Below the pieces are notes generated by a model. That model was not told where the DNA came from, did no database searches, and saw nothing but the letters and a program-made list of their open reading frames with translations. From NCBI GenBank assembly GCA_963813025.1, contig CAWEXO010000014.1, forward strand, positions 160,001 to 224,000: DNA of 64,000 nucleotides. The letters run 5' to 3'. This DNA is from an uncultured Verrucomicrobiae bacterium (GTDB taxonomy: Bacteria; Verrucomicrobiota; Verrucomicrobiia; Chthoniobacterales; JAFAMB01). Positions 1 through 64,000 of the stretch are shown one piece after another (position 1 is the stretch's first letter; each line of letters begins with the position of its first letter). A program made the translations under genes and the position numbers.

Positions 1-690
1 GGCCTAGGACTGACCTACAGCATCGGCATGACCGCCGACATGGACATGCTCTCGGAAGATGCCGCAATACGCAAAAACGGCATTGATTTTCTCGGGGAGG
101 TATGCCGGGCGATGAAACAGATGGGCGGCACCATTATGGCCGGCATTAATTACAGCTCCTGGCCGCGCCGGCCGTTGCCTGGCGAAGACAAACAGGTTCT
201 CACCGACCGGGCGATTGAGGGTGTGCGCGAGGCGATCAAAACCGCCGAAGACTGCGGCGTTTTCTTTTGTATCGAAGTCGTGAACCGCTTCGAGCACTTC
301 CTAATGAATACTGCTGCCGAAGGGATTGCGTTTGTCGAGCGGGTCGGAAGCCCTAACTGCAAAGTCCATCTGGACACCTTCCACCTCAATATCGAGGAAG
401 ACAGCATCGGAGGGGCGATCCGTGAGGCGGGATCGTGGTTGGGCCATTTCCATCTCGGCGAACCGAACCGGCGTCCTCCCGGACGCGGCCGGATGCCGTG
501 GCGGGAGATTTTCGCCGCGTTGCGCGACATCGACTATCAAGGCGCGCTCGTGATGGAGCCCTTCCTCGTCCCGGGCGGCGAAGTCGGCCGTGACATCGCG
601 GTCTATCGCTACCTGCCCGGCCACGACGATCTCGACGGGGAGGCAACCCGCTCCGTCGAGTTCGTCCGGTCGGAACTGAAGAAAGGCTAG
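1..690 (+). CDS. Sugar phosphate isomerase/epimerase, D-psicose/D-tagatose 3-epimerase-like (5' end outside window)
   Basis: Frame is open from base 1. Metal-binding motifs EVVNRFE, HLDTFH, HFHLGE.NR and MEPF are present. Confidence 0.85.
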   Translation, partial: GLGLTYSIGMTADMDMLSEDAAIRKNGIDFLGEVCRAMKQMGGTIMAGINYSSWPRRPLPGEDKQVLTDRAIEGVREAIKTAEDCGVFFCIEVVNRFEHFLMNTAAEGIAFVERVGSPNCKVHLDTFHLNIEEDSIGGAIREAGSWLGHFHLGEPNRRPPGRGRMPWREIFAALRDIDYQGALVMEPFLVPGGEVGRDIAVYRYLPGHDDLDGEATRSVEFVRSELKKG

Positions 691-755
691 TCCTAGCAGC
701 GTATCAAAAAGCTTGAGCTTGTTCGTGGCACAATGCTGCGCGAAAGGGGCATATT

Positions 756-1745
756 ATGAAAGGCATTCGAGTAGAAAAACAAGGGGGACCCGAAGTGCTG
801 AAACTCGTGGATATCGCGTCCATCGAAGCGCCGGGCCCGGGCCAAGCGGTGGTACGCGTCGTAGTTGCGGGCGTGAACTTCCTCGACGTCGGCCAGAGGC
901 GCGGCACTTATCCTTGCGAGGTGCCGTTCACGCCGGGCGTAGAAGGCGCGGGCGTGGTTGAATCTGTTGGCGAAGGCGTTCGGAGCGTAAAGCCATCCGA
1001 TCGAGTGGCGTTTACGGGTGTGCCGGGCGCCTATTCTGAAGCCGTACTTGCCGATGCTGACCGTCTGGTTCCTCTACCGGAGAAATTCACATTCGAGGAA
1101 GGCGCTGCGTTCCCGCTGCAGGGCATGACGGCACATTACCTGATCCACGAATTTCGGCGGCCTGTTCCCGGTAGTTTCGTGCTGATTCATGCGGCTGCGG
1201 GCGGGATGGGAGGGCTGCTGGTGCAGTGGGCCAAGCACCTTGGCGCGAACGTGATCGGTACAGTCTCGACTGAGGCGAAAGCGCGCACGGCGCGCACATC
1301 CGGCGCTGACCACGTCATCGTCTATACAGAGCACGATTTCGTGGCTGAAACCAAGCGGATCACGGAGGGGCGGGGCGCGGATTTGATTATTGACGGCGTG
1401 GGCAAAACGACATTTATGGGCGATTTGGAAGCGGTGGCCATACGTGGGCATACCGTGATCTTCGGCGCAGCCAGCGGGCCGGCCGATCCAGTTTCACCAA
1501 ATGCCTTCATGCCGCACGCGCTGACGGTTTCGGGCGGAAGTCTACAGAATTATCTTCGCACCCCCGAGGAGCTGATGCAGCGCGCGAATGACGTCATCGC
1601 GGGAATACGAGCGGGCTGGCTGAAATTGAAGATCGCGCGCGTGCTGCCGCTGGCTCAAGCTGCAGAAGCCCATAAGCTCTTGGAAACTCGAAAGACAGAG
1701 GGCAAGCTCCTATTATCCGTCACCGATTCGCCGCCACTGTCGTAA
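756..1745 (+). CDS. qor: NADPH:quinone oxidoreductase (zeta-crystallin/MDR family)
   Basis: 329 aa with GGPEVL, GVNFLD, PGVEGAG, GMTAHYL and HAAAGGMG motifs; RBS-like AAGGGG upstream. Confidence 0.88.
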   Translation: MKGIRVEKQGGPEVLKLVDIASIEAPGPGQAVVRVVVAGVNFLDVGQRRGTYPCEVPFTPGVEGAGVVESVGEGVRSVKPSDRVAFTGVPGAYSEAVLADADRLVPLPEKFTFEEGAAFPLQGMTAHYLIHEFRRPVPGSFVLIHAAAGGMGGLLVQWAKHLGANVIGTVSTEAKARTARTSGADHVIVYTEHDFVAETKRITEGRGADLIIDGVGKTTFMGDLEAVAIRGHTVIFGAASGPADPVSPNAFMPHALTVSGGSLQNYLRTPEELMQRANDVIAGIRAGWLKLKIARVLPLAQAAEAHKLLETRKTEGKLLLSVTDSPPLS

Positions 1746-2309
1746 GAGGAGAGTAGAATTCCCTGGGGACCTGCAGGTGCGACTGATTCGAATAGGAGCA
1801 TTAGCTAGAAGTAACGCCGCACTTAGAGCAGCGTAAACATTGTAAATGTCGTAACTCAAACTTACGATCTTTTCGAGTCAATAGATTCCTGCAAGGCGCT
1901 TCGCGTGACGCTTACATTAGAGCTCCCTGCGTGGATCGAAGGCGTCCGAGTTCTGACATGGATAGGAGGGCGATGAAGTCCAAGGCCAAACTGGTCATCC
2001 TGGCCACCTGTGCTTCGTCAACCTGCGTCGGAAAATTGAGTGCCGGCCCAGCAGTTATTGTTACGGACTCCGGGGCCAATCTTACGACCTGGAGCTTCGA
2101 CTGGGCACAGGCCTTGGGAGCTTTCCTTCTTGTTCTTCTGGGCTACGAGGTTGGTCCATCCGGGCAGCCAGTGCCTCGAAAGAGCGGCCGCGGCACCATC
2201 AATGAGGCACTGGACGCATCGAACGAAGCGTTCAAGAACCAGAAAACGACCGACAGGTTCAAGCTGGCTAACGGTGATGGTTCGACGGTTGTTTTTTCCG
2301 AAAAGTGAA

Positions 2310-2732
2310 GCGAAGGTCGCGCCGCCTTTTGCGATGAAGGCGGAGGACGGCACCTGGCGCGGCATCAGCATCGATCTCTGGCGGCGCATTGCCGACCAGA
2401 TGCACCTGCGCTACCGGTTTCAGGAGACCACGCTGAAGGGTCTGACTGATGGAGTGGCCGAGGGCTCGTTAGATGCAGCGGTCGCCGCTCTGACTGTTAC
2501 CAGCCCGCGGCAACGGATCGTCGATTTTACTCAGCCGCTGCTTTTGTGGCTAGTCAACGAGGTTCTCTCCGGCTCGCTGAGGGTGCTGGACGGGACCTTC
2601 GATCCGCAGACCTATGCAATCGCGCTGCCGCAGGGCAGCAAGCTGCGGATCCCAATCGACCTCCCCCTGCTCGACGCCACTCGGAGTGATTGGTGGCGGG
2701 AGACGCTATTCGCATATCTCGGGCCTAGCTGA
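2310..2732 (+). pseudogene. Internally deleted amino-acid-binding (SBP family 3 / GluR0-like) gene remnant
   Basis: VAPPFAMK..G.W.GISIDLW...DAAVAALTVT..R..VDFTQP is joined directly to the C-terminal YAIALPQGS.LR segment. There is no credible start or signal peptide. Confidence 0.6.
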
Positions 2733-2937
2733 CGCCAGAAGGCTCACGTCTTGAAAGCCGGCACGGTTTACAGCATGGACAGGGTGGCGCTCCTCCCCAT
2801 CTTCTATAGCTTGCCAAATGCGAGATGACGGTCGGCATTGTTGACCCGCGGCTGACAATGAGCTGACGCGACAAGCTTCAACGGGCTGGCGGCGCTGTTG
2901 CCGGTCGCACTCGCACCCATGGCTGGTTTGCCGCCCA

Positions 2938-3984
2938 ATGCTCCCGGACCTGCCCGAGCCCGCGCCTCAGTCCCCGCAACCGGAACCGCCGGCCTATTGC
3001 CGCTTTGGAAAGCGCAACCTGGACGGGATGTCGTGGCTTGCGCCCCTGGTAAATAACCGCGTCGGTGACCTGCTGAACCTCGAGCTGCGCCACGAGCACC
3101 TCTTCTTCATCCAGAACGATCGTGTTTTGGACGATATCGGCTACAGCGAAAAAGGCCGCAGATTTTCCGAGGCGGATGTTGGCAAACCGATCAAGAGCTT
3201 GGAGGACCTGAAAGCGAAAGGTTATTGGCTGGTCGGACGAACTTACGATCCGAAGATCATGTGGGAAGCCTTGGCCAACCTGGAGGACGGCCACTACTAC
3301 TGCGTCCTTAGCAACCAGTGCCAAGATTGGACCGATCGGCTGCGTCGCGCGGCCGAGCGCATCGAGAGGGCGCGCGGCGTCACGCCGGCCGGGGCTCCGC
3401 GCGATTGCCCGATAGCAGCGCACTATTCGAAGCCGGTTTCGCCCACCGAACCCGCTTCCATCTGGATGGGGCTGGTCGCCCTTGGCCTCGGCGTGGCTGC
3501 CATCATTGGCCCCATCATTGCCGCGAACGTTTTTTCCGTTTTCATCGGAGCCATCTTTCTGCTTTCTGGGGTTGCTCATGCCGCGTACGGGTTCAACGCA
3601 CGCGACTGGCGGAACATGCTGCCCATCCTTCTCACCTCCCTTGGACTACTGATCGGCGGCGGCCTGATGCTGTTATACCGGCCCCTCACCACCGTGGCCA
3701 CCGGAACCCTGCTCGGGATCCTCCTCACGGTTGAGGGACTCGGTTTCCTGGGGCTCGGCATCACGAGCCGTCCGTTTCATCGTGGTCTCGGACCACTGGT
3801 CGCCGGCTTGGTGATGCTCGCCTGCGCTCTGCTCATCCTCCTGCACTGGCCAGCCAGCGGCAATGCCTCGCTTGGGCTCTGGGTCGGCTTAGCGCTCTGT
3901 GCGGGCGGCTGGTCAACGATCTGGTTAAGTTGGACGACCCGACGTGACGACGCTTCTCCGGCGCTTAGTCGTGATCCGGCCTGA
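2938..3984 (+). CDS. Membrane protein: N-terminal permuted papain-like (His...Cys) domain fused to HdeD/DUF308-like membrane domain
   Basis: Soluble N-half has HEHLFF and YCVLSNQCQDW. C-half has about 6 Gly-rich TM helices ending in the HdeD-like WP.SG...LGLWVG motif. Confidence 0.6.
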   Translation: MLPDLPEPAPQSPQPEPPAYCRFGKRNLDGMSWLAPLVNNRVGDLLNLELRHEHLFFIQNDRVLDDIGYSEKGRRFSEADVGKPIKSLEDLKAKGYWLVGRTYDPKIMWEALANLEDGHYYCVLSNQCQDWTDRLRRAAERIERARGVTPAGAPRDCPIAAHYSKPVSPTEPASIWMGLVALGLGVAAIIGPIIAANVFSVFIGAIFLLSGVAHAAYGFNARDWRNMLPILLTSLGLLIGGGLMLLYRPLTTVATGTLLGILLTVEGLGFLGLGITSRPFHRGLGPLVAGLVMLACALLILLHWPASGNASLGLWVGLALCAGGWSTIWLSWTTRRDDASPALSRDPA

Positions 3985-3993
3985 CCGCAGCGC

Positions 3994-4407
3994 TCATTTC
4001 AGGAGCTTTTTGATCTCGACCGCAAGCAACTCGGCACGCTCGCGGGATTGCGACCCGAACCAGATGCAGTCGTAAAATTCCGGCAGCTTCGTACAGGCAA
4101 CACGAACATTCCTCTTTCGCGGAAGCCTGGCCACAAAGCGAATCACCCAGTACCCACGAATTAGTCCCAATTTGTTTTCTAAGTAGAGAGGATAAGTCTT
4201 GAATGCCTGTATTTTTATTACCGCTAGATTACGGTTTTCCCATTCGGCAATAGATTGAAGAATTTCGCCGACGAGTTCTTTGAGCTTAACCGCGTGTTGA
4301 TAAGATTGCTGGTCCGCAAACGCAGCGATCCAGAGAGTCGGAAACGCCAGCGAAACAACTACGAGGAGAGCAACGTTCATCCTAGTAGGGAAGATCGTCA
4401 GGGTCAC
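3994..4407 (-). CDS. Hypothetical protein
   Basis: 137 aa ORF with one hydrophobic segment; lower GC; no family recognised. Confidence 0.35.
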   Translation of the reverse strand: MTLTIFPTRMNVALLVVVSLAFPTLWIAAFADQQSYQHAVKLKELVGEILQSIAEWENRNLAVIKIQAFKTYPLYLENKLGLIRGYWVIRFVARLPRKRNVRVACTKLPEFYDCIWFGSQSRERAELLAVEIKKLLK

Positions 4408-4496
4408 ACTGCGTTCAAGTCCCGCGGCAGGGAGCTAAGGAATCCGCGAGTCAACCTGAACGAATCCGCCCCGCAACATGGCCTTGGCCCTGCTCT

Positions 4497-4615
4497 GGTA
4501 GGGCGAAAATTTATCCGAGCCATAGCGAGGACTCGTTTGAGCCGGACACTGGAGCTGCCACACCGAAGACGGCTCAAACAAGTTCTCGCCTGGTGCTCGA
4601 ATAGATTTTCGCCCT
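4497..4615. repeat. REP/REPIN-like hairpin repeat, copy A (interrupted by IS110; its ACCGG end continues at 5939)
   Basis: Long imperfect palindrome GGTAGGGCGAAAAT...TTTGAGCCG...CGGCTCAAACAAGTTCTCGC...ATTTTCGCCCT, also seen at four other loci. Confidence 0.9.
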
Positions 4616-4649
4616 TGTACCTTGCCCCACCAATTTTTTTTCCCTTTTA

Positions 4650-4860
4650 AAGCCGCCCGCAAGGGCGGAACTCTGGAGGTGAAGAACTTGGCCGAGGAGG
4701 GTGGAAAACTGCCTCGCCCAAAGGTCGGTAGAACCTGTCCGGTAGATTAGTCCACCCTTCCTCGTGCCGCACCTGCATAAGACCGTACCGTATCTTAGGC
4801 CGTTCCAAACAGGGTTGGAACATAAGCCCGTGTTCACAAGGCTCTGTCAGCAGGCGCGCG
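4650..4860 (+). ncRNA. Putative bridge RNA (5' hairpin, target-binding loop, donor-binding loop); ends approximate
   Basis: Hairpin CCGCCC-GCAA-GGGCGG at 4653-4668. Stem 4690-4705/4751-4768 encloses TCGCCC (4714-4719) and CCGGTAG (4739-4745). Stem 4772-4776/4850-4854 encloses ACCGTATCT (4787-4795) and ACAAG (4836-4840). Confidence 0.85.
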
Positions 4861-4910
4861 CCCAAGCGCTTCATCAAACAAAGAACCAATTCAACTCGAA
4901 TTCCTGTCTG

Positions 4911-5921
4911 ATGAAAAAACGCTACTGCATGGGTATTGATATGGCAAAAGCAAGCTTTGACTTTTGCCTGCTCTCCAAGAATGGCACTCGCCTGTGGCGG
5001 GGAAAGTTCAGCAATGATGCGACCGGCATTGGAGCATTTTTAGCCCAACTCCAGGCCCGCTCTTGGCCGCTCTCCCAGATCCACTTCGCCCTGGAAGCCA
5101 CCGGGGTCTACGGGAAGAGATTGATCGCCGCTCTGCACCAAGCAGGCTTGGCGGTCAGCGTGCTCAATCCCGCCCAAGTCAAATACTTTGCTTTCTCGGT
5201 CCTGCGCCGCACCAAAAATGATCGGGTTGATGCGGCCATCATTGCCCAGTTTTGTCTGGAGCGAAAACCACTGGCCACTCGGCCGCTGCGCCCCCTTGAG
5301 GAAGAATTCAAACTGCTGGTGCGGGAGCGCGAAAGCCGGGTTGGCGAGCTCATCCGGGAACAGAACCGGGTGAAAAAAGACCCTTACCCAATTGCGCTGC
5401 CCGAGCTTGTCAGCCAACAGCGTGGCCAACGACTCGCCCAGCTCAAGAAAGAAATCGCTCAGCTGGAGTCGGCCATCTTCGGCTTAGTCGCGGCTGATCA
5501 GGCTTTAAGCCGCCAAAGCCAACTGCTGTGCTCTATTCCCGGCATTGCCCAGCTCACAGCCGCCAAGCTGCTGGCCGAGCTGGCCGGTAAAGAGTTCCAA
5601 TCGGCTCGGCAGTTGGCGGCCTATGCTGGGCTGAATCCTTCTGAATTCCGTTCCGGTGTCTCGCTCTACGGCAAAACCACCCTGTGCAAAATCGGCAACG
5701 CTTTCCTGCGCAAAGCACTCTATTTGCCGGCCGCCGTTGCTCGCCGCTGGTGCAAACCCATCCAGCAATGGGCCGCAGGTCTCGAGTCGCGCAAGCTCCA
5801 CTCCCTGGCTATCCGCGGTGCCGTCATGCGAAAACTCCTGCACATCGCCTTCGGTGTTCTCGCTCACCAACAACCCTACAACCCTAACCTGGCCCGCCCT
5901 TCCTTAAAGCAATGCCCTTGA
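4911..5921 (+). CDS. IS110-family DEDD transposase / bridge recombinase
   Basis: Most likely start is ATG 4911 (MKKRYCMGIDMAK). RuvC-like GIDMAK, EATG and KNDRVDA motifs; C-terminal SIPGI, LAAYAGL.P...SG, GN..LRKALY and RKLLHI motifs. The frame is intact. Confidence 0.95.
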   Translation: MKKRYCMGIDMAKASFDFCLLSKNGTRLWRGKFSNDATGIGAFLAQLQARSWPLSQIHFALEATGVYGKRLIAALHQAGLAVSVLNPAQVKYFAFSVLRRTKNDRVDAAIIAQFCLERKPLATRPLRPLEEEFKLLVRERESRVGELIREQNRVKKDPYPIALPELVSQQRGQRLAQLKKEIAQLESAIFGLVAADQALSRQSQLLCSIPGIAQLTAAKLLAELAGKEFQSARQLAAYAGLNPSEFRSGVSLYGKTTLCKIGNAFLRKALYLPAAVARRWCKPIQQWAAGLESRKLHSLAIRGAVMRKLLHIAFGVLAHQQPYNPNLARPSLKQCP

Positions 5922-5923
5922 CA
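5918..5923 (+). promoter_or_regulatory. -35 box (TTGACA) of the IS circle-junction promoter; -10 half (TACCTT) at 4618-4623
   Basis: Perfect TTGACA overlaps the stop codon. Joining the ends through one CT gives exactly 17 nt to TACCTT (TAnnnT). Confidence 0.8.
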
Positions 5924-6029
5924 TCCAAGACCGTATCTACCGGTTGTGGGCAATCGTGGTGAGCCCGGTCAATTGTCTCGCAAACGGAGCGGGTGAGCGG
6001 TCGAACCCGGAACGACCGACTGAAGGATT

Positions 6030-6215
6030 GCGGCGCGACCTTCGTGCCGATGACCAGCTCCCGGGACTTGGGCGGCGCCGGGGTCTGGCCCCCGGCCTGC
6101 TGCGTTTGCGCGAGCACCGCGCTGCCGCAGGGCAGCGAGCTACGGATCCCAATCGACCGCACTCAACGGCGAGGCTTGGGCGCAAGTATTTGGTGGTCGG
6201 CGGCGGCGACTGACC
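6030..6215. pseudogene. Back-to-back fragments of a second SBP family 3 / GluR0-like gene
   Basis: Minus strand reads AVLAQTQ...RELVIGTKVAP (N-terminal piece). Plus strand reads ALPQGSELRIPID and is nearly identical in DNA to about 2622-2661. Confidence 0.5.
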
Positions 6216-6251
6216 AGGCAGTCAGCCAGGCCCGGGAGAGCCGAGCCAAGA

Positions 6252-6545
6252 TCATTCGATGACAACGACCCGCCCACGCCGCGTCGGATGTTCTACAAGC
6301 TCGTGAGCCCGAGCAATTTCTGAAAGCGGAGTTCGTTCGGCAATCTCGAAACCTGACCACCCGGCCTCGAGCGCAGAGTTCAGATCCTTGGCGGCTAACC
6401 TCTTTGCATCCTTTGGGAAGTCGTCGCTTCCCAGGAAGCATAACCGAATGTTCTTGAACACCATCGTCCAGAAAGGGATTTTGGGTGTCCCACTATCAGT
6501 GGCATAGGTGGCGATAGACCCGCCCGTGTTCAGCAATTCGACCTG
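6252..6545 (-). pseudogene. C-terminal fragment of NADPH:quinone reductase (MDR family)
   Basis: GGSIATYA...PLSEIARAHELVE...GRVVV is present; the N-terminal two thirds are absent. Confidence 0.65.
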
Positions 6546-6915
6546 CCAACCTGTGCCGGCAAGCCGGCGAGCGTGGCGTAAGCGAGTGCTACCGGTACCG
6601 GGTACGCCGCGAGCGTAATACCCGCAAGCATATCGTCTTTCAACCAACGCGCCTCGTATGTCGGTACCCATTGTGCAGGTGGAAAGATCGCTTTAAAATC
6701 CGTTGGCTTTCGGCGGGCTGGAAGCCGTTGCTTCTGTCTGGCAGCCTTGGACTATCCAATCCGCGGAGAGATAAGTGTCGATCCCGAAGCGTTCGAGCTT
6801 GTCTATGAGCAATTGAGGAAACCTGGGAAGTGAAGGACGGTTTTGGGAATGGGTCGCGATGAATTGGAGGCATTCGCGACTGTTCGGGTTTCTCCAGCAA
6901 ATGTCTCGCAGCAAG

Positions 6916-7275
6916 TTAGGAGTAGGAACAAAACCAGAGTTTGTTTCCCTCCGAGTCCAAGAATCCGCCAACCCAGAACTTGTCTTCGTACAGTTTGACC
7001 GGATCAGATATGGTGACTGCTCGTTCTCTTAGTCGTTTTTCGGTCTCTCGAGCGTCTTCTACTTGAAGCGTGATGCGCGGATTTGGATCATTGGTGGGAG
7101 AATGTTGGCGGACAATCAGCACCGTGTCACCGATTCGATAACCGACCTCGTCCGTTGCCTCCCGATCTTCTTCGAGTTGAAGAGTTTCCGAGTAGAAACG
7201 CCTGGCCCGAACGACATCAATTGCGGATAGCGCGATTACCTTGACTGCTTGAAATCCAAGAGGGGAACTTTTCAT
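6916..7275 (-). CDS. VOC/glyoxalase family protein
   Basis: 119 aa with DV.RARRFY.E.L.L, ITLQVED and FLDSEGN motifs. Confidence 0.85.
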   Translation of the reverse strand: MKSSPLGFQAVKVIALSAIDVVRARRFYSETLQLEEDREATDEVGYRIGDTVLIVRQHSPTNDPNPRITLQVEDARETEKRLRERAVTISDPVKLYEDKFWVGGFLDSEGNKLWFCSYS

Positions 7276-7394
7276 TTGAGTTTTTCAAATTATCCCACTT
7301 GTTCGCTAAAAAGTAACCTAGAAAGTTGTACAATCGAAGCTCCGCCGCTATCTGTCCAAGTCAGTTTCGACGACGATTAGCCCCTGTTCCAGAG

Positions 7395-8260
7395 TGAATT
7401 GCTCCCCAAAATCTGGACAGGTTCGCTAAGATCGAAAAAAGACCTGGAGATGAACGGCAAGAAAGCTGGCGTGAGGCGCCGCCGACAGCATAGCGCGACC
7501 CTAAAGGCACAAGGGGCCCTGGAGGCCATTCAAGAACGTCGGACCCTCAACGAGATCGCCTCTGAATAGGGCGTGCACCCGACGCAAGTTTCGGCGTGGA
7601 AACGCCAAGCGGTCGAAAGCCTGAGCGGGTTTTTCGACGGGGAGATTGGGGTGGGCGACCAGGAATTCAGACGTAGCGCTAATCTGGTGCTGATGAGCCG
7701 CCCTGGACCGACTCTATCTATACCCGCTGGCCCTTTTAGCGGGGTACGCCGGATGACCCTTGCGTTGCACGACCAGGGTTGGCCCGTCAACCACAAGCGA
7801 ACCCGCCGCTTGATGCGCCTCATGGGACTGGAAGCCGTTTATCCCAGGCCTCGCCTGAGCTCCAACGGCGGCGCACACCTGCGTTTTCCCTATCTGCTCA
7901 AAGGCCTGCTCATCGAGCACCGCAATCAGGTCTGGTGTAGCGACATCACTTACATCGGGTTAGCCGAAGGCTTTGTTTATCTTTTCGCCTTAATGGACTG
8001 TTCCGAGGAGGTCTATTTGCGTGAGCACGACTCCGTCACCGAGGCCTGCGGAGTATCGGTCGCTACTTCTCCTTCTACAACGATCAGCGGCCGCACAGCA
8101 GTCTTGCCAATCGGTCGCCTGCTGCCGTATATAACAGAATCCCTACAAAACTCCGACAAAAGGTAGCGCGGAAGAATCGCCTGGTTTTCCCCGCTCCTTT
8201 TGAAGGAAATTTATAGCTAACAAACCCATCGAACCTGTCCAGACGATGGGGAGCACCTGA
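7395..8260 (+). mobile_element. Degenerate IS3-family element (internally deleted)
   Basis: 31 bp imperfect terminal IRs at 7395-7425 and 8230-8260 (25/31 match). OrfA HTH has an in-frame TAG (EIASE*GVHPTQVSAWK). OrfB remnant reads VNHKR..RLMRLMGLEAVYPRP, YLL and NQVWCSDITYI. Confidence 0.88.
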
Positions 8261-8603
8261 GTGTTTGCATTGAGCCGATATTCCAGCGCGCGAGACATGT
8301 GGATGTATGTCGAATTCCTGGAATCGAGAAACTACACATTACAAAATATAATTCTCACACGTAGGAGCAAGTTATGAGTTGGTTAGAGAATTCGATTATG
8401 CATATTCGTGGCATCTCCCAGGGAAGCATCGGGAAAACGCATGAGCTAACAGAAAAACTTCAAGGGAAGTTTCAGTATGTGATGGGGCCATATTCGGATC
8501 CAGTCTTGCATAATTCGGCCCGGTGACCGGATTGTGGTAGAGACGTCGACGCATTTCAGGGCGTAGGTGCTGGTGATTGCTGGCCAGAAGCTAAGAAAAT
8601 GCT

Positions 8604-8628
8604 AGACAGCCGTCAACCTGTCTGACAA
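8604..8628. promoter_or_regulatory. Possible operator upstream of the sugar ABC operon
   Basis: AGACAG...CTGTCT inverted repeat overlapping the palindrome TGTCTGACA, which resembles GntR/FadR-type boxes. No cognate regulator lies nearby. Confidence 0.25.
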
Positions 8629-8728
8629 GCTCCCTCAGGCAATTCACTGACGCTAAAAACGAGTTTCGTTGCGCCGTAAGCACAACGCTCACCAGCGTCA
8701 AATGTTAAACAGAATTATGCATCCCCCC

Positions 8729-9694
8729 ATGAAAAGCATTATCAGAGGTCTCTTCTGTGTCGTCCCCACCGCGCTCATCCTTTGTTTTCAGCTGACCGCC
8801 TCGGCAAAGGACATCGTGTACTTAACTCCCGGCCTGGATCTGCCGTTCTGGCGATACCTGTCAGAAGGCATTGATAGCGTCGCTAAAAAAGAAGGTTACG
8901 GGTATCAAGCATTCGACAGTCACAACGATGCGCAAACACAGCTCAAGAACGCGCAAGACGCAATTGCCCGCGGAGTTGCCGGGATTCTGATCTCGCCGAC
9001 AGATAGTTCGACCTGTCCAAGCGTCTTGGCGCTCGCCCAGAAGGCGAACATACCGGTGGTAATCGCGGATATCGGCACTAACGAGGGCGAATATGTCTCT
9101 TTCATCATCTCCGATAATCGGGAAGGAGCATACGGAACCGGCAAAGCGCTGGTAGCAGCCATGAAGGAAAAACGCATGGCGGACGGTACCGTTGGCCTAG
9201 TGACTATTTCTCTGACGAGGAACAACGGTAAGCAGCGAACTGCGGGCTTCCGCGCGGCATTAGCAGAGGGAGGAATTAAAGAATGTGCGCTCGAGCAGAT
9301 GCAGAATTATTCGGCGAGCGAAACCTTCAAATACGTCCAGGACATGCTGACGGCTAATCCAAATATGAAAGGCATATTTATCGAAACCGATCAGCCGACG
9401 ATGGGAGCCCTGCGTGCGATCAAGGCGGCGCGACGAGAAGGGTCCATCCTAGTGGCCGGTTTCGACGGAATTCCCGAGTTTGTTGACCTTTTGAAGCAAG
9501 GTCAAATCGTTGCCTCTGGCATGCAGCAGCCCTACCTGATGGGAGTTCGTTCGGGCGAAGCTCTCTTCAAACATCTTAAGGGAGAGTCTGTAGAAAAGCA
9601 GATCCTTGTTCCGATCGTGATTGTGACCAGCAAAAACATCGATCAGATGCTTCCGACCATTAAGGAAACGGTGTTTGCGAATGAAATGAAGTAG
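8729..9694 (+). CDS. Sugar ABC transporter substrate-binding protein (RbsB-like)
   Basis: Signal peptide after ATG 8729; ISPTDS, IPVVIAD, SDN.EG, GFDG and QQPYLMG motifs. Confidence 0.9.
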   Translation: MKSIIRGLFCVVPTALILCFQLTASAKDIVYLTPGLDLPFWRYLSEGIDSVAKKEGYGYQAFDSHNDAQTQLKNAQDAIARGVAGILISPTDSSTCPSVLALAQKANIPVVIADIGTNEGEYVSFIISDNREGAYGTGKALVAAMKEKRMADGTVGLVTISLTRNNGKQRTAGFRAALAEGGIKECALEQMQNYSASETFKYVQDMLTANPNMKGIFIETDQPTMGALRAIKAARREGSILVAGFDGIPEFVDLLKQGQIVASGMQQPYLMGVRSGEALFKHLKGESVEKQILVPIVIVTSKNIDQMLPTIKETVFANEMK

Positions 9695-9835
9695 GGCTGG
9701 GCAGGATCTCCCCTGCGGTTGGTCCCCCAATCGCTTTCGGCGGCTTTCCCACCGGATACGCTGGGTATGACCCGGGCGCCTAGCCCTGGCCAACGGTTTC
9801 GGGTTGGCAAGATGAGGTTGTGACGAACGCCAGCT

Positions 9836-11767
9836 ATGAAGGTTAAAGATTCCGAAACTGTGGTTCAATCTCAGGCCGGCTCCGAGCCGATGCTGATTGC
9901 TGCCGGAATCGAGAAATCGTTCGATCGTACCCGCGCATTGGCGCAAGCAGACCTGGACATCTACTCTGGCGAGGTGATGGGCTTGTTGGGAGCGAATGGC
10001 GCCGGTAAGTCAACCTTGTCCAAAGTCATTTCCGGCCATCTCACCCGAGATGCTGGTGCGATGATGTGGCAGGGCCGGCCACTGAACCTCCGGAGTGCGC
10101 GCGAGGCCATTCAACATGGAATCACGATGGTCATGCAGGAGACCTCGCTCGCGCCAGATCTCTCCGTCCTGGAGAATATTTTTCTCGCGGAGCTTGGCCG
10201 ACCGGGATTTCTTTCGTACCGCCGATTGAAGCGGCGCGCCGAAGAAATTCTCGTCCGACTCGGCCAAAGAGAAACGCTACCCTTGGATCGAGCGGTCCGT
10301 TTCCTCTCCGCTGCGCAGCGCCAGCTGGTCGAGATCGCAAAGGCGCTGGCACTGAATTCCGCGTTGATCATTTTCGACGAGCCAACGGCCTCGTTGAGTC
10401 CGCCTGAGGTGGAGCGTTTATTTCAAGTCATGACCACGCTGAAACGCTCTGGTCATACGCTGGTATTCGTCTCCCATCGACTCGAGGAGGTATTTGCCAT
10501 TACTGATCGGGTAACCGTGATGCGAGAAGGGCGCACGGTGGCAAAGTCGCTGGCGACAGCTTCTTTGGGGCAGGCAGAATTGATTCGTCTGATGGCCGGG
10601 CAAGAGATGACACAGATATTGTCCACCCGCTCGGACCGGTCTTTTGGTCGGTCTTCCGGCTCCTCCTCGGTCTTGGAAGTAAGGAATCTCAGCTCGATGC
10701 CCGCCGTCCGCGATGTCTCTTTTAAAGTGCACAGAGGAGAAATTCTCGGCTTGGGAGGGCTTGTCGGGGCAGGGCGCTCGGAGACGGTGGAGGCTATATT
10801 TGGCCTTCGTCCGCGACAGCGCGGAGAACTCTCCCTTGATGGAAAGCCATATGCACCAAGACACGCCGCAGATGCGATTCGTGCCGGCATAGGATTCGTT
10901 GCGGAGGATCGTCGAATTCAGGGAATTATCCCGGATTTTTCGGTTCGCGAGAACCTGCTCTTGGGACACTTGGCTGCTTCGCGCAGGTTTGGCCTCGGCT
11001 ATTCTCAACGAAAGCAGAAGATAAATGAGCTAATCCAAAACCTAGGCCTTCCGGCGCAAAGGCTTGACACTAACCTGCTCAATTTTTCGGGAGGAATGCA
11101 GCAGAAAATCATCATCGCGCGTTGGCTTTTGCTTGAGCCTTCTCTCCTCCTTCTTGATGAACCAACCAAAGGGGTAGACATCGGAACTCGCACATCGATT
11201 TATGCGATGCTGCGGCACGTGGCGGACACCGGAGTAGGTGTGGTGGTTATTTCCTCCGATTTCGAAGAGCTTTTGAATGTTTGCGAGCGGATCGTGGTGA
11301 TGAGCGATGGCGTCTCGATCGCCGACGTCCCAAGTGCGATGTTAAATGAAGAGAAGCTCACTCTTTTTGCCGCCCCGCGTACCTCGATGGAACAAAATAG
11401 TGCGTTCCTGCGAGACATCGCACGCGATTTGAACGGCGCAGCATTTTGGACCTTGATCGAGCAAGAGCGATTATTTTGTTTGTACGCGGTCGTGACAAAT
11501 AATCAAGCCGACCCAGGTTTCCGCGCTGCGGATACACCGATAGTCAGCGACACGCGCATCCCAACGGCGCTCAGTACCAAATCACAAGAGTTCGTGGTCG
11601 AAGCGGACAATCAACTCGCCACACTTTTGCTTTCGGTCCGCAGCAGTCGGGGACACGATATGGGCTGGATTGGAGTGACGCTTGGCGGTCGGTCTCCTCC
11701 GCCCCCCGCGCGGCAAGTCCTCGAACGGATCGAGAGTTTCGTAGAGCAGATAATCAAACCCCAGTGA
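9836..11767 (+). CDS. Sugar ABC transporter ATP-binding protein (RbsA-like) with extra C-terminal domain
   Basis: GANGAGKST, FDEPT, SHRLEE, GLVGAGRSE, SGGMQQK and LDEPTKGVD motifs, then about 130 additional aa. Confidence 0.92.
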   Translation: MKVKDSETVVQSQAGSEPMLIAAGIEKSFDRTRALAQADLDIYSGEVMGLLGANGAGKSTLSKVISGHLTRDAGAMMWQGRPLNLRSAREAIQHGITMVMQETSLAPDLSVLENIFLAELGRPGFLSYRRLKRRAEEILVRLGQRETLPLDRAVRFLSAAQRQLVEIAKALALNSALIIFDEPTASLSPPEVERLFQVMTTLKRSGHTLVFVSHRLEEVFAITDRVTVMREGRTVAKSLATASLGQAELIRLMAGQEMTQILSTRSDRSFGRSSGSSSVLEVRNLSSMPAVRDVSFKVHRGEILGLGGLVGAGRSETVEAIFGLRPRQRGELSLDGKPYAPRHAADAIRAGIGFVAEDRRIQGIIPDFSVRENLLLGHLAASRRFGLGYSQRKQKINELIQNLGLPAQRLDTNLLNFSGGMQQKIIIARWLLLEPSLLLLDEPTKGVDIGTRTSIYAMLRHVADTGVGVVVISSDFEELLNVCERIVVMSDGVSIADVPSAMLNEEKLTLFAAPRTSMEQNSAFLRDIARDLNGAAFWTLIEQERLFCLYAVVTNNQADPGFRAADTPIVSDTRIPTALSTKSQEFVVEADNQLATLLLSVRSSRGHDMGWIGVTLGGRSPPPPARQVLERIESFVEQIIKPQ

Positions 11768-11777
11768 AAATCGACGG

Positions 11778-12746
11778 ATGAACTCTGCCACCGGTGAACG
11801 TTCCCTGGTAAGTGACCTTGTTGGGCGACTCGAAATCCGAATGCTCGGCCTGGTCCTGATCCTGGGCATCGCGCTTTCCATTCTCTCACCTCATTTTTTA
11901 ACATCCAACAATCTCCTGAATGTCCTCGATCAGTCGGTTGTGGTAGGAATCGTTGCGATCGGGATGACGTTTGTGATTCTGATCGGTGGTATTGACCTCT
12001 CGGTCGGCTCGGTAGCCGGGTTGACCGGAGTTTTACTTGGACGAGGACTCGAGCATTTCCCGATCCCGGTCGCTATCGTTCTGGCGGTAATCGCCGGCAT
12101 GTTAGTCGGCTCTTTTTCGGGTGTTCTGATTGCTCGATTCGGTCTTCCCGCTTTCGTCGTTACGCTCGGTGTCATGGCAATCGGACGGAGCCTCGCTTAT
12201 ATCCTTTCGGGAGCGTCGGCGATTGCTGATTTACCGGAAACTTTCGGCAATGTCGTTTATACCACTATCCTTGGCGTGCCTGCTAATGTTCTCACCTTGC
12301 TCGTGCTGTATGCATTGGCTTGGGCTTACCTGAACTTCACTAAAGGCGGCCGAACGGTCTACGCGATCGGCTCTAATCGAGAAGCGGCGCGAACTGCGGG
12401 TCTCAATGTATTGGCTTTTAGCATCCTTCCATACGTGATCTCAGGCGGACTCTCAGCAATTGCGATCACATTTGCATCAGCGCAGGTCATGTCGATCGAC
12501 CCAGTCGCCGGAACGGGGCTCGAACTGGATGCGATCGCAGCAGTAGTGATTGGTGGAGCAAGCTTGTACGGGGGGCGGGGTTCAATCATGGGAACATTAA
12601 TCGGCGTCCTCATTATGGTCATGATCCGGAACGGTCTGAATCTCCTGAACGTATCGCCGTTCTGGCAAGGGTCGGCGATCGGCGCCGTCATCATCACCGC
12701 GGTTTTGATTGAACGTCTCCTTTCCTCCCGAGCTTTTTCTCATTGA
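11778..12746 (+). CDS. Sugar ABC transporter permease (RbsC-like)
   Basis: GGIDLSVGS, FVVTLG, YAIGSN.EAA and LDAIAAVVIGG motifs. Confidence 0.93.
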   Translation: MNSATGERSLVSDLVGRLEIRMLGLVLILGIALSILSPHFLTSNNLLNVLDQSVVVGIVAIGMTFVILIGGIDLSVGSVAGLTGVLLGRGLEHFPIPVAIVLAVIAGMLVGSFSGVLIARFGLPAFVVTLGVMAIGRSLAYILSGASAIADLPETFGNVVYTTILGVPANVLTLLVLYALAWAYLNFTKGGRTVYAIGSNREAARTAGLNVLAFSILPYVISGGLSAIAITFASAQVMSIDPVAGTGLELDAIAAVVIGGASLYGGRGSIMGTLIGVLIMVMIRNGLNLLNVSPFWQGSAIGAVIITAVLIERLLSSRAFSH

Positions 12747-12764
12747 ACCTCCGCAGGATGCCCT

Positions 12765-14720
12765 ATGCCCAATACTATTTCGGATTTGATTCGGCTGTAC
12801 GGAACGGATGAATCGGTTGAGCCGCCGCGAATTCTCCAGGCTGGTCCGTTAAGAGCAGAACTCGAAGCGGGTAATCTTCGCTATATTCGTTACCACGGCC
12901 GTGAAATGATCAGGGCTATTTCATTCGTCGTACGCGACGAAAACTGGGGTACTTACGCGCTGGAAATCACACATCTGAATTTCCAGGAAGAGCCTGACCT
13001 GTTTCGCGTCTCATACGACGCGACCGTCAGCGGGAAGGACAAGGAATTTCGGTACTCGGCGGCGATCGTGGGCAAGTCCGATGGTTCGCTGATTTTCTCC
13101 GCTCAGGGTGTCGCGATTTCGGACTTTCTCACCAATCGTACGGGATTTGTAGTCCTTCATCCCATCGAGGGCGTCGCCGGCGCAACCTGCACGGTGGAAC
13201 ACACCAATGGGACGATTGAAGAAACGTGCTTTCCGTTCTTAATCGACCCCGTTCAGCCGATGACTGCACTGCGTGCGATCACGCACGAATTTTTACCTGG
13301 CTTAAAGGTGACGTGCCGAATGGAAGGGGACACTTTCGAGATGGAGGACCAGCGCAATTGGACGGACGCTTCGTACAAGACATATGTTCGGCCCTTGGCT
13401 TTGCCGTGGCCTTACCTGATTGCGAAGGGCGAAAGGATCGGCCAAACAGTTAGTTTGATAGTCTCAGGGTCGGTGGGTCAGATCGAATCGGTCGACGATG
13501 GTCTCTCAATAGCAGTTGGCGGGCGGGTTGCCGCCAGCTCCATGCCGCCGCTTGGGTTGGGCCTTCGTCCTGACCAATTGGACGCAGCCGAGCAATGCAT
13601 CGGTGTACTGAGACAGGCCGCACCATCTCAACTGGTATGTTATTACGATCCGCGCTTCGGCCATGGCCGAGCCGATTTGCAGCGAATGGCAGCTTTAGGC
13701 AAAGCAATCGGGGCCGAACTGTGGCTAGAGTTTGTCATCCCCGGTGCAGACAATTTTGAACAAGAGATCCAGGGAGTCGGTCGCACGGCAAATGAACTGG
13801 GCAATCCTTTTGCCGCTGTTATGGTCTCGCCGGCTCCGGATCTCAAGTGTACCTTGCCCGGGAGTCCCTGGCCTCCTTGTCCACCGCTTGACGCTTGTTA
13901 CCGGGCGGCTCGTAAAGCGTTCCCGGGTGTGCGAATCGGTGGAGGCATGTTCAGCTTTTTCACCGAGCTGAACCGAAAACGGCCGCCCCTCGACCTGCTC
14001 GATTTCGTGACTTTTACAACCGTCGCAATCTTTCATGCAGGCGACGATCGCTCGGCGATGGAGGGTTTGGAATCCCTTCCCTATCTGGCAAGAAGCGTAC
14101 GGGCTCTTATTGACGGAAAACCTTACCACGTCGGTCCGAGCGCCATCGGATTACGAATGAATCCATACGGAGAAGCCCCGATGGCAAATCCCCGCAATAT
14201 ACGTCAGGCAATGAACGGAATGGATCCGCGGCAGCGCGGGCTATTTGCGGCGGCCTGGTTGGTTGGATTTGTTGCACGTTTTGCGCAAGGCGGTGCATCC
14301 TCCATTACACTGGGCGAAGCTGTTGGGGAGCTGGGGATCGCCTATGCGAAAGCGGATTACCCTCAGCCATGGTTCGACGAGAACGGAGGAATATATCCCA
14401 TCTGCCATACCGTGAAAGGCCTTGCCGCGTTGCGCGGCAGGCCGCTTATCAATTTGGACATTTCCAAGCCTCGCGAAATTCAGGCGATTGGGGCCGAACG
14501 CGACAGCGGTCTTGAGATTTGGGTTGCCAACCTGACGGACCAAACGAAGAACGTTGAAATAGCGCCTACATCGGCCGGCGTTCTATCACTTTTGTCCGCA
14601 GCGGAGTTTGAGCGAGCGACCCAAGATTTTTCAATGATGGATTCGCTGGAGCGCGGATTCACCGATAAAGCGCTCAACTTACCACCCTACGCCGTCGCTC
14701 GATTTCGGGGCCGCTACTGA
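12765..14720 (+). CDS. apnL: D-apionate lactonase-like protein
   Basis: 651 aa with LYGT.E, GNLRYIRY, VRD.NWGTY, NRTGFVVLHP, FEMEDQRNWTDASYKTYVRPLALPWPY and FTELNRKRPP. Family recognised from memory; substrate unverified. Confidence 0.75.
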   Translation: MPNTISDLIRLYGTDESVEPPRILQAGPLRAELEAGNLRYIRYHGREMIRAISFVVRDENWGTYALEITHLNFQEEPDLFRVSYDATVSGKDKEFRYSAAIVGKSDGSLIFSAQGVAISDFLTNRTGFVVLHPIEGVAGATCTVEHTNGTIEETCFPFLIDPVQPMTALRAITHEFLPGLKVTCRMEGDTFEMEDQRNWTDASYKTYVRPLALPWPYLIAKGERIGQTVSLIVSGSVGQIESVDDGLSIAVGGRVAASSMPPLGLGLRPDQLDAAEQCIGVLRQAAPSQLVCYYDPRFGHGRADLQRMAALGKAIGAELWLEFVIPGADNFEQEIQGVGRTANELGNPFAAVMVSPAPDLKCTLPGSPWPPCPPLDACYRAARKAFPGVRIGGGMFSFFTELNRKRPPLDLLDFVTFTTVAIFHAGDDRSAMEGLESLPYLARSVRALIDGKPYHVGPSAIGLRMNPYGEAPMANPRNIRQAMNGMDPRQRGLFAAAWLVGFVARFAQGGASSITLGEAVGELGIAYAKADYPQPWFDENGGIYPICHTVKGLAALRGRPLINLDISKPREIQAIGAERDSGLEIWVANLTDQTKNVEIAPTSAGVLSLLSAAEFERATQDFSMMDSLERGFTDKALNLPPYAVARFRGRY

Positions 14721-14755
14721 CCGCCATGCGTAGCGGCAACCACCACGAACATCCG

Positions 14756-14875
14756 ATGAACAAGATCGTCATTACTGGCGAAGGCGGTTTCCTGGGCCAG
14801 CGTCTCGCGCGCGAGTGGTTAAGGCGTACTCGCGCAGGATCAGTCAGCGGCAAAGAGTCCCCCATGCGAGAATGA
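14756..14875 (+). pseudogene. N-terminal remnant of NAD-dependent epimerase/dehydrogenase
   Basis: MNKIVITGEGGFLGQRLAREW Rossmann start (GxxGxxG); stops after 39 aa. Confidence 0.6.
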
Positions 14876-14945
14876 TTGCATCGCTCGAAGTGAATGACGC
14901 TATTCGCGAACGAGCCGCGACTAGTACCCAAGAAGGATTCCGCAA

Positions 14946-15962
14946 ATGGTTTCAATAGTAGTTCACCAGCCCAGGGCTCTGGAGGTGCGATCGGCTGACG
15001 TCCCTGAGCCAAAGGCAGATGAAGTTGTGGTCAAGGTTCGTCGTGCCGGAATTTGTGGATCAGACATTCACATTCTGCACGGCTCCAACCCCTTCGCAGT
15101 ATATCCTCGGGTAATCGGGCACGAGTTCGCAGGCGAGGTTTTCTCGCTGGGCGCCGAGGTGACCGGTCTCCGGAAGGGTTACCATGTGGTAGTTGACCCG
15201 GTTATTTCCTGCGGGCATTGCTATCCATGCCGGATCGGCCGCCCCAATGTCTGCGCAAAGCTCGAGGTAATGGGTGTTCATCGCGACGGCGGTTTCCGCG
15301 ATTATGTGGCTGTCCCGGCCAGCGCAGTCATCATAGTTCCGGCCGACATGCCGTTCGGCCTTGCGGCGCTGGCCGAGCCTTTCTCAATCGCGGCCAATGT
15401 GCTGTCCCGCACCAGTTGCGGGTCCGATGACACGATTTTGATCTATGGAGCCGGAACCGTTGGGGTCACGGTTCTACAGGTCGCCAAGCTTCACGGAGCC
15501 CGCTGCATCGTTGCCGACATCGACGAAGCGCGTCTTGAACGAGCCAAATCTTTTGGCGCCGATGCTGTTATCGACTCGCAATGGCAGTCCGTTCCCGATG
15601 CCGTGAAAGGTGAAACAGACGGCCTCGGCCCAACGTTGGTCATTGATGGGGCAGGCGTCCCGGCCCTGTTGGACGAGGCGTGTCGCCTGGCGAGCCCGGC
15701 GGGCCGGATCGGTATTCTTGGCTTTTCGCCCGCGCCGTCTGCTCTCAGTCAGCAAGAGGTTGTTCGCAAGGAACTGACTATCATAGGGTCGCGCCTCAAC
15801 CGCCGTCTCCTTCCGCAGGCGGTGAGTTGGCTTGCAGATGGACGTCTGAAACCAGAAAGCATGATCACTCAGGTCTTCGCCGCCGCCGATGCGCGACAGG
15901 CTTTCGATCTGATCGAGCAAGACCCGCAGCGCACCCTCAAGGTCCAGCTCGACTTTTCCTGA
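14946..15962 (+). CDS. Zn-dependent sugar-acid dehydrogenase (RspB / L-gulonate 5-dehydrogenase-like)
   Basis: GICGSD, GHEFAG, CxxCxxC...C, G.H.DGGF and GSRLN motifs. Confidence 0.85.
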   Translation: MVSIVVHQPRALEVRSADVPEPKADEVVVKVRRAGICGSDIHILHGSNPFAVYPRVIGHEFAGEVFSLGAEVTGLRKGYHVVVDPVISCGHCYPCRIGRPNVCAKLEVMGVHRDGGFRDYVAVPASAVIIVPADMPFGLAALAEPFSIAANVLSRTSCGSDDTILIYGAGTVGVTVLQVAKLHGARCIVADIDEARLERAKSFGADAVIDSQWQSVPDAVKGETDGLGPTLVIDGAGVPALLDEACRLASPAGRIGILGFSPAPSALSQQEVVRKELTIIGSRLNRRLLPQAVSWLADGRLKPESMITQVFAAADARQAFDLIEQDPQRTLKVQLDFS

Positions 15963-17464
15963 TGACCTTCTTGAAGACTAACGCCCCTCGGCTCTCTCTT
16001 GCCACCCTTGGTTTGGCCCGGATCGGAATGGCCAACTTTTTCTATGACCGCGGGCAACTCAGACCTCGTATGATCCATCTTGGACTCGGCGCCTTTTTTC
16101 GGGCGCATGGGGCCTTGTTTACCGAGGACCTGCTGTCAGAGCAGGGCGGCAACTGGGGCATTGTCGGCGCCAGCCTGAAACGGCCCGATCAGCGCAATCG
16201 CCTCGCGTCGCAGGACTATTTGTATACGACGGTGGAAAACGGCCCGAACGGCCCAAAGGCCCGCATTGTCGGCTGCCTTCTGAATGTCCTCGTTGGACCG
16301 GAAAACCCGGCCGCGCTACTCGACCGGCTTTCTGACCCCGAGACAGCCATCGTGACTCTGACCATCACCGAGAAAGGCTACTGCCACGATCCGGTCTCGG
16401 GTCGCCTTGACACCGACCATCCTGAAATCCGCCACGACCTCAAGCATCCGGACGCATTGCAATCGGCGGTAGGGCTGATCACGGCGGCGTTGGGTCGACG
16501 GAACGCGGCCGGGCTGCCGCCCTTCACTGTTGTGACCTGCGATAATCTTCCGCGGAATGGCGCACTTTTGGCGGGGCTAGTCCATGATTTCGCGTCGCTC
16601 CGCGATGACAAACTGGCGACCTGGATTGAACGCTCTGTTCCGTTTCCGAGCAGCATGGTGGACCGGATCGTGCCTGCTGAAACCACCGGCGATCTGAGGC
16701 TGATCGAGCAGTTGACCGGTCTTCATGATGCGGCGCCGGTCATGCATGAGCCATTCCGACAATGGGTCCTGGAGGATCGATTTGTTGACGGCGTTCGGCC
16801 GGCTTGGGAGCGCTCGGGCGTGCAGTTCGTGTCGGATGTCGCTCCGTTCGAACACGTGAAATTAAGGATGCTGAACGGCTCGCATTCGGCGCTGGCCTAT
16901 CTGGGTTACCTCGCGGGCCACGAAACCATCTTTGACGCCGTTTCAGACGATCTGTTCGCCCGGTTCGTAAAACGGTTCTGGCGCGACGATTTAATCCCGG
17001 TCCTGCCAACGCCGCCGGGATTGGATCTTGACCAGTATGCGGAGCAACTCTTCGAACGCTACAGCAATCAGGCTATCCGGCACCGCCTCTTCCAGATTGC
17101 GATGGACGGATCCCAGAAGCTGCCGCCGCGGCTCCTTTCCACCATCCGCGACAATCTCAAGCAGAAGCGCCGTTTCACATTCCTCGCGCTCGCGGTGGCC
17201 GGATGGATGCGCTATGTGGCCGGCACAGACGAGGCGGGACGAGCGATCGATGTCCGTGATCCCCTGGCGGTTCTTCTTCGCCAGCGGATCGATTCCGCCG
17301 GCTCGGATCCCGCGGCCCAAGTGCGAGCGCTTGCAAGCGTTGACACGGTGTTCGGCAAAGATCTGCCGGGCAGCGCAGTCTTCATGGACGCGCTTACGGA
17401 GGCTTACACGGCGTTACTGCGCGGAGGTGTCCGCAAGGCTATCGCCGATTCGGTGGCGTTATAA
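15962..17464 (+). CDS. uxuB: Mannitol dehydrogenase family / D-mannonate oxidoreductase (UxuB-like)
   Basis: TGATG coupling to the previous gene. HLGLGAFFRAH, TITEKGY, CDNL, MVDRIVP, KLRMLNGSH and QIAMDGSQKLP motifs. Confidence 0.82.
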   Translation: MTFLKTNAPRLSLATLGLARIGMANFFYDRGQLRPRMIHLGLGAFFRAHGALFTEDLLSEQGGNWGIVGASLKRPDQRNRLASQDYLYTTVENGPNGPKARIVGCLLNVLVGPENPAALLDRLSDPETAIVTLTITEKGYCHDPVSGRLDTDHPEIRHDLKHPDALQSAVGLITAALGRRNAAGLPPFTVVTCDNLPRNGALLAGLVHDFASLRDDKLATWIERSVPFPSSMVDRIVPAETTGDLRLIEQLTGLHDAAPVMHEPFRQWVLEDRFVDGVRPAWERSGVQFVSDVAPFEHVKLRMLNGSHSALAYLGYLAGHETIFDAVSDDLFARFVKRFWRDDLIPVLPTPPGLDLDQYAEQLFERYSNQAIRHRLFQIAMDGSQKLPPRLLSTIRDNLKQKRRFTFLALAVAGWMRYVAGTDEAGRAIDVRDPLAVLLRQRIDSAGSDPAAQVRALASVDTVFGKDLPGSAVFMDALTEAYTALLRGGVRKAIADSVAL

Positions 17465-17551
17465 GGAAGGTCCGATGGATCCGCAGGAGTCGCGGCGAGT
17501 GGCCGAACAAATCAGAACCCCCAGGACGCGTTCGGCGATCGCCCGCAGTGC

Positions 17552-18799
17552 TTAGTGTGTGCGAAGATCGGGCGTCGTACAGTTCTCTGGGTCGGCGAAA
17601 TTTGTGTTCGGTACCAGCGGGTACCAGTCGGGTCGACCTGGGTCGCGATCGTAAGGGTAGCCGCCAAGCGAGCGATACAAGTCGGCATAGGCTTGTAACT
17701 TCTCGCTATCCAGAGTAACGCCGAGCCCAGGGCCATCCGGCACCGCGATTCGACCGTTCTTGTAGCGCATCTTGCCCCCCGCGATGATGTCGTCGGTAAG
17801 GTGATGGTAATGCGCGTCGGCGGTGAAAACGAGGTTGGGCAAAACGGCGCCTAGGTGAAGCATGCTGGCGAGCTGAATGCCGAGTTCACCAGAGGAATGC
17901 ACTGCGATACCGAGCCCGAACGTGTCGCAAGTTTGCGCCGCTCGAATGCACGCCCGGATGCCGCCCCAAAAGGTTGTGTCCAGCAGAATCACGTCTACGG
18001 CGGGATCGCGCACATTGGCTGCGAGCTGCTCGAAGTCGATGACAATGGTATTCGTGGCGAGCGGAGTAGAGAGCTTCTCGCGCAGACGACGCATCCCCGC
18101 AAATCCCCAGGTAGGATCCTCGAAATAGTCGTTCCGCAAACCCGATATCGCCCGTCCGAAGCGCAGGGCCTGCTCGACCGAGAGGGCAGCGTTCGGGTCA
18201 TAGCGCAGTGTGTCATCCGGGAAAGCGGCGGCGAGCGCCTTGTAGCATTCGAGTTCATAATCGGGACCGAAAACACCAGCTTTCAGTTTCTGCGCCGTGA
18301 AACCATGCTCCGCCTTCAATGCCGCCGCATGGTCAACCAGTTGATCGACCGTTCGGACTTCGCCCTTGCCAGATTCGGGATTGGCGTAGCGATAAAACAG
18401 ATAGCTCGCGAAACCGACCTCGTCGCGCACCCGACCGCCGAGTAGCTGGTAGACCGGTACGTTCAATTGTTTCCCAATGATGTCCAGGCAGGCGAATTCC
18501 AGTGCCGCATGCAACTGCGTGCGGTTGTTGTAGAGCGAAGCCGTGGGATTGCAGATCGCGTAACGCATCCGGTTGAGATCAAACGGATTGTGGCCGACCA
18601 GGTATGTTTTTAACCCCGCAAAGGCAAGAGCGGCGCTTTCTCCGCCGCCGCCCATCTCGCCCAGTCCGGTGATGCCCTCGTCCGTCTCGACTTCAACTAT
18701 TGTTCGAACGAAACGGCCCCAATGCGCGCCATTGCTGTGCCGCAACGGGGCCTCAAGAGGAACCGTGACAGTCGTAGCCCGGATATCTGTGATCTTCAT
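17552..18799 (-). CDS. Enolase-superfamily acid-sugar dehydratase (glucarate dehydratase-like)
   Basis: Likely start [26 protein letters not shown] and HSSGELGI motifs. Confidence 0.85.
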
Positions 18800-18950
18800 C
18801 GTACCGTTGCTGCCTCGATCGGCCACGAGGATGTTTGGCGAACGTTGCAGATAGACGGTATCGAATAGCTGAATCATAGTGAAAGGGATTTTTGTGGTGA
18901 TCTGTTCCGAGAATAGTTCTGTGCGATGTCGAAAGCCGGCGTTCTGATGA

Positions 18951-19877
18951 ATGACTGAACTGCGTCTCATTTCATTTCTGCCGGCTGCGACCGAAATGGT
19001 TTTCGCCCTCGGTCTCGGCGACCGGCTCATCGGGGTCTCGCATGAGTGCGATTTCCCTGCGGCGGCGAAGACCAAACCCGTTGTTGTCAAACCGGTGCTG
19101 CCATTAGAGAAATTGTCGCTACGCGAAATTGACGTTGCCGTCGCCGAGCGCATCGGCAGCGGACAAGGTCTTTACCAAGTGGACGAGCGGCTGCTCGAAC
19201 AACTCGCGCCCACGCACATCCTCACGCAGGCACTTTGCCAAGTCTGTGCGCCTTCCGGCAACGAGATCACCCGCGCGCTTGAAGCGCTGCCGGTCAAGCC
19301 GGAAATCCTCTGGTTTACGCCCAACAGCATCGGGGAGATTTTCAGCAATGTCCACGAACTCGGCGCAGCCACCGGCCGTTTGGCCCAGGCCGAGGAACTT
19401 AACACCGGCGCCCATGCGCGCTTGCTAAATGTGATTGAACTGACGAAAAAAGCGCACCGCCGTCCCCGCGTTTTTTGCCTTGAGTGGATTGATCCTTATT
19501 ACTGCTGCGGCCATTGGGTGCCGGAAATGGTTGAACTTGCCGGCGGCGAGGACGCGCTGGGACGCAAAGGCGCAGATTCCGTCCGCACTTCGTGGACGGA
19601 CATCGCCGCATTTTCGCCGGAGATTTTAATTGTGTCGCCCTGCGGCTTCGGCGTGGAAGCGGCGGCTGAGCACGCGAAGCAGCTGTTGCGGCAACCTGGT
19701 TGGAACGATTTGCCCGCCGTCCTAAATGACCGCGTTTACGCCGTGAACGCGAACGCTTACTTCGCCCGGCCCGCCCCGCGCGTCGTAGATGGCGTGGAAC
19801 TGCTCGCCCACTTGTTTCATCCGCAATTGTGCGATTGGTGCGGGAGTCGGAACGCTTTCCGCCAGATTCACTCATGA
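18951..19877 (+). CDS. Cobalamin/Fe-siderophore-binding-fold (BtuF-like) protein without signal peptide
   Basis: [40 protein letters not shown] and PCGF motifs. Confidence 0.8.
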
Positions 19878-20092
19878 ACCGGCGGGCTTTGATTTTGTTC
19901 GGTCGGCAACCGGGGGATTCTTGATCGTGACCAGAGCAGGATGGCGGAAGCGCAGAAGGAATGCGAGGAAGCGCTGAAGATTTACGAAAAATTTGCGAAG
20001 CAAGATCCCGGCCAAACCAAGTTAAACAAGGAATGACTCCGCTTCGCTTTCCCTACAAAAGATCATTTAGCCCGATAACAACTACTCTTACG

Positions 20093-20710
20093 ATGAAACC
20101 TTACCTATCAATCGTCGGAATTTTTCTAGCCGTGCTGAATGGCCTGCTTCTTGTTCCGGCAACAAACGCCTACAAGGTTCCAATTACAGCGATAGCTTTT
20201 GTGCTGGCGCTTTTCGTTGTGGCACTTTCTATCCTCGGAGGCACGAAAAGGCATGCAACATTCGCTCCAGCTTCAGGCGTGATTCCACGTCCTGCACCAG
20301 CTGCGAACCAAGCCGAAGCAGAAATAGTGGCTTTCTTTGCCCTCCTTCAAGAGAAAGGCCGGCTTGTGGATTTTCTGATGGAGGATCTCACCTCTTACGA
20401 TGATACCCAGGTCGCAGCGGCCTCGCGGGTGATTCATCAGGGGTGTAGGCAAGTCTTGCAGGAACATTTCAAAATCACTGCTGTCTCTGAAGCCGAGGAA
20501 GGCTCCCAAGTTACCGTCCCGGCCGGATATGCCGCGGACGAGTACCGGCTCGTCGGAAAACTCAGCGGGGACCCACCTTTCACCGGGAAGCTCATCCACA
20601 AGGGCTGGAAGACCGAATCCGTGACACTCCCGCGAATCGTCAAGCCCGATGAAAAACGCCTGCCGGCAATTGCCCCTGCAGAGGTCGAACTCAGCCCTCA
20701 GATTTCGTAA
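20093..20710 (+). CDS. DUF2760 family membrane protein
   Basis: Two N-terminal TMs; LLQEKGRLVDFLMED, RVIH.GC, GxPPF.G.L.H.GW and IAPAEVEL motifs. Confidence 0.8.
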   Translation: MKPYLSIVGIFLAVLNGLLLVPATNAYKVPITAIAFVLALFVVALSILGGTKRHATFAPASGVIPRPAPAANQAEAEIVAFFALLQEKGRLVDFLMEDLTSYDDTQVAAASRVIHQGCRQVLQEHFKITAVSEAEEGSQVTVPAGYAADEYRLVGKLSGDPPFTGKLIHKGWKTESVTLPRIVKPDEKRLPAIAPAEVELSPQIS

Positions 20711-20782
20711 TATTGTGCCGCATCAGAAGCAACCTCGTGTTGAGGAGGCAGGGAAGTAAAATTAATCGTCTAATCGAACCAA

Positions 20783-22627
20783 ATGAGTGCACGCTTCAGC
20801 CTCGGGATTGACCTGGGCACCAGCAACAGCGCGGTTGCGGTCGAGGATTTCGAGACCGACCGTATCGAGATTGTCGCGATTACCCAACTCGTCGGGGCCA
20901 ACCGAATCGGGGAAAGGCCGACGCTTCCGTCGGCACTTTACATCCCGCATCCGGAGGAGTTTCCAAAGGAAACCTTGAGACTGCCATGGCACGCAGACGT
21001 TGACGGCCCGATCGTGGGCCACTTCGCGCGCGATCACGGCGCTTTGATCCCTGATCGCCTGATCACTTCTGCGAAGTCGTGGTTGTCGAACTTCCATACC
21101 GATCCGAAGAGGCCGGTCCTGCCGTGGAAATCTGAGATCAAGGAGCCGAAGCTTTCTGCTTTCGAGTGTTCCCGGCTTTATCTCGAGCACATGAAGGAGG
21201 GATTCCTGTACGCGGAGCGCACGCGAGGTCGCGCGTGGAATCTGGCCGAAGGCCAGGTCGTCCTTACGGTTCCCGCATCCTTCGATGAGGTCGCACGGAA
21301 TCTGACCGCTGATGCTGGCGAAGCGGCGGGTTTCGGCAAGGTTGTATTGCTCGAAGAGCCGCAGGCAGCCTTTTACGCATGGACTGCACAAGCCGGGAGC
21401 GACTGGCGGAACCAGGTCAGACCCGGAGATATCGTCCTGGTTTGTGACGTCGGCGGTGGCACGGCGGATTTCAGCCTGATGGCCATCACCGAAAGGGAAG
21501 GTAATCTCGAAATCGAACGGATCAGCGTTGGCGAGCACATTCTTCTGGGTGGCGACAATATGGACTTGGCGCTCGCGTATACCCTCCGAGCGCACTTGGA
21601 AACGACTGGGAAGTCGGTCGACTCGTGGCAATTCCTCGCGCTAATACACGCTGCCAGCAATGCTAAGGTGAGTCTGTTCACCGACCCATCGCTCGAGCAA
21701 ACTCCGATCGCCCTGCCTTCGCGAGGATCGAGCTTGCTGGCCAAAACCGTCTCCACCCAGCTCGACCGCCCCACGCTCGAAAAGGTGATCCTGGACGGCT
21801 TTTTCCCGCTCACCAGGGTCACCGATCTGCCCCAGGAATCCAAGAGCACCGGCCTTCAGGAGTTCGGTCTGCCATACGCGTCAGACCCAGTCGTGAGCAA
21901 ACATCTCGCCCGGTTCCTGACACGAAGCCTAAAAAATGTGAAAGCCAGTGATGCGCTGAGCTCGCTCGTAAAATCCAAGTCAGAAGCGCTCGAAGGCGAG
22001 TACCTCAAACCGACAGCCGTTCTTTTCAATGGGGGCGTTTTCAATGCGGCACCTATCCGGAAGCGCGTACTTGATCTGCTCGCTTCGTGGAACGAGGTCA
22101 AGGCGGTTTGGGAACTCGGGGGATTCCAACCTGACCTTGCGGTCGCCAAAGGAGCGGCGCTATACGGCCGCAATCGCGCTACCGGAAAGGGGATTCGCAT
22201 CAAAGCTGGCACAGCGCGGTCCTACTACATAGGAATGGAATCCTCGATGCCGGCGATCCCCGGATTCAAGCCGCCAATCAAAGCACTTTGCGTCGTTCCG
22301 CAGGGGATGGAGGAAGGCAGCGAGTTGGTGATCGATGGACAAGCGTTCGGACTGATCACGGGCCAGCCCGCTGACTTCCCTTTCTTCGCCTCTGAGGTAC
22401 GGAGCGGAGACGTACCTGGTCAGTTAATCCCGGATGCCGAACGTGAACTAGAGGAAACCGCCAGAATCGAGGTGATTTTGCCCCCGATCGAGGGATTCCC
22501 CGAGGGCCAGGCGATCCCGGTTGTCATCAATCCGATCGTCACTGAACTCGGAAACCTCGAACTTTGGATGAAGCACACCGGATCGGACCGCCGCTGGAAG
22601 ATCGAGTTTCAGGTCCGCACGCAGTAA
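20783..22627 (+). CDS. Divergent Hsp70-family protein
   Basis: GIDLGTSN, SAKSWL, TVPASFD, LLEEPQAA, DVGGGTADF, LLGGD and LFNGG motifs; non-canonical C-terminus. Confidence 0.9.
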   Translation: MSARFSLGIDLGTSNSAVAVEDFETDRIEIVAITQLVGANRIGERPTLPSALYIPHPEEFPKETLRLPWHADVDGPIVGHFARDHGALIPDRLITSAKSWLSNFHTDPKRPVLPWKSEIKEPKLSAFECSRLYLEHMKEGFLYAERTRGRAWNLAEGQVVLTVPASFDEVARNLTADAGEAAGFGKVVLLEEPQAAFYAWTAQAGSDWRNQVRPGDIVLVCDVGGGTADFSLMAITEREGNLEIERISVGEHILLGGDNMDLALAYTLRAHLETTGKSVDSWQFLALIHAASNAKVSLFTDPSLEQTPIALPSRGSSLLAKTVSTQLDRPTLEKVILDGFFPLTRVTDLPQESKSTGLQEFGLPYASDPVVSKHLARFLTRSLKNVKASDALSSLVKSKSEALEGEYLKPTAVLFNGGVFNAAPIRKRVLDLLASWNEVKAVWELGGFQPDLAVAKGAALYGRNRATGKGIRIKAGTARSYYIGMESSMPAIPGFKPPIKALCVVPQGMEEGSELVIDGQAFGLITGQPADFPFFASEVRSGDVPGQLIPDAERELEETARIEVILPPIEGFPEGQAIPVVINPIVTELGNLELWMKHTGSDRRWKIEFQVRTQ

Positions 22628-22645
22628 CGCCGGTCGGATTTAGAA

Positions 22646-25419
22646 TTGAGCGCGAAATTCTGCATCGGTATCGATCTTGGCACCACGAATTGTGTTATGG
22701 CATTCGAGGAGCTCGACGGCGCCACGCCGCACACGGAGGTATTTCTCATCCCACAGTGGGAAACCCTCACTGGATTTTCCGAAGCACCGACGCTGCCCTC
22801 CTTTCTTTACCTGCCGCAGGAGCAGGAAGCGGCACAAATGCTGAGAGAGGGCACTGAACGAGGTGAATGGATTCCCGGTCGCTTCGCGAGAAAACAGGCG
22901 GGAGAATCGCCCGGTCGCGTAGTGCATTCCGCTAAATCATGGCTCTGCCATCACGCGGCGGATCGCAGCGCGTCCTTCCTGCCGTGGAGATCCGATGAAG
23001 TCCCCGTCGAAAAGCGAATTTCGCCGATCCAGGCGTCCGCCCTGTTCCTTGGTTACCTGCGCGCTGTGTGGGACGCAAAGTTCGCCGGCAAGGGAATCCG
23101 GTTCGACAACCAGGACATTACTATCACCGTTCCCGCGTCCTTCGATGCTGTCGCACAGCGGCTTACCCTGGACGCCGCACGCGAGGCCGGCTTTCCTGAA
23201 AGCGTCCGCCTTTTAGAGGAACCGCAAGCCGCATTCTACTGCTGGCTGGAACAGCACGGCACATTGGGCGAACTGTCGAGACAGCTTCCAGAAAGCGAGA
23301 AACAGCACGTCGTTGTTATCGACATTGGCGGAGGCACGTCCGATTTCACTCTGTTCGAGATCAGCCGCCAGATCGAGACGAGTCTTCCGCACATCAAACG
23401 AATTGCTGTCAGCGACCACCTTCTTCTCGGAGGCGACAATATTGACCTCGCGCTCTCGTACCACATCAAGTCCCGCCTGGCGCACGAAGCGCTTTCCCCG
23501 ACGCAATGGAACTTCCTCGTGGCGCGCTGCCGCGATTTGAAGGAACGCTGCCTTGCCGATACCTCCGACGATGTCTTGCCGATATCTATTCCCGGGCGCG
23601 GATCGAGTCTGCTCGGCGGCACACTCGCGGGCCAGGTCACGCGGGCCGAGATTGAGTCGATCGTACTCGATGGATTTTTTCCCGAATGCGAAGCGGACGA
23701 ACGGCCCGCGCGGACGAAGATTGGACTGAGAGAATGGGCGCTTCCTTATGCCGTAGATAGCGCGGTCACGCGCCACCTCGCGAACTTCCTGCGCGGCCGG
23801 CCCCGGGTGGATGCAGTCCTATTCAATGGCGGAACCCTCTATCCTGACTCTTTGCGGCTGCGGTTACAGCAACAGATCGCCGGCTGGCAAGGCGGCACCG
23901 AGCCGCGAATCCTCAATAACCCGGAACCAAATCTCGCGGTTGCGCGAGGCGCGGCTGGCTTTGGAAGCATCGTACGTCGCCGCGCCCAGCGGATCGAGGC
24001 TGGTGCAGCGCGCGCAATTTATCTGGAAGTCCACAAACAGCTGGGAAAGAAAGACGAGGTTTCCGGTCCCGCCCTGGTCTGCATTCTGCCGCGAAGTGCA
24101 GCGTCCGAAGAGGAGTTCCGCATTTCTGAACTTCGGGCTTGAGCTTCGCGTGAATCGCCCCGTTCGGTTTCAGACATATTATTCGACGCGGCACGGCAAG
24201 GATAAAGCCGGCTCGGTTGTCACTTGGAACGACCGTGATTTCCACCGGCTCCCTCCGCTTCAGACTACTGCCAAGCTTACTGGACGGCGTCTGGAAGCCG
24301 AGAGGCTGCCAGTGACTCTCACTGCTCGCATGAACGAGCTCGGTCTGCTGCAGGTTGCCTGCGTTAGTTTAGATCCATTCGTGCGCGAGACCTGGCCACT
24401 TGAGTTCGACCTTCGCCCGCACGAACTGGGCGGCGAAGATCAAATGGAAACCGGCAATGACATCAGTCCAGACCCCGGAGTCGACGCGGCCAGGCTCGAC
24501 GCCGCGCGAACCCGGATCACCACACTGTTTTCCCGTCCGCTTGACCGGCGTGACAAGCTCACCGCCGCCAATCTCGTCAAAAGTCTCGAGCGAACCCTCG
24601 GAATACCGAAAGCCGATTGGAACTGGGTGCTACTTCGCTCTCTCTGGCCGGCGCTTTACGAGTGCATCTCCTGCCGCCGGGAATCCGTCGAACACGAGGA
24701 AGCGTGGCTGATCCTTGCCGGTTTTCTTCTTCGCCCCGGTTTCGGCGCGGAAAGGGACGCCACCCGGATCGACGAACTCTGGCAACTTCAGACGGATGGA
24801 CTCGTGTATCCCGGCAAGCGCATCCAGCTTCAGCAATATATCCTCTGGAGGCGGGTCGCCGGCGGCCTGAGTCGCGAACGGCAGGAGACGATTCTGGCGC
24901 CCGAGCTGTCCAGGTTACGCACTCAGAAAAACCCGCCAGCCGAGCTCGTCCGCCTCGCCGGATCATTCGAGAGAATCAGCCCCGATCATCAAGACCGAGC
25001 TCATCGATCTTTTTCTCCAAAGCACTCGAGAGCTCGCCACGACGAACCGGTACTGCGCTCCTTATCTGACTACCCTCGGACTTCTTCTCAATCGCACTCC
25101 GCTCTACACCGGACCTGAAAACGTTCTTCCAGCGGTTCACGTCGAACGGGCGTTCGAGGCACTCTCCGATCTCGATTGGACAGAACTGGAACTGGCCGAA
25201 ATCCAGACCCTGTTCCTTCGTGCCGCGCGTATTACCGATAACCCAAGCATCGACTTACCAAAAGCTGTCCGCGAGAAAATCGCAACCAGACTGGAAAAAT
25301 CTGGTGTTGCCTCATCAAAGCTGAGAACACTGCGCGTGTTCGTCCCCGTTGCCGGGCTCGACCGCGCCAGTCTCTTCGGCGAATCCCTCCCGCCGGGACT
25401 ACTGATCGCCGATGGGTGA
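22646..25419 (+). pseudogene. Hsp70-family/DUF3731 fusion gene with two +1 frameshifts (about 24135 and 24985); may be sequencing error
   Basis: The Hsp70 ATPase domain continues in a second frame (GLELRVNRPVRF...LAGFLLRPGFG...WRRVAGGL) and a third frame ending LFGESLPPGLLIADG* at 25419. Confidence 0.8.
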
Positions 25420-25443
25420 AGATTCCAACGCCCGCAAAACCTC

Positions 25444-28374
25444 ATGATGTCACCAAGTGTTACCGATTTCCAACGTCTTGCCGGTGAACTCGAAGGCGCG
25501 CTTCACTTCGACGTAGCCATGCGGACGCTTTATGCGACCGACGCATCGGTTTATCGCGAGATACCACAGGCCGTTGTACTGCCGAAGACCGAGGCTGATA
25601 TCTGCAAGCTCGTTCGCTTTGCGCGTGAACACGGTACCTCCCTCATACCCAGGACGGCTGGCACCTCGCTGGCCGGCCAAGTCGTTGGACCGGGCATTGT
25701 GGTGGATGTGTCGCGTCACTTTACTCGCATTCTAGAGATCGGTGCGGAGGGGCGCCGCGTGCGGGTGCAACCCGGCGTTGTGCGCAATGAGCTTAATCTC
25801 GCGCTTGCTCCACATGGAGTTTTCTTTGCGCCCGAAACCTCAACACAGAACCGTTGTATGATCGGCGGTATGGTCGGCAACAATGCCTGTGGGGCGAACT
25901 CCGTTGTCTACGGCAGTACGCGAGACCACCTCGTATCGGTGCGCGCCGTGTTGAGTGACGGTTCGATTGCCGAGTTTGGCCCGTTATTGCCGGGCGAGTT
26001 CGAAGCGAAATGTTCAGGCGAAACGCTTGAGGCTTCGATCTATCTTGAGATAGAAAAACTGCTCACTGACGCCGGAAATCGCGCCGAGATCGCGCGTGAG
26101 TTCCCGAAACGATCTATTCACCGTCGCAATACGGGCTATGCCCTGGATTTGCTTGCAGATTGTGCGCCGTTTACCCCGGGTGGTCCTCCTTTTAATCTCT
26201 GCCGCCTGTTAGCCGGCTCCGAAGGGACATTGGCGTTTCTAACAGAAATCACTTTGGCGTGCGAACCGCTGCCGCCAAAGGTAAACGCGCTCGTTTGCAT
26301 CCATTGCGCTTCGGTAGACGAGGCTTTGCGTGCTAATATTGTTGCCCTTTGCCATCAACCGCGTGCTTGCGAGTTGATGGACCACAATATCCTTGAGTGC
26401 ACAAAAGCAAATCTCGAGCAGCGGCAGAATCGATTTTTCCTCCAAGGAGACCCCGGCGCCATCCTTGCGGTTGAGCTGGCTGCACCGACTCGCGAAGCGG
26501 TTGCCGCCGTAACTGTCCGGCTTGAAACAGAATTACGCGCTGCCGGCCTCGGCTACCATTATCCGGTTGTCTGGGGTCCGGAGCAGAACCGTGTATGGAA
26601 CCTCCGGAAGGCGGCATTGGGTCTGCTGTCGAGCTTACCGGGAGACGCCAAACCTGTGGCCGTCGTCGAGGATACCGCTATCGATCCGAGTGATCTCCCG
26701 GCGTTTGTGCAGGAATTCGATAAAATTCTGGGTGAGCACGGTCTTTCCGCGGTGCATTATGCTCACGCCGCTTCGGGCGAACTGCACTTGCGGCCCATCC
26801 TGAATCTTAAGGATCAGGAACATCGCAGGCTCTTTCGCGTCGTTGCGACTGAGATCGCAAAGTTAGTGAAGCGCTATGGCGGCTCACTGAGCGGCGAACA
26901 TGGTGACGGCCGTTTGCGTGGCGAATTCCTGCCTTTGATGGTCGGCAAGAAGAATTATGCACTCTTCCGCGCGGTCAAACGCGCGTGGGATCCCTCAGGC
27001 ATATTCAACCCGGGCAAGATCACCGAGACGCCGCCGATGGACGCAAGCTTGCGCTTCAGCCCGGATCAGGCGGTGCGGGAGTTTAAAACTGTGCTGAGAT
27101 TCTCGGAAGCTCGGGGGATCTTGCGCGCCGCAGAGCAGTGCAACGGATCCGGCGACTGCCGCAAGTCGCATCTCATGGGTGGCACAATGTGTCCGAGCTA
27201 CATGGCCACCCGCAACGAGCGCGACACGACGCGGGCCCGCGCAAATATCTTGCGCGAGGTCCTTACGCATTCAACGAAGGCTAATCCTTTTGACAGCGAT
27301 GAGATCGGCCCGGTCATGGATCTTTGTCTCTCGTGCAAAGGTTGCAAGTCGGAGTGCCCGTCCAGTGTCGATGTAGCTCGTCTTAAAGCGGAATGGCTCC
27401 AGCAACGCTACGATGCGCGAGGTGTCCCGATGCGCGCGCGGCTTATTGGGGACTTCTCGCGCGCCATGGCTTTGGCCTCGGTCGCACCCGGAGTGTTTAA
27501 TTTTTTGGTGACAAATACGACGACGGTCAGCTTGCTTAAATGGTTTGCGGGGTTTGCTCAGGGGCGTTCGATTCCTAAGCTCAATAAGATTCCGCTGCGC
27601 CGGTGGCACCGGATGCACGCTAACAAGAATGGCCAGTTTCAGAACGGGCGTGTCTTTTTGTTTTGCGACGAGTTTACGAACTTCAATGACGAGGAAGTCG
27701 GAATCAAGGCCGTGCGGTTGCTCAATCGGCTTGGCTACGAGGTTGTTATTCCACACCACGTCGATAGTGGCCGCGCCCAAATTTCCAAAGGTCTGCTGCG
27801 CGACGCGCAAAGATTGGCGATTCGCAATGTGGAGCTGCTAAAGAATATTGTTACCCCTGAAAGTCCCCTTGTTGGAATCGAGCCCTCGGCGATCCTTGGC
27901 TTCCGGGACGAGGTCCCGGATCTTGTCCCTGCGCATCTGGTTGGAGCAGCAACCGCCCTGGCAAAAGATGCGCTGTTGCTCGACGAGTTCATCGCACGCG
28001 AGGCGGGCCGAGGTCGTATCCGGCGCGAGGCGTTCACGCAGGAGACCCGCAAGATCAAACTCCACGGTCACTGTCACCAGAAATCGTTGGCGTCGTTGAC
28101 TCCCACGGTCAAGGCGCTTGAACTGCCCGTAAACTACGAGGTTCAAGTCATTCCATCCGGGTGCTGCGGCATGGCCGGCTCGTTCGGTTACGAGGAGGAG
28201 CATTTCGACATATCAATGAAAATTGCCGGACTAGTACTCCTGCCGGCGGTGCGTTCGGCGCCGGCCGACACCATCATCGCTGCGCCGGGCACAAGCTGCC
28301 GGCATCAAATAAAAGACGGCACAGGGCACACCGCGCAGCACCCGGCAGAAATTCTCCACGATGCATTGGCATAA
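25444..28374 (+). CDS. FAD-binding, 4Fe-4S oxidoreductase (GlcD/GlcF-type fusion, YdiJ-like)
   Basis: YATDAS.Y, GTSLAGQ, GSEGTL, SGEHGDG, CNG.G.C, CLSCKGCKSECP, HGHCHQ and CCGMAGSFG motifs. Confidence 0.92.
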   Translation: MMSPSVTDFQRLAGELEGALHFDVAMRTLYATDASVYREIPQAVVLPKTEADICKLVRFAREHGTSLIPRTAGTSLAGQVVGPGIVVDVSRHFTRILEIGAEGRRVRVQPGVVRNELNLALAPHGVFFAPETSTQNRCMIGGMVGNNACGANSVVYGSTRDHLVSVRAVLSDGSIAEFGPLLPGEFEAKCSGETLEASIYLEIEKLLTDAGNRAEIAREFPKRSIHRRNTGYALDLLADCAPFTPGGPPFNLCRLLAGSEGTLAFLTEITLACEPLPPKVNALVCIHCASVDEALRANIVALCHQPRACELMDHNILECTKANLEQRQNRFFLQGDPGAILAVELAAPTREAVAAVTVRLETELRAAGLGYHYPVVWGPEQNRVWNLRKAALGLLSSLPGDAKPVAVVEDTAIDPSDLPAFVQEFDKILGEHGLSAVHYAHAASGELHLRPILNLKDQEHRRLFRVVATEIAKLVKRYGGSLSGEHGDGRLRGEFLPLMVGKKNYALFRAVKRAWDPSGIFNPGKITETPPMDASLRFSPDQAVREFKTVLRFSEARGILRAAEQCNGSGDCRKSHLMGGTMCPSYMATRNERDTTRARANILREVLTHSTKANPFDSDEIGPVMDLCLSCKGCKSECPSSVDVARLKAEWLQQRYDARGVPMRARLIGDFSRAMALASVAPGVFNFLVTNTTTVSLLKWFAGFAQGRSIPKLNKIPLRRWHRMHANKNGQFQNGRVFLFCDEFTNFNDEEVGIKAVRLLNRLGYEVVIPHHVDSGRAQISKGLLRDAQRLAIRNVELLKNIVTPESPLVGIEPSAILGFRDEVPDLVPAHLVGAATALAKDALLLDEFIAREAGRGRIRREAFTQETRKIKLHGHCHQKSLASLTPTVKALELPVNYEVQVIPSGCCGMAGSFGYEEEHFDISMKIAGLVLLPAVRSAPADTIIAAPGTSCRHQIKDGTGHTAQHPAEILHDALA

Positions 28375-28519
28375 TTTCTCCGGTCAATATCTCTCTCCAA
28401 AACTATTGGTGGAAGCAGCTAAGCGGCAACAACCATTTTGGCATTGCGGTTTTCTAGACGATTTCTTAGCCTCTCTTTGATTGTTCCGCGACCGTCGAGA
28501 GAGTCTTAGCCGGCGTTGT

Positions 28520-28793
28520 CGGGCTGCATGTCAATGGCTCAGGCGCAACACTCACGCTTCAGGGCACGCAAATCACTCAGTTCAACAGTGGAGGAGATAC
28601 TGCGGTCTTGGCCGAAAACGGTGGAACAATCAATCTTTCGAACACGGCCGAGACGCTTGTCGGCGGCGGGGGTGACCATCCGGTGGTTGCCAGGAGCGGG
28701 GGGATTATCAATCTTGCCGAGGTCACGATTGATCTTCGGGCGGGGGCGGAAACGGGCTGGAGGCCAGTGGAGCGGCTCGAATTACCGCAATGA
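28520..28793 (+). pseudogene. Remnant of autotransporter-like beta-helix passenger
   Basis: HVNGSGATLTLQGTQITQ...AVLAENGGTINL...VARSGGIINL repeats; no start or translocator domain. Confidence 0.45.
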
Positions 28794-28884
28794 ATAGCCA
28801 GATTACGATCCTAGGGTTTTGCGGAAACTTTGGCGCACTAGCGAGCGACGGCCTAGGTGGCGGGAATATCGGAGTAAGCGTCGC

Positions 28885-29013
28885 TTCCGGCGAAACGGCA
28901 CGCCCAAGCGGGTTGCTTTCGCGATTGGAGATGGCGCCGCGGCCGTAACGTCAGTCCACAATTTCTTTGGGCGTATGCATGGCGACGAAATGGTGGAGGG
29001 GGTGCAAAGTTAG
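28885..29013 (+). pseudogene. C-terminal remnant of thioredoxin-reductase-like FAD oxidoreductase
   Basis: R.GTPKRVAFAIGDGAAAVTSVHNF resembles the KRVASAVGEG...VH tail. Confidence 0.55.
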
Positions 29014-29082
29014 ATGGGAGTGTCAGTTTCATACGAGGACGACGAGCAGGGATACCGTGTCGAAATCTCCTTCGCGCCCGGG

Positions 29083-30054
29083 CTAAGCGCGTTGCGGACT
29101 GATCTCTATCGTCTCGTGAAACTTGCTGTAGTCCACCGTGTAGCGCCCAAGCGAATCTTCAGTATAGATCTCTGCGAATCGCCGGTTCCAAGCAATTTGC
29201 TCGTAAAGATACTCCGTCTGACTTTGCACGGGAGCTTGAATCACCGGATCAACGCAAACGATTGATGCAAGCATGCGACTGTCAGCCAGTTTTAAGTCTT
29301 GCCGGGTCAGGCCAAATAACGGACTGGTTTCGTCGATCACGTGTCGCAGGGTGAGTGCCGCTGGAAAGTTGATCAGGTGATCGAATTGTAGCCGTAGTGG
29401 ATAAAAGCGCCGGACCTCTTCCCCTTCCTTCGTCAATTCGCTGCGCATAAGCAACAGCCGAAATTCGGCTTCGACCATCGCGTGATGTCGGAGGTTGGCC
29501 AGGCGCAGCATGAGAGTCGGAAAACCATCAAACGGTGCAACGACGGCGACGTTACTGAACATGATCCGGGCGGTCGGTCTGGAGAAACGGACAAAGATCA
29601 GACCAGTCATGACCGCCAGACCAAAAAGGCCGGCCATGATTTCAAGCGTAGTGATGCAATGGCCGTAAAAAGTGTCCGGATAGGCGTGCCCATAGCCTAC
29701 GGTGGCCAACGTTTCTACGCTGAAGAAGAAGGCATCGGAAAACGAGCCTGGAAGCAGTCCAGCGATGGATCGCCCTCCGAGCACGTAGAGCGTTGCAAAA
29801 CAGAGGTTAATGACGACGTACATCCCGAGAACCAGGCTAATGAACTGCGGCCAGCTAAGGGTCAAGATGAGGTGGTAAATATCGCGCCAGTCGTACTTCG
29901 TGGCGTTGACTTTGACAAACTCGCGGTGTCCGACTCGGACCGTGATTGGGGCAGACGATCTTTTCATAAAGCGGCTCCTTTTGAGCATCCTGTGCCATGG
30001 GCTAAGCCGAGTTTCATGAATTATTTGACCCGACTTTGGGTTCATATTCGGCAT
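29083..30054 (-). CDS. Inward-rectifier potassium channel (KirBac)
   Basis: D.YH..L.L.W, FFFSVETLATVGYG selectivity filter, RFSRP, H.IDE.SPL and DYSKFH motifs. Confidence 0.93.
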   Translation of the reverse strand: MPNMNPKSGQIIHETRLSPWHRMLKRSRFMKRSSAPITVRVGHREFVKVNATKYDWRDIYHLILTLSWPQFISLVLGMYVVINLCFATLYVLGGRSIAGLLPGSFSDAFFFSVETLATVGYGHAYPDTFYGHCITTLEIMAGLFGLAVMTGLIFVRFSRPTARIMFSNVAVVAPFDGFPTLMLRLANLRHHAMVEAEFRLLLMRSELTKEGEEVRRFYPLRLQFDHLINFPAALTLRHVIDETSPLFGLTRQDLKLADSRMLASIVCVDPVIQAPVQSQTEYLYEQIAWNRRFAEIYTEDSLGRYTVDYSKFHETIEISPQRA

Positions 30055-30897
30055 AGTGATGAGCTCTGGAAGAGCGTCATCGACGAACTCGCATCTTTGC
30101 GAGAATCGACGCGTGAGATGGCGGTCGAGCGGCGTTCGGACCTGCGCTATTTCTTAGCCGTTGCTGCCGTAGCTGATTATGCAGCACAAGGATGCCAAGT
30201 ACTCGTCGCCCCTTTCGACATTACACTTGGGAAATGTGCGGTAATCAGAGATCCATTCGGCATGCGCCGGTTTTCTTCGCCGCCACACGATACCTGTTCC
30301 CTAACGCAGTCACCTTGCTACAGCGCGCGCTTCCGCATATACTTTTTAAGCGTCACGTCAGGTCTGAAAGAGTATTTCCGATTAACAAGGAACGTTTGTA
30401 TAATGCGCGGCAAGGCGTTCGTCTTTTTCAGGCGATCGCAGCGAAGTTTGGCCCTGAAAGATCGTGCTCACTGAGCGCTGCCAAAACGGTCCAGCAAATC
30501 AGGAGACGAATTATGAACCAAGAAATTGTCGATGTGATGAGATCGTTGAGATGGGAGACCTGGCCTACGTCCGCACCACCTCGGCTGGTAAGACGGACAT
30601 CCTTCCAAAGAAAGTGACAAGAAAGGAAGCCAATAATGAGTTGTTCATTTTTCGCAAGGAAGAAGGGAAATAGAAGATTCACCGGTACCTGTTCGCTTCC
30701 AGCAATCCGCCGGCAGTCTAGAATTTAGCAAACGCCGGGAACTCCGTAAACGGTGTCGCCGATGAGTATGCTGTGACCGGCGCTGGCGGGGGGATGTTGT
30801 GGATGGCGAGATTGAAAACGGCTACGCGGATGACCTCAGTCTCGCCTTATCGGTTCCGCGCGTGCTAGGCGTTTCGGCAGGATAAAATAAAAACGTC

Positions 30898-31884
30898 TCA
30901 ATCGGTGAGTATGTTGAAGCCTGGCTTGCCGTGGGTCGCGGCGTTCACCGGCGCGTCGGTAATCACGAGCGTCGTGCCGGGCGTGATGAGCTGGCGGACG
31001 TCAGCGAGGAAACCGGGCGGGACCGCGGCTCGGTTCGCCAGGTCCTTGATATTCGGCGCGCGCCCGCCGACGCTCGCGGTGGAAGTCCAATCGCGCCGCC
31101 CGCTCGAGTCGACCGATCCCAGCGCGGAATAGACGTGCGAACCGGACACTCGGTCCAGGCCGTTGACCGGCGCACGACCGATCTCAACGCCGTTGCGATA
31201 GACATAGGCCGCGCGATCCCGCGTGCTCACGATGATCGAGATCGGTCCATTTGGCGCCTTCTCCGGTGTCCATTTGAAGCCGGTCGTCGTCGCGCCCGTT
31301 TTGCCGGAAAACAAAAGCCCCGGTTGGGTAGTAGTGGTCAGCCGGGAGTTGTTATCAGCGATAATCACTGTCGTTCCGAGCGTCGTAACCGAGTAGAGGT
31401 TCGCCGCAAAATCCACGGGCATCCGCACACATCCGGCCGAGGCCGGGTAGCCCGGCAAGTGCCCAGCGTGTAGCGCGATTCCAGTCCAAGTCAGCCGTTG
31501 CATGTGCGGCATCTTAGCACCTTTATAGATGCTTGATTCGTGACGGACCTTCTTTTGTAGCACCGTGAACACACCCGTGGGCGTGCGCTTACCGGCCTTC
31601 CCGGTGCTCACAGTCGAGCGTCCGATACGGACGCCGTTGCGGTACACATAGAGAACCTGATCGGGTAGGTTCACCAGGATGACCACCGGCCCGGCCGGCG
31701 AGACTTGCGGATGCCATACGTAATCGCCGGCCGTAAGAGTGGGCGTCAAAGGGGTGACCGCGCGGCCTTTGGTGTGACCCGGAGCGGCAGATGCTAACGC
31801 AATCGGCGGCAAGCTGAGTGTGGCGACAACGGATGCGATGAGGACGAAATGTTTTCGGCTTAGTATCTGGAGGTTAGTTGTCAT
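30898..31884 (-). CDS. L,D-transpeptidase (YkuD/ErfK family)
   Basis: Signal peptide; VSTGK...TPTG.F and LHAG.LPGYPASAGCVR catalytic motif. Confidence 0.92.
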   Translation of the reverse strand: MTTNLQILSRKHFVLIASVVATLSLPPIALASAAPGHTKGRAVTPLTPTLTAGDYVWHPQVSPAGPVVILVNLPDQVLYVYRNGVRIGRSTVSTGKAGKRTPTGVFTVLQKKVRHESSIYKGAKMPHMQRLTWTGIALHAGHLPGYPASAGCVRMPVDFAANLYSVTTLGTTVIIADNNSRLTTTTQPGLLFSGKTGATTTGFKWTPEKAPNGPISIIVSTRDRAAYVYRNGVEIGRAPVNGLDRVSGSHVYSALGSVDSSGRRDWTSTASVGGRAPNIKDLANRAAVPPGFLADVRQLITPGTTLVITDAPVNAATHGKPGFNILTD

Positions 31885-32003
31885 GCGATTGTTGGCGCTC
31901 TAAAAATTCCACCTACGAGAAAAGTCAAACTTTTTCTTCTCCGGTTCCGAAAACGTTCTTCAGCATAAGGTGCAAGATGTCCTTCGAATCTTTGTCTTAC
32001 CGT

Positions 32004-32526
32004 TTACTGGGGAACTCTGAGAGCTTGCAGCCATCTGCGCATCATATTGGCCTCAATCTGCACCGGATGTGAGCGACTCTGGGTGGACGACGTTGGCGCA
32101 CTTTCAAACCAGCCTTCGTGAACCGCTGGCTATTGCCCGACCGGATGGATTTTTCAGTACATAGTCAAATGCCAGCCAGGGCCGGGTACCACCTGGAACC
32201 ACTCTCAATCCTTGGGGTCCCGATGTGCGGCGGCTGGCTAAATCGATATTGGTGTATCGCAGACTGAGCGTATGACCAGGAAATCGCCTGGATATTACGG
32301 TAAGAGTGCGCTGGTTATGTCTCGAGTAAAGACCGCTGACGAATGCTGCAGGTCTCGATTGTTGATGCGAAAGTCGGTAAATCTTTTGTGGATTAACGAA
32401 ATCAACTTTCACCACGGCCGGAGCGGAAGGGGCGGCGGCGGAGACAAGCCGATCGCCTGCGGAAGTACAGCCGAAGTTACCAATGATAACGCCGAGCGCG
32501 CAGATCGCATAAGATGTTAGTTTCAT
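32004..32526 (-). pseudogene. DUF3016-like exported protein, frameshifted
   Basis: V.FVNP.K/FTDF, TNIDLA, FDYVL...SG...L and EANMMRRWL pieces lie in different frames. Confidence 0.55.
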
Positions 32527-32613
32527 AATTTAGACCGCTGGTCACGGCTGGGCAGAATAGAAAAGGGTTTAGCGAAATCAAGCAAAATAAATGAAGAGAC
32601 TTGATTTAATATC

Positions 32614-33804
32614 ATGATGTATATTTCAGTTGTGGCGCGGAACAAGTCTCCAAACCCAATTCTGCCTCAGGCGAGCGGCCTGCAGCAGCTTCGGAGCTAC
32701 AATCGCCAGGTAATACTTCATGCGTTGCGCCAGAGCGGGTCGCTTTCGCGCGCTGAACTCGCCCGGGCGAGCGGTCTGACGCCTCAAGCGATTGCGAACA
32801 TTGTAGACCAGTTAATCGAGTTAGGTTTTGTTCGCGAGGCGGGTCGGCGAAAGGCACAACGGGGTCAGCCGCCGATCCAAATCGAAATAGCGAGCGACGG
32901 CGCCTACGGAATCGGATTGCGCGCTGATTCAAAACGTTTTTCGGTGGCAACCATGGATCTTAATGGTGCGGTTCGGCACCAGGGCGGTGGCCTCATGCCT
33001 GATACTGATAAGCGCGGACTTGTATCTTTTTTTTCTGATCTGATTAGCAAAATGCCATTCGATCCAGATCGTTGCCTGGGAATTGGCTTGGTCGTTCCCG
33101 GACCATTCGACGCACATTGGCCAGATGTTCCGAGCCCGGGAGCTTTAGCTGCCTTTCAGCGAAAACGATTCGTCCAGCGCATCGGACAAAGAACCGGACT
33201 TGACATCTTCCTGGAGAATGACGCCACCGCGGCAGCATTGGGCGAGAAGCTGCACGGAGTGGCACGCGACTTAAAGAACTACTTTTATGTTTTCGTTGGA
33301 GAGGGGTTAGGTGGGGGGCTGGTCCTTAATGGAGAACCGTACCGTGGTGATTCCGGCAATGCGGGGGAATTTGGACACTTGGTGATTGATCCGAACGGTC
33401 CTCCCTGCTACTGCGGCAACCGGGGATGTCTAGGCCAATATCTTTCCCTTGCCTCACTGACCCGATTTTTAGCCACCGCCCGAAAAAGCAAATCCGGACG
33501 ATCTGTTGAAAACGTCAGGAGTCGACTCATCGAGAAGTGGCTCGATGCCGCTGCGGAAGCTCTTTCGATCGCGCTGGTCGGGATCGAGAATCTGTTCGAT
33601 CCGCAGACTGTCATACTCGGTGGTTCCGCGCCGATAGAAATTTTAAACGGGCTTTTTCACCGACTAGGGAATTTGCGACCATCGATCCGAGTTGGGCGTC
33701 CAGGAGAAAGAATTCGAGTGAGTTCTCTACGAGAGAAGAGTGCGGCGGTCGGTGCAGCGGCGTTGCCAATTTTCGCCGCGACGAATCCGAGCCGGTTTTC
33801 GTGA
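32614..33804 (+). CDS. ROK-family transcriptional repressor
   Basis: N-terminal HTH (LSRAELAR.SGLT); ENDA.AAALGE, GNAGEFGH and CYCGNRGCL motifs. Confidence 0.93.
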   Translation: MMYISVVARNKSPNPILPQASGLQQLRSYNRQVILHALRQSGSLSRAELARASGLTPQAIANIVDQLIELGFVREAGRRKAQRGQPPIQIEIASDGAYGIGLRADSKRFSVATMDLNGAVRHQGGGLMPDTDKRGLVSFFSDLISKMPFDPDRCLGIGLVVPGPFDAHWPDVPSPGALAAFQRKRFVQRIGQRTGLDIFLENDATAAALGEKLHGVARDLKNYFYVFVGEGLGGGLVLNGEPYRGDSGNAGEFGHLVIDPNGPPCYCGNRGCLGQYLSLASLTRFLATARKSKSGRSVENVRSRLIEKWLDAAAEALSIALVGIENLFDPQTVILGGSAPIEILNGLFHRLGNLRPSIRVGRPGERIRVSSLREKSAAVGAAALPIFAATNPSRFS

Positions 33805-33933
33805 GCAAGAAAGCGCAGGCTGCGGCTGGGTGGAGCGCTGGGGCGGGGCGGCACACGGTTTCCTTGAAGGAAATTGGACATGCTGGCGTTCTGTAATAGA
33901 AAACATCTAATTATTGGTTGTTGAAGTTTGGTG

Positions 33934-36000
33934 ATGAGCAAAAGCTATTCTTACGATTCGTTCCTTTACGGGGTGGTTTATTACCCGGAGCAATGGCCGG
34001 AAGCCTGCTGGGATTCCGATCTTTCGCGCATCGCCCAGACGGGCATGAACGTGGTCCGGATGGGCGAGGGTGCCTGGAGCATTTGGGAACCCGAAGAAGG
34101 GCGCTACGACTTTGTTTTGTTCGATCGCGCGCTTGAGCTTTGCCAGAAGCACGGGCTCAAAGCGATCATGGGCACGCCCACTTACGCACCGCCGGCCTGG
34201 CTCACTGAACGCTACCCGGAGGTATCGCGAGTGAGCTATCAGGGAATACGCCTGACGCATGGTTCACGGCGTCACTACAATTATACATCGCCGATCTATC
34301 GGGAAAAGTCTCAGGCTATCACCGAGGCGTTGGCCGAACACTACAGAAGTCATCCGGCAGTAATCGGCTGGCAAATTGACAACGAACTCAACTGCCACTT
34401 GGACCTCAGTTTTGCACGGAGTGACCACGAAGCCTTCCGGAGTTGGTGCCGCGAGCGCTATGGCACGCTGGAAGCCTTAAATCAGGCGTGGGGCACGGGT
34501 TTCTGGTCGCAGACCTACACCGCCTGGAATCAAGTCTGGCTGCCGCGGCCTACGGTGACCTACCAGAACCCGAGTCTGCTATTGGACTTTTTTCGGTTCA
34601 CCTCCGACATGACGATACGATTTGCGGCCATGCAATGTCAGATCATTAAGCGAATCGCGCCGCATCAGTTCGTCACCCATAACGCCTTCCAAACCATGAC
34701 GAGCGTCGATTTGCCGAAGTTCGTGCAGGAAACCGTCGATTTTGTCTCGTATGATTCCTACCCGGAATTCAAGGTTTGCGATCTCTCGCTGCCCGCGCAT
34801 TTTCGCGACCGTTCCGAGTCCCGGCTTCTGTCCAGGATGCGCGGGGTGTCGCCGAAGTTCATGGTGCTCGAACAACAGGCTGGCCCAAGTGGCCAAATCG
34901 GCGGCGTCCTGAACGGCAACCCGGACTATCTGCACCCAACGCCCAAACCTGGGCAGATGCGCCTCTGGTGCTGGAACTCGATTGCCAATGGTGCCGATGG
35001 CTTAGTCTTTTTCCGCTGGCGTTCGCTGCCCTACGGGTGCGAGGCCCACTGGAACGGTCTCCTTTATCACGACGAGCGAAACGCGTGGAGGTTGGAGGAA
35101 GCCAGGCAGCTCGGGGACGAGATCAAACGATTGTCGGCGACATTGGTGGGAACCCGCTGCGTTTCACAGGCAGCGATCCTGTATGATTTTGATAATGAAT
35201 CGCACGCCCGTATTGAGCGCGCCACGGGCAAGCATCGCGACGCCAATGAGCTTGCAGTGTACCAGGCCTTGTCAGAGCGGCATTTGTCCGTCGATGTGCG
35301 GGCCCTTTCGAGTGTTCATGAAGGGGCCGACTTGGCGCATTACGCAATCGTCTTTTTCCCGCACGCGCACATCCTGGGGGCGGTCGACGTCCGCGCCTTG
35401 CAGGACTACGTAGAAGAAGGGGGTACGTTGGTGTTCGGCTGTTGGAGCGGATACCGGGACCGCAACCACTGGTGTTACGACGCGGCAGGAAAAGCTTTTT
35501 ACGAAGCCTTGGTGGGCGCGGGAGTGGCCGATTTTACTGTGGTGACGCCGGGGGAAGCCTCCGCCATTCGCTTCGGCCATTCAGATAATTCCTTTGCAGC
35601 GCCGGTTTTTAACGAGGTGCTCGCCGGTACCGGCGACAACGTGAGCGTGCTGGCGTCCTATGTGTCGGACTACTATGCGGGTCAACCCGCTGTCATCCTT
35701 CATCAAAGAGGCCGGGGCCGGGTGATCCATTTTGGCAGTTTCTTCACGTCTCAGAACGTGACCGCGCTGTTAGACGTCCTGGCGATTGAAGACCCGTTCG
35801 CGGCGTGGGCGGAAATTCCTGCCGAGGTTCAGACCGTGGTACGGTCCGATGGCGCCGAACGGTTCTGTTTTCTGTTGAACTTCACCAATAGAGCGCAAGC
35901 AGTGAACTTTAAAAAGTCAACCTTTGACCTCTTAGAAGGGCAAAAACTCGAAAGCCGCGCGGAAATCCCTCCGTACGGTGTACGTTTCGTACAGAGTTAA
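33934..36000 (+). CDS. GH42 beta-galactosidase
   Basis: YYPEQWP, WS..EP.EG.YDF, GSRRHY, WQIDNE, WGT.FWSQ, LEQQAG and FFRWR motifs. Confidence 0.92.
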   Translation: MSKSYSYDSFLYGVVYYPEQWPEACWDSDLSRIAQTGMNVVRMGEGAWSIWEPEEGRYDFVLFDRALELCQKHGLKAIMGTPTYAPPAWLTERYPEVSRVSYQGIRLTHGSRRHYNYTSPIYREKSQAITEALAEHYRSHPAVIGWQIDNELNCHLDLSFARSDHEAFRSWCRERYGTLEALNQAWGTGFWSQTYTAWNQVWLPRPTVTYQNPSLLLDFFRFTSDMTIRFAAMQCQIIKRIAPHQFVTHNAFQTMTSVDLPKFVQETVDFVSYDSYPEFKVCDLSLPAHFRDRSESRLLSRMRGVSPKFMVLEQQAGPSGQIGGVLNGNPDYLHPTPKPGQMRLWCWNSIANGADGLVFFRWRSLPYGCEAHWNGLLYHDERNAWRLEEARQLGDEIKRLSATLVGTRCVSQAAILYDFDNESHARIERATGKHRDANELAVYQALSERHLSVDVRALSSVHEGADLAHYAIVFFPHAHILGAVDVRALQDYVEEGGTLVFGCWSGYRDRNHWCYDAAGKAFYEALVGAGVADFTVVTPGEASAIRFGHSDNSFAAPVFNEVLAGTGDNVSVLASYVSDYYAGQPAVILHQRGRGRVIHFGSFFTSQNVTALLDVLAIEDPFAAWAEIPAEVQTVVRSDGAERFCFLLNFTNRAQAVNFKKSTFDLLEGQKLESRAEIPPYGVRFVQS

Positions 36001-36119
36001 ACCGGACTTGTAGCGTGGACCACCGGGCCGATCGCCGAGGCCCAGCCGGTGGCGGGTTCCGCAAGTCGATTGGCGCGTTCTGCTAGCAACAGTGTTTGGA
36101 AGGAAGTTATCTTGACGCC

Positions 36120-36260
36120 ATGAGTACAGCCAAGGCCCAAGCTTAGGCGGCTCAGAGCGCAACTTCGGCTCTTGCGCCGTTTCATATTATGCGGCGCGAG
36201 CTCGGCCCCGTGGATATCGAAATCGAAATTCAATATTGCGGGCTGTCACTCAGACCTGCC
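36120..36260 (+). pseudogene. N-terminal remnant of cinnamyl-alcohol-dehydrogenase-like (YahK/AdhC) gene
   Basis: MSTAKAQA*AAQSATSALAPF, then frameshifted RELGPVDIEIEIQYCGL/HSDL. Confidence 0.6.
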
Positions 36261-36859
36261 TGTCTTTTCCTATCCTCACGTATAACGGCGACGACAAGGA
36301 TCTTGGTGATCAGAAACAAAATACCGTTGAATTGAACGAGACCGCCTACCTGCTGGGCTCCGAGGATGCCAACTCCTGCTTTCGTGCCTTTTACGTGTGG
36401 GAAGGCACATCACCGGGGGAATGGCGCACGCTACATCGCACGGCCGAGGGCGAAGTGGTGGGTAATCGAATGTAATGCAAACCTCGTGTGCCAACATTGA
36501 GTAAAGGAGTTTAGAAAATGGACCGTGACTGACTTCTTCGGCCGGGACGAAACGCTTGCGCATCTGAGTTTTGCCTGCGCCGAGATGCTATCGGCCCGAA
36601 CGGCGGGCAACGCGAAACGTGTCGCTGCTTCGCACACCTTCAGCTTAGCGTCAGTTAGCCTTACACGTAGGCACGGCAGGAGTTGTAGGCTCCCCCTGGG
36701 GTGGTACCATTCCAAGGGTGCTTGTCCAGCGTGTTCAACTCGAACATGGCGAGGCGTCACCGGGTAGCGTCGACCCGAACAACCGCCGGTTCGACAATAC
36801 GGTAGACTGCGCCGAAGTCTGGAAGGCTCTGAGGATCTTGAATTGCCAACGTCGGTCAT

Positions 36860-38410
36860 ATGAGGGAACTCGAACAACTCCTTGGGCTTTTTGTCGCGGC
36901 CGTGATCCTGGCGGCCACGGCGCGGCGCGTCGGAGCACCTTATCCGGTATTCCTGGCGCTCGGCGGTGCGCTGCTGGCGTTTCTTCCAGTCGCGCCCTCG
37001 TTCAGCATCCCTCCCGAGCTTGCGCTGGCGCTCTTCGTCGCACCCGTGCTGCTTGATGCGGCTTACGACGCATCGCTCAGAGATCTCAGGGACAATTGGG
37101 TACCGGTGACCGGATTGGTCGTATTTGCGGTCGGATTGACGACCGCCGCTATCGCCGTCGTCGCCCACACGCTCATACCGACGATGCCTTGGGCAGCGGC
37201 GACTGCGCTCGGCGCGGTCGTAGCTCCACCCGACGCCGTCGCGGCCACTGCCGTGCTCCGCCCGTTGCGACCGCCTCATCGCATCCTGACCATCCTCGAA
37301 GGCGAAAGCCTGCTGAATGACGCCAGTGCGCTCCTGATCTACCGCCTCGCCATTGGAGCCGTCGCGGCCAACGGCTTCTCCATCGCGGCAGTTGTGCCAA
37401 CCTTCTTGCTCGCGGTGGCCGGCAGCCTGGTCGTAGGCCCGGCGCTCGGGTGGCTCGTCCTCCGGTTGATGGAACGTGTGCAACACGTGCCGACGGCCAT
37501 CATTCTGCAGTTCGTCAGCACGATTGGCGTGTGGCTGCTCGCCGATGCCGTTGGGCTCTCCGGTGTGTTGACGATGGTGTGCTACGCCATGACGGTGGCG
37601 CGGACCGCGCCTAAGCGAACACCCGCACGGACCCGCGTACCGACCTATGCGGTTTGGGAAACCGTCGTGTTCGCTCTGAACATCCTGGCCTTCATTTTCA
37701 TCGGCCTGCAGATTCGACCCATCCTCGAGAGCCTGAGAGCAGCGGATCGGGGGCGGTACTTCGCCGTCTCCGGCGCGGTCCTGCTGACCGTGATCGTGGT
37801 GCGCCTCGCCTGGCACATGTCCTTCAATGCAGTCCTCAGGTGGCGAAACAGCCGGCTCGGGTTTCATCCGCCGCGGCCGATGCTGCGGCCGACGATCGGG
37901 AGCGGCTTGATTATTTCGTGGGCCGGCATGCGGGGCATTGTCTCTCTGGCTGCGGCAATGGCGCTGCCATCGTCGTTTCCATATCGCGACCTGATCGTGC
38001 TGACCGCATTCTCTGTCGTGCTCGGCACGCTGGCGATCCAAGGACTGACGCTCAAGCCGCTCTTACGTGCGCTCGATTTGCATAATGATGATCCTGTCGG
38101 CCGCGAAGTGAGCGCGGCGCGTGAACGCGCGTTGCGTGCGGGACTTGAGAGTTTCGCGCGTGACCGATCTCCAGTCGCGGAAGTCGTCCGGCAGGAATTC
38201 ACGGCACGTTTGGCGTACGAACGATCGGATGCTGACGCCGGGGATGCCACGCGCCCCGCACACAACGAACTGCTTCGTGGAGCACTCCGGGCGGCCCGGC
38301 AAGCCGTTTTCGCCATGCGCGCCAACGACGAGATCGGTGACGATGCCTTTCATCGGATGGAAGAGGAATTAGACTGGCTCGAAATGGCAGGTGGTAGAAA
38401 AGGGGAGTGA
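36860..38410 (+). CDS. CPA1-family Na+/H+ antiporter
   Basis: PPDAVA, ILEGESLLNDASAL, SGVL, WAGMRG.VSLAAA and QGLTL motifs. Confidence 0.92.
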   Translation: MRELEQLLGLFVAAVILAATARRVGAPYPVFLALGGALLAFLPVAPSFSIPPELALALFVAPVLLDAAYDASLRDLRDNWVPVTGLVVFAVGLTTAAIAVVAHTLIPTMPWAAATALGAVVAPPDAVAATAVLRPLRPPHRILTILEGESLLNDASALLIYRLAIGAVAANGFSIAAVVPTFLLAVAGSLVVGPALGWLVLRLMERVQHVPTAIILQFVSTIGVWLLADAVGLSGVLTMVCYAMTVARTAPKRTPARTRVPTYAVWETVVFALNILAFIFIGLQIRPILESLRAADRGRYFAVSGAVLLTVIVVRLAWHMSFNAVLRWRNSRLGFHPPRPMLRPTIGSGLIISWAGMRGIVSLAAAMALPSSFPYRDLIVLTAFSVVLGTLAIQGLTLKPLLRALDLHNDDPVGREVSAARERALRAGLESFARDRSPVAEVVRQEFTARLAYERSDADAGDATRPAHNELLRGALRAARQAVFAMRANDEIGDDAFHRMEEELDWLEMAGGRKGE

Positions 38411-38608
38411 AACACTGGAATGAGAACTGCTGCTTTTCTCGACTTGGCGCTGGGACTCGCTAACCCTGTGTTGGGTTTGGTCGCGAGCGGGGCTGCCTCA
38501 GGCGCGGTGTTCCTTGTCAGCACGCCGGTCGTGCTCTGTGCCGCGGTTATCGCAGTGTGCGTCTTAAATTGCGCCGTCGCTCGGCACGGCAAGCGGGAAG
38601 TCAGGATT

Positions 38609-38690
38609 ATGAGCAACAACATCGAAGGAAAGGTCGTCGTCATCAGGGGCGCGAGCAGCGGGCCGGGCGAGGCGACCGCCGACGATGGCT
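38609..38690 (+). pseudogene. N-terminal remnant of SDR oxidoreductase
   Basis: MSNNIEGKVVVIRGASSGPGEATA, then diverges. Confidence 0.55.
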
Positions 38691-38879
38691 TGCAGGGGAG
38701 GGTGCCATATTTTCGCGCATAGCCCGACTTGAGGATGTGCACACGCCGCCGTTGGATTTCAGGTCAATTCCAATTCCCATTCCTGTCCGATGAGATCCTG
38801 GCCGAAGCTATGATGAGGCTCCTCCTTTACCAGGTGGAAGCCCGCTCTTTCGTAGATGCGATGCGCAGCGGTAAGAATA

Positions 38880-39345
38880 CTTTGGGTCCAAAGAACGGCA
38901 GGACGTAGGGTATCCGGCTGCGGTCAACTTTCCGGAGAATGCTCTCGATGGACTGCATGCAACGGATGAGCTCCAGACGATCGCCAGGCGGCAACCCGGC
39001 AAGAGTGGCTCGCGCCTGTTCCTCGGAAAGAGCATCGAGCTTTTTGAACGCGGATGTGCCACGCGCCGTGAGCATCAGCTCAGCAGAGCGGCCATCTTCT
39101 TCTGAAGTCTTTTTGTGCAACAAGCCGGCGCGCTCGAACTTTCCTAGCAGACGGCTCAGGTATCCGGGGTCAACTCCCAGTCCTTCCGCGATGTCGCTTG
39201 CTTTTGGGGTGGGACGAGTCGCCAGTTCGTAGAGGACACGCGCTTCCGCTAAACTATACTCGCTGTTCAGGAGCCCTTCGTTCAGAGTTCCGATGAAACG
39301 CGTATACATCCGGTTGAAGCGGCGAAAGCTCTCCGTTTCGCCTCA
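38880..39345 (-). pseudogene. Truncated MarR-GNAT bifunctional regulator (HTH part only)
   Basis: RRFNR.YTR.IG.L.E.LL...SL.EARVLYELA and D.GYLSR.L motifs. An in-frame stop lies upstream and the GNAT half is missing. Confidence 0.65.
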
Positions 39346-40042
39346 GCGCACGGTGATCCTCATGTTCGAAAATGCCGGAATTGTCCCGACAAGAGATTCG
39401 TCCGCTGAAAGCTAAGCGGTCATGCTGACCAGGCTGGGTTCAAAGCTGAACGCTGAGAACCGCGCCATGCGCATCGAAAGAGATGCGCAGGAGCGCAACT
39501 TTCTGGTTGGACCCGAGTCTTACGGGGGGCTCTTGACTCCGGCGGGTGTTCGAGGCATTAGCCGGGCAACTTGGCCGCGGGTGAGCGGCAATCATCCTTT
39601 AGCCAAGTGAGGAGGCGGCGCATCGGCGTATTGCGCGATGCCATTGCCAAAAGCCCAATTCTTCCTCTTTTCTAGCGGGGCCTTTTCGGTGACAACTTCT
39701 TCCAATACGAAGAATAGAATTTGGAATTTCGTCTCCGGCAAACGCTGCGCGAGCGAATTCTCGAGTGCTGAGCTCGCGAGCCACTCGCCTTGGGCTGCCG
39801 GCGGCAGGTCCAAGCGCGGCAGCGGGGTTAAACTCATGGAGATTGCCTCCCAACAGCCAAGGTCGGTAGGGGCAAGCTCCCGCTTGACCTCTTTAGCGTT
39901 GGATCAGTCTCGATCTGGACGGGCAGGCCGCCTCCGCAAGGCTACGGCGCGCCTTCCAGTCTTGAATAGAGTTTCCGCCCAGCGATTCGTCAGCTTGGAA
40001 GAATTGAAGCAGAACACGCTCACATAGCTCCCGACGGCGCCA

Positions 40043-41044
40043 TCAGAATTTAAAACTGGCCACGTTCCCCGGCGTCACGATGATTGCGGGTCCCAAGATG
40101 ACTTCGCCATTGTCGCCAATTGTGTACTCGCCAAGATGACCTGCGGTAAAGGTCTCGCCTTTTTTGCCAGTGACCTTCCCCTGGGCGTAAGCTTGGGCCG
40201 CGTAATAAGTTAGGTAGCCGAGATCTTCCACATTCCACCAAATATCCTGGGACTCGCCGGCGAGAATGTATTTTTTCATCAAGGTGGCAGGTGCCAGGCC
40301 AGTCAGCTTGATTTTCTTGAGGAGGCCTGCTTGCTCCAGGGCGCGTGCGGCTGCCGGCAATCCGATACCGGCCGGAATAATAATGCCTTTCAGGTTCGGG
40401 AACGCTTCTGCTAACGCGAGTGCCTGCTGCTGATTCACCTGCTCGCTTTCTTGACCGTACGCGACCTGAACCAGTTTCATGTTCGCAAATTTCGGATTGC
40501 TCTTGAGGTTCTTCTTCATGAACTCGATCCACGAATTCTGATTGGTGGCAGTCGGCGTTGATGACAGTATCGCAAACTCCCCTTTGTAATCGATGAGGCC
40601 GCCCATGCTTTCGAGCATCTGTTGAGCAAGGCTGTCGGAGTTAGCCTGATTGACAAAAATACCGCGTGCGTTCCTTGCGACATCTGAATCAAAAGAGACG
40701 ACTTTGATGCCTTGTTGTTCTGCTCGTCTGAGTGCGGGAGCGACCGCATTGGCATCGGAGCCGGCGATCGCAACGACGTCCACCTTCTGGGAAACCATAT
40801 TGTTGATGAAAGGAATTTGTGCATCGCCCGTCGCGCTGGAAGGAGCTTCCTGGATCAGGGTGCCACCAATCTCTTTCTGTGCTTTTTCAGCGCCCAATTT
40901 CGTGGTGGCGAAATAGGGATCGGTATCAAGTTTCGGAATAAATCCGACAGTCGCGCCTTTGGTGGCCGAATCTGCGCCAAGCGCAGCAGTCGCACACATG
41001 GCGCTGAACAGGAACAGACTCGTGAGCAGTTTGTGGGTTTTCAT
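40043..41044 (-). CDS. rhaS: Rhamnose/AI-2-type sugar ABC substrate-binding protein
   Basis: Signal peptide MKTHKLL...; PK....PYF, SFDSD, ILSSTPTATNQN.W and W...DLGY motifs. Confidence 0.8.
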   Translation of the reverse strand: MKTHKLLTSLFLFSAMCATAALGADSATKGATVGFIPKLDTDPYFATTKLGAEKAQKEIGGTLIQEAPSSATGDAQIPFINNMVSQKVDVVAIAGSDANAVAPALRRAEQQGIKVVSFDSDVARNARGIFVNQANSDSLAQQMLESMGGLIDYKGEFAILSSTPTATNQNSWIEFMKKNLKSNPKFANMKLVQVAYGQESEQVNQQQALALAEAFPNLKGIIIPAGIGLPAAARALEQAGLLKKIKLTGLAPATLMKKYILAGESQDIWWNVEDLGYLTYYAAQAYAQGKVTGKKGETFTAGHLGEYTIGDNGEVILGPAIIVTPGNVASFKF

Positions 41045-41081
41045 ACTGGGGGTTTTCCTTTCTATTTCATGGTGAGTACGA

Positions 41082-42125
41082 CTAACATCCGTCAACATTC
41101 GGAACGCGGGCGTCAGTCGCTGGTTCCGTGCGCCGCAAAGCCATGGTTCTGACCAGGCGACGTGTGCGAGCGCTGTCGAGCGCTTTCTGCAAGCTGTTAT
41201 TGAGCATAAGTGACAATATCAGGAGAAGACCGATGGCGACACCCTGTCCGTCGCCACCCACCTGTTTGAGACCGAGAATATTGCGAATCGTGGCTACGAG
41301 CGCCAGTGCCCAGAGCACGCCGGTGAGATTTCCGCGTCCGCCGAAGACGCTGACGCCGCCGAGCAGCGCAATGGTAATGACGTCCAATTCAAATCCGAGC
41401 GCGTTATCGGCGCGCGCATTTGATAGACGAGCGGTGAATACGATTCCGGCCATCGCACACATGAGTCCGGAGACTGCAAATAACCAGAAGCGAAGTCTTC
41501 GGACTTTGATTCCTGAATAAAGAGCGGTATCTGGATTCCCGCCGATTGCATAAATGCGTCGACCAATAGCGGTGCACTGGAGAACTGTTGAAAAGAGAGG
41601 GGCAGTCAAAAGGAAAGGGACGATCGTCCAGGGAATGACGGTGGGGCCGACGGTGTCGATACCGAAATTGGTCAATGCATCTGGCAATTCGTTGACCGAG
41701 TCCGCACCTAACAGGATATACCCGATGCCACGGAATAGGGCCAATGTTCCAAGCGTGACGACCAACGACGGTAGATTGAGCCTGGTGACGAGGACACCAT
41801 TGAACGCGCCGGCCAGTCCGCCCGCGATCAAGACGACGGGAATTGCTGCGAGCAGCGGCAGCCGCACACGAATCAGCAAGCCGAGGATGACGCTGCTGAG
41901 AGCGAGTATGCTAGCGACTGATAGGTCGATTTCGCGAGCGATGATGAGTAGGACCATGGGAAGCACAAGAAGCGCCTTCTCCGACACGCCCGCAATGGTT
42001 TGCGACAAATTAAAGGCGGTCGCAAAATGAGGCACCGAAGTTGTGGCGTAGATGTAGATGCACACAAATAGCACGAAGAGAAATCCATCCCAGCTTGCTA
42101 GTCGATGAATGATCCTGGGTATCAT
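41082..42125 (-). CDS. Sugar ABC permease (RhaQ-like)
   Basis: EIDLSVAS, PSLVVTLG and ELDVIT..LLGGVS motifs. Confidence 0.88.
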   Translation of the reverse strand: MIPRIIHRLASWDGFLFVLFVCIYIYATTSVPHFATAFNLSQTIAGVSEKALLVLPMVLLIIAREIDLSVASILALSSVILGLLIRVRLPLLAAIPVVLIAGGLAGAFNGVLVTRLNLPSLVVTLGTLALFRGIGYILLGADSVNELPDALTNFGIDTVGPTVIPWTIVPFLLTAPLFSTVLQCTAIGRRIYAIGGNPDTALYSGIKVRRLRFWLFAVSGLMCAMAGIVFTARLSNARADNALGFELDVITIALLGGVSVFGGRGNLTGVLWALALVATIRNILGLKQVGGDGQGVAIGLLLILSLMLNNSLQKALDSARTRRLVRTMALRRTEPATDARVPNVDGC

Positions 42126-44707
42126 TGCAGCCTCAGAACGGGCTTTCGATAAGAGTGCCTGACCACCAATGCGTCGATCGTAATGGCGACCAGAATTACC
42201 AATCCGTAAACACCCTGTAACCAGAGAGGGTCCACGCGGATGAGCGTAAGTCCATTCTGGATCAGTAGCAGGGTGATACCCCCGAGCGCAACGCCGAGAA
42301 TCGTACCGGAACCGCCACGGATCGCGACGCCACCGACAACCACTGACGCAATCACGGTGAGTTCGAATCCAGACGCGACTCGCGCATCAATCGTCGCATA
42401 ACGGGATGCCCAGAGCGCGCCGTCAAAGCCAGCCAACAGCCCGGCACAGGCAAACGCTCCAAGGATTCGTCGTTGCACCCTGATTCCGATCAAGCGCGCG
42501 CCATCCGGGTTGGAGCCAATCGCGAACAACTCACGGCCCATCGACAGGTTGCGGAGCACAAACCCGATTACAGACAAAACGGCGAGCGCGATGAGTGCCA
42601 CCCTTGGAATGCCGAAATACGATTGCGTGGTAAGATCGAGCCAGGCCTGCGGAACCTGGTCAGCGCTGATCTGCCGACCGTGTGACACAAGACTGTCGAA
42701 TCCCCGAAATAAGGCGAGCGTTCCCAGGGTAACAACAATCGCAGGCACCTGTCCAACGGTGACGACCAACCCGTTGATCAGTCCGCAGGCCAGGCCAACA
42801 CCGCAGGCCAGAAGAAGTGCGAGCGCAATGCTCATCCCGGGATGAGAATGAAGGGCCGCCGCAGAAATGTATGCGGCGAGTCCGATCACCGAGGCGACGG
42901 AGAGGTCGATATTGCGCGTGATCAAAACCAGCATCTGGCCTACGGCGACGATGCTCAGAAGAGCCGCATCCATCGCTAGCGCGATTAGATTAGAACCGCT
43001 GATCATCCTCGGATTCATGAACGAGACCGGCAGAATCACCGCCGCCATCGCTACGATCAGCCCGAGTTCGCGCCGAGCAAAAACTTTGTGAAAGATTGTC
43101 CGTCCCAAAGCGTGGGGTACCGGCGGTCGGATAGATTCAACGTGTTCCACGGTTTCAGCGAGGGCGACCTGAGGCGGATCGATCAACGCGCAATTTTTCT
43201 CATCGAAACCGGGTACGGCTCCGGTTGCGGCGTACATAATTTTTTCCTGCGTCGCTTCGTTGCGGTCGAACTCGGCCGCAACGCGTCCCTCCCTGAGTAC
43301 GACCAGGCGATGGCACATGCCGAGCAGTTCCGGCAGCTCGGAGGAGATCAAAATAATCGCAGCACCCTGTCCAGCCAGGCCGGCGATCACGGCGTGAACT
43401 TCCGCCTTCGTCTGGACGTCAACGCCTTGGGTCGGTTCGTCGAAGATAAACAGGCGCGGCGCCGTCGCGAGCCACTTGGACAAAACAACCTTCTGTTGGT
43501 TCCCGCCGGAAAGGGTGTTTACCGGTTGATCGAAACTGCTGAATCGCAACCGAAGCCGATCGAGGTGCGGCTTGACCAGGCCCAGTTCACGTTCGCGCCG
43601 CACCAGGCCCAAGCGCGTGGTTTCGTCAATTACCGGGAGTGACGCATTGGTGAGGACCGCAAATTCCATGATCAGGCTTTGACCAATTCGGTCTTCGGAC
43701 ACATAGGCAATCCCGGAATCCATGGCGTCACGAGGCGATAGGAAAGATACCGGGTGATCTTCGATGCGAATAGAGCCGCTTGAAGGTTTATCAACGCCGA
43801 AAAGGACTCGGGCGATCTCCGTTCTGCCGCTTCCTACAAGACCTCCAAATCCGACGATCTCACCACTTTTGACCGTCAATGAAACGTTTTCAAAAACGCC
43901 GGACCGCGAAAGGTGCTCCACGCTTAGAATCGTTTTGCCTAACACGGTGTCCAGTTTCGGATACATTCTCGCCAGGGGTCGCCCTACCATGAGTTGTACC
44001 GCTCGATCGTGCGGCATCTCGCTAGCCAACCCTCCCGCAACCATGACGCCATCCCGCAGGACGGCAATTCGATCAGCTACCCGATAGATTTCCTCCATTC
44101 GATGGCCGACGAACAGCATCGCCACCTGCCGTCTCCGGAGGGCATCAACCACGCCAAACAACCGATCGACCTCGCGCTGGGATAAGGCTGCGGTTGGCTC
44201 ATCCATGATCAGGACGCGAGCGTTGAAGGCAAGTGCTTTGGCAATCTCCACCAACTGTTGTTCAGACGTGCGCAGCCGGCTGAGTAGCTCATCCGAGTCA
44301 ACCGACAATCCAACGACGTCGAGAAGTCTGCGTGCCTCGGTCTTCATCCTGGAGTAATCGAGGCGGCCCCATCGATCTTTCTTTGGATGACCGATAAAAA
44401 GATTCTCGGCGACCGACAGATCGCGGAATAATCCGGGATGCTGATGCATGACAGCGATCCCGTGATGTTGTGCCTCCAGCGGCGAGCGGAGGTCGAGCGC
44501 GCGTCCTTCGAAAATGATTTGCCCTCGGTCCGGTCGATAGACTCCAGCGAGCAGCTTGACGCAGGTACTCTTGCCAGCGCCGTTCTCTCCCAACAACGCA
44601 AGTACTTCGCCGGCTTTCAGTTCGAAAGAGACTTCGCGAACCGCGACTGTTCCGCCGAATGATTTGGTGACATCGCGAAGAGCAGCGATCGCTCCATCGG
44701 CTTTCAT
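42122..44707 (-). CDS. Fused sugar ABC ATPase + permease (RhaT-RhaP-like)
   Basis: 861 aa: GENGAGKST, DEPT and LSGGNQQK, then a linker and permease motifs TRNIDLSV and ELTVIA.VVVGGV. Confidence 0.9.
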   Translation of the reverse strand: MKADGAIAALRDVTKSFGGTVAVREVSFELKAGEVLALLGENGAGKSTCVKLLAGVYRPDRGQIIFEGRALDLRSPLEAQHHGIAVMHQHPGLFRDLSVAENLFIGHPKKDRWGRLDYSRMKTEARRLLDVVGLSVDSDELLSRLRTSEQQLVEIAKALAFNARVLIMDEPTAALSQREVDRLFGVVDALRRRQVAMLFVGHRMEEIYRVADRIAVLRDGVMVAGGLASEMPHDRAVQLMVGRPLARMYPKLDTVLGKTILSVEHLSRSGVFENVSLTVKSGEIVGFGGLVGSGRTEIARVLFGVDKPSSGSIRIEDHPVSFLSPRDAMDSGIAYVSEDRIGQSLIMEFAVLTNASLPVIDETTRLGLVRRERELGLVKPHLDRLRLRFSSFDQPVNTLSGGNQQKVVLSKWLATAPRLFIFDEPTQGVDVQTKAEVHAVIAGLAGQGAAIILISSELPELLGMCHRLVVLREGRVAAEFDRNEATQEKIMYAATGAVPGFDEKNCALIDPPQVALAETVEHVESIRPPVPHALGRTIFHKVFARRELGLIVAMAAVILPVSFMNPRMISGSNLIALAMDAALLSIVAVGQMLVLITRNIDLSVASVIGLAAYISAAALHSHPGMSIALALLLACGVGLACGLINGLVVTVGQVPAIVVTLGTLALFRGFDSLVSHGRQISADQVPQAWLDLTTQSYFGIPRVALIALAVLSVIGFVLRNLSMGRELFAIGSNPDGARLIGIRVQRRILGAFACAGLLAGFDGALWASRYATIDARVASGFELTVIASVVVGGVAIRGGSGTILGVALGGITLLLIQNGLTLIRVDPLWLQGVYGLVILVAITIDALVVRHSYRKPVLRLQ

Positions 44708-45044
44708 ACCAATGGTACTATGGACTCCAACGCGCCCGGGATCTCAAAGGAAAAACCCTCGCAAGTACTTATGAGAAGACTTCATCGATAAGGATTTTGA
44801 CGTCAGGAAAGCTCTCAGCTGGAGCGCTCCCGAGCTTTTGGGGCCAAGCGAGTTCGGTGCGTTCCAGCGGATCCAAGTTGCCTTCTTTTGCGAGGAGATA
44901 ACACTCGCGAATGGTCAGCTCGCGAACCTGTGGCTCCAGGCCGGTGTTCATGCATGCTAGGGTGGGGTATTTTGGCTTTTTCATCAAGGAGCAGAAAAGT
45001 AAAACGGCTCAAGCCGACCACGCCCGCTTCGCAGTCTGAGTCCG

Positions 45045-45800
45045 CTACTCCAGCTCCGCCCGGAGATACACCGTCGCGCTGATGTCCAGTTTGCCGGCTT
45101 CGATGCTCGTCGGCGGCGCGGTTGCTGCGCGGGCAAAGGTCATTGCTCGCTCTGCCGCCACCGGAAGAGGATTAAACTCGAGTCCGCCCTCGCGCACTTC
45201 GACCGGCTTGAGCCGCACTGGAGTGAAGCCCTCACTGCTGCTCAAACCGCGCGCAATAGCTTGTGCCCTGGCCAAGGCATCGGCTGTCGCGGCGGTCAAA
45301 ACTTGCCGGCGCACCGCGCTGTCATCGTCCAAAACGAAGGTAACGCTACTCACCGAATTCGCTCCGGCCTGCGTCGCCCGATCAAGCACGCCACCCACCT
45401 TGGTGAGATCGCGCAACTTCACCGCGACACTGTTCGTGACTTTGTACCCGCTGATGCCCGTGGTTCGGATGTTTCCTTCGACGCGATTCTGGACTTCAAT
45501 GGAGTACTGTCCGGTGCTGACTTCCATCTGCGGATCGCCAAGGCCCTTTATTGCTTCGGTCACGGCCGCACTGATCCGAGCGTTATCCTGCTGCGCGACG
45601 AGAGCATCCTTGTTCTGGGTAACTACGGCGATGACGATGTTGGCCTCGTTTGGCGCGACGTGTTGGGTCGCGGTTCCGTACACGACAATTGTTCGTGCCG
45701 AATAATCAGGCGGCCCTGGGACCGGCCTCGTTTGGGTTTGCGCGGAGGCGGCCGAGGCAAGCATCGTTCCGCCCAACAACAAGACGACTAAGGATTTCAT
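45045..45800 (-). CDS. SIMPL domain (DUF541/Bp26/YggE) exported protein
   Basis: Signal peptide; I.V.G......P, GY.VTN.V.V, VLD....GAN and A..DA..RA motifs. Confidence 0.88.
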   Translation of the reverse strand: MKSLVVLLLGGTMLASAASAQTQTRPVPGPPDYSARTIVVYGTATQHVAPNEANIVIAVVTQNKDALVAQQDNARISAAVTEAIKGLGDPQMEVSTGQYSIEVQNRVEGNIRTTGISGYKVTNSVAVKLRDLTKVGGVLDRATQAGANSVSSVTFVLDDDSAVRRQVLTAATADALARAQAIARGLSSSEGFTPVRLKPVEVREGGLEFNPLPVAAERAMTFARAATAPPTSIEAGKLDISATVYLRAELE

Positions 45801-45896
45801 GGTTGCCAGTTTTGACTGACTTAGCTGGGATGCTGTTCAAATGGGGATGGGGCGTGACGGGCGTGTCGGACCTTGGGTAATCTGTGGCGCGCGCAC

Positions 45897-46209
45897 TCGA
45901 GCTATGGTTCGAAAGGGAGGTTCGAGGGATGTCCCAAGGCGTCTTTGCTCCTGCGCCGGTAGGGCGATCCGCCTTGGCGGCCGAGCGCCAGGCGAGAACT
46001 TGTTTGGCGTGTCCGCCATAGCCTTGGCGAAGGCGGAGCCATCTGGAGCGGGTGGCTCACCCAAGGTCCGGCTCAAATAAAGAGAGTGTCTCGCTGGCGC
46101 TCGAATGAATTTTCGCCCTACCGGTCGTGGGTCAGCGGATGTTGCGAGACATTCTCTAAATTTTCGCCCTGCGCAGGATACTGCGGCATTCTGAGACGAT
46201 CTCTAGCGC
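45897..46209. repeat. Composite REP/REPIN-like repeat, copy B (core 45956-46124)
   Basis: Core CCGGTAGGGCGA...TCGCCCTACCGG; both flanks are shared with copy E. Confidence 0.9.
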
Positions 46210-46357
46210 TCGCGCGACAATCGCTCGGTGGCGTACTGAGACTTCCAAGTCCGACAGACCCATGACGCGCGTACTGCGTTGCCAACGCCGGAGTGCCTCC
46301 GGATTTTCAAGGAGTCACTCCGTTCGCCGGAAGAGCGTTTGCGGGGCGATCCTCTCT

Positions 46358-49525
<3,168 letters not shown>

Positions 49526-49686
49526 TCACAAATTGAACAGACACAGCGCGAGGTAGGTAATTATGAGTGAAGGAGTCAGTACTTACGACGGCTGCGTCGG
49601 AAGATCGATCTGATCGATTGTGGGCCGCCTTCAGGCCGGGATCGGCGGATGCGTGGCGGCGTGCTGCTTGTATTTGTCCCCGTCCT

Positions 49687-49812
49687 GGTAGGGCGAAAAT
49701 TCATTTGAACTTTAGCGAGAACTTGTTTGAGCCGTCTGGAGGGCGTGGCTTGCCCCGGTGTCCGGCTCAAACAAGTTCTCGCCTGGCGCTCGAATGAATT
49801 TTCGCCCTACCG
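49687..49812. repeat. REP/REPIN-like hairpin repeat, copy C
   Basis: Near-complete palindrome GGTAGGGCGAAAATTCATT...AATGAATTTTCGCCCTACC. Confidence 0.9.
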
Positions 49813-50010
49813 CCGCAGGGCCAAAGATACGTTGAGGGTTAAGACCCGCGGGCTGAGTCCTGACGTCCCCTTCGGACTAAAAAAAAGTCCCACGTGCCCG
49901 GGCCGTCCGCCTTCGTCCCCGTTTCGGGACTACGCCCGCGAGAAGTTCCGCGCTACTTGGCACGCTGGTTTTGTGCGTCACGTTCCAAGGTACGGACGAG
50001 GCCGTCCGCG

Positions 50011-50634
50011 CTACCTGGCGGCTACGCGCGCAGCTGTCGATTTTTTGAACAAGAATTTCTTGGCAACCCGCGCGGTTTCCAGGGTGATGAGGAGCAGAAG
50101 CAGCCAGCGAGCGACATACCAATGACCTTTACCGGCGATCGACTGATGATAGATGAGCACGATTGCCGCGACATAAGCCAGCCGATGAAGCAGTTTCCAT
50201 CGCTTTCCGCCCAGCTTCCTGACAGACCAGTTGTTACTGGTGATTCCGAGCACAACAAGGATCGTTAGCCCCGTTAAGCCGAACCAGATGAAAGGCTTGG
50301 AGAAACTCTGGAGCAAATCATCCCAATCGCCTTGGTAGAGCACGTGACACGAAAAATGAAAGAGACCGTAGATACAGGCCGATACGCCGATATAACGCCG
50401 GTGCCGGTTTAACGCATTGACGATCGCGGAGCGCGGGAAGAGAACCCGCAAAGGCGTCAGGCTCAAGACCGCGCCCAAGCTCCAGATGGCCATCTCCCCC
50501 GACACATGCAGCAATCTTTCGATGGGGTTTGCGCCCAGTTGATTGGTAAACGCGGGAACAATCAACAGGCACACGCCGATACCGATTAGGATCGAGAGCG
50601 CGACAATCTTCTTGGAGAGCAGCTTGGCGACCAC
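50011..50634 (-). CDS. msrQ: Methionine sulfoxide reductase heme membrane subunit
   Basis: L.LTPLR, RR.IG, H, TSN.....LG...WK.LHRL.Y motifs; directly downstream of msrP. Confidence 0.88.
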   Translation of the reverse strand: MVAKLLSKKIVALSILIGIGVCLLIVPAFTNQLGANPIERLLHVSGEMAIWSLGAVLSLTPLRVLFPRSAIVNALNRHRRYIGVSACIYGLFHFSCHVLYQGDWDDLLQSFSKPFIWFGLTGLTILVVLGITSNNWSVRKLGGKRWKLLHRLAYVAAIVLIYHQSIAGKGHWYVARWLLLLLITLETARVAKKFLFKKSTAARVAAR

Positions 50635-50661
50635 GGCTACGCCTGGAACGGTTTCCTGAAA

Positions 50662-51624
50662 TCAGAAATTTTTCCGAAGATCCAGTCCGGCATAGAGACT
50701 GGCGACCTGCTTCTCGTAACCATTGAAGTTCAGGGTCGGTTGTCGTCCGGAAAAGAAACCGCCTCCGATGATGCGTTCTGTTTTCTGGCTCCAACGCGGA
50801 TGATCAACCTCGGGATTCACGTTTGCATAGAATCCGTATTCATCGGGCGCCATCTGGTTCCACAACGTCTTCGGCTGTTCTGCCACAAAATCGATTCGCA
50901 CAAGCGATTTGGCTCCTTTGAAGCCGTATTTCCAGGGGACAACTAACCGCATCGGCGATCCGTTCTGGTTCAGCAACGGCTTGCCATAGATACCCGTAGC
51001 CAGAAATGCCAACTCATTGTTTGCCTCGGCGACGGTCAACCCTTCGGTATAAGGCCAGGGAAAGTCGTTGGAGCGCTGGCCGGGGCACGATTTGGGATCG
51101 AGAAAAGAGGTAAACTGCAGGTACTTGGCCTCGGGCTTTGGTTGGGCGATCGCGACGAGCTTGGCCAGGGGAAATCCATCCCAGGGTATCACCATGGACC
51201 AGGCTTCCACGCAGCGATGACGATAATTACGTTGCTCGATTCCGCCGACCGCCTTCACCAGGCCGTTGACGTCATACTTGCCCGGGTTTGCGCAGAGGCC
51301 ACCCACCTCGGTCGTCCAAGGCTCGGTCTTCCAGCCTCGGTTGGAGTTCGTCTTCGGATCGCCCTTGTCGAGGCCCCACTCGTAAAAATTGTTGTAGCCA
51401 GTAATAGCGTCGTAGGGCGTGAGTTTGACGTCCGGTAATTTGTAGGAGGCATTGAGTGAATCGGGGAATCCTGCGGTAGCAGCTCTGGCCAGCGCCGGCA
51501 AAAAAGCGCTCGCGGCCAATCCAAGACCGCAGGTGCGCAGGAACTGGCGGCGACCGAGGTATTGTGATTCAGGGGTGACGGCCGAATCGGGCAGCTGCCA
51601 GGGATGGATCTTACGGATGTGCAT
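50662..51624 (-). CDS. msrP: Periplasmic molybdoenzyme methionine sulfoxide reductase
   Basis: Tat motif RRQFL; YNNFYE, RCVEAWSMVIPW, RLVVPWKYGFK and NVNP.VDHPRWSQ motifs. Confidence 0.95.
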   Translation of the reverse strand: MHIRKIHPWQLPDSAVTPESQYLGRRQFLRTCGLGLAASAFLPALARAATAGFPDSLNASYKLPDVKLTPYDAITGYNNFYEWGLDKGDPKTNSNRGWKTEPWTTEVGGLCANPGKYDVNGLVKAVGGIEQRNYRHRCVEAWSMVIPWDGFPLAKLVAIAQPKPEAKYLQFTSFLDPKSCPGQRSNDFPWPYTEGLTVAEANNELAFLATGIYGKPLLNQNGSPMRLVVPWKYGFKGAKSLVRIDFVAEQPKTLWNQMAPDEYGFYANVNPEVDHPRWSQKTERIIGGGFFSGRQPTLNFNGYEKQVASLYAGLDLRKNF

Positions 51625-51899
51625 GACAAACTATTGAGACCTGTGCGGCGACTGGCGTCTCGCCAGATGCTTTCTCTGCCAAAACATATAGGATCGGAAA
51701 GATTGGTCTAACGGCGATTTCGAGAGGCGAAGTCGCAGATCATTTTGCTGGGCTGGCACTTTTTCCTGCTCGGTCACGTTCCACCTGATGAGGCGCCCAA
51801 GCGATGTCTTATTCCCGACGCTACGGCATCTCCGGCTGCATCTCGAACGAGTCTTCGCCAAAGGCTCAGATAAAGAGCATGTCTAGCAACGCCCTAAAT

Positions 51900-52032
51900 C
51901 GGTAGGGCGAAAACTTGTTTGAGCCGGACCCCGAGTGGCCACCGTCCAAGACGGCTCAAACAAGTCCTCGCTTGAAGCTCCTCCTTCGCTAAAGCTTCGG
52001 CGGATACGTCGGATAAATTTTCGCCCTACCGG
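51900..52032. repeat. REP/REPIN-like hairpin repeat, copy D
   Basis: CGGTAGGGCGAAAA...TTTTCGCCCTACCGG with TTTGAGCCG/CGGCTCAAA inner stem. Confidence 0.9.
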
Positions 52033-52189
52033 CACAGGACTTCCTGTCGCGTACTACCAGCCTTGAAGCACTGGCCTATTCTCTTTCTGCTCGCCGGCTT
52101 CGTCGGCGCCGATCAGGTCGGAGGCGCCTCAAAAACACGCTCGACCAAAAGCGGCAGGATCAGTATAGGCGAAACAGGACACAGTTCTG

Positions 52190-52927
52190 ATGGCTGAACT
52201 GACTGCCTCGCTGCGCGATCAAGTCATCCTGGTTACCGGCGCAAGCTCCGGGATCGGGCGCGCAACCAGTGTTGCTTTGACCGCGGCTGGAGCAAAAGTG
52301 ATCCTGTTCGGCCGGTCGCGGCACAAGCTGGTCGCGACTAATGCCAGCTGCGACAATCTCGGCCTTATTTTTCCGGGTGACGTTACTCAGCCGGAGAACC
52401 TGGCGGCAGCCGTGGAAGCCGGACTAAATCGGTTCGGGCGCTTGGATGGCCTTTTTGCGAATGCCGGTCTTTATCTTTCCGGTGATATTTTCGGCGGAGA
52501 CAAGCGAAGCTGGTCAGAGCTGGTGGACGTGAACGTGAAAGGTGTCTTCTACTCGGTCGACGCGGTTCTTCCCCAACTACGCCGGCAAAGTTGCGGCGAC
52601 ATCATTGTCTGCAGTTCGATCTCCGGTCATCAGGCTATCCACTGGGAACCAGTCTACAGCGCCTCCAAGCACGCTATTCAATCGTTTGTTCACGGGCTGC
52701 GGCGTCAATTGCTCCACACCGGAATCCGGGTCGGAGCGGTGGCGCCTGGAATGGTACTGAACGAACTCTGGGGAATTAAGGAAGAATCAGAGATCGACCG
52801 GCGCGCTTCGGCCGGAGAAGGCCTGCGCTCGGAGGATGTCGCCGAAGCAGTGCTTTTCATGCTGACGCGTCCGCGCAATGTCACGATTCGCGATCTAGTG
52901 ATGCTGCCGCGCACGCAGGATTTGTGA
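52190..52927 (+). CDS. SDR oxidoreductase, ribitol 2-dehydrogenase-like
   Basis: TGASSGIG, ANAGLY, WEPVYSASK and TRPRNVTIRDLV motifs. Confidence 0.85.
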   Translation: MAELTASLRDQVILVTGASSGIGRATSVALTAAGAKVILFGRSRHKLVATNASCDNLGLIFPGDVTQPENLAAAVEAGLNRFGRLDGLFANAGLYLSGDIFGGDKRSWSELVDVNVKGVFYSVDAVLPQLRRQSCGDIIVCSSISGHQAIHWEPVYSASKHAIQSFVHGLRRQLLHTGIRVGAVAPGMVLNELWGIKEESEIDRRASAGEGLRSEDVAEAVLFMLTRPRNVTIRDLVMLPRTQDL

Positions 52928-52957
52928 GCTTGCCAGAAATATAGCATATTTTATGCG

Positions 52958-53236
52958 GTGAAGGCCACGCTGGAAATCCCTGACGACCTCTACCGAGCGA
53001 TAAAGACCAGAGCTGCTTCCCAGAATCGCAAGGTCAAAGAACTCGTGGCCGACGCGCTGCGATCGTTTATCGAAAAAGCTGACCGCGACCGTCAGCCAGT
53101 CGGACAGCGTGCCAGTCCTTTTCCCCTCCTTCGTGGAAAAGCTGGTCCCCTCCTGAAGATCTTAGAGAATTCACTCATCGCACAACTTCAGGAAGAGGAA
53201 GACATTGAGCGCTTACGGCGAGCTTCTGGACGTTAA
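52958..53236 (+). CDS. VapB-like ribbon-helix-helix antitoxin
   Basis: MKATLEIPDDLYRAIKTRAA..NRKVKELV..AL; overlaps a PIN-domain start. Confidence 0.7.
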   Translation: MKATLEIPDDLYRAIKTRAASQNRKVKELVADALRSFIEKADRDRQPVGQRASPFPLLRGKAGPLLKILENSLIAQLQEEEDIERLRRASGR

Positions 53237-53247
53237 CGTTTGGATCA
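53205..53247 (+). pseudogene. First 14 codons of a VapC/PIN toxin, cut off at repeat copy E
   Basis: TTG start overlapping the antitoxin end gives MSAYGELLDVNVWI (PIN LLDxNV motif); repeat sequence begins at 53248. Confidence 0.6.
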
Positions 53248-53487
53248 TCGAGCTATGGTTCGGAAGAGAGGTTCGAGGGATGCGCCCCAAGGCGCCTTTG
53301 GTCCTGCGCCGGTAGGGCGAAAATTCATTTGAGCCGGACGCTTGGGTGAGCCACCCGCTCTAGATCGCTCCGCCTTCGCCAACGCTATGGCGGACACGTC
53401 AAACAAGTTCTCGCTGAGGCTCGTCCGCCAAGGCGGATCGCCCTACCGCCACAGAACAATGCGGCATTCTGAGGCGATCTCTAGCGC
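53248..53487. repeat. Composite REP/REPIN-like repeat, copy E (core 53309-53448)
   Basis: Flanks are in the same orientation as copy B; the core is the reverse complement of the copy B core. Confidence 0.9.
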
Positions 53488-53529
53488 GCGGAGCCGGCCC
53501 CGGTCGCTACCAAAGAAATCACCCTGATG

Positions 53530-54480
53530 CTATCTCGCTTTGTACCGACGTACCAGTGTTGCGATATTCTCCAATTTAGTGGATGAGCAAGCAACAGCGC
53601 GTGCCTCCGGAAATGCGGCCGCTGCCAGTCTGGTTAAAACGTCGCCGGGTGGCATCTCCACAAAGAGTCGGGCGCCAAGCTCGAACAGAACCGTGGTCGC
53701 GTCGTGCCAATGGATCGGGTAAGCCATGTTGGTAGCCAAGTCGGTACGTATCGTCTCAGCATCTCGAGCAAGCCGGCCACCACGATTGTCGATGTAAGGG
53801 ATCCGGGGCGCCGGTATTGTCACGCCTGCGGCGGCAGTCGAAAGACGTTCGGCCGCCGGCCGAAGAAGCTCGCAATGCGATGGCACCGCGACATTCAGGC
53901 GATTGGCTTTCGCAGCACCGGCCTTGCGCGCAGCGGCAACGAGGGAGTCCAAACCAGTTTCGGTGCCGGAGGCGACAATCTGGGAAGGACTGTTGACGCC
54001 GGCCAGGTAAACCGATGGATGTTGACGGTTCACTTCGTCCAAAAGCGAGAGCACGCGGCGTTCGCTGAGTCCGATGATGAAAGCCATGCCGTAGCGTGCG
54101 GGAAAACTCTCTTCCATCAACGCGCCTCGGAGCGAAACCAAATCCAGGGCGGTTTTAAAGGCGAGTCCCGTCGCGGCGTGCGCCGCGCCAAATGCGCCAA
54201 CGGAGAGGCCCGCCACCATTTCCGGATGCGCACCGAGGTTGTCCAATTCACGAAGGGTAGCGATACCGCTGATCAAGAGCGCCAACTGCACGTTGCGGGT
54301 CGAGTGCAGAGCCTCGGCGTTGTCGAACTGGAGGGGATCAAATCCGAGGTGTTGACGAGCTTCTCGGATGGTGTCGCGCCCGCTCCGGTATTCGAGGAGC
54401 GAATGCAGCATGCCCTCCTGCTGCGAGCCTTGACCGGGGAAGAGGAAAGCGACGCATGATTCAGGATTCATCCGTTTCAA
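53530..54480 (-). CDS. mdcH: Malonate decarboxylase malonyl-CoA:ACP transacylase
   Basis: FPGQGSQ, GLSVG, R and VPSHC motifs; last gene of the mdc operon. Confidence 0.9.
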   Translation of the reverse strand: MKRMNPESCVAFLFPGQGSQQEGMLHSLLEYRSGRDTIREARQHLGFDPLQFDNAEALHSTRNVQLALLISGIATLRELDNLGAHPEMVAGLSVGAFGAAHAATGLAFKTALDLVSLRGALMEESFPARYGMAFIIGLSERRVLSLLDEVNRQHPSVYLAGVNSPSQIVASGTETGLDSLVAAARKAGAAKANRLNVAVPSHCELLRPAAERLSTAAAGVTIPAPRIPYIDNRGGRLARDAETIRTDLATNMAYPIHWHDATTVLFELGARLFVEMPPGDVLTRLAAAAFPEARAVACSSTKLENIATLVRRYKAR

Positions 54481-55231
54481 AACACCTTCGGCGTTTTTGC
54501 CTGATTTTTGCGGGATGCCACGGATTAATCACGAGATGCGGACCGTCGGCCCGGCGCAGAACAGTCCGTCGGCTGCTTCCGATGGCGTATTCGCTCAATG
54601 CGAAAGCGCCATGCGGAGTTTCCACTTGGACATCGATTGGCGTCTCTGGACTGGCCTCGCGCAGCAGCCAAAGTAGTTCCCGACAGGTTTGTCGTGACTG
54701 CGCAGAGGGCATTTGAACAAGCAGGTCGAGGTCGCTGTCCAGCGTGGTCACCCGACAATGCGTCGTCAGCTCAAAACCCACCGCTCCGATCGGACCCCAG
54801 CAAAATCCAGACTCATCGAGCGAATTGGCCACGGATTTCAACGCGCGAAAGGCTGGTATGCGCCTCTTCTGCTCGATCGCGGACCACGCTTCTCGCCTCC
54901 GGACCAGATCCTCAGGTGTAACCTGTTCGCTTATCTCGTCTCGTGATACTTCGCCGGCCCAACGCTGTGATCGCCTGTTTCCACGAACTCCAACCGGTAA
55001 AGTATAGTGGTTATTGCGTTGCCGGCGGACGACCACCCAGTCCGCGATCTGCAACGCCTCCTCGACCCACAACGGACCGGCTGAGCCAAGCTCGATCGCT
55101 GCCAACGGTTTCAGGCGGAGCAGGTCGTGCGGCCGGAAGAGGCGCTCCGCCGATTTTCCCGGGCCCGCCGCAGCTTGGAAAGCTGCGCTTACATTGAGCG
55201 TTGAGTTGGACGAGAGGCTAGAGGGTTTCAC
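54461..55231 (-). CDS. mdcG: Malonate decarboxylase holo-ACP synthase
   Basis: RPHDLL, VVVRR, VGVRG..R.QR, WGP.G.VGFEL, SDLDL and D.QVETP.G.FAL.E motifs. Confidence 0.9.
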   Translation of the reverse strand: MKPSSLSSNSTLNVSAAFQAAAGPGKSAERLFRPHDLLRLKPLAAIELGSAGPLWVEEALQIADWVVVRRQRNNHYTLPVGVRGNRRSQRWAGEVSRDEISEQVTPEDLVRRREAWSAIEQKRRIPAFRALKSVANSLDESGFCWGPIGAVGFELTTHCRVTTLDSDLDLLVQMPSAQSRQTCRELLWLLREASPETPIDVQVETPHGAFALSEYAIGSSRRTVLRRADGPHLVINPWHPAKIRQKRRRCFETDES

Positions 55232-55315
55232 AACGGCTGCTTGCGACGTGTCGTCGGATCGAGGATCTAGAATCCAGAATATGGACTTCGGCGCATGGGG
55301 TTTTGATCCTTCCTC

Positions 55316-56953
55316 CTAGCTCCCAGCATCATCGAGAGCAGCCCGCCATTGGGCGGTAAGCTCGTCTCGCACCAGAAGCGAGGCAAGGCGCCGTTGGTCC
55401 CGGTCTCTCGCTGGGGCAGCAAGGTATGAGCGGACATCCGGTCCGCCGGCGCGCGCTTCCAGGATCGCGGCCGCCAAGGCTTGTTTGATACGGTCCACGT
55501 CTGCCGTGGTTGGACGAGCGGCGTTCTCTACTTGTATAAGTTTGTCTACTAATCCCAGAGCAGCACATGCCTTGATATCGTACGACATGGGCAGAACCTG
55601 TTGACCGAGTAGCTCAAGCTCTGTCACGCGCCGTTTGGTTACTCGCGCCGCTGATTCTTTTCCCATCGCCTGAATAGTTACTTGAGCGTCGGCGAGCGCC
55701 AAAATTCGATTGGCTTGATAGCCGTGGGCGAGGTAACCGCCGGAAAATGCTTTTCCGACAACCAAAGTGATCACCGGATGCCCGGCAATGCGGGCAGCGG
55801 CATAAGCGTCGACTGCGCCGGCGCACGCGAGAAACAGTCCCAAAGCTTCTTCCAGGCTGCCGTATGCCTGGCTGGGTATGTCAACCAAGGCGATGATGGG
55901 CCGTGGATCGGGTGATTCGAGAGCCATCACCTCACGAACGATCCCAGCCAGGTTCCACGCCTCCTCGAGTCCGATCTCACCATTTCGCGCTCGCGGAAAA
56001 CGGCCATGCGGATCAGGGACAACCGCCAGGAGATGCGCAGGTTCCTCATTGAGCGCGACTTCAATCGAGAGCAATGAAGAGTCTCGCGATCCGATATTTT
56101 CGCCGGTTAAAGCCGAGAACCAGATCGCGCCGCGGCTCTGCTCTGTTACTCCCTCGACAGCAGCCTCGGACAGCGGCTCCGGGCCAGCAAGAGCAAGGTG
56201 ACCTCGAAAATGCTCGAGATCTTCGCTTCGGTGCAGTCGCCGCGGGCCACCGGCAAAAATGGTGGCCAGCACAGACCGGAGCTCGGCTACATCATCCCCG
56301 ATCAGCTCGTCGATCAAACCGGCGGCAAAACGAGCTTGACCGCCGAAAACCGACCAGATCAAAGCCCGATCCGCTGAGTCCATTTCGGCAATGCCGGCTT
56401 CCTGCTCGATAACTTCCGGTCCATTCAATCCCAGTCGGCCGGCGCGCGTCATGATGACATAACTGCAGAGACCGGCGGTAATCGCCATTCCTCCAAAACA
56501 GCCTACCAATCCTGCAATAACGGCAGTGACCGGCACGTAGCGACGAAGCTCAACCAGGACTCCTTGGATTTCGGCAATTACGCCCAAGCCAAGATTTCCC
56601 TCCTGAAGGCGCACTCCGCCTGATTCAAGGAAAAGCACCGTCTGCAGTCGCCGACCGGAGCGATTCTCCTGAAGAGCCAAGGTGAGCCCGGTACGGATTT
56701 TTGCGCCGGAGACCTCTCCGATGCTGCCGCCCTGAAAGCGGCCTTCCACGGCAATAACCAAGGTGTGCTCGCCGCGAAACTGGCCAAGCGCGACGACGAC
56801 ACCGTCGTCTGACTGGGGCACGATTCCTTGCGGAGCTAACCATGGTGATTCCAGACGATCGAATGGGCCGAGCATTTCCCGGTATGTTCCTTCCTCGAGC
56901 ACGGTGTGAACGCGTTCCCGGGCCGTCAGCTCAATGATCGACTCTCGGCGCAT
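55316..56953 (-). CDS. mdcD: Fused malonate decarboxylase beta/gamma subunits (MdcD-MdcE)
   Basis: N-half has ARER, QSDDG, GEVSGAK, GGVRLQE and GLNGPEVIEQE. C-half has FPRAR.GE.GL, D.PSQAYG..EE, SG.YLAHG.QA and MGK.SAARVT. Confidence 0.9.
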   Translation of the reverse strand: MRRESIIELTARERVHTVLEEGTYREMLGPFDRLESPWLAPQGIVPQSDDGVVVALGQFRGEHTLVIAVEGRFQGGSIGEVSGAKIRTGLTLALQENRSGRRLQTVLFLESGGVRLQEGNLGLGVIAEIQGVLVELRRYVPVTAVIAGLVGCFGGMAITAGLCSYVIMTRAGRLGLNGPEVIEQEAGIAEMDSADRALIWSVFGGQARFAAGLIDELIGDDVAELRSVLATIFAGGPRRLHRSEDLEHFRGHLALAGPEPLSEAAVEGVTEQSRGAIWFSALTGENIGSRDSSLLSIEVALNEEPAHLLAVVPDPHGRFPRARNGEIGLEEAWNLAGIVREVMALESPDPRPIIALVDIPSQAYGSLEEALGLFLACAGAVDAYAAARIAGHPVITLVVGKAFSGGYLAHGYQANRILALADAQVTIQAMGKESAARVTKRRVTELELLGQQVLPMSYDIKACAALGLVDKLIQVENAARPTTADVDRIKQALAAAILEARAGGPDVRSYLAAPARDRDQRRLASLLVRDELTAQWRAALDDAGS

Positions 56954-56974
56954 GGGAATTAAAACACAGCTCGA

Positions 56975-57271
56975 TTACTCCTTGGTGGATTCCAACGCTT
57001 GCTCCAGGCGCAGCATCACCATCCCGGGGGTCGCTCCGCTGTCATTAATCTCCACGTCCATTGCTCCTCCAAGATGCTGCTGGAACCGCTCGAGCACGGC
57101 TTGCCAGGTCGCGCCGAATCCTTCCACCGAGGTGCGAACCGTGATCTGAGCAACCGGCTTGGTCGGCGGCCGGATGAGCACCTCAAGATCTCCCGAACTC
57201 ACGACCCCGGAATGACCGTATCGGACAACGGGTTTACCGGAAACCGAGTATTCAAATTTTAGCGTTTCCAT
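56975..57271 (-). CDS. mdcC: Malonate decarboxylase acyl carrier protein
   Basis: GVV.SGDLEVL, TSV.GF...W and IND.GATP..V.LRL.QA motifs. Confidence 0.93.
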   Translation of the reverse strand: METLKFEYSVSGKPVVRYGHSGVVSSGDLEVLIRPPTKPVAQITVRTSVEGFGATWQAVLERFQQHLGGAMDVEINDSGATPGMVMLRLEQALESTKE

Positions 57272-57328
57272 TATCTGAAACTATTTGCCGTGAAGGAGTC
57301 GGAAAAATGCCGGTGTTAAGGTGTCAGT

Positions 57329-59050
57329 TTACCAGGCACGGAATTTTGTCGGAGGCTCGTAAAGGCCCCCAGACCAGTCCACCAGCTCTTCCACGCTCCG
57401 GGCGGCCAGCAGTGATCGCGTAGCGTCGACTCGGCGAATCTCAAGATCTTCGGGCAGTGCCACGACACCTCGCCGGCGCAACGCTTCAACCGCCTTCGGG
57501 GTAGCTCTGAGCCCAATCGGACTTACCCCGGCAACCGCCGCCAACGCAGCCCGGCGCTCCTTTTGATCGCCTGCTTTATAGAGATACGCGATTCCTTCCT
57601 CGGTTACTACGTGGGTGACGTCATCGCCGTAGATCATTACCGGAGCGATGGGCAGCCCAGTTTTCTTGCCGACTTCGACAGCATCCAGGGTTTCCACAAA
57701 CGAAGGCTCACCGCCTTTCATAAAGGTTTCGACTACTTGAACCACCAGCTTCCGGCCACGGTTGATCGGCTCGGTCCGACGCGCCAAGCTCAGCCAAGCA
57801 GCGCTGGAATGGCGTCGACCATGCGGATCGTGCCCCATGTTCGGAGCGCCCCCAAAGCCGGCCAGGCGGCCGAGCGTCACCGTCGAAGAATTGGCGTCGG
57901 GGTCCATCTGCAGGGTTGAGCCGATGAAAAGATCTACGCCGTATTGGCCGGCCAATTGGCAAAGCACCCGGTTGGAGCGCATGGTTCCATCGTTTCCGAC
58001 GAAAAAAATGTCCGGTCGTGCGGCAACATAGTCTTCCATGCCAACTTCGCTGCCGAAGCAATGCACGCTTTCGACCCAGCCCGATTCGATCGCCGGGATT
58101 AACGTGGGGTGCGGGTTGAGCGCCCAGTTGCGGCATATTTTGCCTTTGAGGCCAAGGGATTCGCCGTAGGTCGGCAGCAGAAGCTCGATCGCTGCCGTGT
58201 GATAACCGATTCCGTGGTTCAGGCTGACGACCTGGTGCCTTTCGTAAATGCCCCGAATAACGAGCATGCCGATGAGGATGTGGAGTTCGGTAATGTGCCG
58301 CGGGTCGCGCGTAAACAGCGGTTCAAGCGCGTAGGGCCGATCCGCCGCCACAACAAGGTCGATCCAGGAGCCGGGGATGTCGACTCGCGGCAGATCATCA
58401 TTCAGTTCGTTTACCTGTGCGATGACGATCCCATCGTGAAACGCTGCCGCCTCGACTATCGTCGGGGTATCCTCCGTGTTCGGTCCAGTGTATAAGTTCC
58501 CGGAGCGGTCGCCTCTTTCGGCGCAAACTAATGCAATCCGCGGACTCAGATCCACAAACATGCGCGCATAAAGCTCGATATAGGTGTGGATCGCACCGAG
58601 CTCGATTTTGCCATCTTCGAGCAGCTGCGCGATTCGGAGGCTTTGCGGACCGGCATACGCGAAATCGATCTTCTTGGCGATGCCCAGTTCAAAGAGATCG
58701 AGATGCTCGGGCCGGCTCACACTGGAGATCAAAAGGTGGAGGTTGTTGACTATTCCGGGATCGACCCGTGCGAGCGAGCGTGACAGAAAATCAGCTTGTT
58801 TCTGGTTGTTACCTTCCAGAGCTACTCGATCGCCGGGCCGCACCAGACGCTCGAGCGCTTCTTTGATCCGGTTGGAGTCGAGGATCTTGCCATCGAGCCA
58901 CGGGCGAACACCGGTCAGGCGTTCGGCCTTTTCCCGCCGGTGCATGTTCCAGACGATCGGTGATGACCGATCGCCGACGATCGATGATCGATCTGGAGTT
59001 AGCGGTCCCTGACCGGAATGAGTTGATTGTTCTTCGGAAAACTCCATCAA
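57329..59050 (-). CDS. mdcA: Malonate decarboxylase alpha subunit (start uncertain)
   Basis: LEGNNQKQADFL, IHTYIEL, TGPNTEDTP, GFGGAPNMG.DP.GRRH and YGDDVTH motifs; ends PP.KFR.W. Confidence 0.95.
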   Translation of the reverse strand: MMEFSEEQSTHSGQGPLTPDRSSIVGDRSSPIVWNMHRREKAERLTGVRPWLDGKILDSNRIKEALERLVRPGDRVALEGNNQKQADFLSRSLARVDPGIVNNLHLLISSVSRPEHLDLFELGIAKKIDFAYAGPQSLRIAQLLEDGKIELGAIHTYIELYARMFVDLSPRIALVCAERGDRSGNLYTGPNTEDTPTIVEAAAFHDGIVIAQVNELNDDLPRVDIPGSWIDLVVAADRPYALEPLFTRDPRHITELHILIGMLVIRGIYERHQVVSLNHGIGYHTAAIELLLPTYGESLGLKGKICRNWALNPHPTLIPAIESGWVESVHCFGSEVGMEDYVAARPDIFFVGNDGTMRSNRVLCQLAGQYGVDLFIGSTLQMDPDANSSTVTLGRLAGFGGAPNMGHDPHGRRHSSAAWLSLARRTEPINRGRKLVVQVVETFMKGGEPSFVETLDAVEVGKKTGLPIAPVMIYGDDVTHVVTEEGIAYLYKAGDQKERRAALAAVAGVSPIGLRATPKAVEALRRRGVVALPEDLEIRRVDATRSLLAARSVEELVDWSGGLYEPPTKFRAW

Positions 59051-59155
59051 ACTGGATCTCTATGATTATTTCTTTTCAAGCAACTCTCTCAAGACTCTCC
59101 ACAAACGGTTAAAATTACGTTAGTCTCAGATCTTGTGCTCTGCCCCTGAAAGCTC

Positions 59156-59986
59156 ATGATCGTGGCTCACTCGCCTTTTCAAAAAATGCTGGCCGTTGTG
59201 GTCATCAGCATACTTTCGCTCGCGCGGCCCGCTGGTGCCGAGGAAAATCCAGACTTCCGCAAAGTTGCCCTGGTCTTGCGCCAGCGCGCACTTCTGGAGG
59301 CGAGTCCGACGATCATCATGGCACCTGCTCAACCGCCGTTCGCTCCTGTACGCCCCGCGGTGGGAGGTCCATTTGACCGCTACCCCTGGAGACTGGGAAT
59401 TACCACCACGGTGTTCTGGGTGGGCGAGCAGGCGACTTCCAATAATCCGGTCGGCAACGAGCAAAGCGCCTGGGACCCTGCCTGGTTCTTCAATTATGGC
59501 GGGTACGATACTCCAAACCCGATTTTGCGAGGCAATTTTGTACCCATGAATTTTTTGCCGCGCCAGAATCCATTTTATATTGCGCTGCCTTACAACGACG
59601 TGGAGGAACACCGCACCAAAATCGAAGCTCCCCTGGTCGTGCCATGGTTCACGGAGGCCTTTGTGCGCGACGGCGAATCGGTTTGCAAAGGGCGCTGGCT
59701 CGCCATTCGCCACGGTAACAGAGTTTGCTACGCGCAATGGGAGGACGTCGGACCCTTCACGACGGATGATTGGCCATACGTTTTCGGGACGGAAGGCCCC
59801 CGACCGAATCGCAATCAGGACGCCGGACTGGACGTATCTCCAGCGGTGAGAGATTACCTGCGACTCAATGATCTGGACGTTTGCGACTGGAAATTCGTCG
59901 ATGCCCGCGCCGTTCCCCCGGGTCCCTGGACAGTGTATGGCAATCCGATGGTTCCTTTGGTGAACAAGGTAGCAAATCGCGGCTAG
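59156..59986 (+). CDS. Exported hypothetical protein with probable double-psi beta-barrel (RlpA/expansin-like) core
   Basis: Signal peptide; TTVFW.GE, YIALPYND, KGRWLAI, WEDVGP and GLDVSPAV..YL motifs. Confidence 0.6.
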   Translation: MIVAHSPFQKMLAVVVISILSLARPAGAEENPDFRKVALVLRQRALLEASPTIIMAPAQPPFAPVRPAVGGPFDRYPWRLGITTTVFWVGEQATSNNPVGNEQSAWDPAWFFNYGGYDTPNPILRGNFVPMNFLPRQNPFYIALPYNDVEEHRTKIEAPLVVPWFTEAFVRDGESVCKGRWLAIRHGNRVCYAQWEDVGPFTTDDWPYVFGTEGPRPNRNQDAGLDVSPAVRDYLRLNDLDVCDWKFVDARAVPPGPWTVYGNPMVPLVNKVANRG

Positions 59987-60010
59987 TGACGATCGGGGCT
60001 CTCGCAGCCT

Positions 60011-60050
60011 GTTGTGGAGTGCGCGCGACAAGTCGCACGCACTCCACAAC
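60011..60050. repeat. Strong hairpin between convergent genes (terminator-like or second REP class)
   Basis: GTTGTGGAGTGCGCGCGAC-AA-GTCGCACGCACTCCACAAC: 19 bp arms, one mismatch. Confidence 0.65.
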
Positions 60051-60092
60051 GCGCGCGTCCGAATTCGCTGAACTTTCCTGAACTCATCATCA

Positions 60093-60839
60093 TTATTCCT
60101 CAGAGATCGGCGAGACCGCTCGCTTTACGTCGACCCGCGAACACCGGCGTCGTGAAAACCACCAGACTCCGAGCAGATCGACCGCTGGACGCCAAAGGAA
60201 CACGCGGAGGTTGTATTTCGGGATACCGGACCGCCGGGGACGGTGGTTAACCGGGATTTCCCCGATCGAGAACCCAGCCGCTTTCGCCAGAGCAGGCATA
60301 AAAGAATAGAGGGTTCGGATCGGAATAAAGGCGTTCTGCACCTCGCGATGAAAGGCTTTCAGGCCGCAACCGGCATCGGCGACACCGTCATTGATGAGAA
60401 GACGGCGAACGGAGTTTCCGAGCCTGGAGATAAGTTTGCGCGTGACGCTATCGTGTCGATTCACTCGGCGACCGACGACCATATCGTACTGTCCAAGAAG
60501 ACGCAGAGCCCTTTCGATGTCGCGCGGGTCATTTTGGCCGTCGCCATCCAACAACACAATATTTTTTCCGAGGGCCAAACTCATGCCTGCAAGCAGGGCA
60601 CTCGCTTGTCCATGATTGTTTGATAGCTGGAGAACATGGGCGGACGGCCAGTTCGCGGTTTTCTTCCGCAGTTGCTCGGCGGTCGCATCCACGCTGCCAT
60701 CATCGATCAGGAGCACTTCATAGCTTTGCGCTTGAAGCTCCAGGACATCGCGCAGTTCTTGCAGGACGGGAGCGACGTTGTGCTCTTCATTAAAGAACGG
60801 AATAACGACGCTGAACTCCGGAGCCTGCATCGCTCGCAA
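60093..60839 (-). CDS. GT2 polyprenol-phosphate glycosyltransferase (ArnC/DPM1-like)
   Basis: SVVIP.FNE, DDGS.D, DGDGQNDP.DI, D.GCGLK and HRPR..G..KY motifs. Confidence 0.92.
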   Translation of the reverse strand: MRAMQAPEFSVVIPFFNEEHNVAPVLQELRDVLELQAQSYEVLLIDDGSVDATAEQLRKKTANWPSAHVLQLSNNHGQASALLAGMSLALGKNIVLLDGDGQNDPRDIERALRLLGQYDMVVGRRVNRHDSVTRKLISRLGNSVRRLLINDGVADAGCGLKAFHREVQNAFIPIRTLYSFMPALAKAAGFSIGEIPVNHRPRRSGIPKYNLRVFLWRPAVDLLGVWWFSRRRCSRVDVKRAVSPISEE

Positions 60840-60948
60840 ATCATTAGTAATTTGTGAGCGGTGCAGGCTGTAGCAGCAGACTTCCTCGGCTACACCGGGG
60901 AGGTCTGCTGCTTTTTTCGGAGAGAAGCCTCAGTTTGTTGGGAGTCAC

Positions 60949-62664
60949 TCACTTTAACGCAGAACGGCGTTCAAGCAGCAAGAATTCGTTCTGTTCATTG
61001 TCGACGACATCCGCCAGGGTTCGAAAATGGGTATTCTTCCAATCTGGGCCAAGAGCAGAGTAGTCAGCGTCTTTTGACAGAAGGATGTAGCGAGCATCCG
61101 GAGGGATCTCTGCGGCTGGCAGGAAATACCTTGCCCGGGGCTCTAAGTAATACCAGAACGGCCGGTACTCTTTGGCGTCTACCCAGAGTGTCGCGTCCCC
61201 CGGAAGCTTTGCGCGAATCAGACCGGCCACCTCGCGCGCGCCGTAGCTCAACGCATTCACTTTGGGAACGATGGCGCTCGCATAGACGAGCATCGCGACT
61301 ACGAAGAGGGTTGCGGTGGTGATGGCTTGTCTCAGGACGCGGACCGAATCACCAGAGTGCGCCCGACCGATGATCCAGCCGAGGCAACACAGGACAGCAG
61401 AAGCCACAAGGCCGGTCATACCCAGCCAATCCATTTTCACTACAAACGGCGCCGCGAGAATGACGGCTGCCGCAAGTACCAAAAAGGAAAGGTTGGTTAG
61501 CTTCCAGAGCAGCAGGCCTTTGCGGATCAACGGGTCGTCCGGCACCTGGTTCGAGGCGGTTGTCCCGATAAGGACCCCAGCTAACAAAAGGCAGGGAACA
61601 GGGAACAACGGATAGAGGTAGCGGGGCGAGCCGCTGGGCAAAAGCGCCATGAGCACACTTGTCACGACCATCCCGAGTCTCGCTCCACGAAACCAGGCCT
61701 CTCGGCGAGCAAAGGAAGGGACGTTTTCGACCGAAGTTGTTGGGCCGGCGAGATGCGTTCTCTGCCAAAGAAGAGGTAACAGCAGGGTCCAAGGGAGGAA
61801 ATTCTTGAGCGTTTCAGGGAAATTCAGCAGCCATGACTGCAGGTGAAAGTGCTGCGCTTCGGGCCCGGAAGCCCGTGAAGCGAGCTCATGAACCCAGAAC
61901 TGCCAAACTCCGATCGGATCCTGTTGGTTTACCGCCAGGGAGCAAGGAATCGCCCAGGCGGCAAAGAGGCCAACAACTAACGCGAGCGTGCACCAGTGAG
62001 CAGGGTGAAATAAGGGGCGCAGATCCTTGGCAAACACTAGGCTCGGAATGATCACACCGTAAAAAAAGACGAGGTGGGTCGGTCCTTTGGTGAGCATCGC
62101 CAGGGAAAGAAAGATTGCCGGCAAAGGCCAAAGTCGCCAGCCACTCTGACCGCGTATCCAGGCCGATACCCAGCAAAGAAGACCAATCCCGGCAAAAGCG
62201 ACATAAACGGCTTCCAGTTCAGCCAGGCGGCCAGTTTCCAGAACCGCCAGGTTCGTCAGAAACAGAATAGCGGCAAGCAAACCTCCTTGCGGCCCCAGCC
62301 AATCGCCACCAATGCGGACCAGCGATAGCGCCAGAGCCAGGGTGGCGAGCGCCGAAGGCAATCGGACCGCCCATTCTGATCGGGAATGCGTCGCTCGAAA
62401 GCTGAGCGCAATAAGCCATTGCAGCAGCGGCGGTTTCCGTAAATAAGGAGCGTCACCGACCCGAGGCACCAACCAGTCGCCGGAACTCAACATGTGCAAC
62501 GCTGGCAAGGCGCGGCGCGGTTCTTCATGTTTGAGTTCGACGGATCCGAGTCCAGGCAAATAGATTCCCGCCCAGATGAGACTCGTCAGACAGAGGACCT
62601 GCAGCCAGGTCGGACAAGACAGTGGTCGGCCAACATTTCGTTGGATTGACAAAGAAACCATCAA
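60949..62664 (-). CDS. ArnT/GT-C family membrane glycosyltransferase
   Basis: EEPR, SGDWLVP, Y..KPPL..W, RLPSA, LTKGP and RYL.P motifs. Confidence 0.88.
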   Translation of the reverse strand: MMVSLSIQRNVGRPLSCPTWLQVLCLTSLIWAGIYLPGLGSVELKHEEPRRALPALHMLSSGDWLVPRVGDAPYLRKPPLLQWLIALSFRATHSRSEWAVRLPSALATLALALSLVRIGGDWLGPQGGLLAAILFLTNLAVLETGRLAELEAVYVAFAGIGLLCWVSAWIRGQSGWRLWPLPAIFLSLAMLTKGPTHLVFFYGVIIPSLVFAKDLRPLFHPAHWCTLALVVGLFAAWAIPCSLAVNQQDPIGVWQFWVHELASRASGPEAQHFHLQSWLLNFPETLKNFLPWTLLLPLLWQRTHLAGPTTSVENVPSFARREAWFRGARLGMVVTSVLMALLPSGSPRYLYPLFPVPCLLLAGVLIGTTASNQVPDDPLIRKGLLLWKLTNLSFLVLAAAVILAAPFVVKMDWLGMTGLVASAVLCCLGWIIGRAHSGDSVRVLRQAITTATLFVVAMLVYASAIVPKVNALSYGAREVAGLIRAKLPGDATLWVDAKEYRPFWYYLEPRARYFLPAAEIPPDARYILLSKDADYSALGPDWKNTHFRTLADVVDNEQNEFLLLERRSALK

Positions 62665-62706
62665 AACGCTGCTTTCGAGAGACGGCCGGCCGTCCCGCTA
62701 CTTTGC

Positions 62707-64000
62707 TCACAGAGAGGTTTGCCAGCCCGAAGGCGGCGTTCGGCGACAAAGAAAGACGTAGAAACCCTTGATTGCGCGGCCACCTTCCGTAGTGACGATT
62801 TTACCGAGCATTGCGATATTGGGAAAATCCGCATTCAGGGAAGGTGGTATTCGACTGGAATCGGAAACGAATAGAGCGTTCTCGCTGAGGGCAGCTTGCT
62901 CGTAACTCGGCCAGAGTAAAATCTGATTGTACGGCGCGCTGGAGATGGGCATGAAAGTGGTTGGTTGCCCAGGTAAATAAAACGATAGCAGCGCGGCGGT
63001 CATGTATTTGTCGGCAATGATGACATGCGCGCCGGTCTTGGCCTCGAGTGAATCGATTTGGGCGGCAAGATCCTGCCAGCCACGCGCGCGATCCAACGGG
63101 TCTTTGCCCTGGGGCAAATGCAACCAGCGTGTTTGGTGGAGCGCCGCCGTTTCAATGAAGGCAACGGCGAATGCGGCCGCGCCCAGCCACTTGGCCCAGG
63201 TAAACCGGGCGGCGAGGTTATCCCATTTTGCTGCTAAAAGGATGAGACCGCTCACGTAAGCTGCTGCGGCCCAGTTCGCCTGGCTTGTGTGTTGGAAACT
63301 GAGGAGCAAATAGAACAAGAAGAGCGGAGCAAAAAGAGTTAACAGGTAGACAACTGCTGTTCGCTCGCCCTGCTTCGTTAAACCCGGCCAGCATGCGACC
63401 AAGATCAGCATGACGAAGAGGAGCGGCGAAACAACGCCCGCTTGGCCGCCCAGGAAAACCAGCGCGTTTGCCGGGTTGAAATGAGCACTCTGATCCAGCG
63501 CTCCACGGTGGAAAAGGAATCGGGCGGTCGGCCATTCATGGAGCCAATTCCAGTAGAGGACCGGTAGCAGGCAAAGTCCGGCAACTACAATCATTGTCCA
63601 AAAGGTGCGGTGAGCAAGATGTCGCCGGCTGGGAGGGTGCAAAACACAAAAGAGGGTGAAAGAGATCAGTTGGAAAGCGCCGGTGTACTTCGATAACATA
63701 CTGAGGCCGACCAAGGCTCCCGTAAGAGTCCAGAGCCCCAGTCGCGGACTATCTTTCGCCCGCCAGAAGGTGAGTGCCGCCAGCGTCCAGAAGAAGATAT
63801 AAGGCGTGTCGACCGTCATGAGAATCGCGCCCACCGCAAAAAGAGGAGTAACGCCAGCCAGCATCAATGCCCAGAGCGCTACCCGCCGGGAAAAGAGCCG
63901 GCGGGCTAACAAGTAAATGCCGACTCCGGTTGCGGTCGAAAGAAGGACGGCAAAAAACCGGATTCCGAAGACGGTCTGCCCGAAAAGGAAGGTGCCGCCG
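62707..64000 (-). CDS. GT39/PMT_2 (ArnT-like) membrane glycosyltransferase, 5' end outside window
   Basis: FGIRF near the window edge; T.D.P, LSKYT, P...WN and NW motifs; many TMs. Confidence 0.85.
   Translation of the reverse strand, partial: GGTFLFGQTVFGIRFFAVLLSTATGVGIYLLARRLFSRRVALWALMLAGVTPLFAVGAILMTVDTPYIFFWTLAALTFWRAKDSPRLGLWTLTGALVGLSMLSKYTGAFQLISFTLFCVLHPPSRRHLAHRTFWTMIVVAGLCLLPVLYWNWLHEWPTARFLFHRGALDQSAHFNPANALVFLGGQAGVVSPLLFVMLILVACWPGLTKQGERTAVVYLLTLFAPLFLFYLLLSFQHTSQANWAAAAYVSGLILLAAKWDNLAARFTWAKWLGAAAFAVAFIETAALHQTRWLHLPQGKDPLDRARGWQDLAAQIDSLEAKTGAHVIIADKYMTAALLSFYLPGQPTTFMPISSAPYNQILLWPSYEQAALSENALFVSDSSRIPPSLNADFPNIAMLGKIVTTEGGRAIKGFYVFLCRRTPPSGWQTSL

Follow-up and report, generated by a model that had tools for sequence, protein, structure and literature searches.

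An IS110-group insertion sequence with its own predicted two-loop bridge RNA in a soil Verrucomicrobium

Described relatives and the verrucomicrobial element

Target choice by IS110-family elements was assumed before 2024 to be made by the protein alone, and the bridge-RNA mechanism has been known since that year. The reference system is IS621 of E. coli, described in Durrant et al. 2024 (PMC11208160) and Hiraizumi et al. 2024 (PMC11208158), the available sections of which define the strand sense of the guides and the handshake guide, respectively. According to the available text of PMC11208160, 85.7% of the IS110 elements in the catalogue have a predicted bridge RNA, members of the IS110 group have a 2-3-bp sub-terminal repeat, and in the IS1111 group the left end is short, the right end is long and carries the RNA, and the sub-terminal repeats measure 7-17 bp. 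In Pseudomonas putida, ISPpu9 and ISPpu10 are multicopy IS110-family elements that, as far as the available parts of their descriptions go, are all found in one repeated intergenic palindrome (PMC12288879; 10.64898/2026.03.19.712850), and a MITE-like derivative of ISPpu9 is proposed to move with the transposase acting in trans (PMC12288879).

The window analysed here, a stretch of 64,000 nucleotides whose coordinates refer to the forward strand unless stated otherwise, contains at 4616..5938 an insertion sequence of 1323 bp (right CT core copy included) from a soil Verrucomicrobium. It is an intact IS110-type jumping gene with its own predicted two-loop bridge RNA; the mechanism is already known, and the element is a clear further example of it and brings no new mechanism. 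The left target half, which corresponds to target positions 1-7 (TTTCGCC), lies together with the left CT core copy (4614-4615) at 4607..4615, and the left junction reads TCGCC-CT/TGTAC. At the right junction, which reads ACCGTAT-CT/ACCGG, the left donor ACCGTAT and the right CT core copy (5937-5938) occupy 5930..5938, and the right target half ACCGG occupies 5939..5943; both segments are the same in 12/12 two-ended copies of the element. The non-coding ends measure 295 nt on the left (4616-4910) and 17 nt on the right (5922-5938) and are devoid of long terminal inverted repeats. A short sub-terminal inverted repeat, formed by CTTG at 4621..4624 and its reverse complement CAAG at 5926..5929, flanks the 14-nt donor. 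The long left and short right ends, the short sub-terminal repeat around the donor and the CT core are features of the IS110 group. With the IS1111 group, which is known for its seekRNA or right-end bridge RNA, the element shares the recombinase family and, as predicted, RNA-guided target choice, but it differs from that group in having a left end of 295 nt with the RNA, a right end of 17 nt and a sub-terminal repeat of 4 bp. Because of these end lengths, the 4-bp repeat and the position of the RNA in the left end, it is placed in the IS110 group and not in IS1111.

The likeness to IS621 covers the domains of the recombinase with aligned DEDD and Ser-Gly residues, the long left end, short right end and CT core, the order of the RNA (5' stem-loop, target loop, donor loop), the strand sense of the guides, a right donor guide of the form 2+[2 flipped]+5 (PMC11208158, available text), handshake bases that complement position 7 of the other DNA, a -35 box in the right end, which is a candidate box here, and insertion in a repeated palindromic element. 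The initial annotation of this DNA had described the donor as close to that of IS621; the IS621 donor string given there is present in a donor oligonucleotide listed in the available part of PMC13396178, and 12 of its 14 positions are identical to the donor of the present element.

The element departs from IS621 in its host, which is a Verrucomicrobium and not E. coli, and in its target, TCGCC-CT-ACCGG here versus ATCAGGC-CT-AC in IS621 as given in the available text of PMC11208160. Its natural right target guide pairs seven bases compared with four in IS621, and the guide that ends at the first core base is the left target guide here but the left donor guide (A123-C130) in the IS621 account of PMC11208158, as far as available. 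When the two RNAs are compared by description, the loop modules measure 81 and 85 nt here versus 65 and 68 nt in IS621, and the gap between them, taken here from the consensus fold, is about 1 nt versus about 11 nt. A blastn search in distant mode with the whole element found no match among 5,426 E. coli genomes. A tblastn search of plasmids returned 1296 records, all with less than 60% identity. An E. coli plasmid match (H28, locus L043) was considered as IS621 and rejected, having ends without the IS621 donor string.

Like ISPpu9 and ISPpu10, the element is an IS110-family member present in multiple copies that all lie in one repeated palindrome; it is set apart from them, according to the available descriptions, by host and target. 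In the part of the Durrant et al. supplements that was searched, where the domain alignments are gapped, five peptide strings and the donor string gave 0 matches; the supplements list ten Verrucomicrobia rows, and neither of the two that were compared resembles the recombinase described here. The locus offers a well-documented natural orthologue of IS621 from the distant phylum Verrucomicrobiota, in which guides, handshake bases, target and donor can be read from the sequence, and it leaves the view of how IS110/bridge-RNA elements work unchanged. Orthologues of this kind can feed the development of genome-editing tools and the search for general RNA features, and the bulged right donor guide, the position-7 handshake and the left guide ending at the first core base are candidates for such features.

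Recombinase, leader fold and guides

The recombinase gene is located at 4911..5921, with its ATG at 4911 and its stop codon at 5919-5921, and encodes 336 amino acids. The protein matches the Pfam models DEDD_Tnp_IS110 (PF01548, 9.3e-32, residues 8-155) and Transposase_20 (PF02371, 1.1e-21, residues 204-281), and the NCBIfam model NF033542, named 'IS110 family RNA-guided transposase', with 207 bits (cut-off 140). At the protein level it is homologous to the ISCro4 transposase (PDB 9t56; E 5.5e-44, residues 5-328). The ISCro4 transposase is presumably the recombinase of the IS622 system presented in a 2025 preprint on the human genome. Aligned by HMMER with the IS621 transposase 8wt6 (E 1.2e-45), the protein encoded here has its DEDD and Ser-Gly residues at corresponding positions, which gives D10, E62, D104, D107 and S248-G249 as predicted catalytic residues, the chain numbering being offset by 2 (manual count); the corresponding residues reported for IS621 are D11, E60, D102, D105, S241 and G242 (PMC11208158, available text). 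A DEDD+Ser IS110 recombinase with an intact reading frame, preceded by a 295-nt non-coding leader, had been proposed in the initial annotation; the sequence confirms the leader at 4616-4910, and the alignment and the NF033542 score identify the protein as an IS621 homologue of this kind.

The consensus fold of eight leaders, obtained with RNAalifold, consists of a 5' stem-loop followed by two stem-enclosed loops, and in each of these loops the order is stem, left guide, hairpin and right guide, as in bridge RNA of the IS621 type. The 5' stem-loop (4653..4668) has six G-C-rich pairs, all six invariant in the eight leaders, and is capped by a GNAA tetraloop of the GNRA type, in which the second base is seen as all four letters (GCAA, GAAA, GUAA, GGAA). 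The target-binding module extends over 4689..4769 and is closed by an outer stem formed by 4689-4705 and 4751-4769 (helix 3), which has 17 pairs with both sides changed in seven of them and 93.4% of cells paired. Its inner hairpin (4722..4736, helix 4) has five pairs with 92.5% of cells paired, and the loop of this hairpin stays constant in relatives when the target changes. The donor-binding module extends over 4771..4855, with an outer stem formed by 4771-4776 and 4850-4855 (helix 5; seven pairs, both sides changed in three) and an inner hairpin at 4798..4828 (helices 6-8; ten pairs, both sides changed in four).

Counted over the alignment of eight leaders, on the structure with the guides left open, the consensus has 54 pairs, and 93.5% of cells are paired compared with 39-52% when the partners are slid. 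Compensatory changes are found in 14 of the 54 pairs, versus 4.7 +/- 1.5 after shuffling (0/500 reach 14) and 1-4 with slid partners. The IS621 bridge RNA layout that had been proposed from the single sequence is supported by the order of 5' stem-loop, target loop and donor loop, by the compensatory changes in the stems and by the sense of the guides. The further proposal that the guides lie in stem-enclosed loops agrees with the consensus of eight leaders and disagrees in part with the single-sequence minimum free energy fold, in which parts of the guides pair with each other. At a permissive threshold, Rfam 15 gave no bridge-RNA family match in 4400-6100, and its returns were three weak unrelated matches (mir-127, SL1 and sR32) with E 0.44 or worse.

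Four guide strings read earlier in the leader, TCGCCC at 4714-4719, CCGGTAG at 4739-4745, ACCGTATCT at 4787-4795 and ACAAG at 4836-4840, were found again at these positions, and all four guides have the strand sense that is defined for IS621 (PMC11208160, available text). When the leader was shuffled 20,000 times with dinucleotides preserved, TCGCCC was present in 2898 shuffles, CCGGTAG in 371, ACCGTATCT in 6 and ACAAG in 6563, and the four strings were jointly present in 0/20,000.

The left target guide CCUCGCCCA (4712..4720) has the sense of the target top strand, and its match to the target is limited to positions 3-8, or to 2-8 where the site has C at position 2. It pairs with 6-7 of its nine bases (6/9 at the window site), and its ninth base, an A opposite the second core base, is unpaired; in the target loop of IS621, pairing to both core bases is strongly preferred (PMC11208160, available text). 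The right target guide CCGGUAG (4739..4745) complements the core and the right target, CT-ACCGG, at 7/7 positions. In the guide table, which is composed of 15 elements from five lineages that are not independent, this guide matches core and right target at 7/7 in ten elements and at 6/7 in one, while two of the remaining elements match at 5/7 plus a wobble and two at 5/7. The left donor guide ACCGUAUCU (4787..4795, ACCGTATCT in DNA) equals the right end and core at 5930-5938 in 9/9 positions and pairs 8-9/9 in all 15 elements.

As for the right donor guide, ACAAG keeps its position, and the guide is extended to the nine nucleotides GU[UC]ACAAG (4832..4840), in which GU pairs with donor positions 14-13, UC forms a 2-nt bulge and ACAAG pairs with donor positions 12-8. 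This 2+5 pairing around a 2-nt bulge is found in all 15 elements, and among copies and relatives only the bulged bases vary (UC, GG, GA, UG, UU), with the exception of the L030 family, where a change of donor position 14 from C to T is matched by a change of the guide from G to A.

The handshake bases follow the right guide in each loop. The target-loop handshake guide AU (4746..4747) complements donor positions 6-7 (AT) and not target positions 6-7 (CC); it pairs with donor AT in 15/15 elements and fully with its own target in none. In the donor loop the handshake guide is GC (4841..4842), the first base of which pairs with target position 7 (C) and the second of which is unpaired; across the table the first base pairs with target position 7 in 15/15 elements and the second base in 0/15, and a G-T wobble of this guide with its own donor is possible. 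In IS621, handshake bases that pair with the cognate DNA block strand exchange.

Covariation, target sites and genomic copies

A comparison of guides and targets among orthologous elements, suggested in the initial annotation, showed that in relatives at 46-77% protein identity guides and target change together, as seen in the L030, L025 and L021 families. The L030 family (46-51% protein identity) has the site GCGC-CT-TTGTG and the guides GGCGCCU and CACAAAG. In L025 the right target is ACCGT and the guide is ACGGUAG, and the L021 family combines the right target ACCTG/T with the guide UAGCUAG, which contains an internal uncompensated mismatch at position 11. L029 (53% protein identity) was excluded from the guide table because its left end was not placed; read by eye, it conforms in right end, right target guide and handshake. 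Also excluded were L024 and L041, which are 5'-truncated, L026, which lies at a contig end, the partial elements L028 and L038, and L035, which has a tandem repeat in the left end. In the more distant Rhodanobacter elements L036 and L037 (35-36%), CU is part of the left guide and the pairing of the right guide extends over four bases, both by eye.

The genome contains seven full-length copies with 99-100% DNA identity. The 336-aa reading frame is intact in 7/7 of them, with 0-5 amino-acid differences, and their guides are invariant, the single changes falling outside the guides. The question whether other copies sit in unrelated targets, which had been raised as a test of the RNA-guided reading, is answered by the 12/12 two-ended copies located in the one site TCGCC-CT-ACCGG with CT at both junctions, and the reading is not refuted; the left flank is TCGCC-CT in 11 of these copies and TCGCT-CT in one.

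A palindromic repeat of about 125 bp, present in large numbers in the genome, carries the target 12-mer at its ends; 95 perfect sites are empty, compared with 0.5 perfect sites expected. Occupancy amounts to 11/106 perfect sites versus 1/175 one-mismatch sites (Fisher p = 1.3e-4), a natural specificity experiment that is built into this genome, and no occupied site is found among the 117 that vary at position 13 or 14. In the window, an empty one-mismatch target, TCGCCCTACCAG on the minus strand at 4495..4506 (read by eye), forms the opposite end of the occupied palindromic repeat unit, 114 nt away, which agrees with the modal spacing of 113-115 nt between inverted site pairs.

One soil-metagenome contig (run X1) joins 4613 to 5937 and skips exactly 1323 bases (2 ambiguous), and represents an allele with the site empty. 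Since it differs from the window flanks at 8/469 bases, it is probably from another strain and not an excision product, and judged from this contig the insertion is polymorphic between close strains. The earlier description of the element as probably active is in line with the 99-100% identity and intact reading frames of the seven full-length copies and, as read from the contig, with the empty-site allele. The circle-junction 14-mer has 0 matches in the assembly, and no circle joint was found in the contigs of runs X1-X3, which as contigs cannot show rare forms.

Proposed cycle and competing explanations

The segment 4616-5938 is very probably an autonomous IS110-group insertion sequence that moves by IS621-like RNA-guided recombination, a reading that draws on its anatomy, homology, site specificity, guide-target covariation and recent mobility. 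For its RNA, promoter, circle and chemistry, this reading relies on homology with IS621. In the proposed cycle the element would leave the chromosome as a circle, and the joining of its right and left ends would create the 14-bp donor ACCGTAT-CT-TGTAC and bring TTGACA to a place 17 nt upstream of TACCTT. A promoter at this junction would drive first a bridge RNA of about 230 nt encoded in the left end (about 4630-4860), followed by the recombinase. This protein, with its RuvC-like DEDD domain, its Tnp domain and Ser248 as predicted nucleophile, would bind the RNA. The left guide of the target loop is expected to pair with the bottom strand at TCGCC-C and its right guide with the top strand at CT-ACCGG, and the donor loop would pair likewise with ACCGTAT-CT and CT-TGTAC. 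Cuts would then be made after the CT core, strand exchange would be aided by both handshake guides, and the element would end up inserted between two copies of CT. The natural target in this scheme would be the outer 12 bases of the palindromic repeat unit of about 125 bp.

The candidate junction promoter is proposed by analogy with IS621 (PMC11208158, available text). TTGACA at 5918..5923, the candidate -35 box, overlaps the stop codon of the recombinase gene, and TACCTT at 4618..4623, the candidate -10 box, agrees with TATAAT at 3/6 positions, which is below the 4/6 rule applied to the second hexamer in the promoter scan. The two boxes would form a promoter only in the circular form, in which the spacer is 17 nt (5924-5938 plus 4616-4617). 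TTGAC is found at the same distance from the right end (hexamer plus 15 nt) in 6/6 Verrucomicrobial element types, and no sigma-70-like site is found inside the integrated copy.

Three other explanations were weighed against this cycle. A genuine IS110/bridge-RNA family that is now silent in its host, with the copies as the record of a past burst, would fit with a circle junction found neither in the assembly nor in contigs, with a weak candidate -10 box and an integrated copy that is free of promoter-like sites, with a left target guide that is sub-optimal at the core, and with an empty-site allele that, given its 8/469 flank differences, may come from a strain that was never hit. This explanation is nevertheless unlikely, as all seven full-length copies keep the 336-aa reading frame with 0-5 amino-acid differences at 99-100% DNA identity, their guides are invariant and the insertion appears polymorphic between close strains, and integrated copies of IS621 reportedly express their bridge RNA only weakly (PMC13626964, available text). 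In a second alternative the guides have been mapped wrongly, for example if CGGUAGA at 4726-4732 were the real right target guide, or if the loops were read in another register. CGGTAGA is indeed present twice, at 4726-4732 and 4740-4746, and, compared with the L030 family, the left target guide is shifted by one base to the 5' side relative to the inner hairpin. This is very improbable in the light of the relatives: with the right target ACCGT of L025 only the 3' segment changes (ACGGUAG) and the hairpin loop is still CGGUAGA, and in the L030 family the hairpin loop CUAGGA is incompatible with TTGTG and the 3' segment CACAAAG matches at 7/7. The order of stem, left guide, hairpin and right guide is moreover that of IS621 (PMC11208158, available text).

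The view that the protein alone picks the target, with the leader as a 5' untranslated or regulatory region that resembles the ends by chance, is hardly credible. It would have to account for four matches that occur jointly in 0/20,000 shuffles, for guides that change in relatives with target and donor, and for compensatory changes in the stems, and the homologue IS621 is experimentally RNA-guided (PMC11208160, PMC11208158, in the available sections). The mapped guides and the RNA-guided cycle set out above are retained as the best account of the locus.

The genome also contains deletion derivatives of the element, namely two copies of about 1010 bp, which are 99.5% identical to each other and located at different sites, and a copy of 630 bp. 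A tentative picture, plausible but on balance doubtful, is that the genome harbours a three-layer ecosystem built around one bridge RNA, with a master element, a separate lineage of these recombinase-dead derivatives, apparently moved in trans, and about 100 empty sites. If this picture were true, miniature elements with a bridge RNA could spread by using the recombinase of a relative, and a right target guide of seven bases, together with a left guide that ends at the first core base, would discriminate among about 270 near-identical repeat ends. The 1010-bp derivatives parallel the MITE-like derivative of ISPpu9, which according to its available description has a downstream small-RNA gene, whereas the derivatives in this genome have lost internal sequence and retain both ends together with the complete bridge RNA region.

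Recombinase and boundaries of the element

The element (4616-5938, 1323 bp) is an insertion sequence located between two copies of a CT core. Its left junction reads TCGCC (flank), CT (4614-4615), TGTAC, and its right junction ACCGTAT (element end), CT (5937-5938), ACCGG (flank). A leader of 295 nt (4616-4910) precedes an ORF of 336 aa, which runs from the ATG at 4911 to the stop codon at 5919-5921, and the right end comprises 17 nt; junctions, leader and ORF are as the initial annotation of 4614..5943 had read them. A longer ORF starting at GTG 4764 was rejected as a mere upstream in-frame extension, because relatives align with the 336-aa form from its first residue. With a long, RNA-carrying left end and a short right end, the element belongs to the IS110 group and not to IS1111, following the criteria described in PMC11208160. 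A 4-bp sub-terminal inverted repeat, formed by CAAG (5926-5929) and CTTG (4621-4624), surrounds the 14-bp donor, the place where a 2-3-bp repeat is described for the IS110 group (PMC11208160).

The 336-aa protein matches the DEDD_Tnp_IS110 (9.3e-32) and Transposase_20 (1.1e-21) models and passes the NCBIfam model NF033542, “IS110 family RNA-guided transposase”, with 207 bits (cut-off 140). Residues 5-327 match the IS621 transposase structure 8wt6 at an E-value of 1.2e-45, and the ISCro4 transposase 9t56 is matched at 5.5e-44. In the alignment with 8wt6, D10, E62, D104, D107 and S248-G249 correspond to D11, E60, D102, D105, S241 and G242, which are the residues named as catalytic in IS621 (PMC11208158).

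A 782-nt contig from X1, a soil metagenome run available as contigs, joins 4613 to 5937; the skipped stretch measures exactly 1323 bases (2 ambiguous). It represents the empty site and independently fixes the boundaries of the element. Its flanks differ from the window at 8 positions, so it probably stems from a closely related strain that lacks the insertion and not from excision. A circle junction was not seen in the assembly or in the sequencing-run contigs. The hexamer TTGACA (5918-5923) overlaps the stop codon of the recombinase ORF and upon circularisation would stand 17 nt before TACCTT (4618-4623), a candidate -10 with only 3/6 matches. The distance from TTGAC to the right end is constant in the six Verrucomicrobial element types seen, and no promoter-like site was found inside the integrated copy. 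By analogy with IS621, the circular form may carry a junction promoter (PMC11208160, PMC11208158).

Predicted bridge RNA fold and guide pairing

The bridge RNA of IS621 is formed by a 5’ stem-loop, a target-binding loop and a donor-binding loop, each loop consisting of a stem, a left guide, a hairpin and a right guide (PMC11208160, PMC11208158). Left guides pair with the bottom strand and right guides with the top strand, every pairing includes the core, and two “handshake” bases, located 3’ of each right guide, have positions 6-7 of the other DNA as partners after strand exchange (PMC11208160, PMC11208158).

RNAalifold gives this layout for an alignment of eight leaders: that of the window, those of three diverged copies in the source genome and those of relatives at 76, 77, 53 and 49% protein identity. 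With the guide segments open, the structure has 54 pairs and 93.5% of the cells are paired, against 39-52% when partners are slid by 1-3 columns; 14 pairs have two-sided changes, against 4.7 +/- 1.5 in shuffles (0/500 reach 14) and 1-4 when slid, although the eight leaders are kin and the structure was derived from the same alignment. In the target-loop stem 7/17 pairs have two-sided changes, and the six pairs of the 5’ stem-loop are invariant below a GNAA cap in which N is represented by all four bases. The initial annotation had placed the guides in loops, a placement which the consensus of the eight leaders upholds; the minimum free energy fold of the window leader alone (z = -2.7) joins some guide segments to one another.

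Guide pairing was scored against the target TTTCGCC-CT-ACCGG and the donor ACCGTAT-CT-TGTAC, both numbered 1-14 with the core at positions 8-9. The left target guide (4712-4720, CCUCGCCCA) pairs at 6/9 bases with the window site (positions 3-8), and its ninth base, A, faces the second core base. The left donor guide of IS621 also pairs just through the first core base (A123-C130; PMC11208158), which gives a precedent, although in the other loop. The right target guide (4739-4745, CCGGUAG) pairs at 7/7 bases and the left donor guide (4787-4795, ACCGUAUCU) at 9/9. The four guide strings of the initial annotation were all found in place when re-read from the sequence; 20,000 dinucleotide-preserving leader shuffles contain them singly in 2898, 371, 6 and 6563 cases, and all together in none.

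The string first reported for the right donor guide is present, but the guide extends beyond it and contains a two-base bulge: in GU[UC]ACAAG (4832-4840) GU pairs with positions 14-13, UC is bulged and ACAAG pairs with positions 12-8. The same arrangement is described in IS621, in which A157-U158 and G161-G165 pair and U159-U160 are flipped out (PMC11208158). Among copies and relatives the two bulged bases alone vary (UC, GG, GA, UG, UU), while the paired bases are fixed or altered together with the donor. The handshake bases of the target loop (4746-4747, AU) are complementary to donor positions 6-7 (AT) and not to the target CC; in the donor loop (4841-4842, GC), G pairs with target position 7 and C lacks pairing at position 6.

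Target site and covariation with relatives

The source genome (G000; 16 contigs, 4.42 Mb, 80% complete) has 20 matches to the element, among them 7 full-length copies at 99-100% identity. The partial copies comprise two of ~1010 bp, one of 630 bp and one interrupted by another element; there are also a 509-bp left-end remnant and a 141-bp fragment. A further copy of 1243 bp (C8:36968-38210, +) has a ~80-bp internal deletion at element positions ~700-780 and a longest ORF of 309 aa. Insertion of copies in unrelated targets had been considered in the initial annotation, and is not what was found: all 12 two-ended copies share one site, between TCGCC-CT and CT-ACCGG, one having TCGCT on the left, and the 509-bp remnant is likewise preceded by TCGCC-CT.

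The intact 12-mer TCGCCCTACCGG occurs 95 times in the genome against 0.5 expected, and its one-mismatch forms 174 times. Perfect sites are occupied in 11/106 cases against 1/175 for one-mismatch sites (Fisher p = 1.3e-4), and the 117 sites whose sole difference is at position 13 or 14 are all empty (p = 2.1e-4). The first ten bases are shared by 231 sites; among these, 64 adjacent pairs lie in facing orientation, in most cases at a distance of 113-115 nt, with a conserved inner flank (...GGCTCGAATAAATTT) and a variable outer flank. These facing pairs and the conserved sequence between them define the repeat unit as a ~125-bp palindrome, the target being its outer end. The window has target sites at 45956-45967 (-), 46113-46124 (+), 52021-52032 (+) and 53309-53320 (-); an empty one-mismatch variant at 4495-4506 (-) is the other end of the palindromic unit holding the window copy.

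A protein scan with one genome per species returned 22 loci, in four Verrucomicrobiota assemblies at 46-77% identity and in Proteobacteria and Deinococcus at 35-39%. The guides of 15 elements from five lineages were tabulated; these elements are not independent, and the independent events are few lineage changes. Guides were found to covary with targets in the L030 family, in L025 and, with one mismatch, in the L021 family. The L030 family (6 copies) has the target (T/C)TGCGC-CT-TTGTG, with the left guide UUGGCGCCU and the right guide CACAAAG (7/7), and its donor end is TGTAT, its right donor guide beginning with AU and not GU. L025 has the right target ACCGT and the right guide ACGGUAG (7/7). 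In the L021 family (4 copies) the right target is ACCTG or ACCTT and the guide is UAGCUAG. This guide compensates the change at position 13 and forms a wobble or a mismatch at position 14; the mismatch at position 11 is uncompensated and speaks against a perfect guide-target agreement. A second string nearly identical to the right guide, in the inner hairpin (4726-4732), was ruled out as a guide, this hairpin loop being unresponsive to the target in L025 and L030. The target-loop AU pairs with the donor, and the first donor-loop base with target position 7, in 15/15 elements; covariation of the position-7 handshake in both loops is reported across orthologues (PMC11208158).

Protein homology, consensus fold, guide pairing and the single target site support the initial interpretation as an IS621-like recombinase system, and the element is very probably a genuine bridge-RNA element whose guides lie as mapped here. 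Its mechanism and architecture are those published for IS621, bridge RNAs being predicted in 85.7% of catalogued IS110 elements (PMC11208160). No sign was found that this orthologue has been named, its nearest relatives being metagenome bins, and strings from the window element are absent from the readable supplements of PMC11208160 (one file incomplete, one unreadable). Among 400 other sampled genomes of the phylum, one matched the 336-aa protein, at 40% identity, and the family was not found in the rest (E <= 1e-40).

Derivatives and neighbouring pieces

The 336-aa ORF is intact in all seven full-length copies, whose products differ from that of the window copy at 0-5 amino acids. Three deletion derivatives of 1010 bp (C15:123618-124627, -), 1011 bp (C9:218161-219171, +) and 630 bp (C12:154618-155247, +) retain the whole bridge RNA region together with both ends; their longest ORFs have 260, 103 and 67 aa. 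The two ~1010-bp derivatives are mutually identical at 1005/1010 bases (99.5%) and just ~88% identical to the full-length family, and they occupy different target copies with different flanks; the 630-bp derivative belongs to their lineage (614/627 aligned bases identical). No full-length parent of this lineage was found in the assembly. A recombinase provided in trans most likely mobilised these derivatives; this is not new in kind, as such movement was proposed for a MITE-like derivative of ISPpu9 (PMC12288879).

In the interrupted copy (C9:67089-69145, -; locus L012, 1856-3249), the middle (element positions 297-1011) is replaced by ~1.45 kb with a pair of overlapping ORFs (119 and 345 aa), whose translations resemble the two genes of a candidate IS3-family element. 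The 141-bp fragment (C4:5754-5894, -) is an orphan segment of the bridge RNA gene (element positions 99-239, 94% identical), which begins exactly at TCGCC of the left target guide, fused there to TCGCC of the genomic repeat, and extends as far as the 3’ arm of the donor-loop stem; half-site recombination or microhomology could have produced it. One copy of the 49% relative (L035) has at its left junction, ~80 nt upstream of the 5’ stem-loop, three tandem repeats of the first 11 left-end bases plus the core.

A 193-nt contig (depth 53) from X3, another soil metagenome run, matches 4722-4750, in the target loop, and 4857-4879, past the donor loop, and between these parts 108 other letters replace 106. 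The contig may represent a relative whose donor loop differs, and since the match is <95% alike and its sides are short, it may stem from another organism. At 7573-8166 (+), the predicted product of a 197-aa ORF resembles the catalytic portion of an IS3-type transposase; short broken frames adjoin this ORF, which is possibly a decayed insertion sequence.

Follow-up and report, generated by a model that had tools for sequence, protein, structure and literature searches.

IS621 is said to have been located within the REPs of E. coli by Choi et al. in 2003. In IS4321/IS5075 and the attC-targeting IS1111 elements, likewise of the DEDD family, insertion takes place in the terminal repeat of a different mobile or repeated element, as with the element described here. 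These elements belong to the IS1111 subgroup; unlike the present element, they have subterminal inverted repeats and carry the guide RNA at the other end, and they target transposon ends or integron sites rather than REPs.

According to the text of PMC11208160, the bridge RNA of IS621 contains a 9-nt left guide and a 4-nt right guide extendable to 7, with the core in each. The IS621 target is given there as ATCAGGCCTAC; it is part of a REP, and the cut falls within CTAC, which is complementary to the GTAG tag. ISPpu9, ISPpu10, ISPa11, ISPsy8, ISRm19, and ISRm22 are also described as inserting specifically in REPs (Tobes and Pareja 2006, PMC1525189; PMC12288879), and REPs are presented as long-recognised IS110 targets in a preprint (10.64898/2026.03.19.712850). 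Among Verrucomicrobia, O. terrae is reported to have GTAG repeats (Di Nocera et al. 2013, PMC3733652). That IS110 elements target REPs is already published (IS621, ISPpu9, ISPpu10), and the known mechanism is unchanged by the present locus. The present locus adds two observations: this repeat arm is also the site of a second IS110 family, 4 bp upstream, and the core T is left unpaired by the left guide. Among the literature matches listed, there was no case of REP or IS110 targeting in Verrucomicrobia.

The window, a 64,000-nt stretch of DNA from an uncultured Verrucomicrobiae bacterium, contains an IS110-family element inserted in the head of a palindromic repeat of ~128 bp with a GTAG tag, which it interrupts at TCGCC-CT|ACCGG. 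The left part of this repeat (copy A) reads ...ATTTTCGCCCT, with its last base at 4615, and contains the inverted arms 4500-4520/4595-4615 and 4525-4544/4570-4589. The element starts with TGTACCTTGCC... and ends with ...GACCGTATCT at 5938; the repeat then resumes as ACCGGTTGTGGG (5939-5950). The CT core is found at both junctions (4614-4615 and 5937-5938). Owing to this core, the element limits can equally be written as 4614-5936. The left head of copy A, CTGGTAGGGCGAAAA, is one mismatch from the target on the minus strand, and the nhmmer arm match in copy A (C14:164567-164615) ends at profile position 50. An uninterrupted repeat copy reads TTTTCGCCCTACCGGTCGTGGG at 46110-46131. The features of the window are as follows.

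4495-4615, no strand: repeat copy A, comprising the left head CTGGTAGGGCGAAAA, both arms, the central loop, and the right arm through the CT core
4614-4615, plus strand: left CT core dinucleotide (sequence; 2-nt joint ambiguity in the empty allele)
4616-5938, plus strand: IS110-family element, 1323 bp (blastn limits the same in 7 full-length copies; junctions; empty allele)
4618-4623, plus strand: -10-like hexamer TACCTT, 2 nt into the left end (by eye; same geometry in relatives)
4652-4669, plus strand: conserved 5' hairpin of the predicted non-coding RNA, GCCGCCCG..GGGCGG (6 pairs invariant in 5/5 sequences)
4690-4768, plus strand: predicted target-binding loop and its closing stem, 4690-4705 with 4751-4768 (fold; stem kept via compensatory changes)
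4712-4720, plus strand: predicted left target guide CCUCGCCCA (UCGCCC at 4714-4719 equals the target top strand; A at 4720 misfits the core T)
4722-4736, plus strand: inner hairpin of the predicted target-binding loop, AGGU CGGUAGA ACCU (fold)
4739-4747, plus strand: predicted right target guide CCGGUAG (4739-4745), the complement of CT-ACCGG, followed by AU (4746-4747)
4769-4857, plus strand: predicted donor-binding loop and its closing stem, 4769-4776 with 4850-4857 (fold)
4787-4795, plus strand: predicted left donor guide ACCGUAUCU, the same 9-mer as the last 9 nt of the element (5930-5938)
4836-4841, plus strand: putative right donor guide ACAAG (4836-4840), the complement of CT-TGT at the left end, followed by G
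4911-5921, plus strand: recombinase gene, 336 aa, with DEDD RuvC-like and Tnp domains (Pfam; IS621 alignment)
5918-5923, plus strand: -35-like hexamer TTGACA, 15 nt from the right end (by eye; TTGACA or TTGACT equidistant in relatives)
5937-5938, plus strand: right CT core (sequence; empty-allele joint)
5939-5950, no strand: remainder of the copy A head (ACCGG) and outer flank (sequence; comparison with the intact copy)
45956-46124, no strand: intact repeat unit with two perfect empty target sites, 45956-45967 (minus) and 46113-46124 (plus)
51899-52032, no strand: intact repeat unit with a perfect empty site at 52021-52032 (plus) and a one-mismatch site at 51899-51910 (minus)
53309-53449, no strand: intact repeat unit with a perfect empty site at 53309-53320 (minus) and a one-mismatch site at 53438-53449 (plus; GATCGCCC arm variant)

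The first-pass annotation had described an IS110 element inserted in a REP-like repeat, with one interrupted and one uninterrupted copy, and the sequences of both copies and the position of the interrupted one were confirmed. The four perfect empty 12-mers that it had listed, starting at 45956 (minus), 46113 (plus), 52021 (plus), and 53309 (minus), were all recovered, and the window has six more sites with one mismatch. These 10 matches compare with 0.37 expected, and none of 100 shuffles reached 10.

The ORF at 4911-5921 matches DEDD_Tnp_IS110 (PF01548; 9e-32, 110 bits) and Transposase_20 (PF02371; 1e-21, 77 bits). The recombinase also aligns with the solved structure of the IS621 transposase over residues 5-327 (1.2e-45). 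The two proteins agree fully in the GID, LEATG, D-x-VD, and SG columns, which may be read as the catalytic D11, E60, D102/D105, and S241/G242 of PMC11208158. By its protein domains the element belongs to the IS110 family, IS110 group, and it is a predicted IS621-like bridge recombinase. A plasmid protein search aimed at IS621 DNA gave matches of 36-41% identity, and among the matches listed none was named IS621. The parallel with IS621 drawn in the first-pass annotation is well borne out, by the protein match (1e-45), the shared CT core, and the cut inside CTAC, the complement of GTAG.

The 295-nt left end of the element folds better than all 200 shuffles (z = -3.15). Alignment of this end with those of four relatives (49-77% protein identity) found in other Verrucomicrobial genomes gave a 5' hairpin and two stems, each closing an internal loop. 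Compensatory changes were found in 14 of the 58 consensus pairs among the five sequences, that is, in just five lineages of which two are close kin. In its folding, the left end resembles an IS621-type bridge RNA, and it is predicted to be one: it has the two loops and the matching guides, with the left guide matching in part (6-7 of 9). In Rfam, no bridge-RNA family matched 4400-6100 at a threshold of E = 1; the one hit was a chance match to mir-127 inside the CDS. As described in Durrant et al. 2024 (PMC11208160) and Hiraizumi et al. 2024 (PMC11208158), IS621 has the same protein family, a two-loop non-coding left end, and the CT core. Its donor ends (..GTATCT | TGTA..) are similar, its promoter is split across the joined ends, as may also be the case here, and its target is likewise a REP cut inside CTAC. 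The AU that follows the right guide here corresponds to A81/U82 in IS621 (PMC11208158). This loop-by-loop likeness is drawn from the text of those papers and from the relatives. The two systems differ in host, which here is a Verrucomicrobial soil genome, and in the repeat family, which is unrelated. The right guide is 7 nt here versus 4 nt (extendable to 7) in IS621, while the left guide here pairs over 6-7 nt and its last base misfits the core T.

After strand exchange, the AU at 4746-4747 might fit the AT at positions 6-7 of the right end, and the G following ACAAG might fit the C at target position 7, by analogy with the handshake pairing of PMC11208158. The left guide CCUCGCCCA matches the target over 6 of its 9 nt (UCGCCC) in the TTTT arms and over 7 (CUCGCCC) in the TTCTCGCCC (TTCT) arms. 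The 6-nt match given in the first-pass annotation was confirmed for the TTTT arms; the TTCTCGCCC variant was not mentioned there. It had also proposed that the short left guide may widen the range to the GATCGCCC arms; none of the 13 copies lies there, compared with 8 of 95 empty perfect sites, and the idea is unsupported, although the counts are small, with about one such copy expected by chance. The ninth base of the left guide is A here, G in L008, and U in the L013 group, and the core T is constant. As A (or, in L008, G), this base cannot pair with that T. For IS621, PMC11208160 reports a strong preference for guides that pair to both strands of the CT core.

TTGACA and TACCTT, identified by eye across the two ends, come to lie 17 nt apart only when the ends are joined as a circle, and this geometry is kept in the relatives. 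They may function as a split promoter, after IS621 (PMC11208160). The element would leave as a circle, in which the joined ends bring TTGACA (right) 17 nt from TACCTT (left). The rebuilt promoter would drive a ~250-nt non-coding RNA from the left end. The donor-binding loop, through ACCGUAUCU and ACAAG, would hold the joined ends, and the target-binding loop, through UCGCCC and CCGGUAG, would pair with both strands of TCGCC-CT-ACCGG. The DEDD/Ser recombinase would then swap strands at the CT core. Transcription of the RNA, formation of the circle, and activity at the present day are presumed in this scheme.

The repeat is abundant in the genome. The 12-mer TCGCCCTACCGG occurs 95 times exactly and unoccupied in the 4.4-Mb assembly, versus about 1 expected by chance, and 269 sites were found with at most one mismatch. 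These 269 sites form 73 facing pairs within 400 bp, with a commonest spacing of 127-129 bp. Alignment of 48 units of 124-134 bp defined two ~55-nt arms with a variable loop between them and the head CCGGTAGGGCGAAAA. A search of the genome with the arm profile identified 290 arms; 241 of these extend to the target position, and 89 of the 241 have the perfect 12-mer. The commonest target variants among the 241 are ..CCGA (48), ..CCAG (25), and ..CCGC (19). As DNA, an intact unit folds into a single long hairpin (-50 kcal/mol). Only 88 of the 290 arm midpoints lie inside ORFs of at least 150 codons, which make up 86% of the genome; these ORFs were taken from stop to stop, and are a crude proxy for a position between genes.

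The head CCGGTAGGGCGAAAA contains GTAG, the tag that marks REPs, and the palindrome, tag, and copy number are together those of REPs and REPINs. Of 24 other genomes from the same family, at least 9 contain the head motif in abundance (19 to 222 matches versus 0-3 for controls); in the 16 genomes from other families of the order, it is at background. No RAYT-type Y1 transposase gene flanked by heads was found at the three PF01797 loci of this genome, which is 80% complete, so that such a gene may be missed; no head lies within 2.5 kb of any of the three. Among 20 Y1 loci in five relatives, one has a single exact head, two have a single head with one mismatch, and none has a flanking pair. The label REP-like or REPIN-like is used because the repeat has the GTAG head, the copy number, and the placement outside ORFs, and no Y1 gene flanked by heads. 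The repeat resembles such families, and is apparently lineage-specific. It is like the GTAG-tagged repeats and REPINs described in PMC3733652 and by Bertels and Rainey (2011), as far as those descriptions go, in its GTAG head, two inverted arms, variable spacer, high copy number, and location mostly outside long ORFs. The difference is that here no RAYT-type Y1 gene flanked by heads was found among the loci covered (3 + 20). Identity as a MITE was considered and set aside: outside the heads the bases tend to extend the palindrome (for example, CCTGCGCCGG...CCGGCGCAGG), and no direct repeats were seen by eye in the 48 aligned units.

A blastn search of the genome identified 13 copies of the element: seven full copies at 99.1-100% identity, one with an 80-bp deletion, and five degenerate ones. 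The recombinase frame is intact in 7 of the 13, and these seven share identical guides. In all 13 copies the left junction falls in this repeat arm, and it reads TCGCCCT| in 12 and TCGCTCT| in one. The right junction is ACCGG in all 12 copies that retain the right end. ACCGG is present in only 102 of the 241 empty arms, versus 12/12 of the occupied ones (hypergeometric p = 5e-5); a random choice of arms is therefore unlikely. The two bases 5' of TCGCCC at the occupied sites vary (TT 6, TC 5, GT 1, GC 1), and the bases 3' of ACCGG also vary; the consensus of the occupied sites is therefore exactly the 12-mer. The junctions CT|TGTACC.. and ..GTATCT|ACCGG were found at 12 copies, with no longer target duplication and no terminal inverted repeats, as in IS110 elements. 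An older sub-family of the element (C15, C9:218161, C12) carries CUUCGCCCA in place of CCUCGCCCA. An apparent enrichment of TTCT arms at the occupied sites (5/13 versus 11/95, Fisher p = 0.024) was set aside, as it mixes two element sub-families with different left guides and includes two copies with a common left flank.

An empty allele of the locus was found in a soil metagenome (run X1), possibly the sample from which the window itself derives. A 782-nt contig covers 4300-4613 and then 5937-6091, skipping exactly 1323 bp. The joint slides by 2 nt, and corresponds to the predicted empty allele TCGCC-CT-ACCGG. The contig differs from the window at eight flanking positions; it therefore represents a close strain without the insertion, and is no proof of excision in this strain. 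Runs X2 to X4 gave short pieces of relatives or nothing. In the genomes G007 and G008, 148 and 91 repeat heads were counted, and no match to the left end of the element was found. The first-pass annotation had named two observations that would speak against it, copies away from the repeat and a different empty allele. Both were looked for, and both outcomes were in its favour: 13/13 left junctions read TCGC(C/T)CT in the repeat arm with 12/12 ACCGG on the right, and the contig joins 4613 to 5937.

The right guide and the target were compared among the relatives of the element.

Window element: right guide CCGGUAG, site CT-ACCGG
L008: right guide ACGGUAG, site CT-ACCGT
L012: right guide CCCGGAG, site CT-CCGGG
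L013-L018 and L022: right guide CACAAAG, site CT-TTGTG
L004-L006 and L010: right guide UAGCUAG, site CT-ACCT, one mismatch

L012 is a single copy whose left boundary and left guide could not be placed. More distant relatives in Rhodanobacter (~35% protein identity) have GCGCUCCU and ..GUAG, and their site is GCGCTCCT|AC in another GTAG repeat. The right guide and the target change together in the relatives, and this co-variation is the strongest support for programmed targeting, the term by which the first-pass annotation had linked the element to the repeat and which now stands. In the G015 relatives, one mismatch is present within the right guide.

Taken together, the best explanation is that 4616-5938 is an IS621-like bridge recombinase with its bridge RNA, inserted in the GTAG head of a lineage-specific REP/REPIN-like palindrome; we put its probability at about 90%. 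The main doubt concerns age, since the element might be a dead relic, whose old copies form a pattern uninformative on present targeting. Five of the 13 copies are degenerate or deleted, as would be expected of a relic; however, seven copies remain 99.1-100% identical, each with the 336-aa frame intact and with the same guides, and close strains differ in whether the element is present at the locus. A relic therefore seems improbable. It is less probable still that the recombinase protein or a cruciform of the palindrome picks the site, with RNA matches that are coincidental or secondary. The site does lie at the foot of a ~55-bp hairpin (-50 kcal/mol as DNA), the left guide covers few bases and does not fit the core T, and a target stem-loop is described as adding specificity for ISPpu10 (2026 preprint 10.64898/2026.03.19.712850). 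Against this, relatives with other right guides occupy correspondingly different sites, including sites without GTAG and outside the repeat (L012, L013-L018), and arms of the same shape that differ only in their last bases (ACCGA 48, ACCAG 25, ACCGC 19) carry 0 of 12 insertions.

The association might also have arisen by copying of a block of repeat plus element, through segmental duplication or joint mobilisation, with no independent insertions. The copies at C11:733732 and C13:237820 do have an identical 45-nt left flank, but the right flanks beyond ACCGG differ in all 12 copies, and the left flanks derive from several repeat sub-variants with different loops. Moreover, the empty allele retains an intact repeat at the locus, the genome has 290 repeat arms versus 13 element copies, and the left end of the element has no match in G007 (148 heads) or G008 (91 heads). 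Block copying is the least credible of these alternatives. Insertion of an IS621-like bridge recombinase in the GTAG head, as set out above, is thus the preferred reading.

The same repeat arm is also used by another element. This second IS110 family (famD; 1695 bp, with a 431-aa frame) has 10 copies in the genome, and its site in the arm is TTTTCG^CCCTACCG, 4 bp upstream of the site of the window element. The left end of famD contains GAUUUUCG and UAGGGCA, which fit the famD site and are candidate guides as judged by this match. Insertion of either element would split the site of the other. A third IS110 family, famE, has no consistent repeat association in this genome. The head could be a contested landing pad, in which two unrelated IS110 bridge-RNA elements have each evolved guides against a common stretch of 15 bp and cut it at points separated by 4 bp, so that insertion of one destroys the site of the other, and in which the IS621-like lineage has also dropped left-guide pairing to the second core base. 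This extended proposal is tentative, and we consider it doubtful as a whole. If it is true, the core rule would be looser than the one measured in IS621, and the 7-nt right guide or a cruciform at the site might compensate.

Like the ISPpu9/ISPpu10 group as it is described, the present element uses one fixed site in an abundant intergenic palindromic repeat, and is present in several copies per genome. That group is described from Proteobacteria with REPs of 20-40 bp, whereas here the repeat is a 128-bp near-perfect palindrome with the site at its outer foot. ISPpu10 is described as relying on a local stem-loop of 5 bp on the 5' side of its target; nothing clearly comparable is apparent here. 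With about 100 occurrences of the site in the genome, most of them away from long ORFs, the element would find many harmless places to land; this would be a strategy parallel to that of IS621 on a different repeat family.

With these results, RNA-guided targeting of REPs by IS621-like elements would reach beyond the Proteobacteria and include soil Verrucomicrobia. They provide a small natural series of bridge RNAs in which 7-nt right guides are matched with known cognate sites, together with a natural example of a left guide unpaired with the core T, and they document one repeat arm as used by two IS110 families. Their value lies in annotation, as they explain the pattern of repeat and element across the genome, and in natural variants for bridge-recombinase engineering.

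A second IS110-family element, unrelated to the IS621-like one at window 4616-5938, was found in the same arm of the palindromic REP-like repeat. It is 1695 bp long with a 431-aa frame, and all of its 10 copies in this genome (G000, 16 contigs) lie outside the window, including:

C4:2772-4466, copy of the 1695-bp element
C16:83661-85354, copy of the 1695-bp element
C13:92669-94363, copy of the 1695-bp element

The insertion point, TTTTCG^CCCTACCG, is 4 bp upstream of the site of the IS621-like element, and only one base (G) is common to the site and the ends of the 1695-bp element. Its left end contains GAUUUUCG and UAGGGCA, both of which fit its own insertion site.

Many repeat units in G000 are followed by a common stretch of ~40 nt (ATTTTGGGATGTTGCGAAAC..TCTAAATTTTCGCCCTACCG). 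This stretch brings a third, lone head to the unit, and thus forms a larger composite repeat; the extra head is used by both IS110 families. The composite form is found at about 10 similar places and at:

C12:154452-154617, repeat unit with the ~40-nt stretch
C16:85355-85514, repeat unit with the ~40-nt stretch

Insertion sequences are very abundant in G000. The IS110 DEDD domain has 40 matches, which fall into at least five sequence families, and some of these have another repeated element of ~1412 bp nested inside them (e.g. C14:65939-67354). One copy of the IS621-like element (C9:67089-69145) retains both ends (1-296 and 1012-1323), with the middle replaced by ~1450 bp of other DNA.

In the left target guide of the predicted bridge RNA, base 9 (window 4720) is A in the window element and in the copies of the related genome G015 (L004, aligned column of A1), and G in the relative at L008 (same column). 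The second base of the core is constantly T, despite the A or G at this position; the expected U is present only in the more distant relatives of the L013 group.

At L006:880-905 and other loci, G015 has a palindromic repeat that is far shorter and shares the head of the G000 repeat (GGTAGGGCGAAAAC...GTTTTCGCCCTACC). This short repeat is targeted by the element copies of that genome, with the right side slightly changed (CT-ACCT). For the 49%-identical relatives at L013-L018 and L022, the surrounding repeated sequence is a different one (..CTCTGCGCCT|TTGTGGTTAATCC..CTCTGTG..) and has short CCTCTG(C/T)GCCC-like motifs on either side; this may be another repeat family serving as target.
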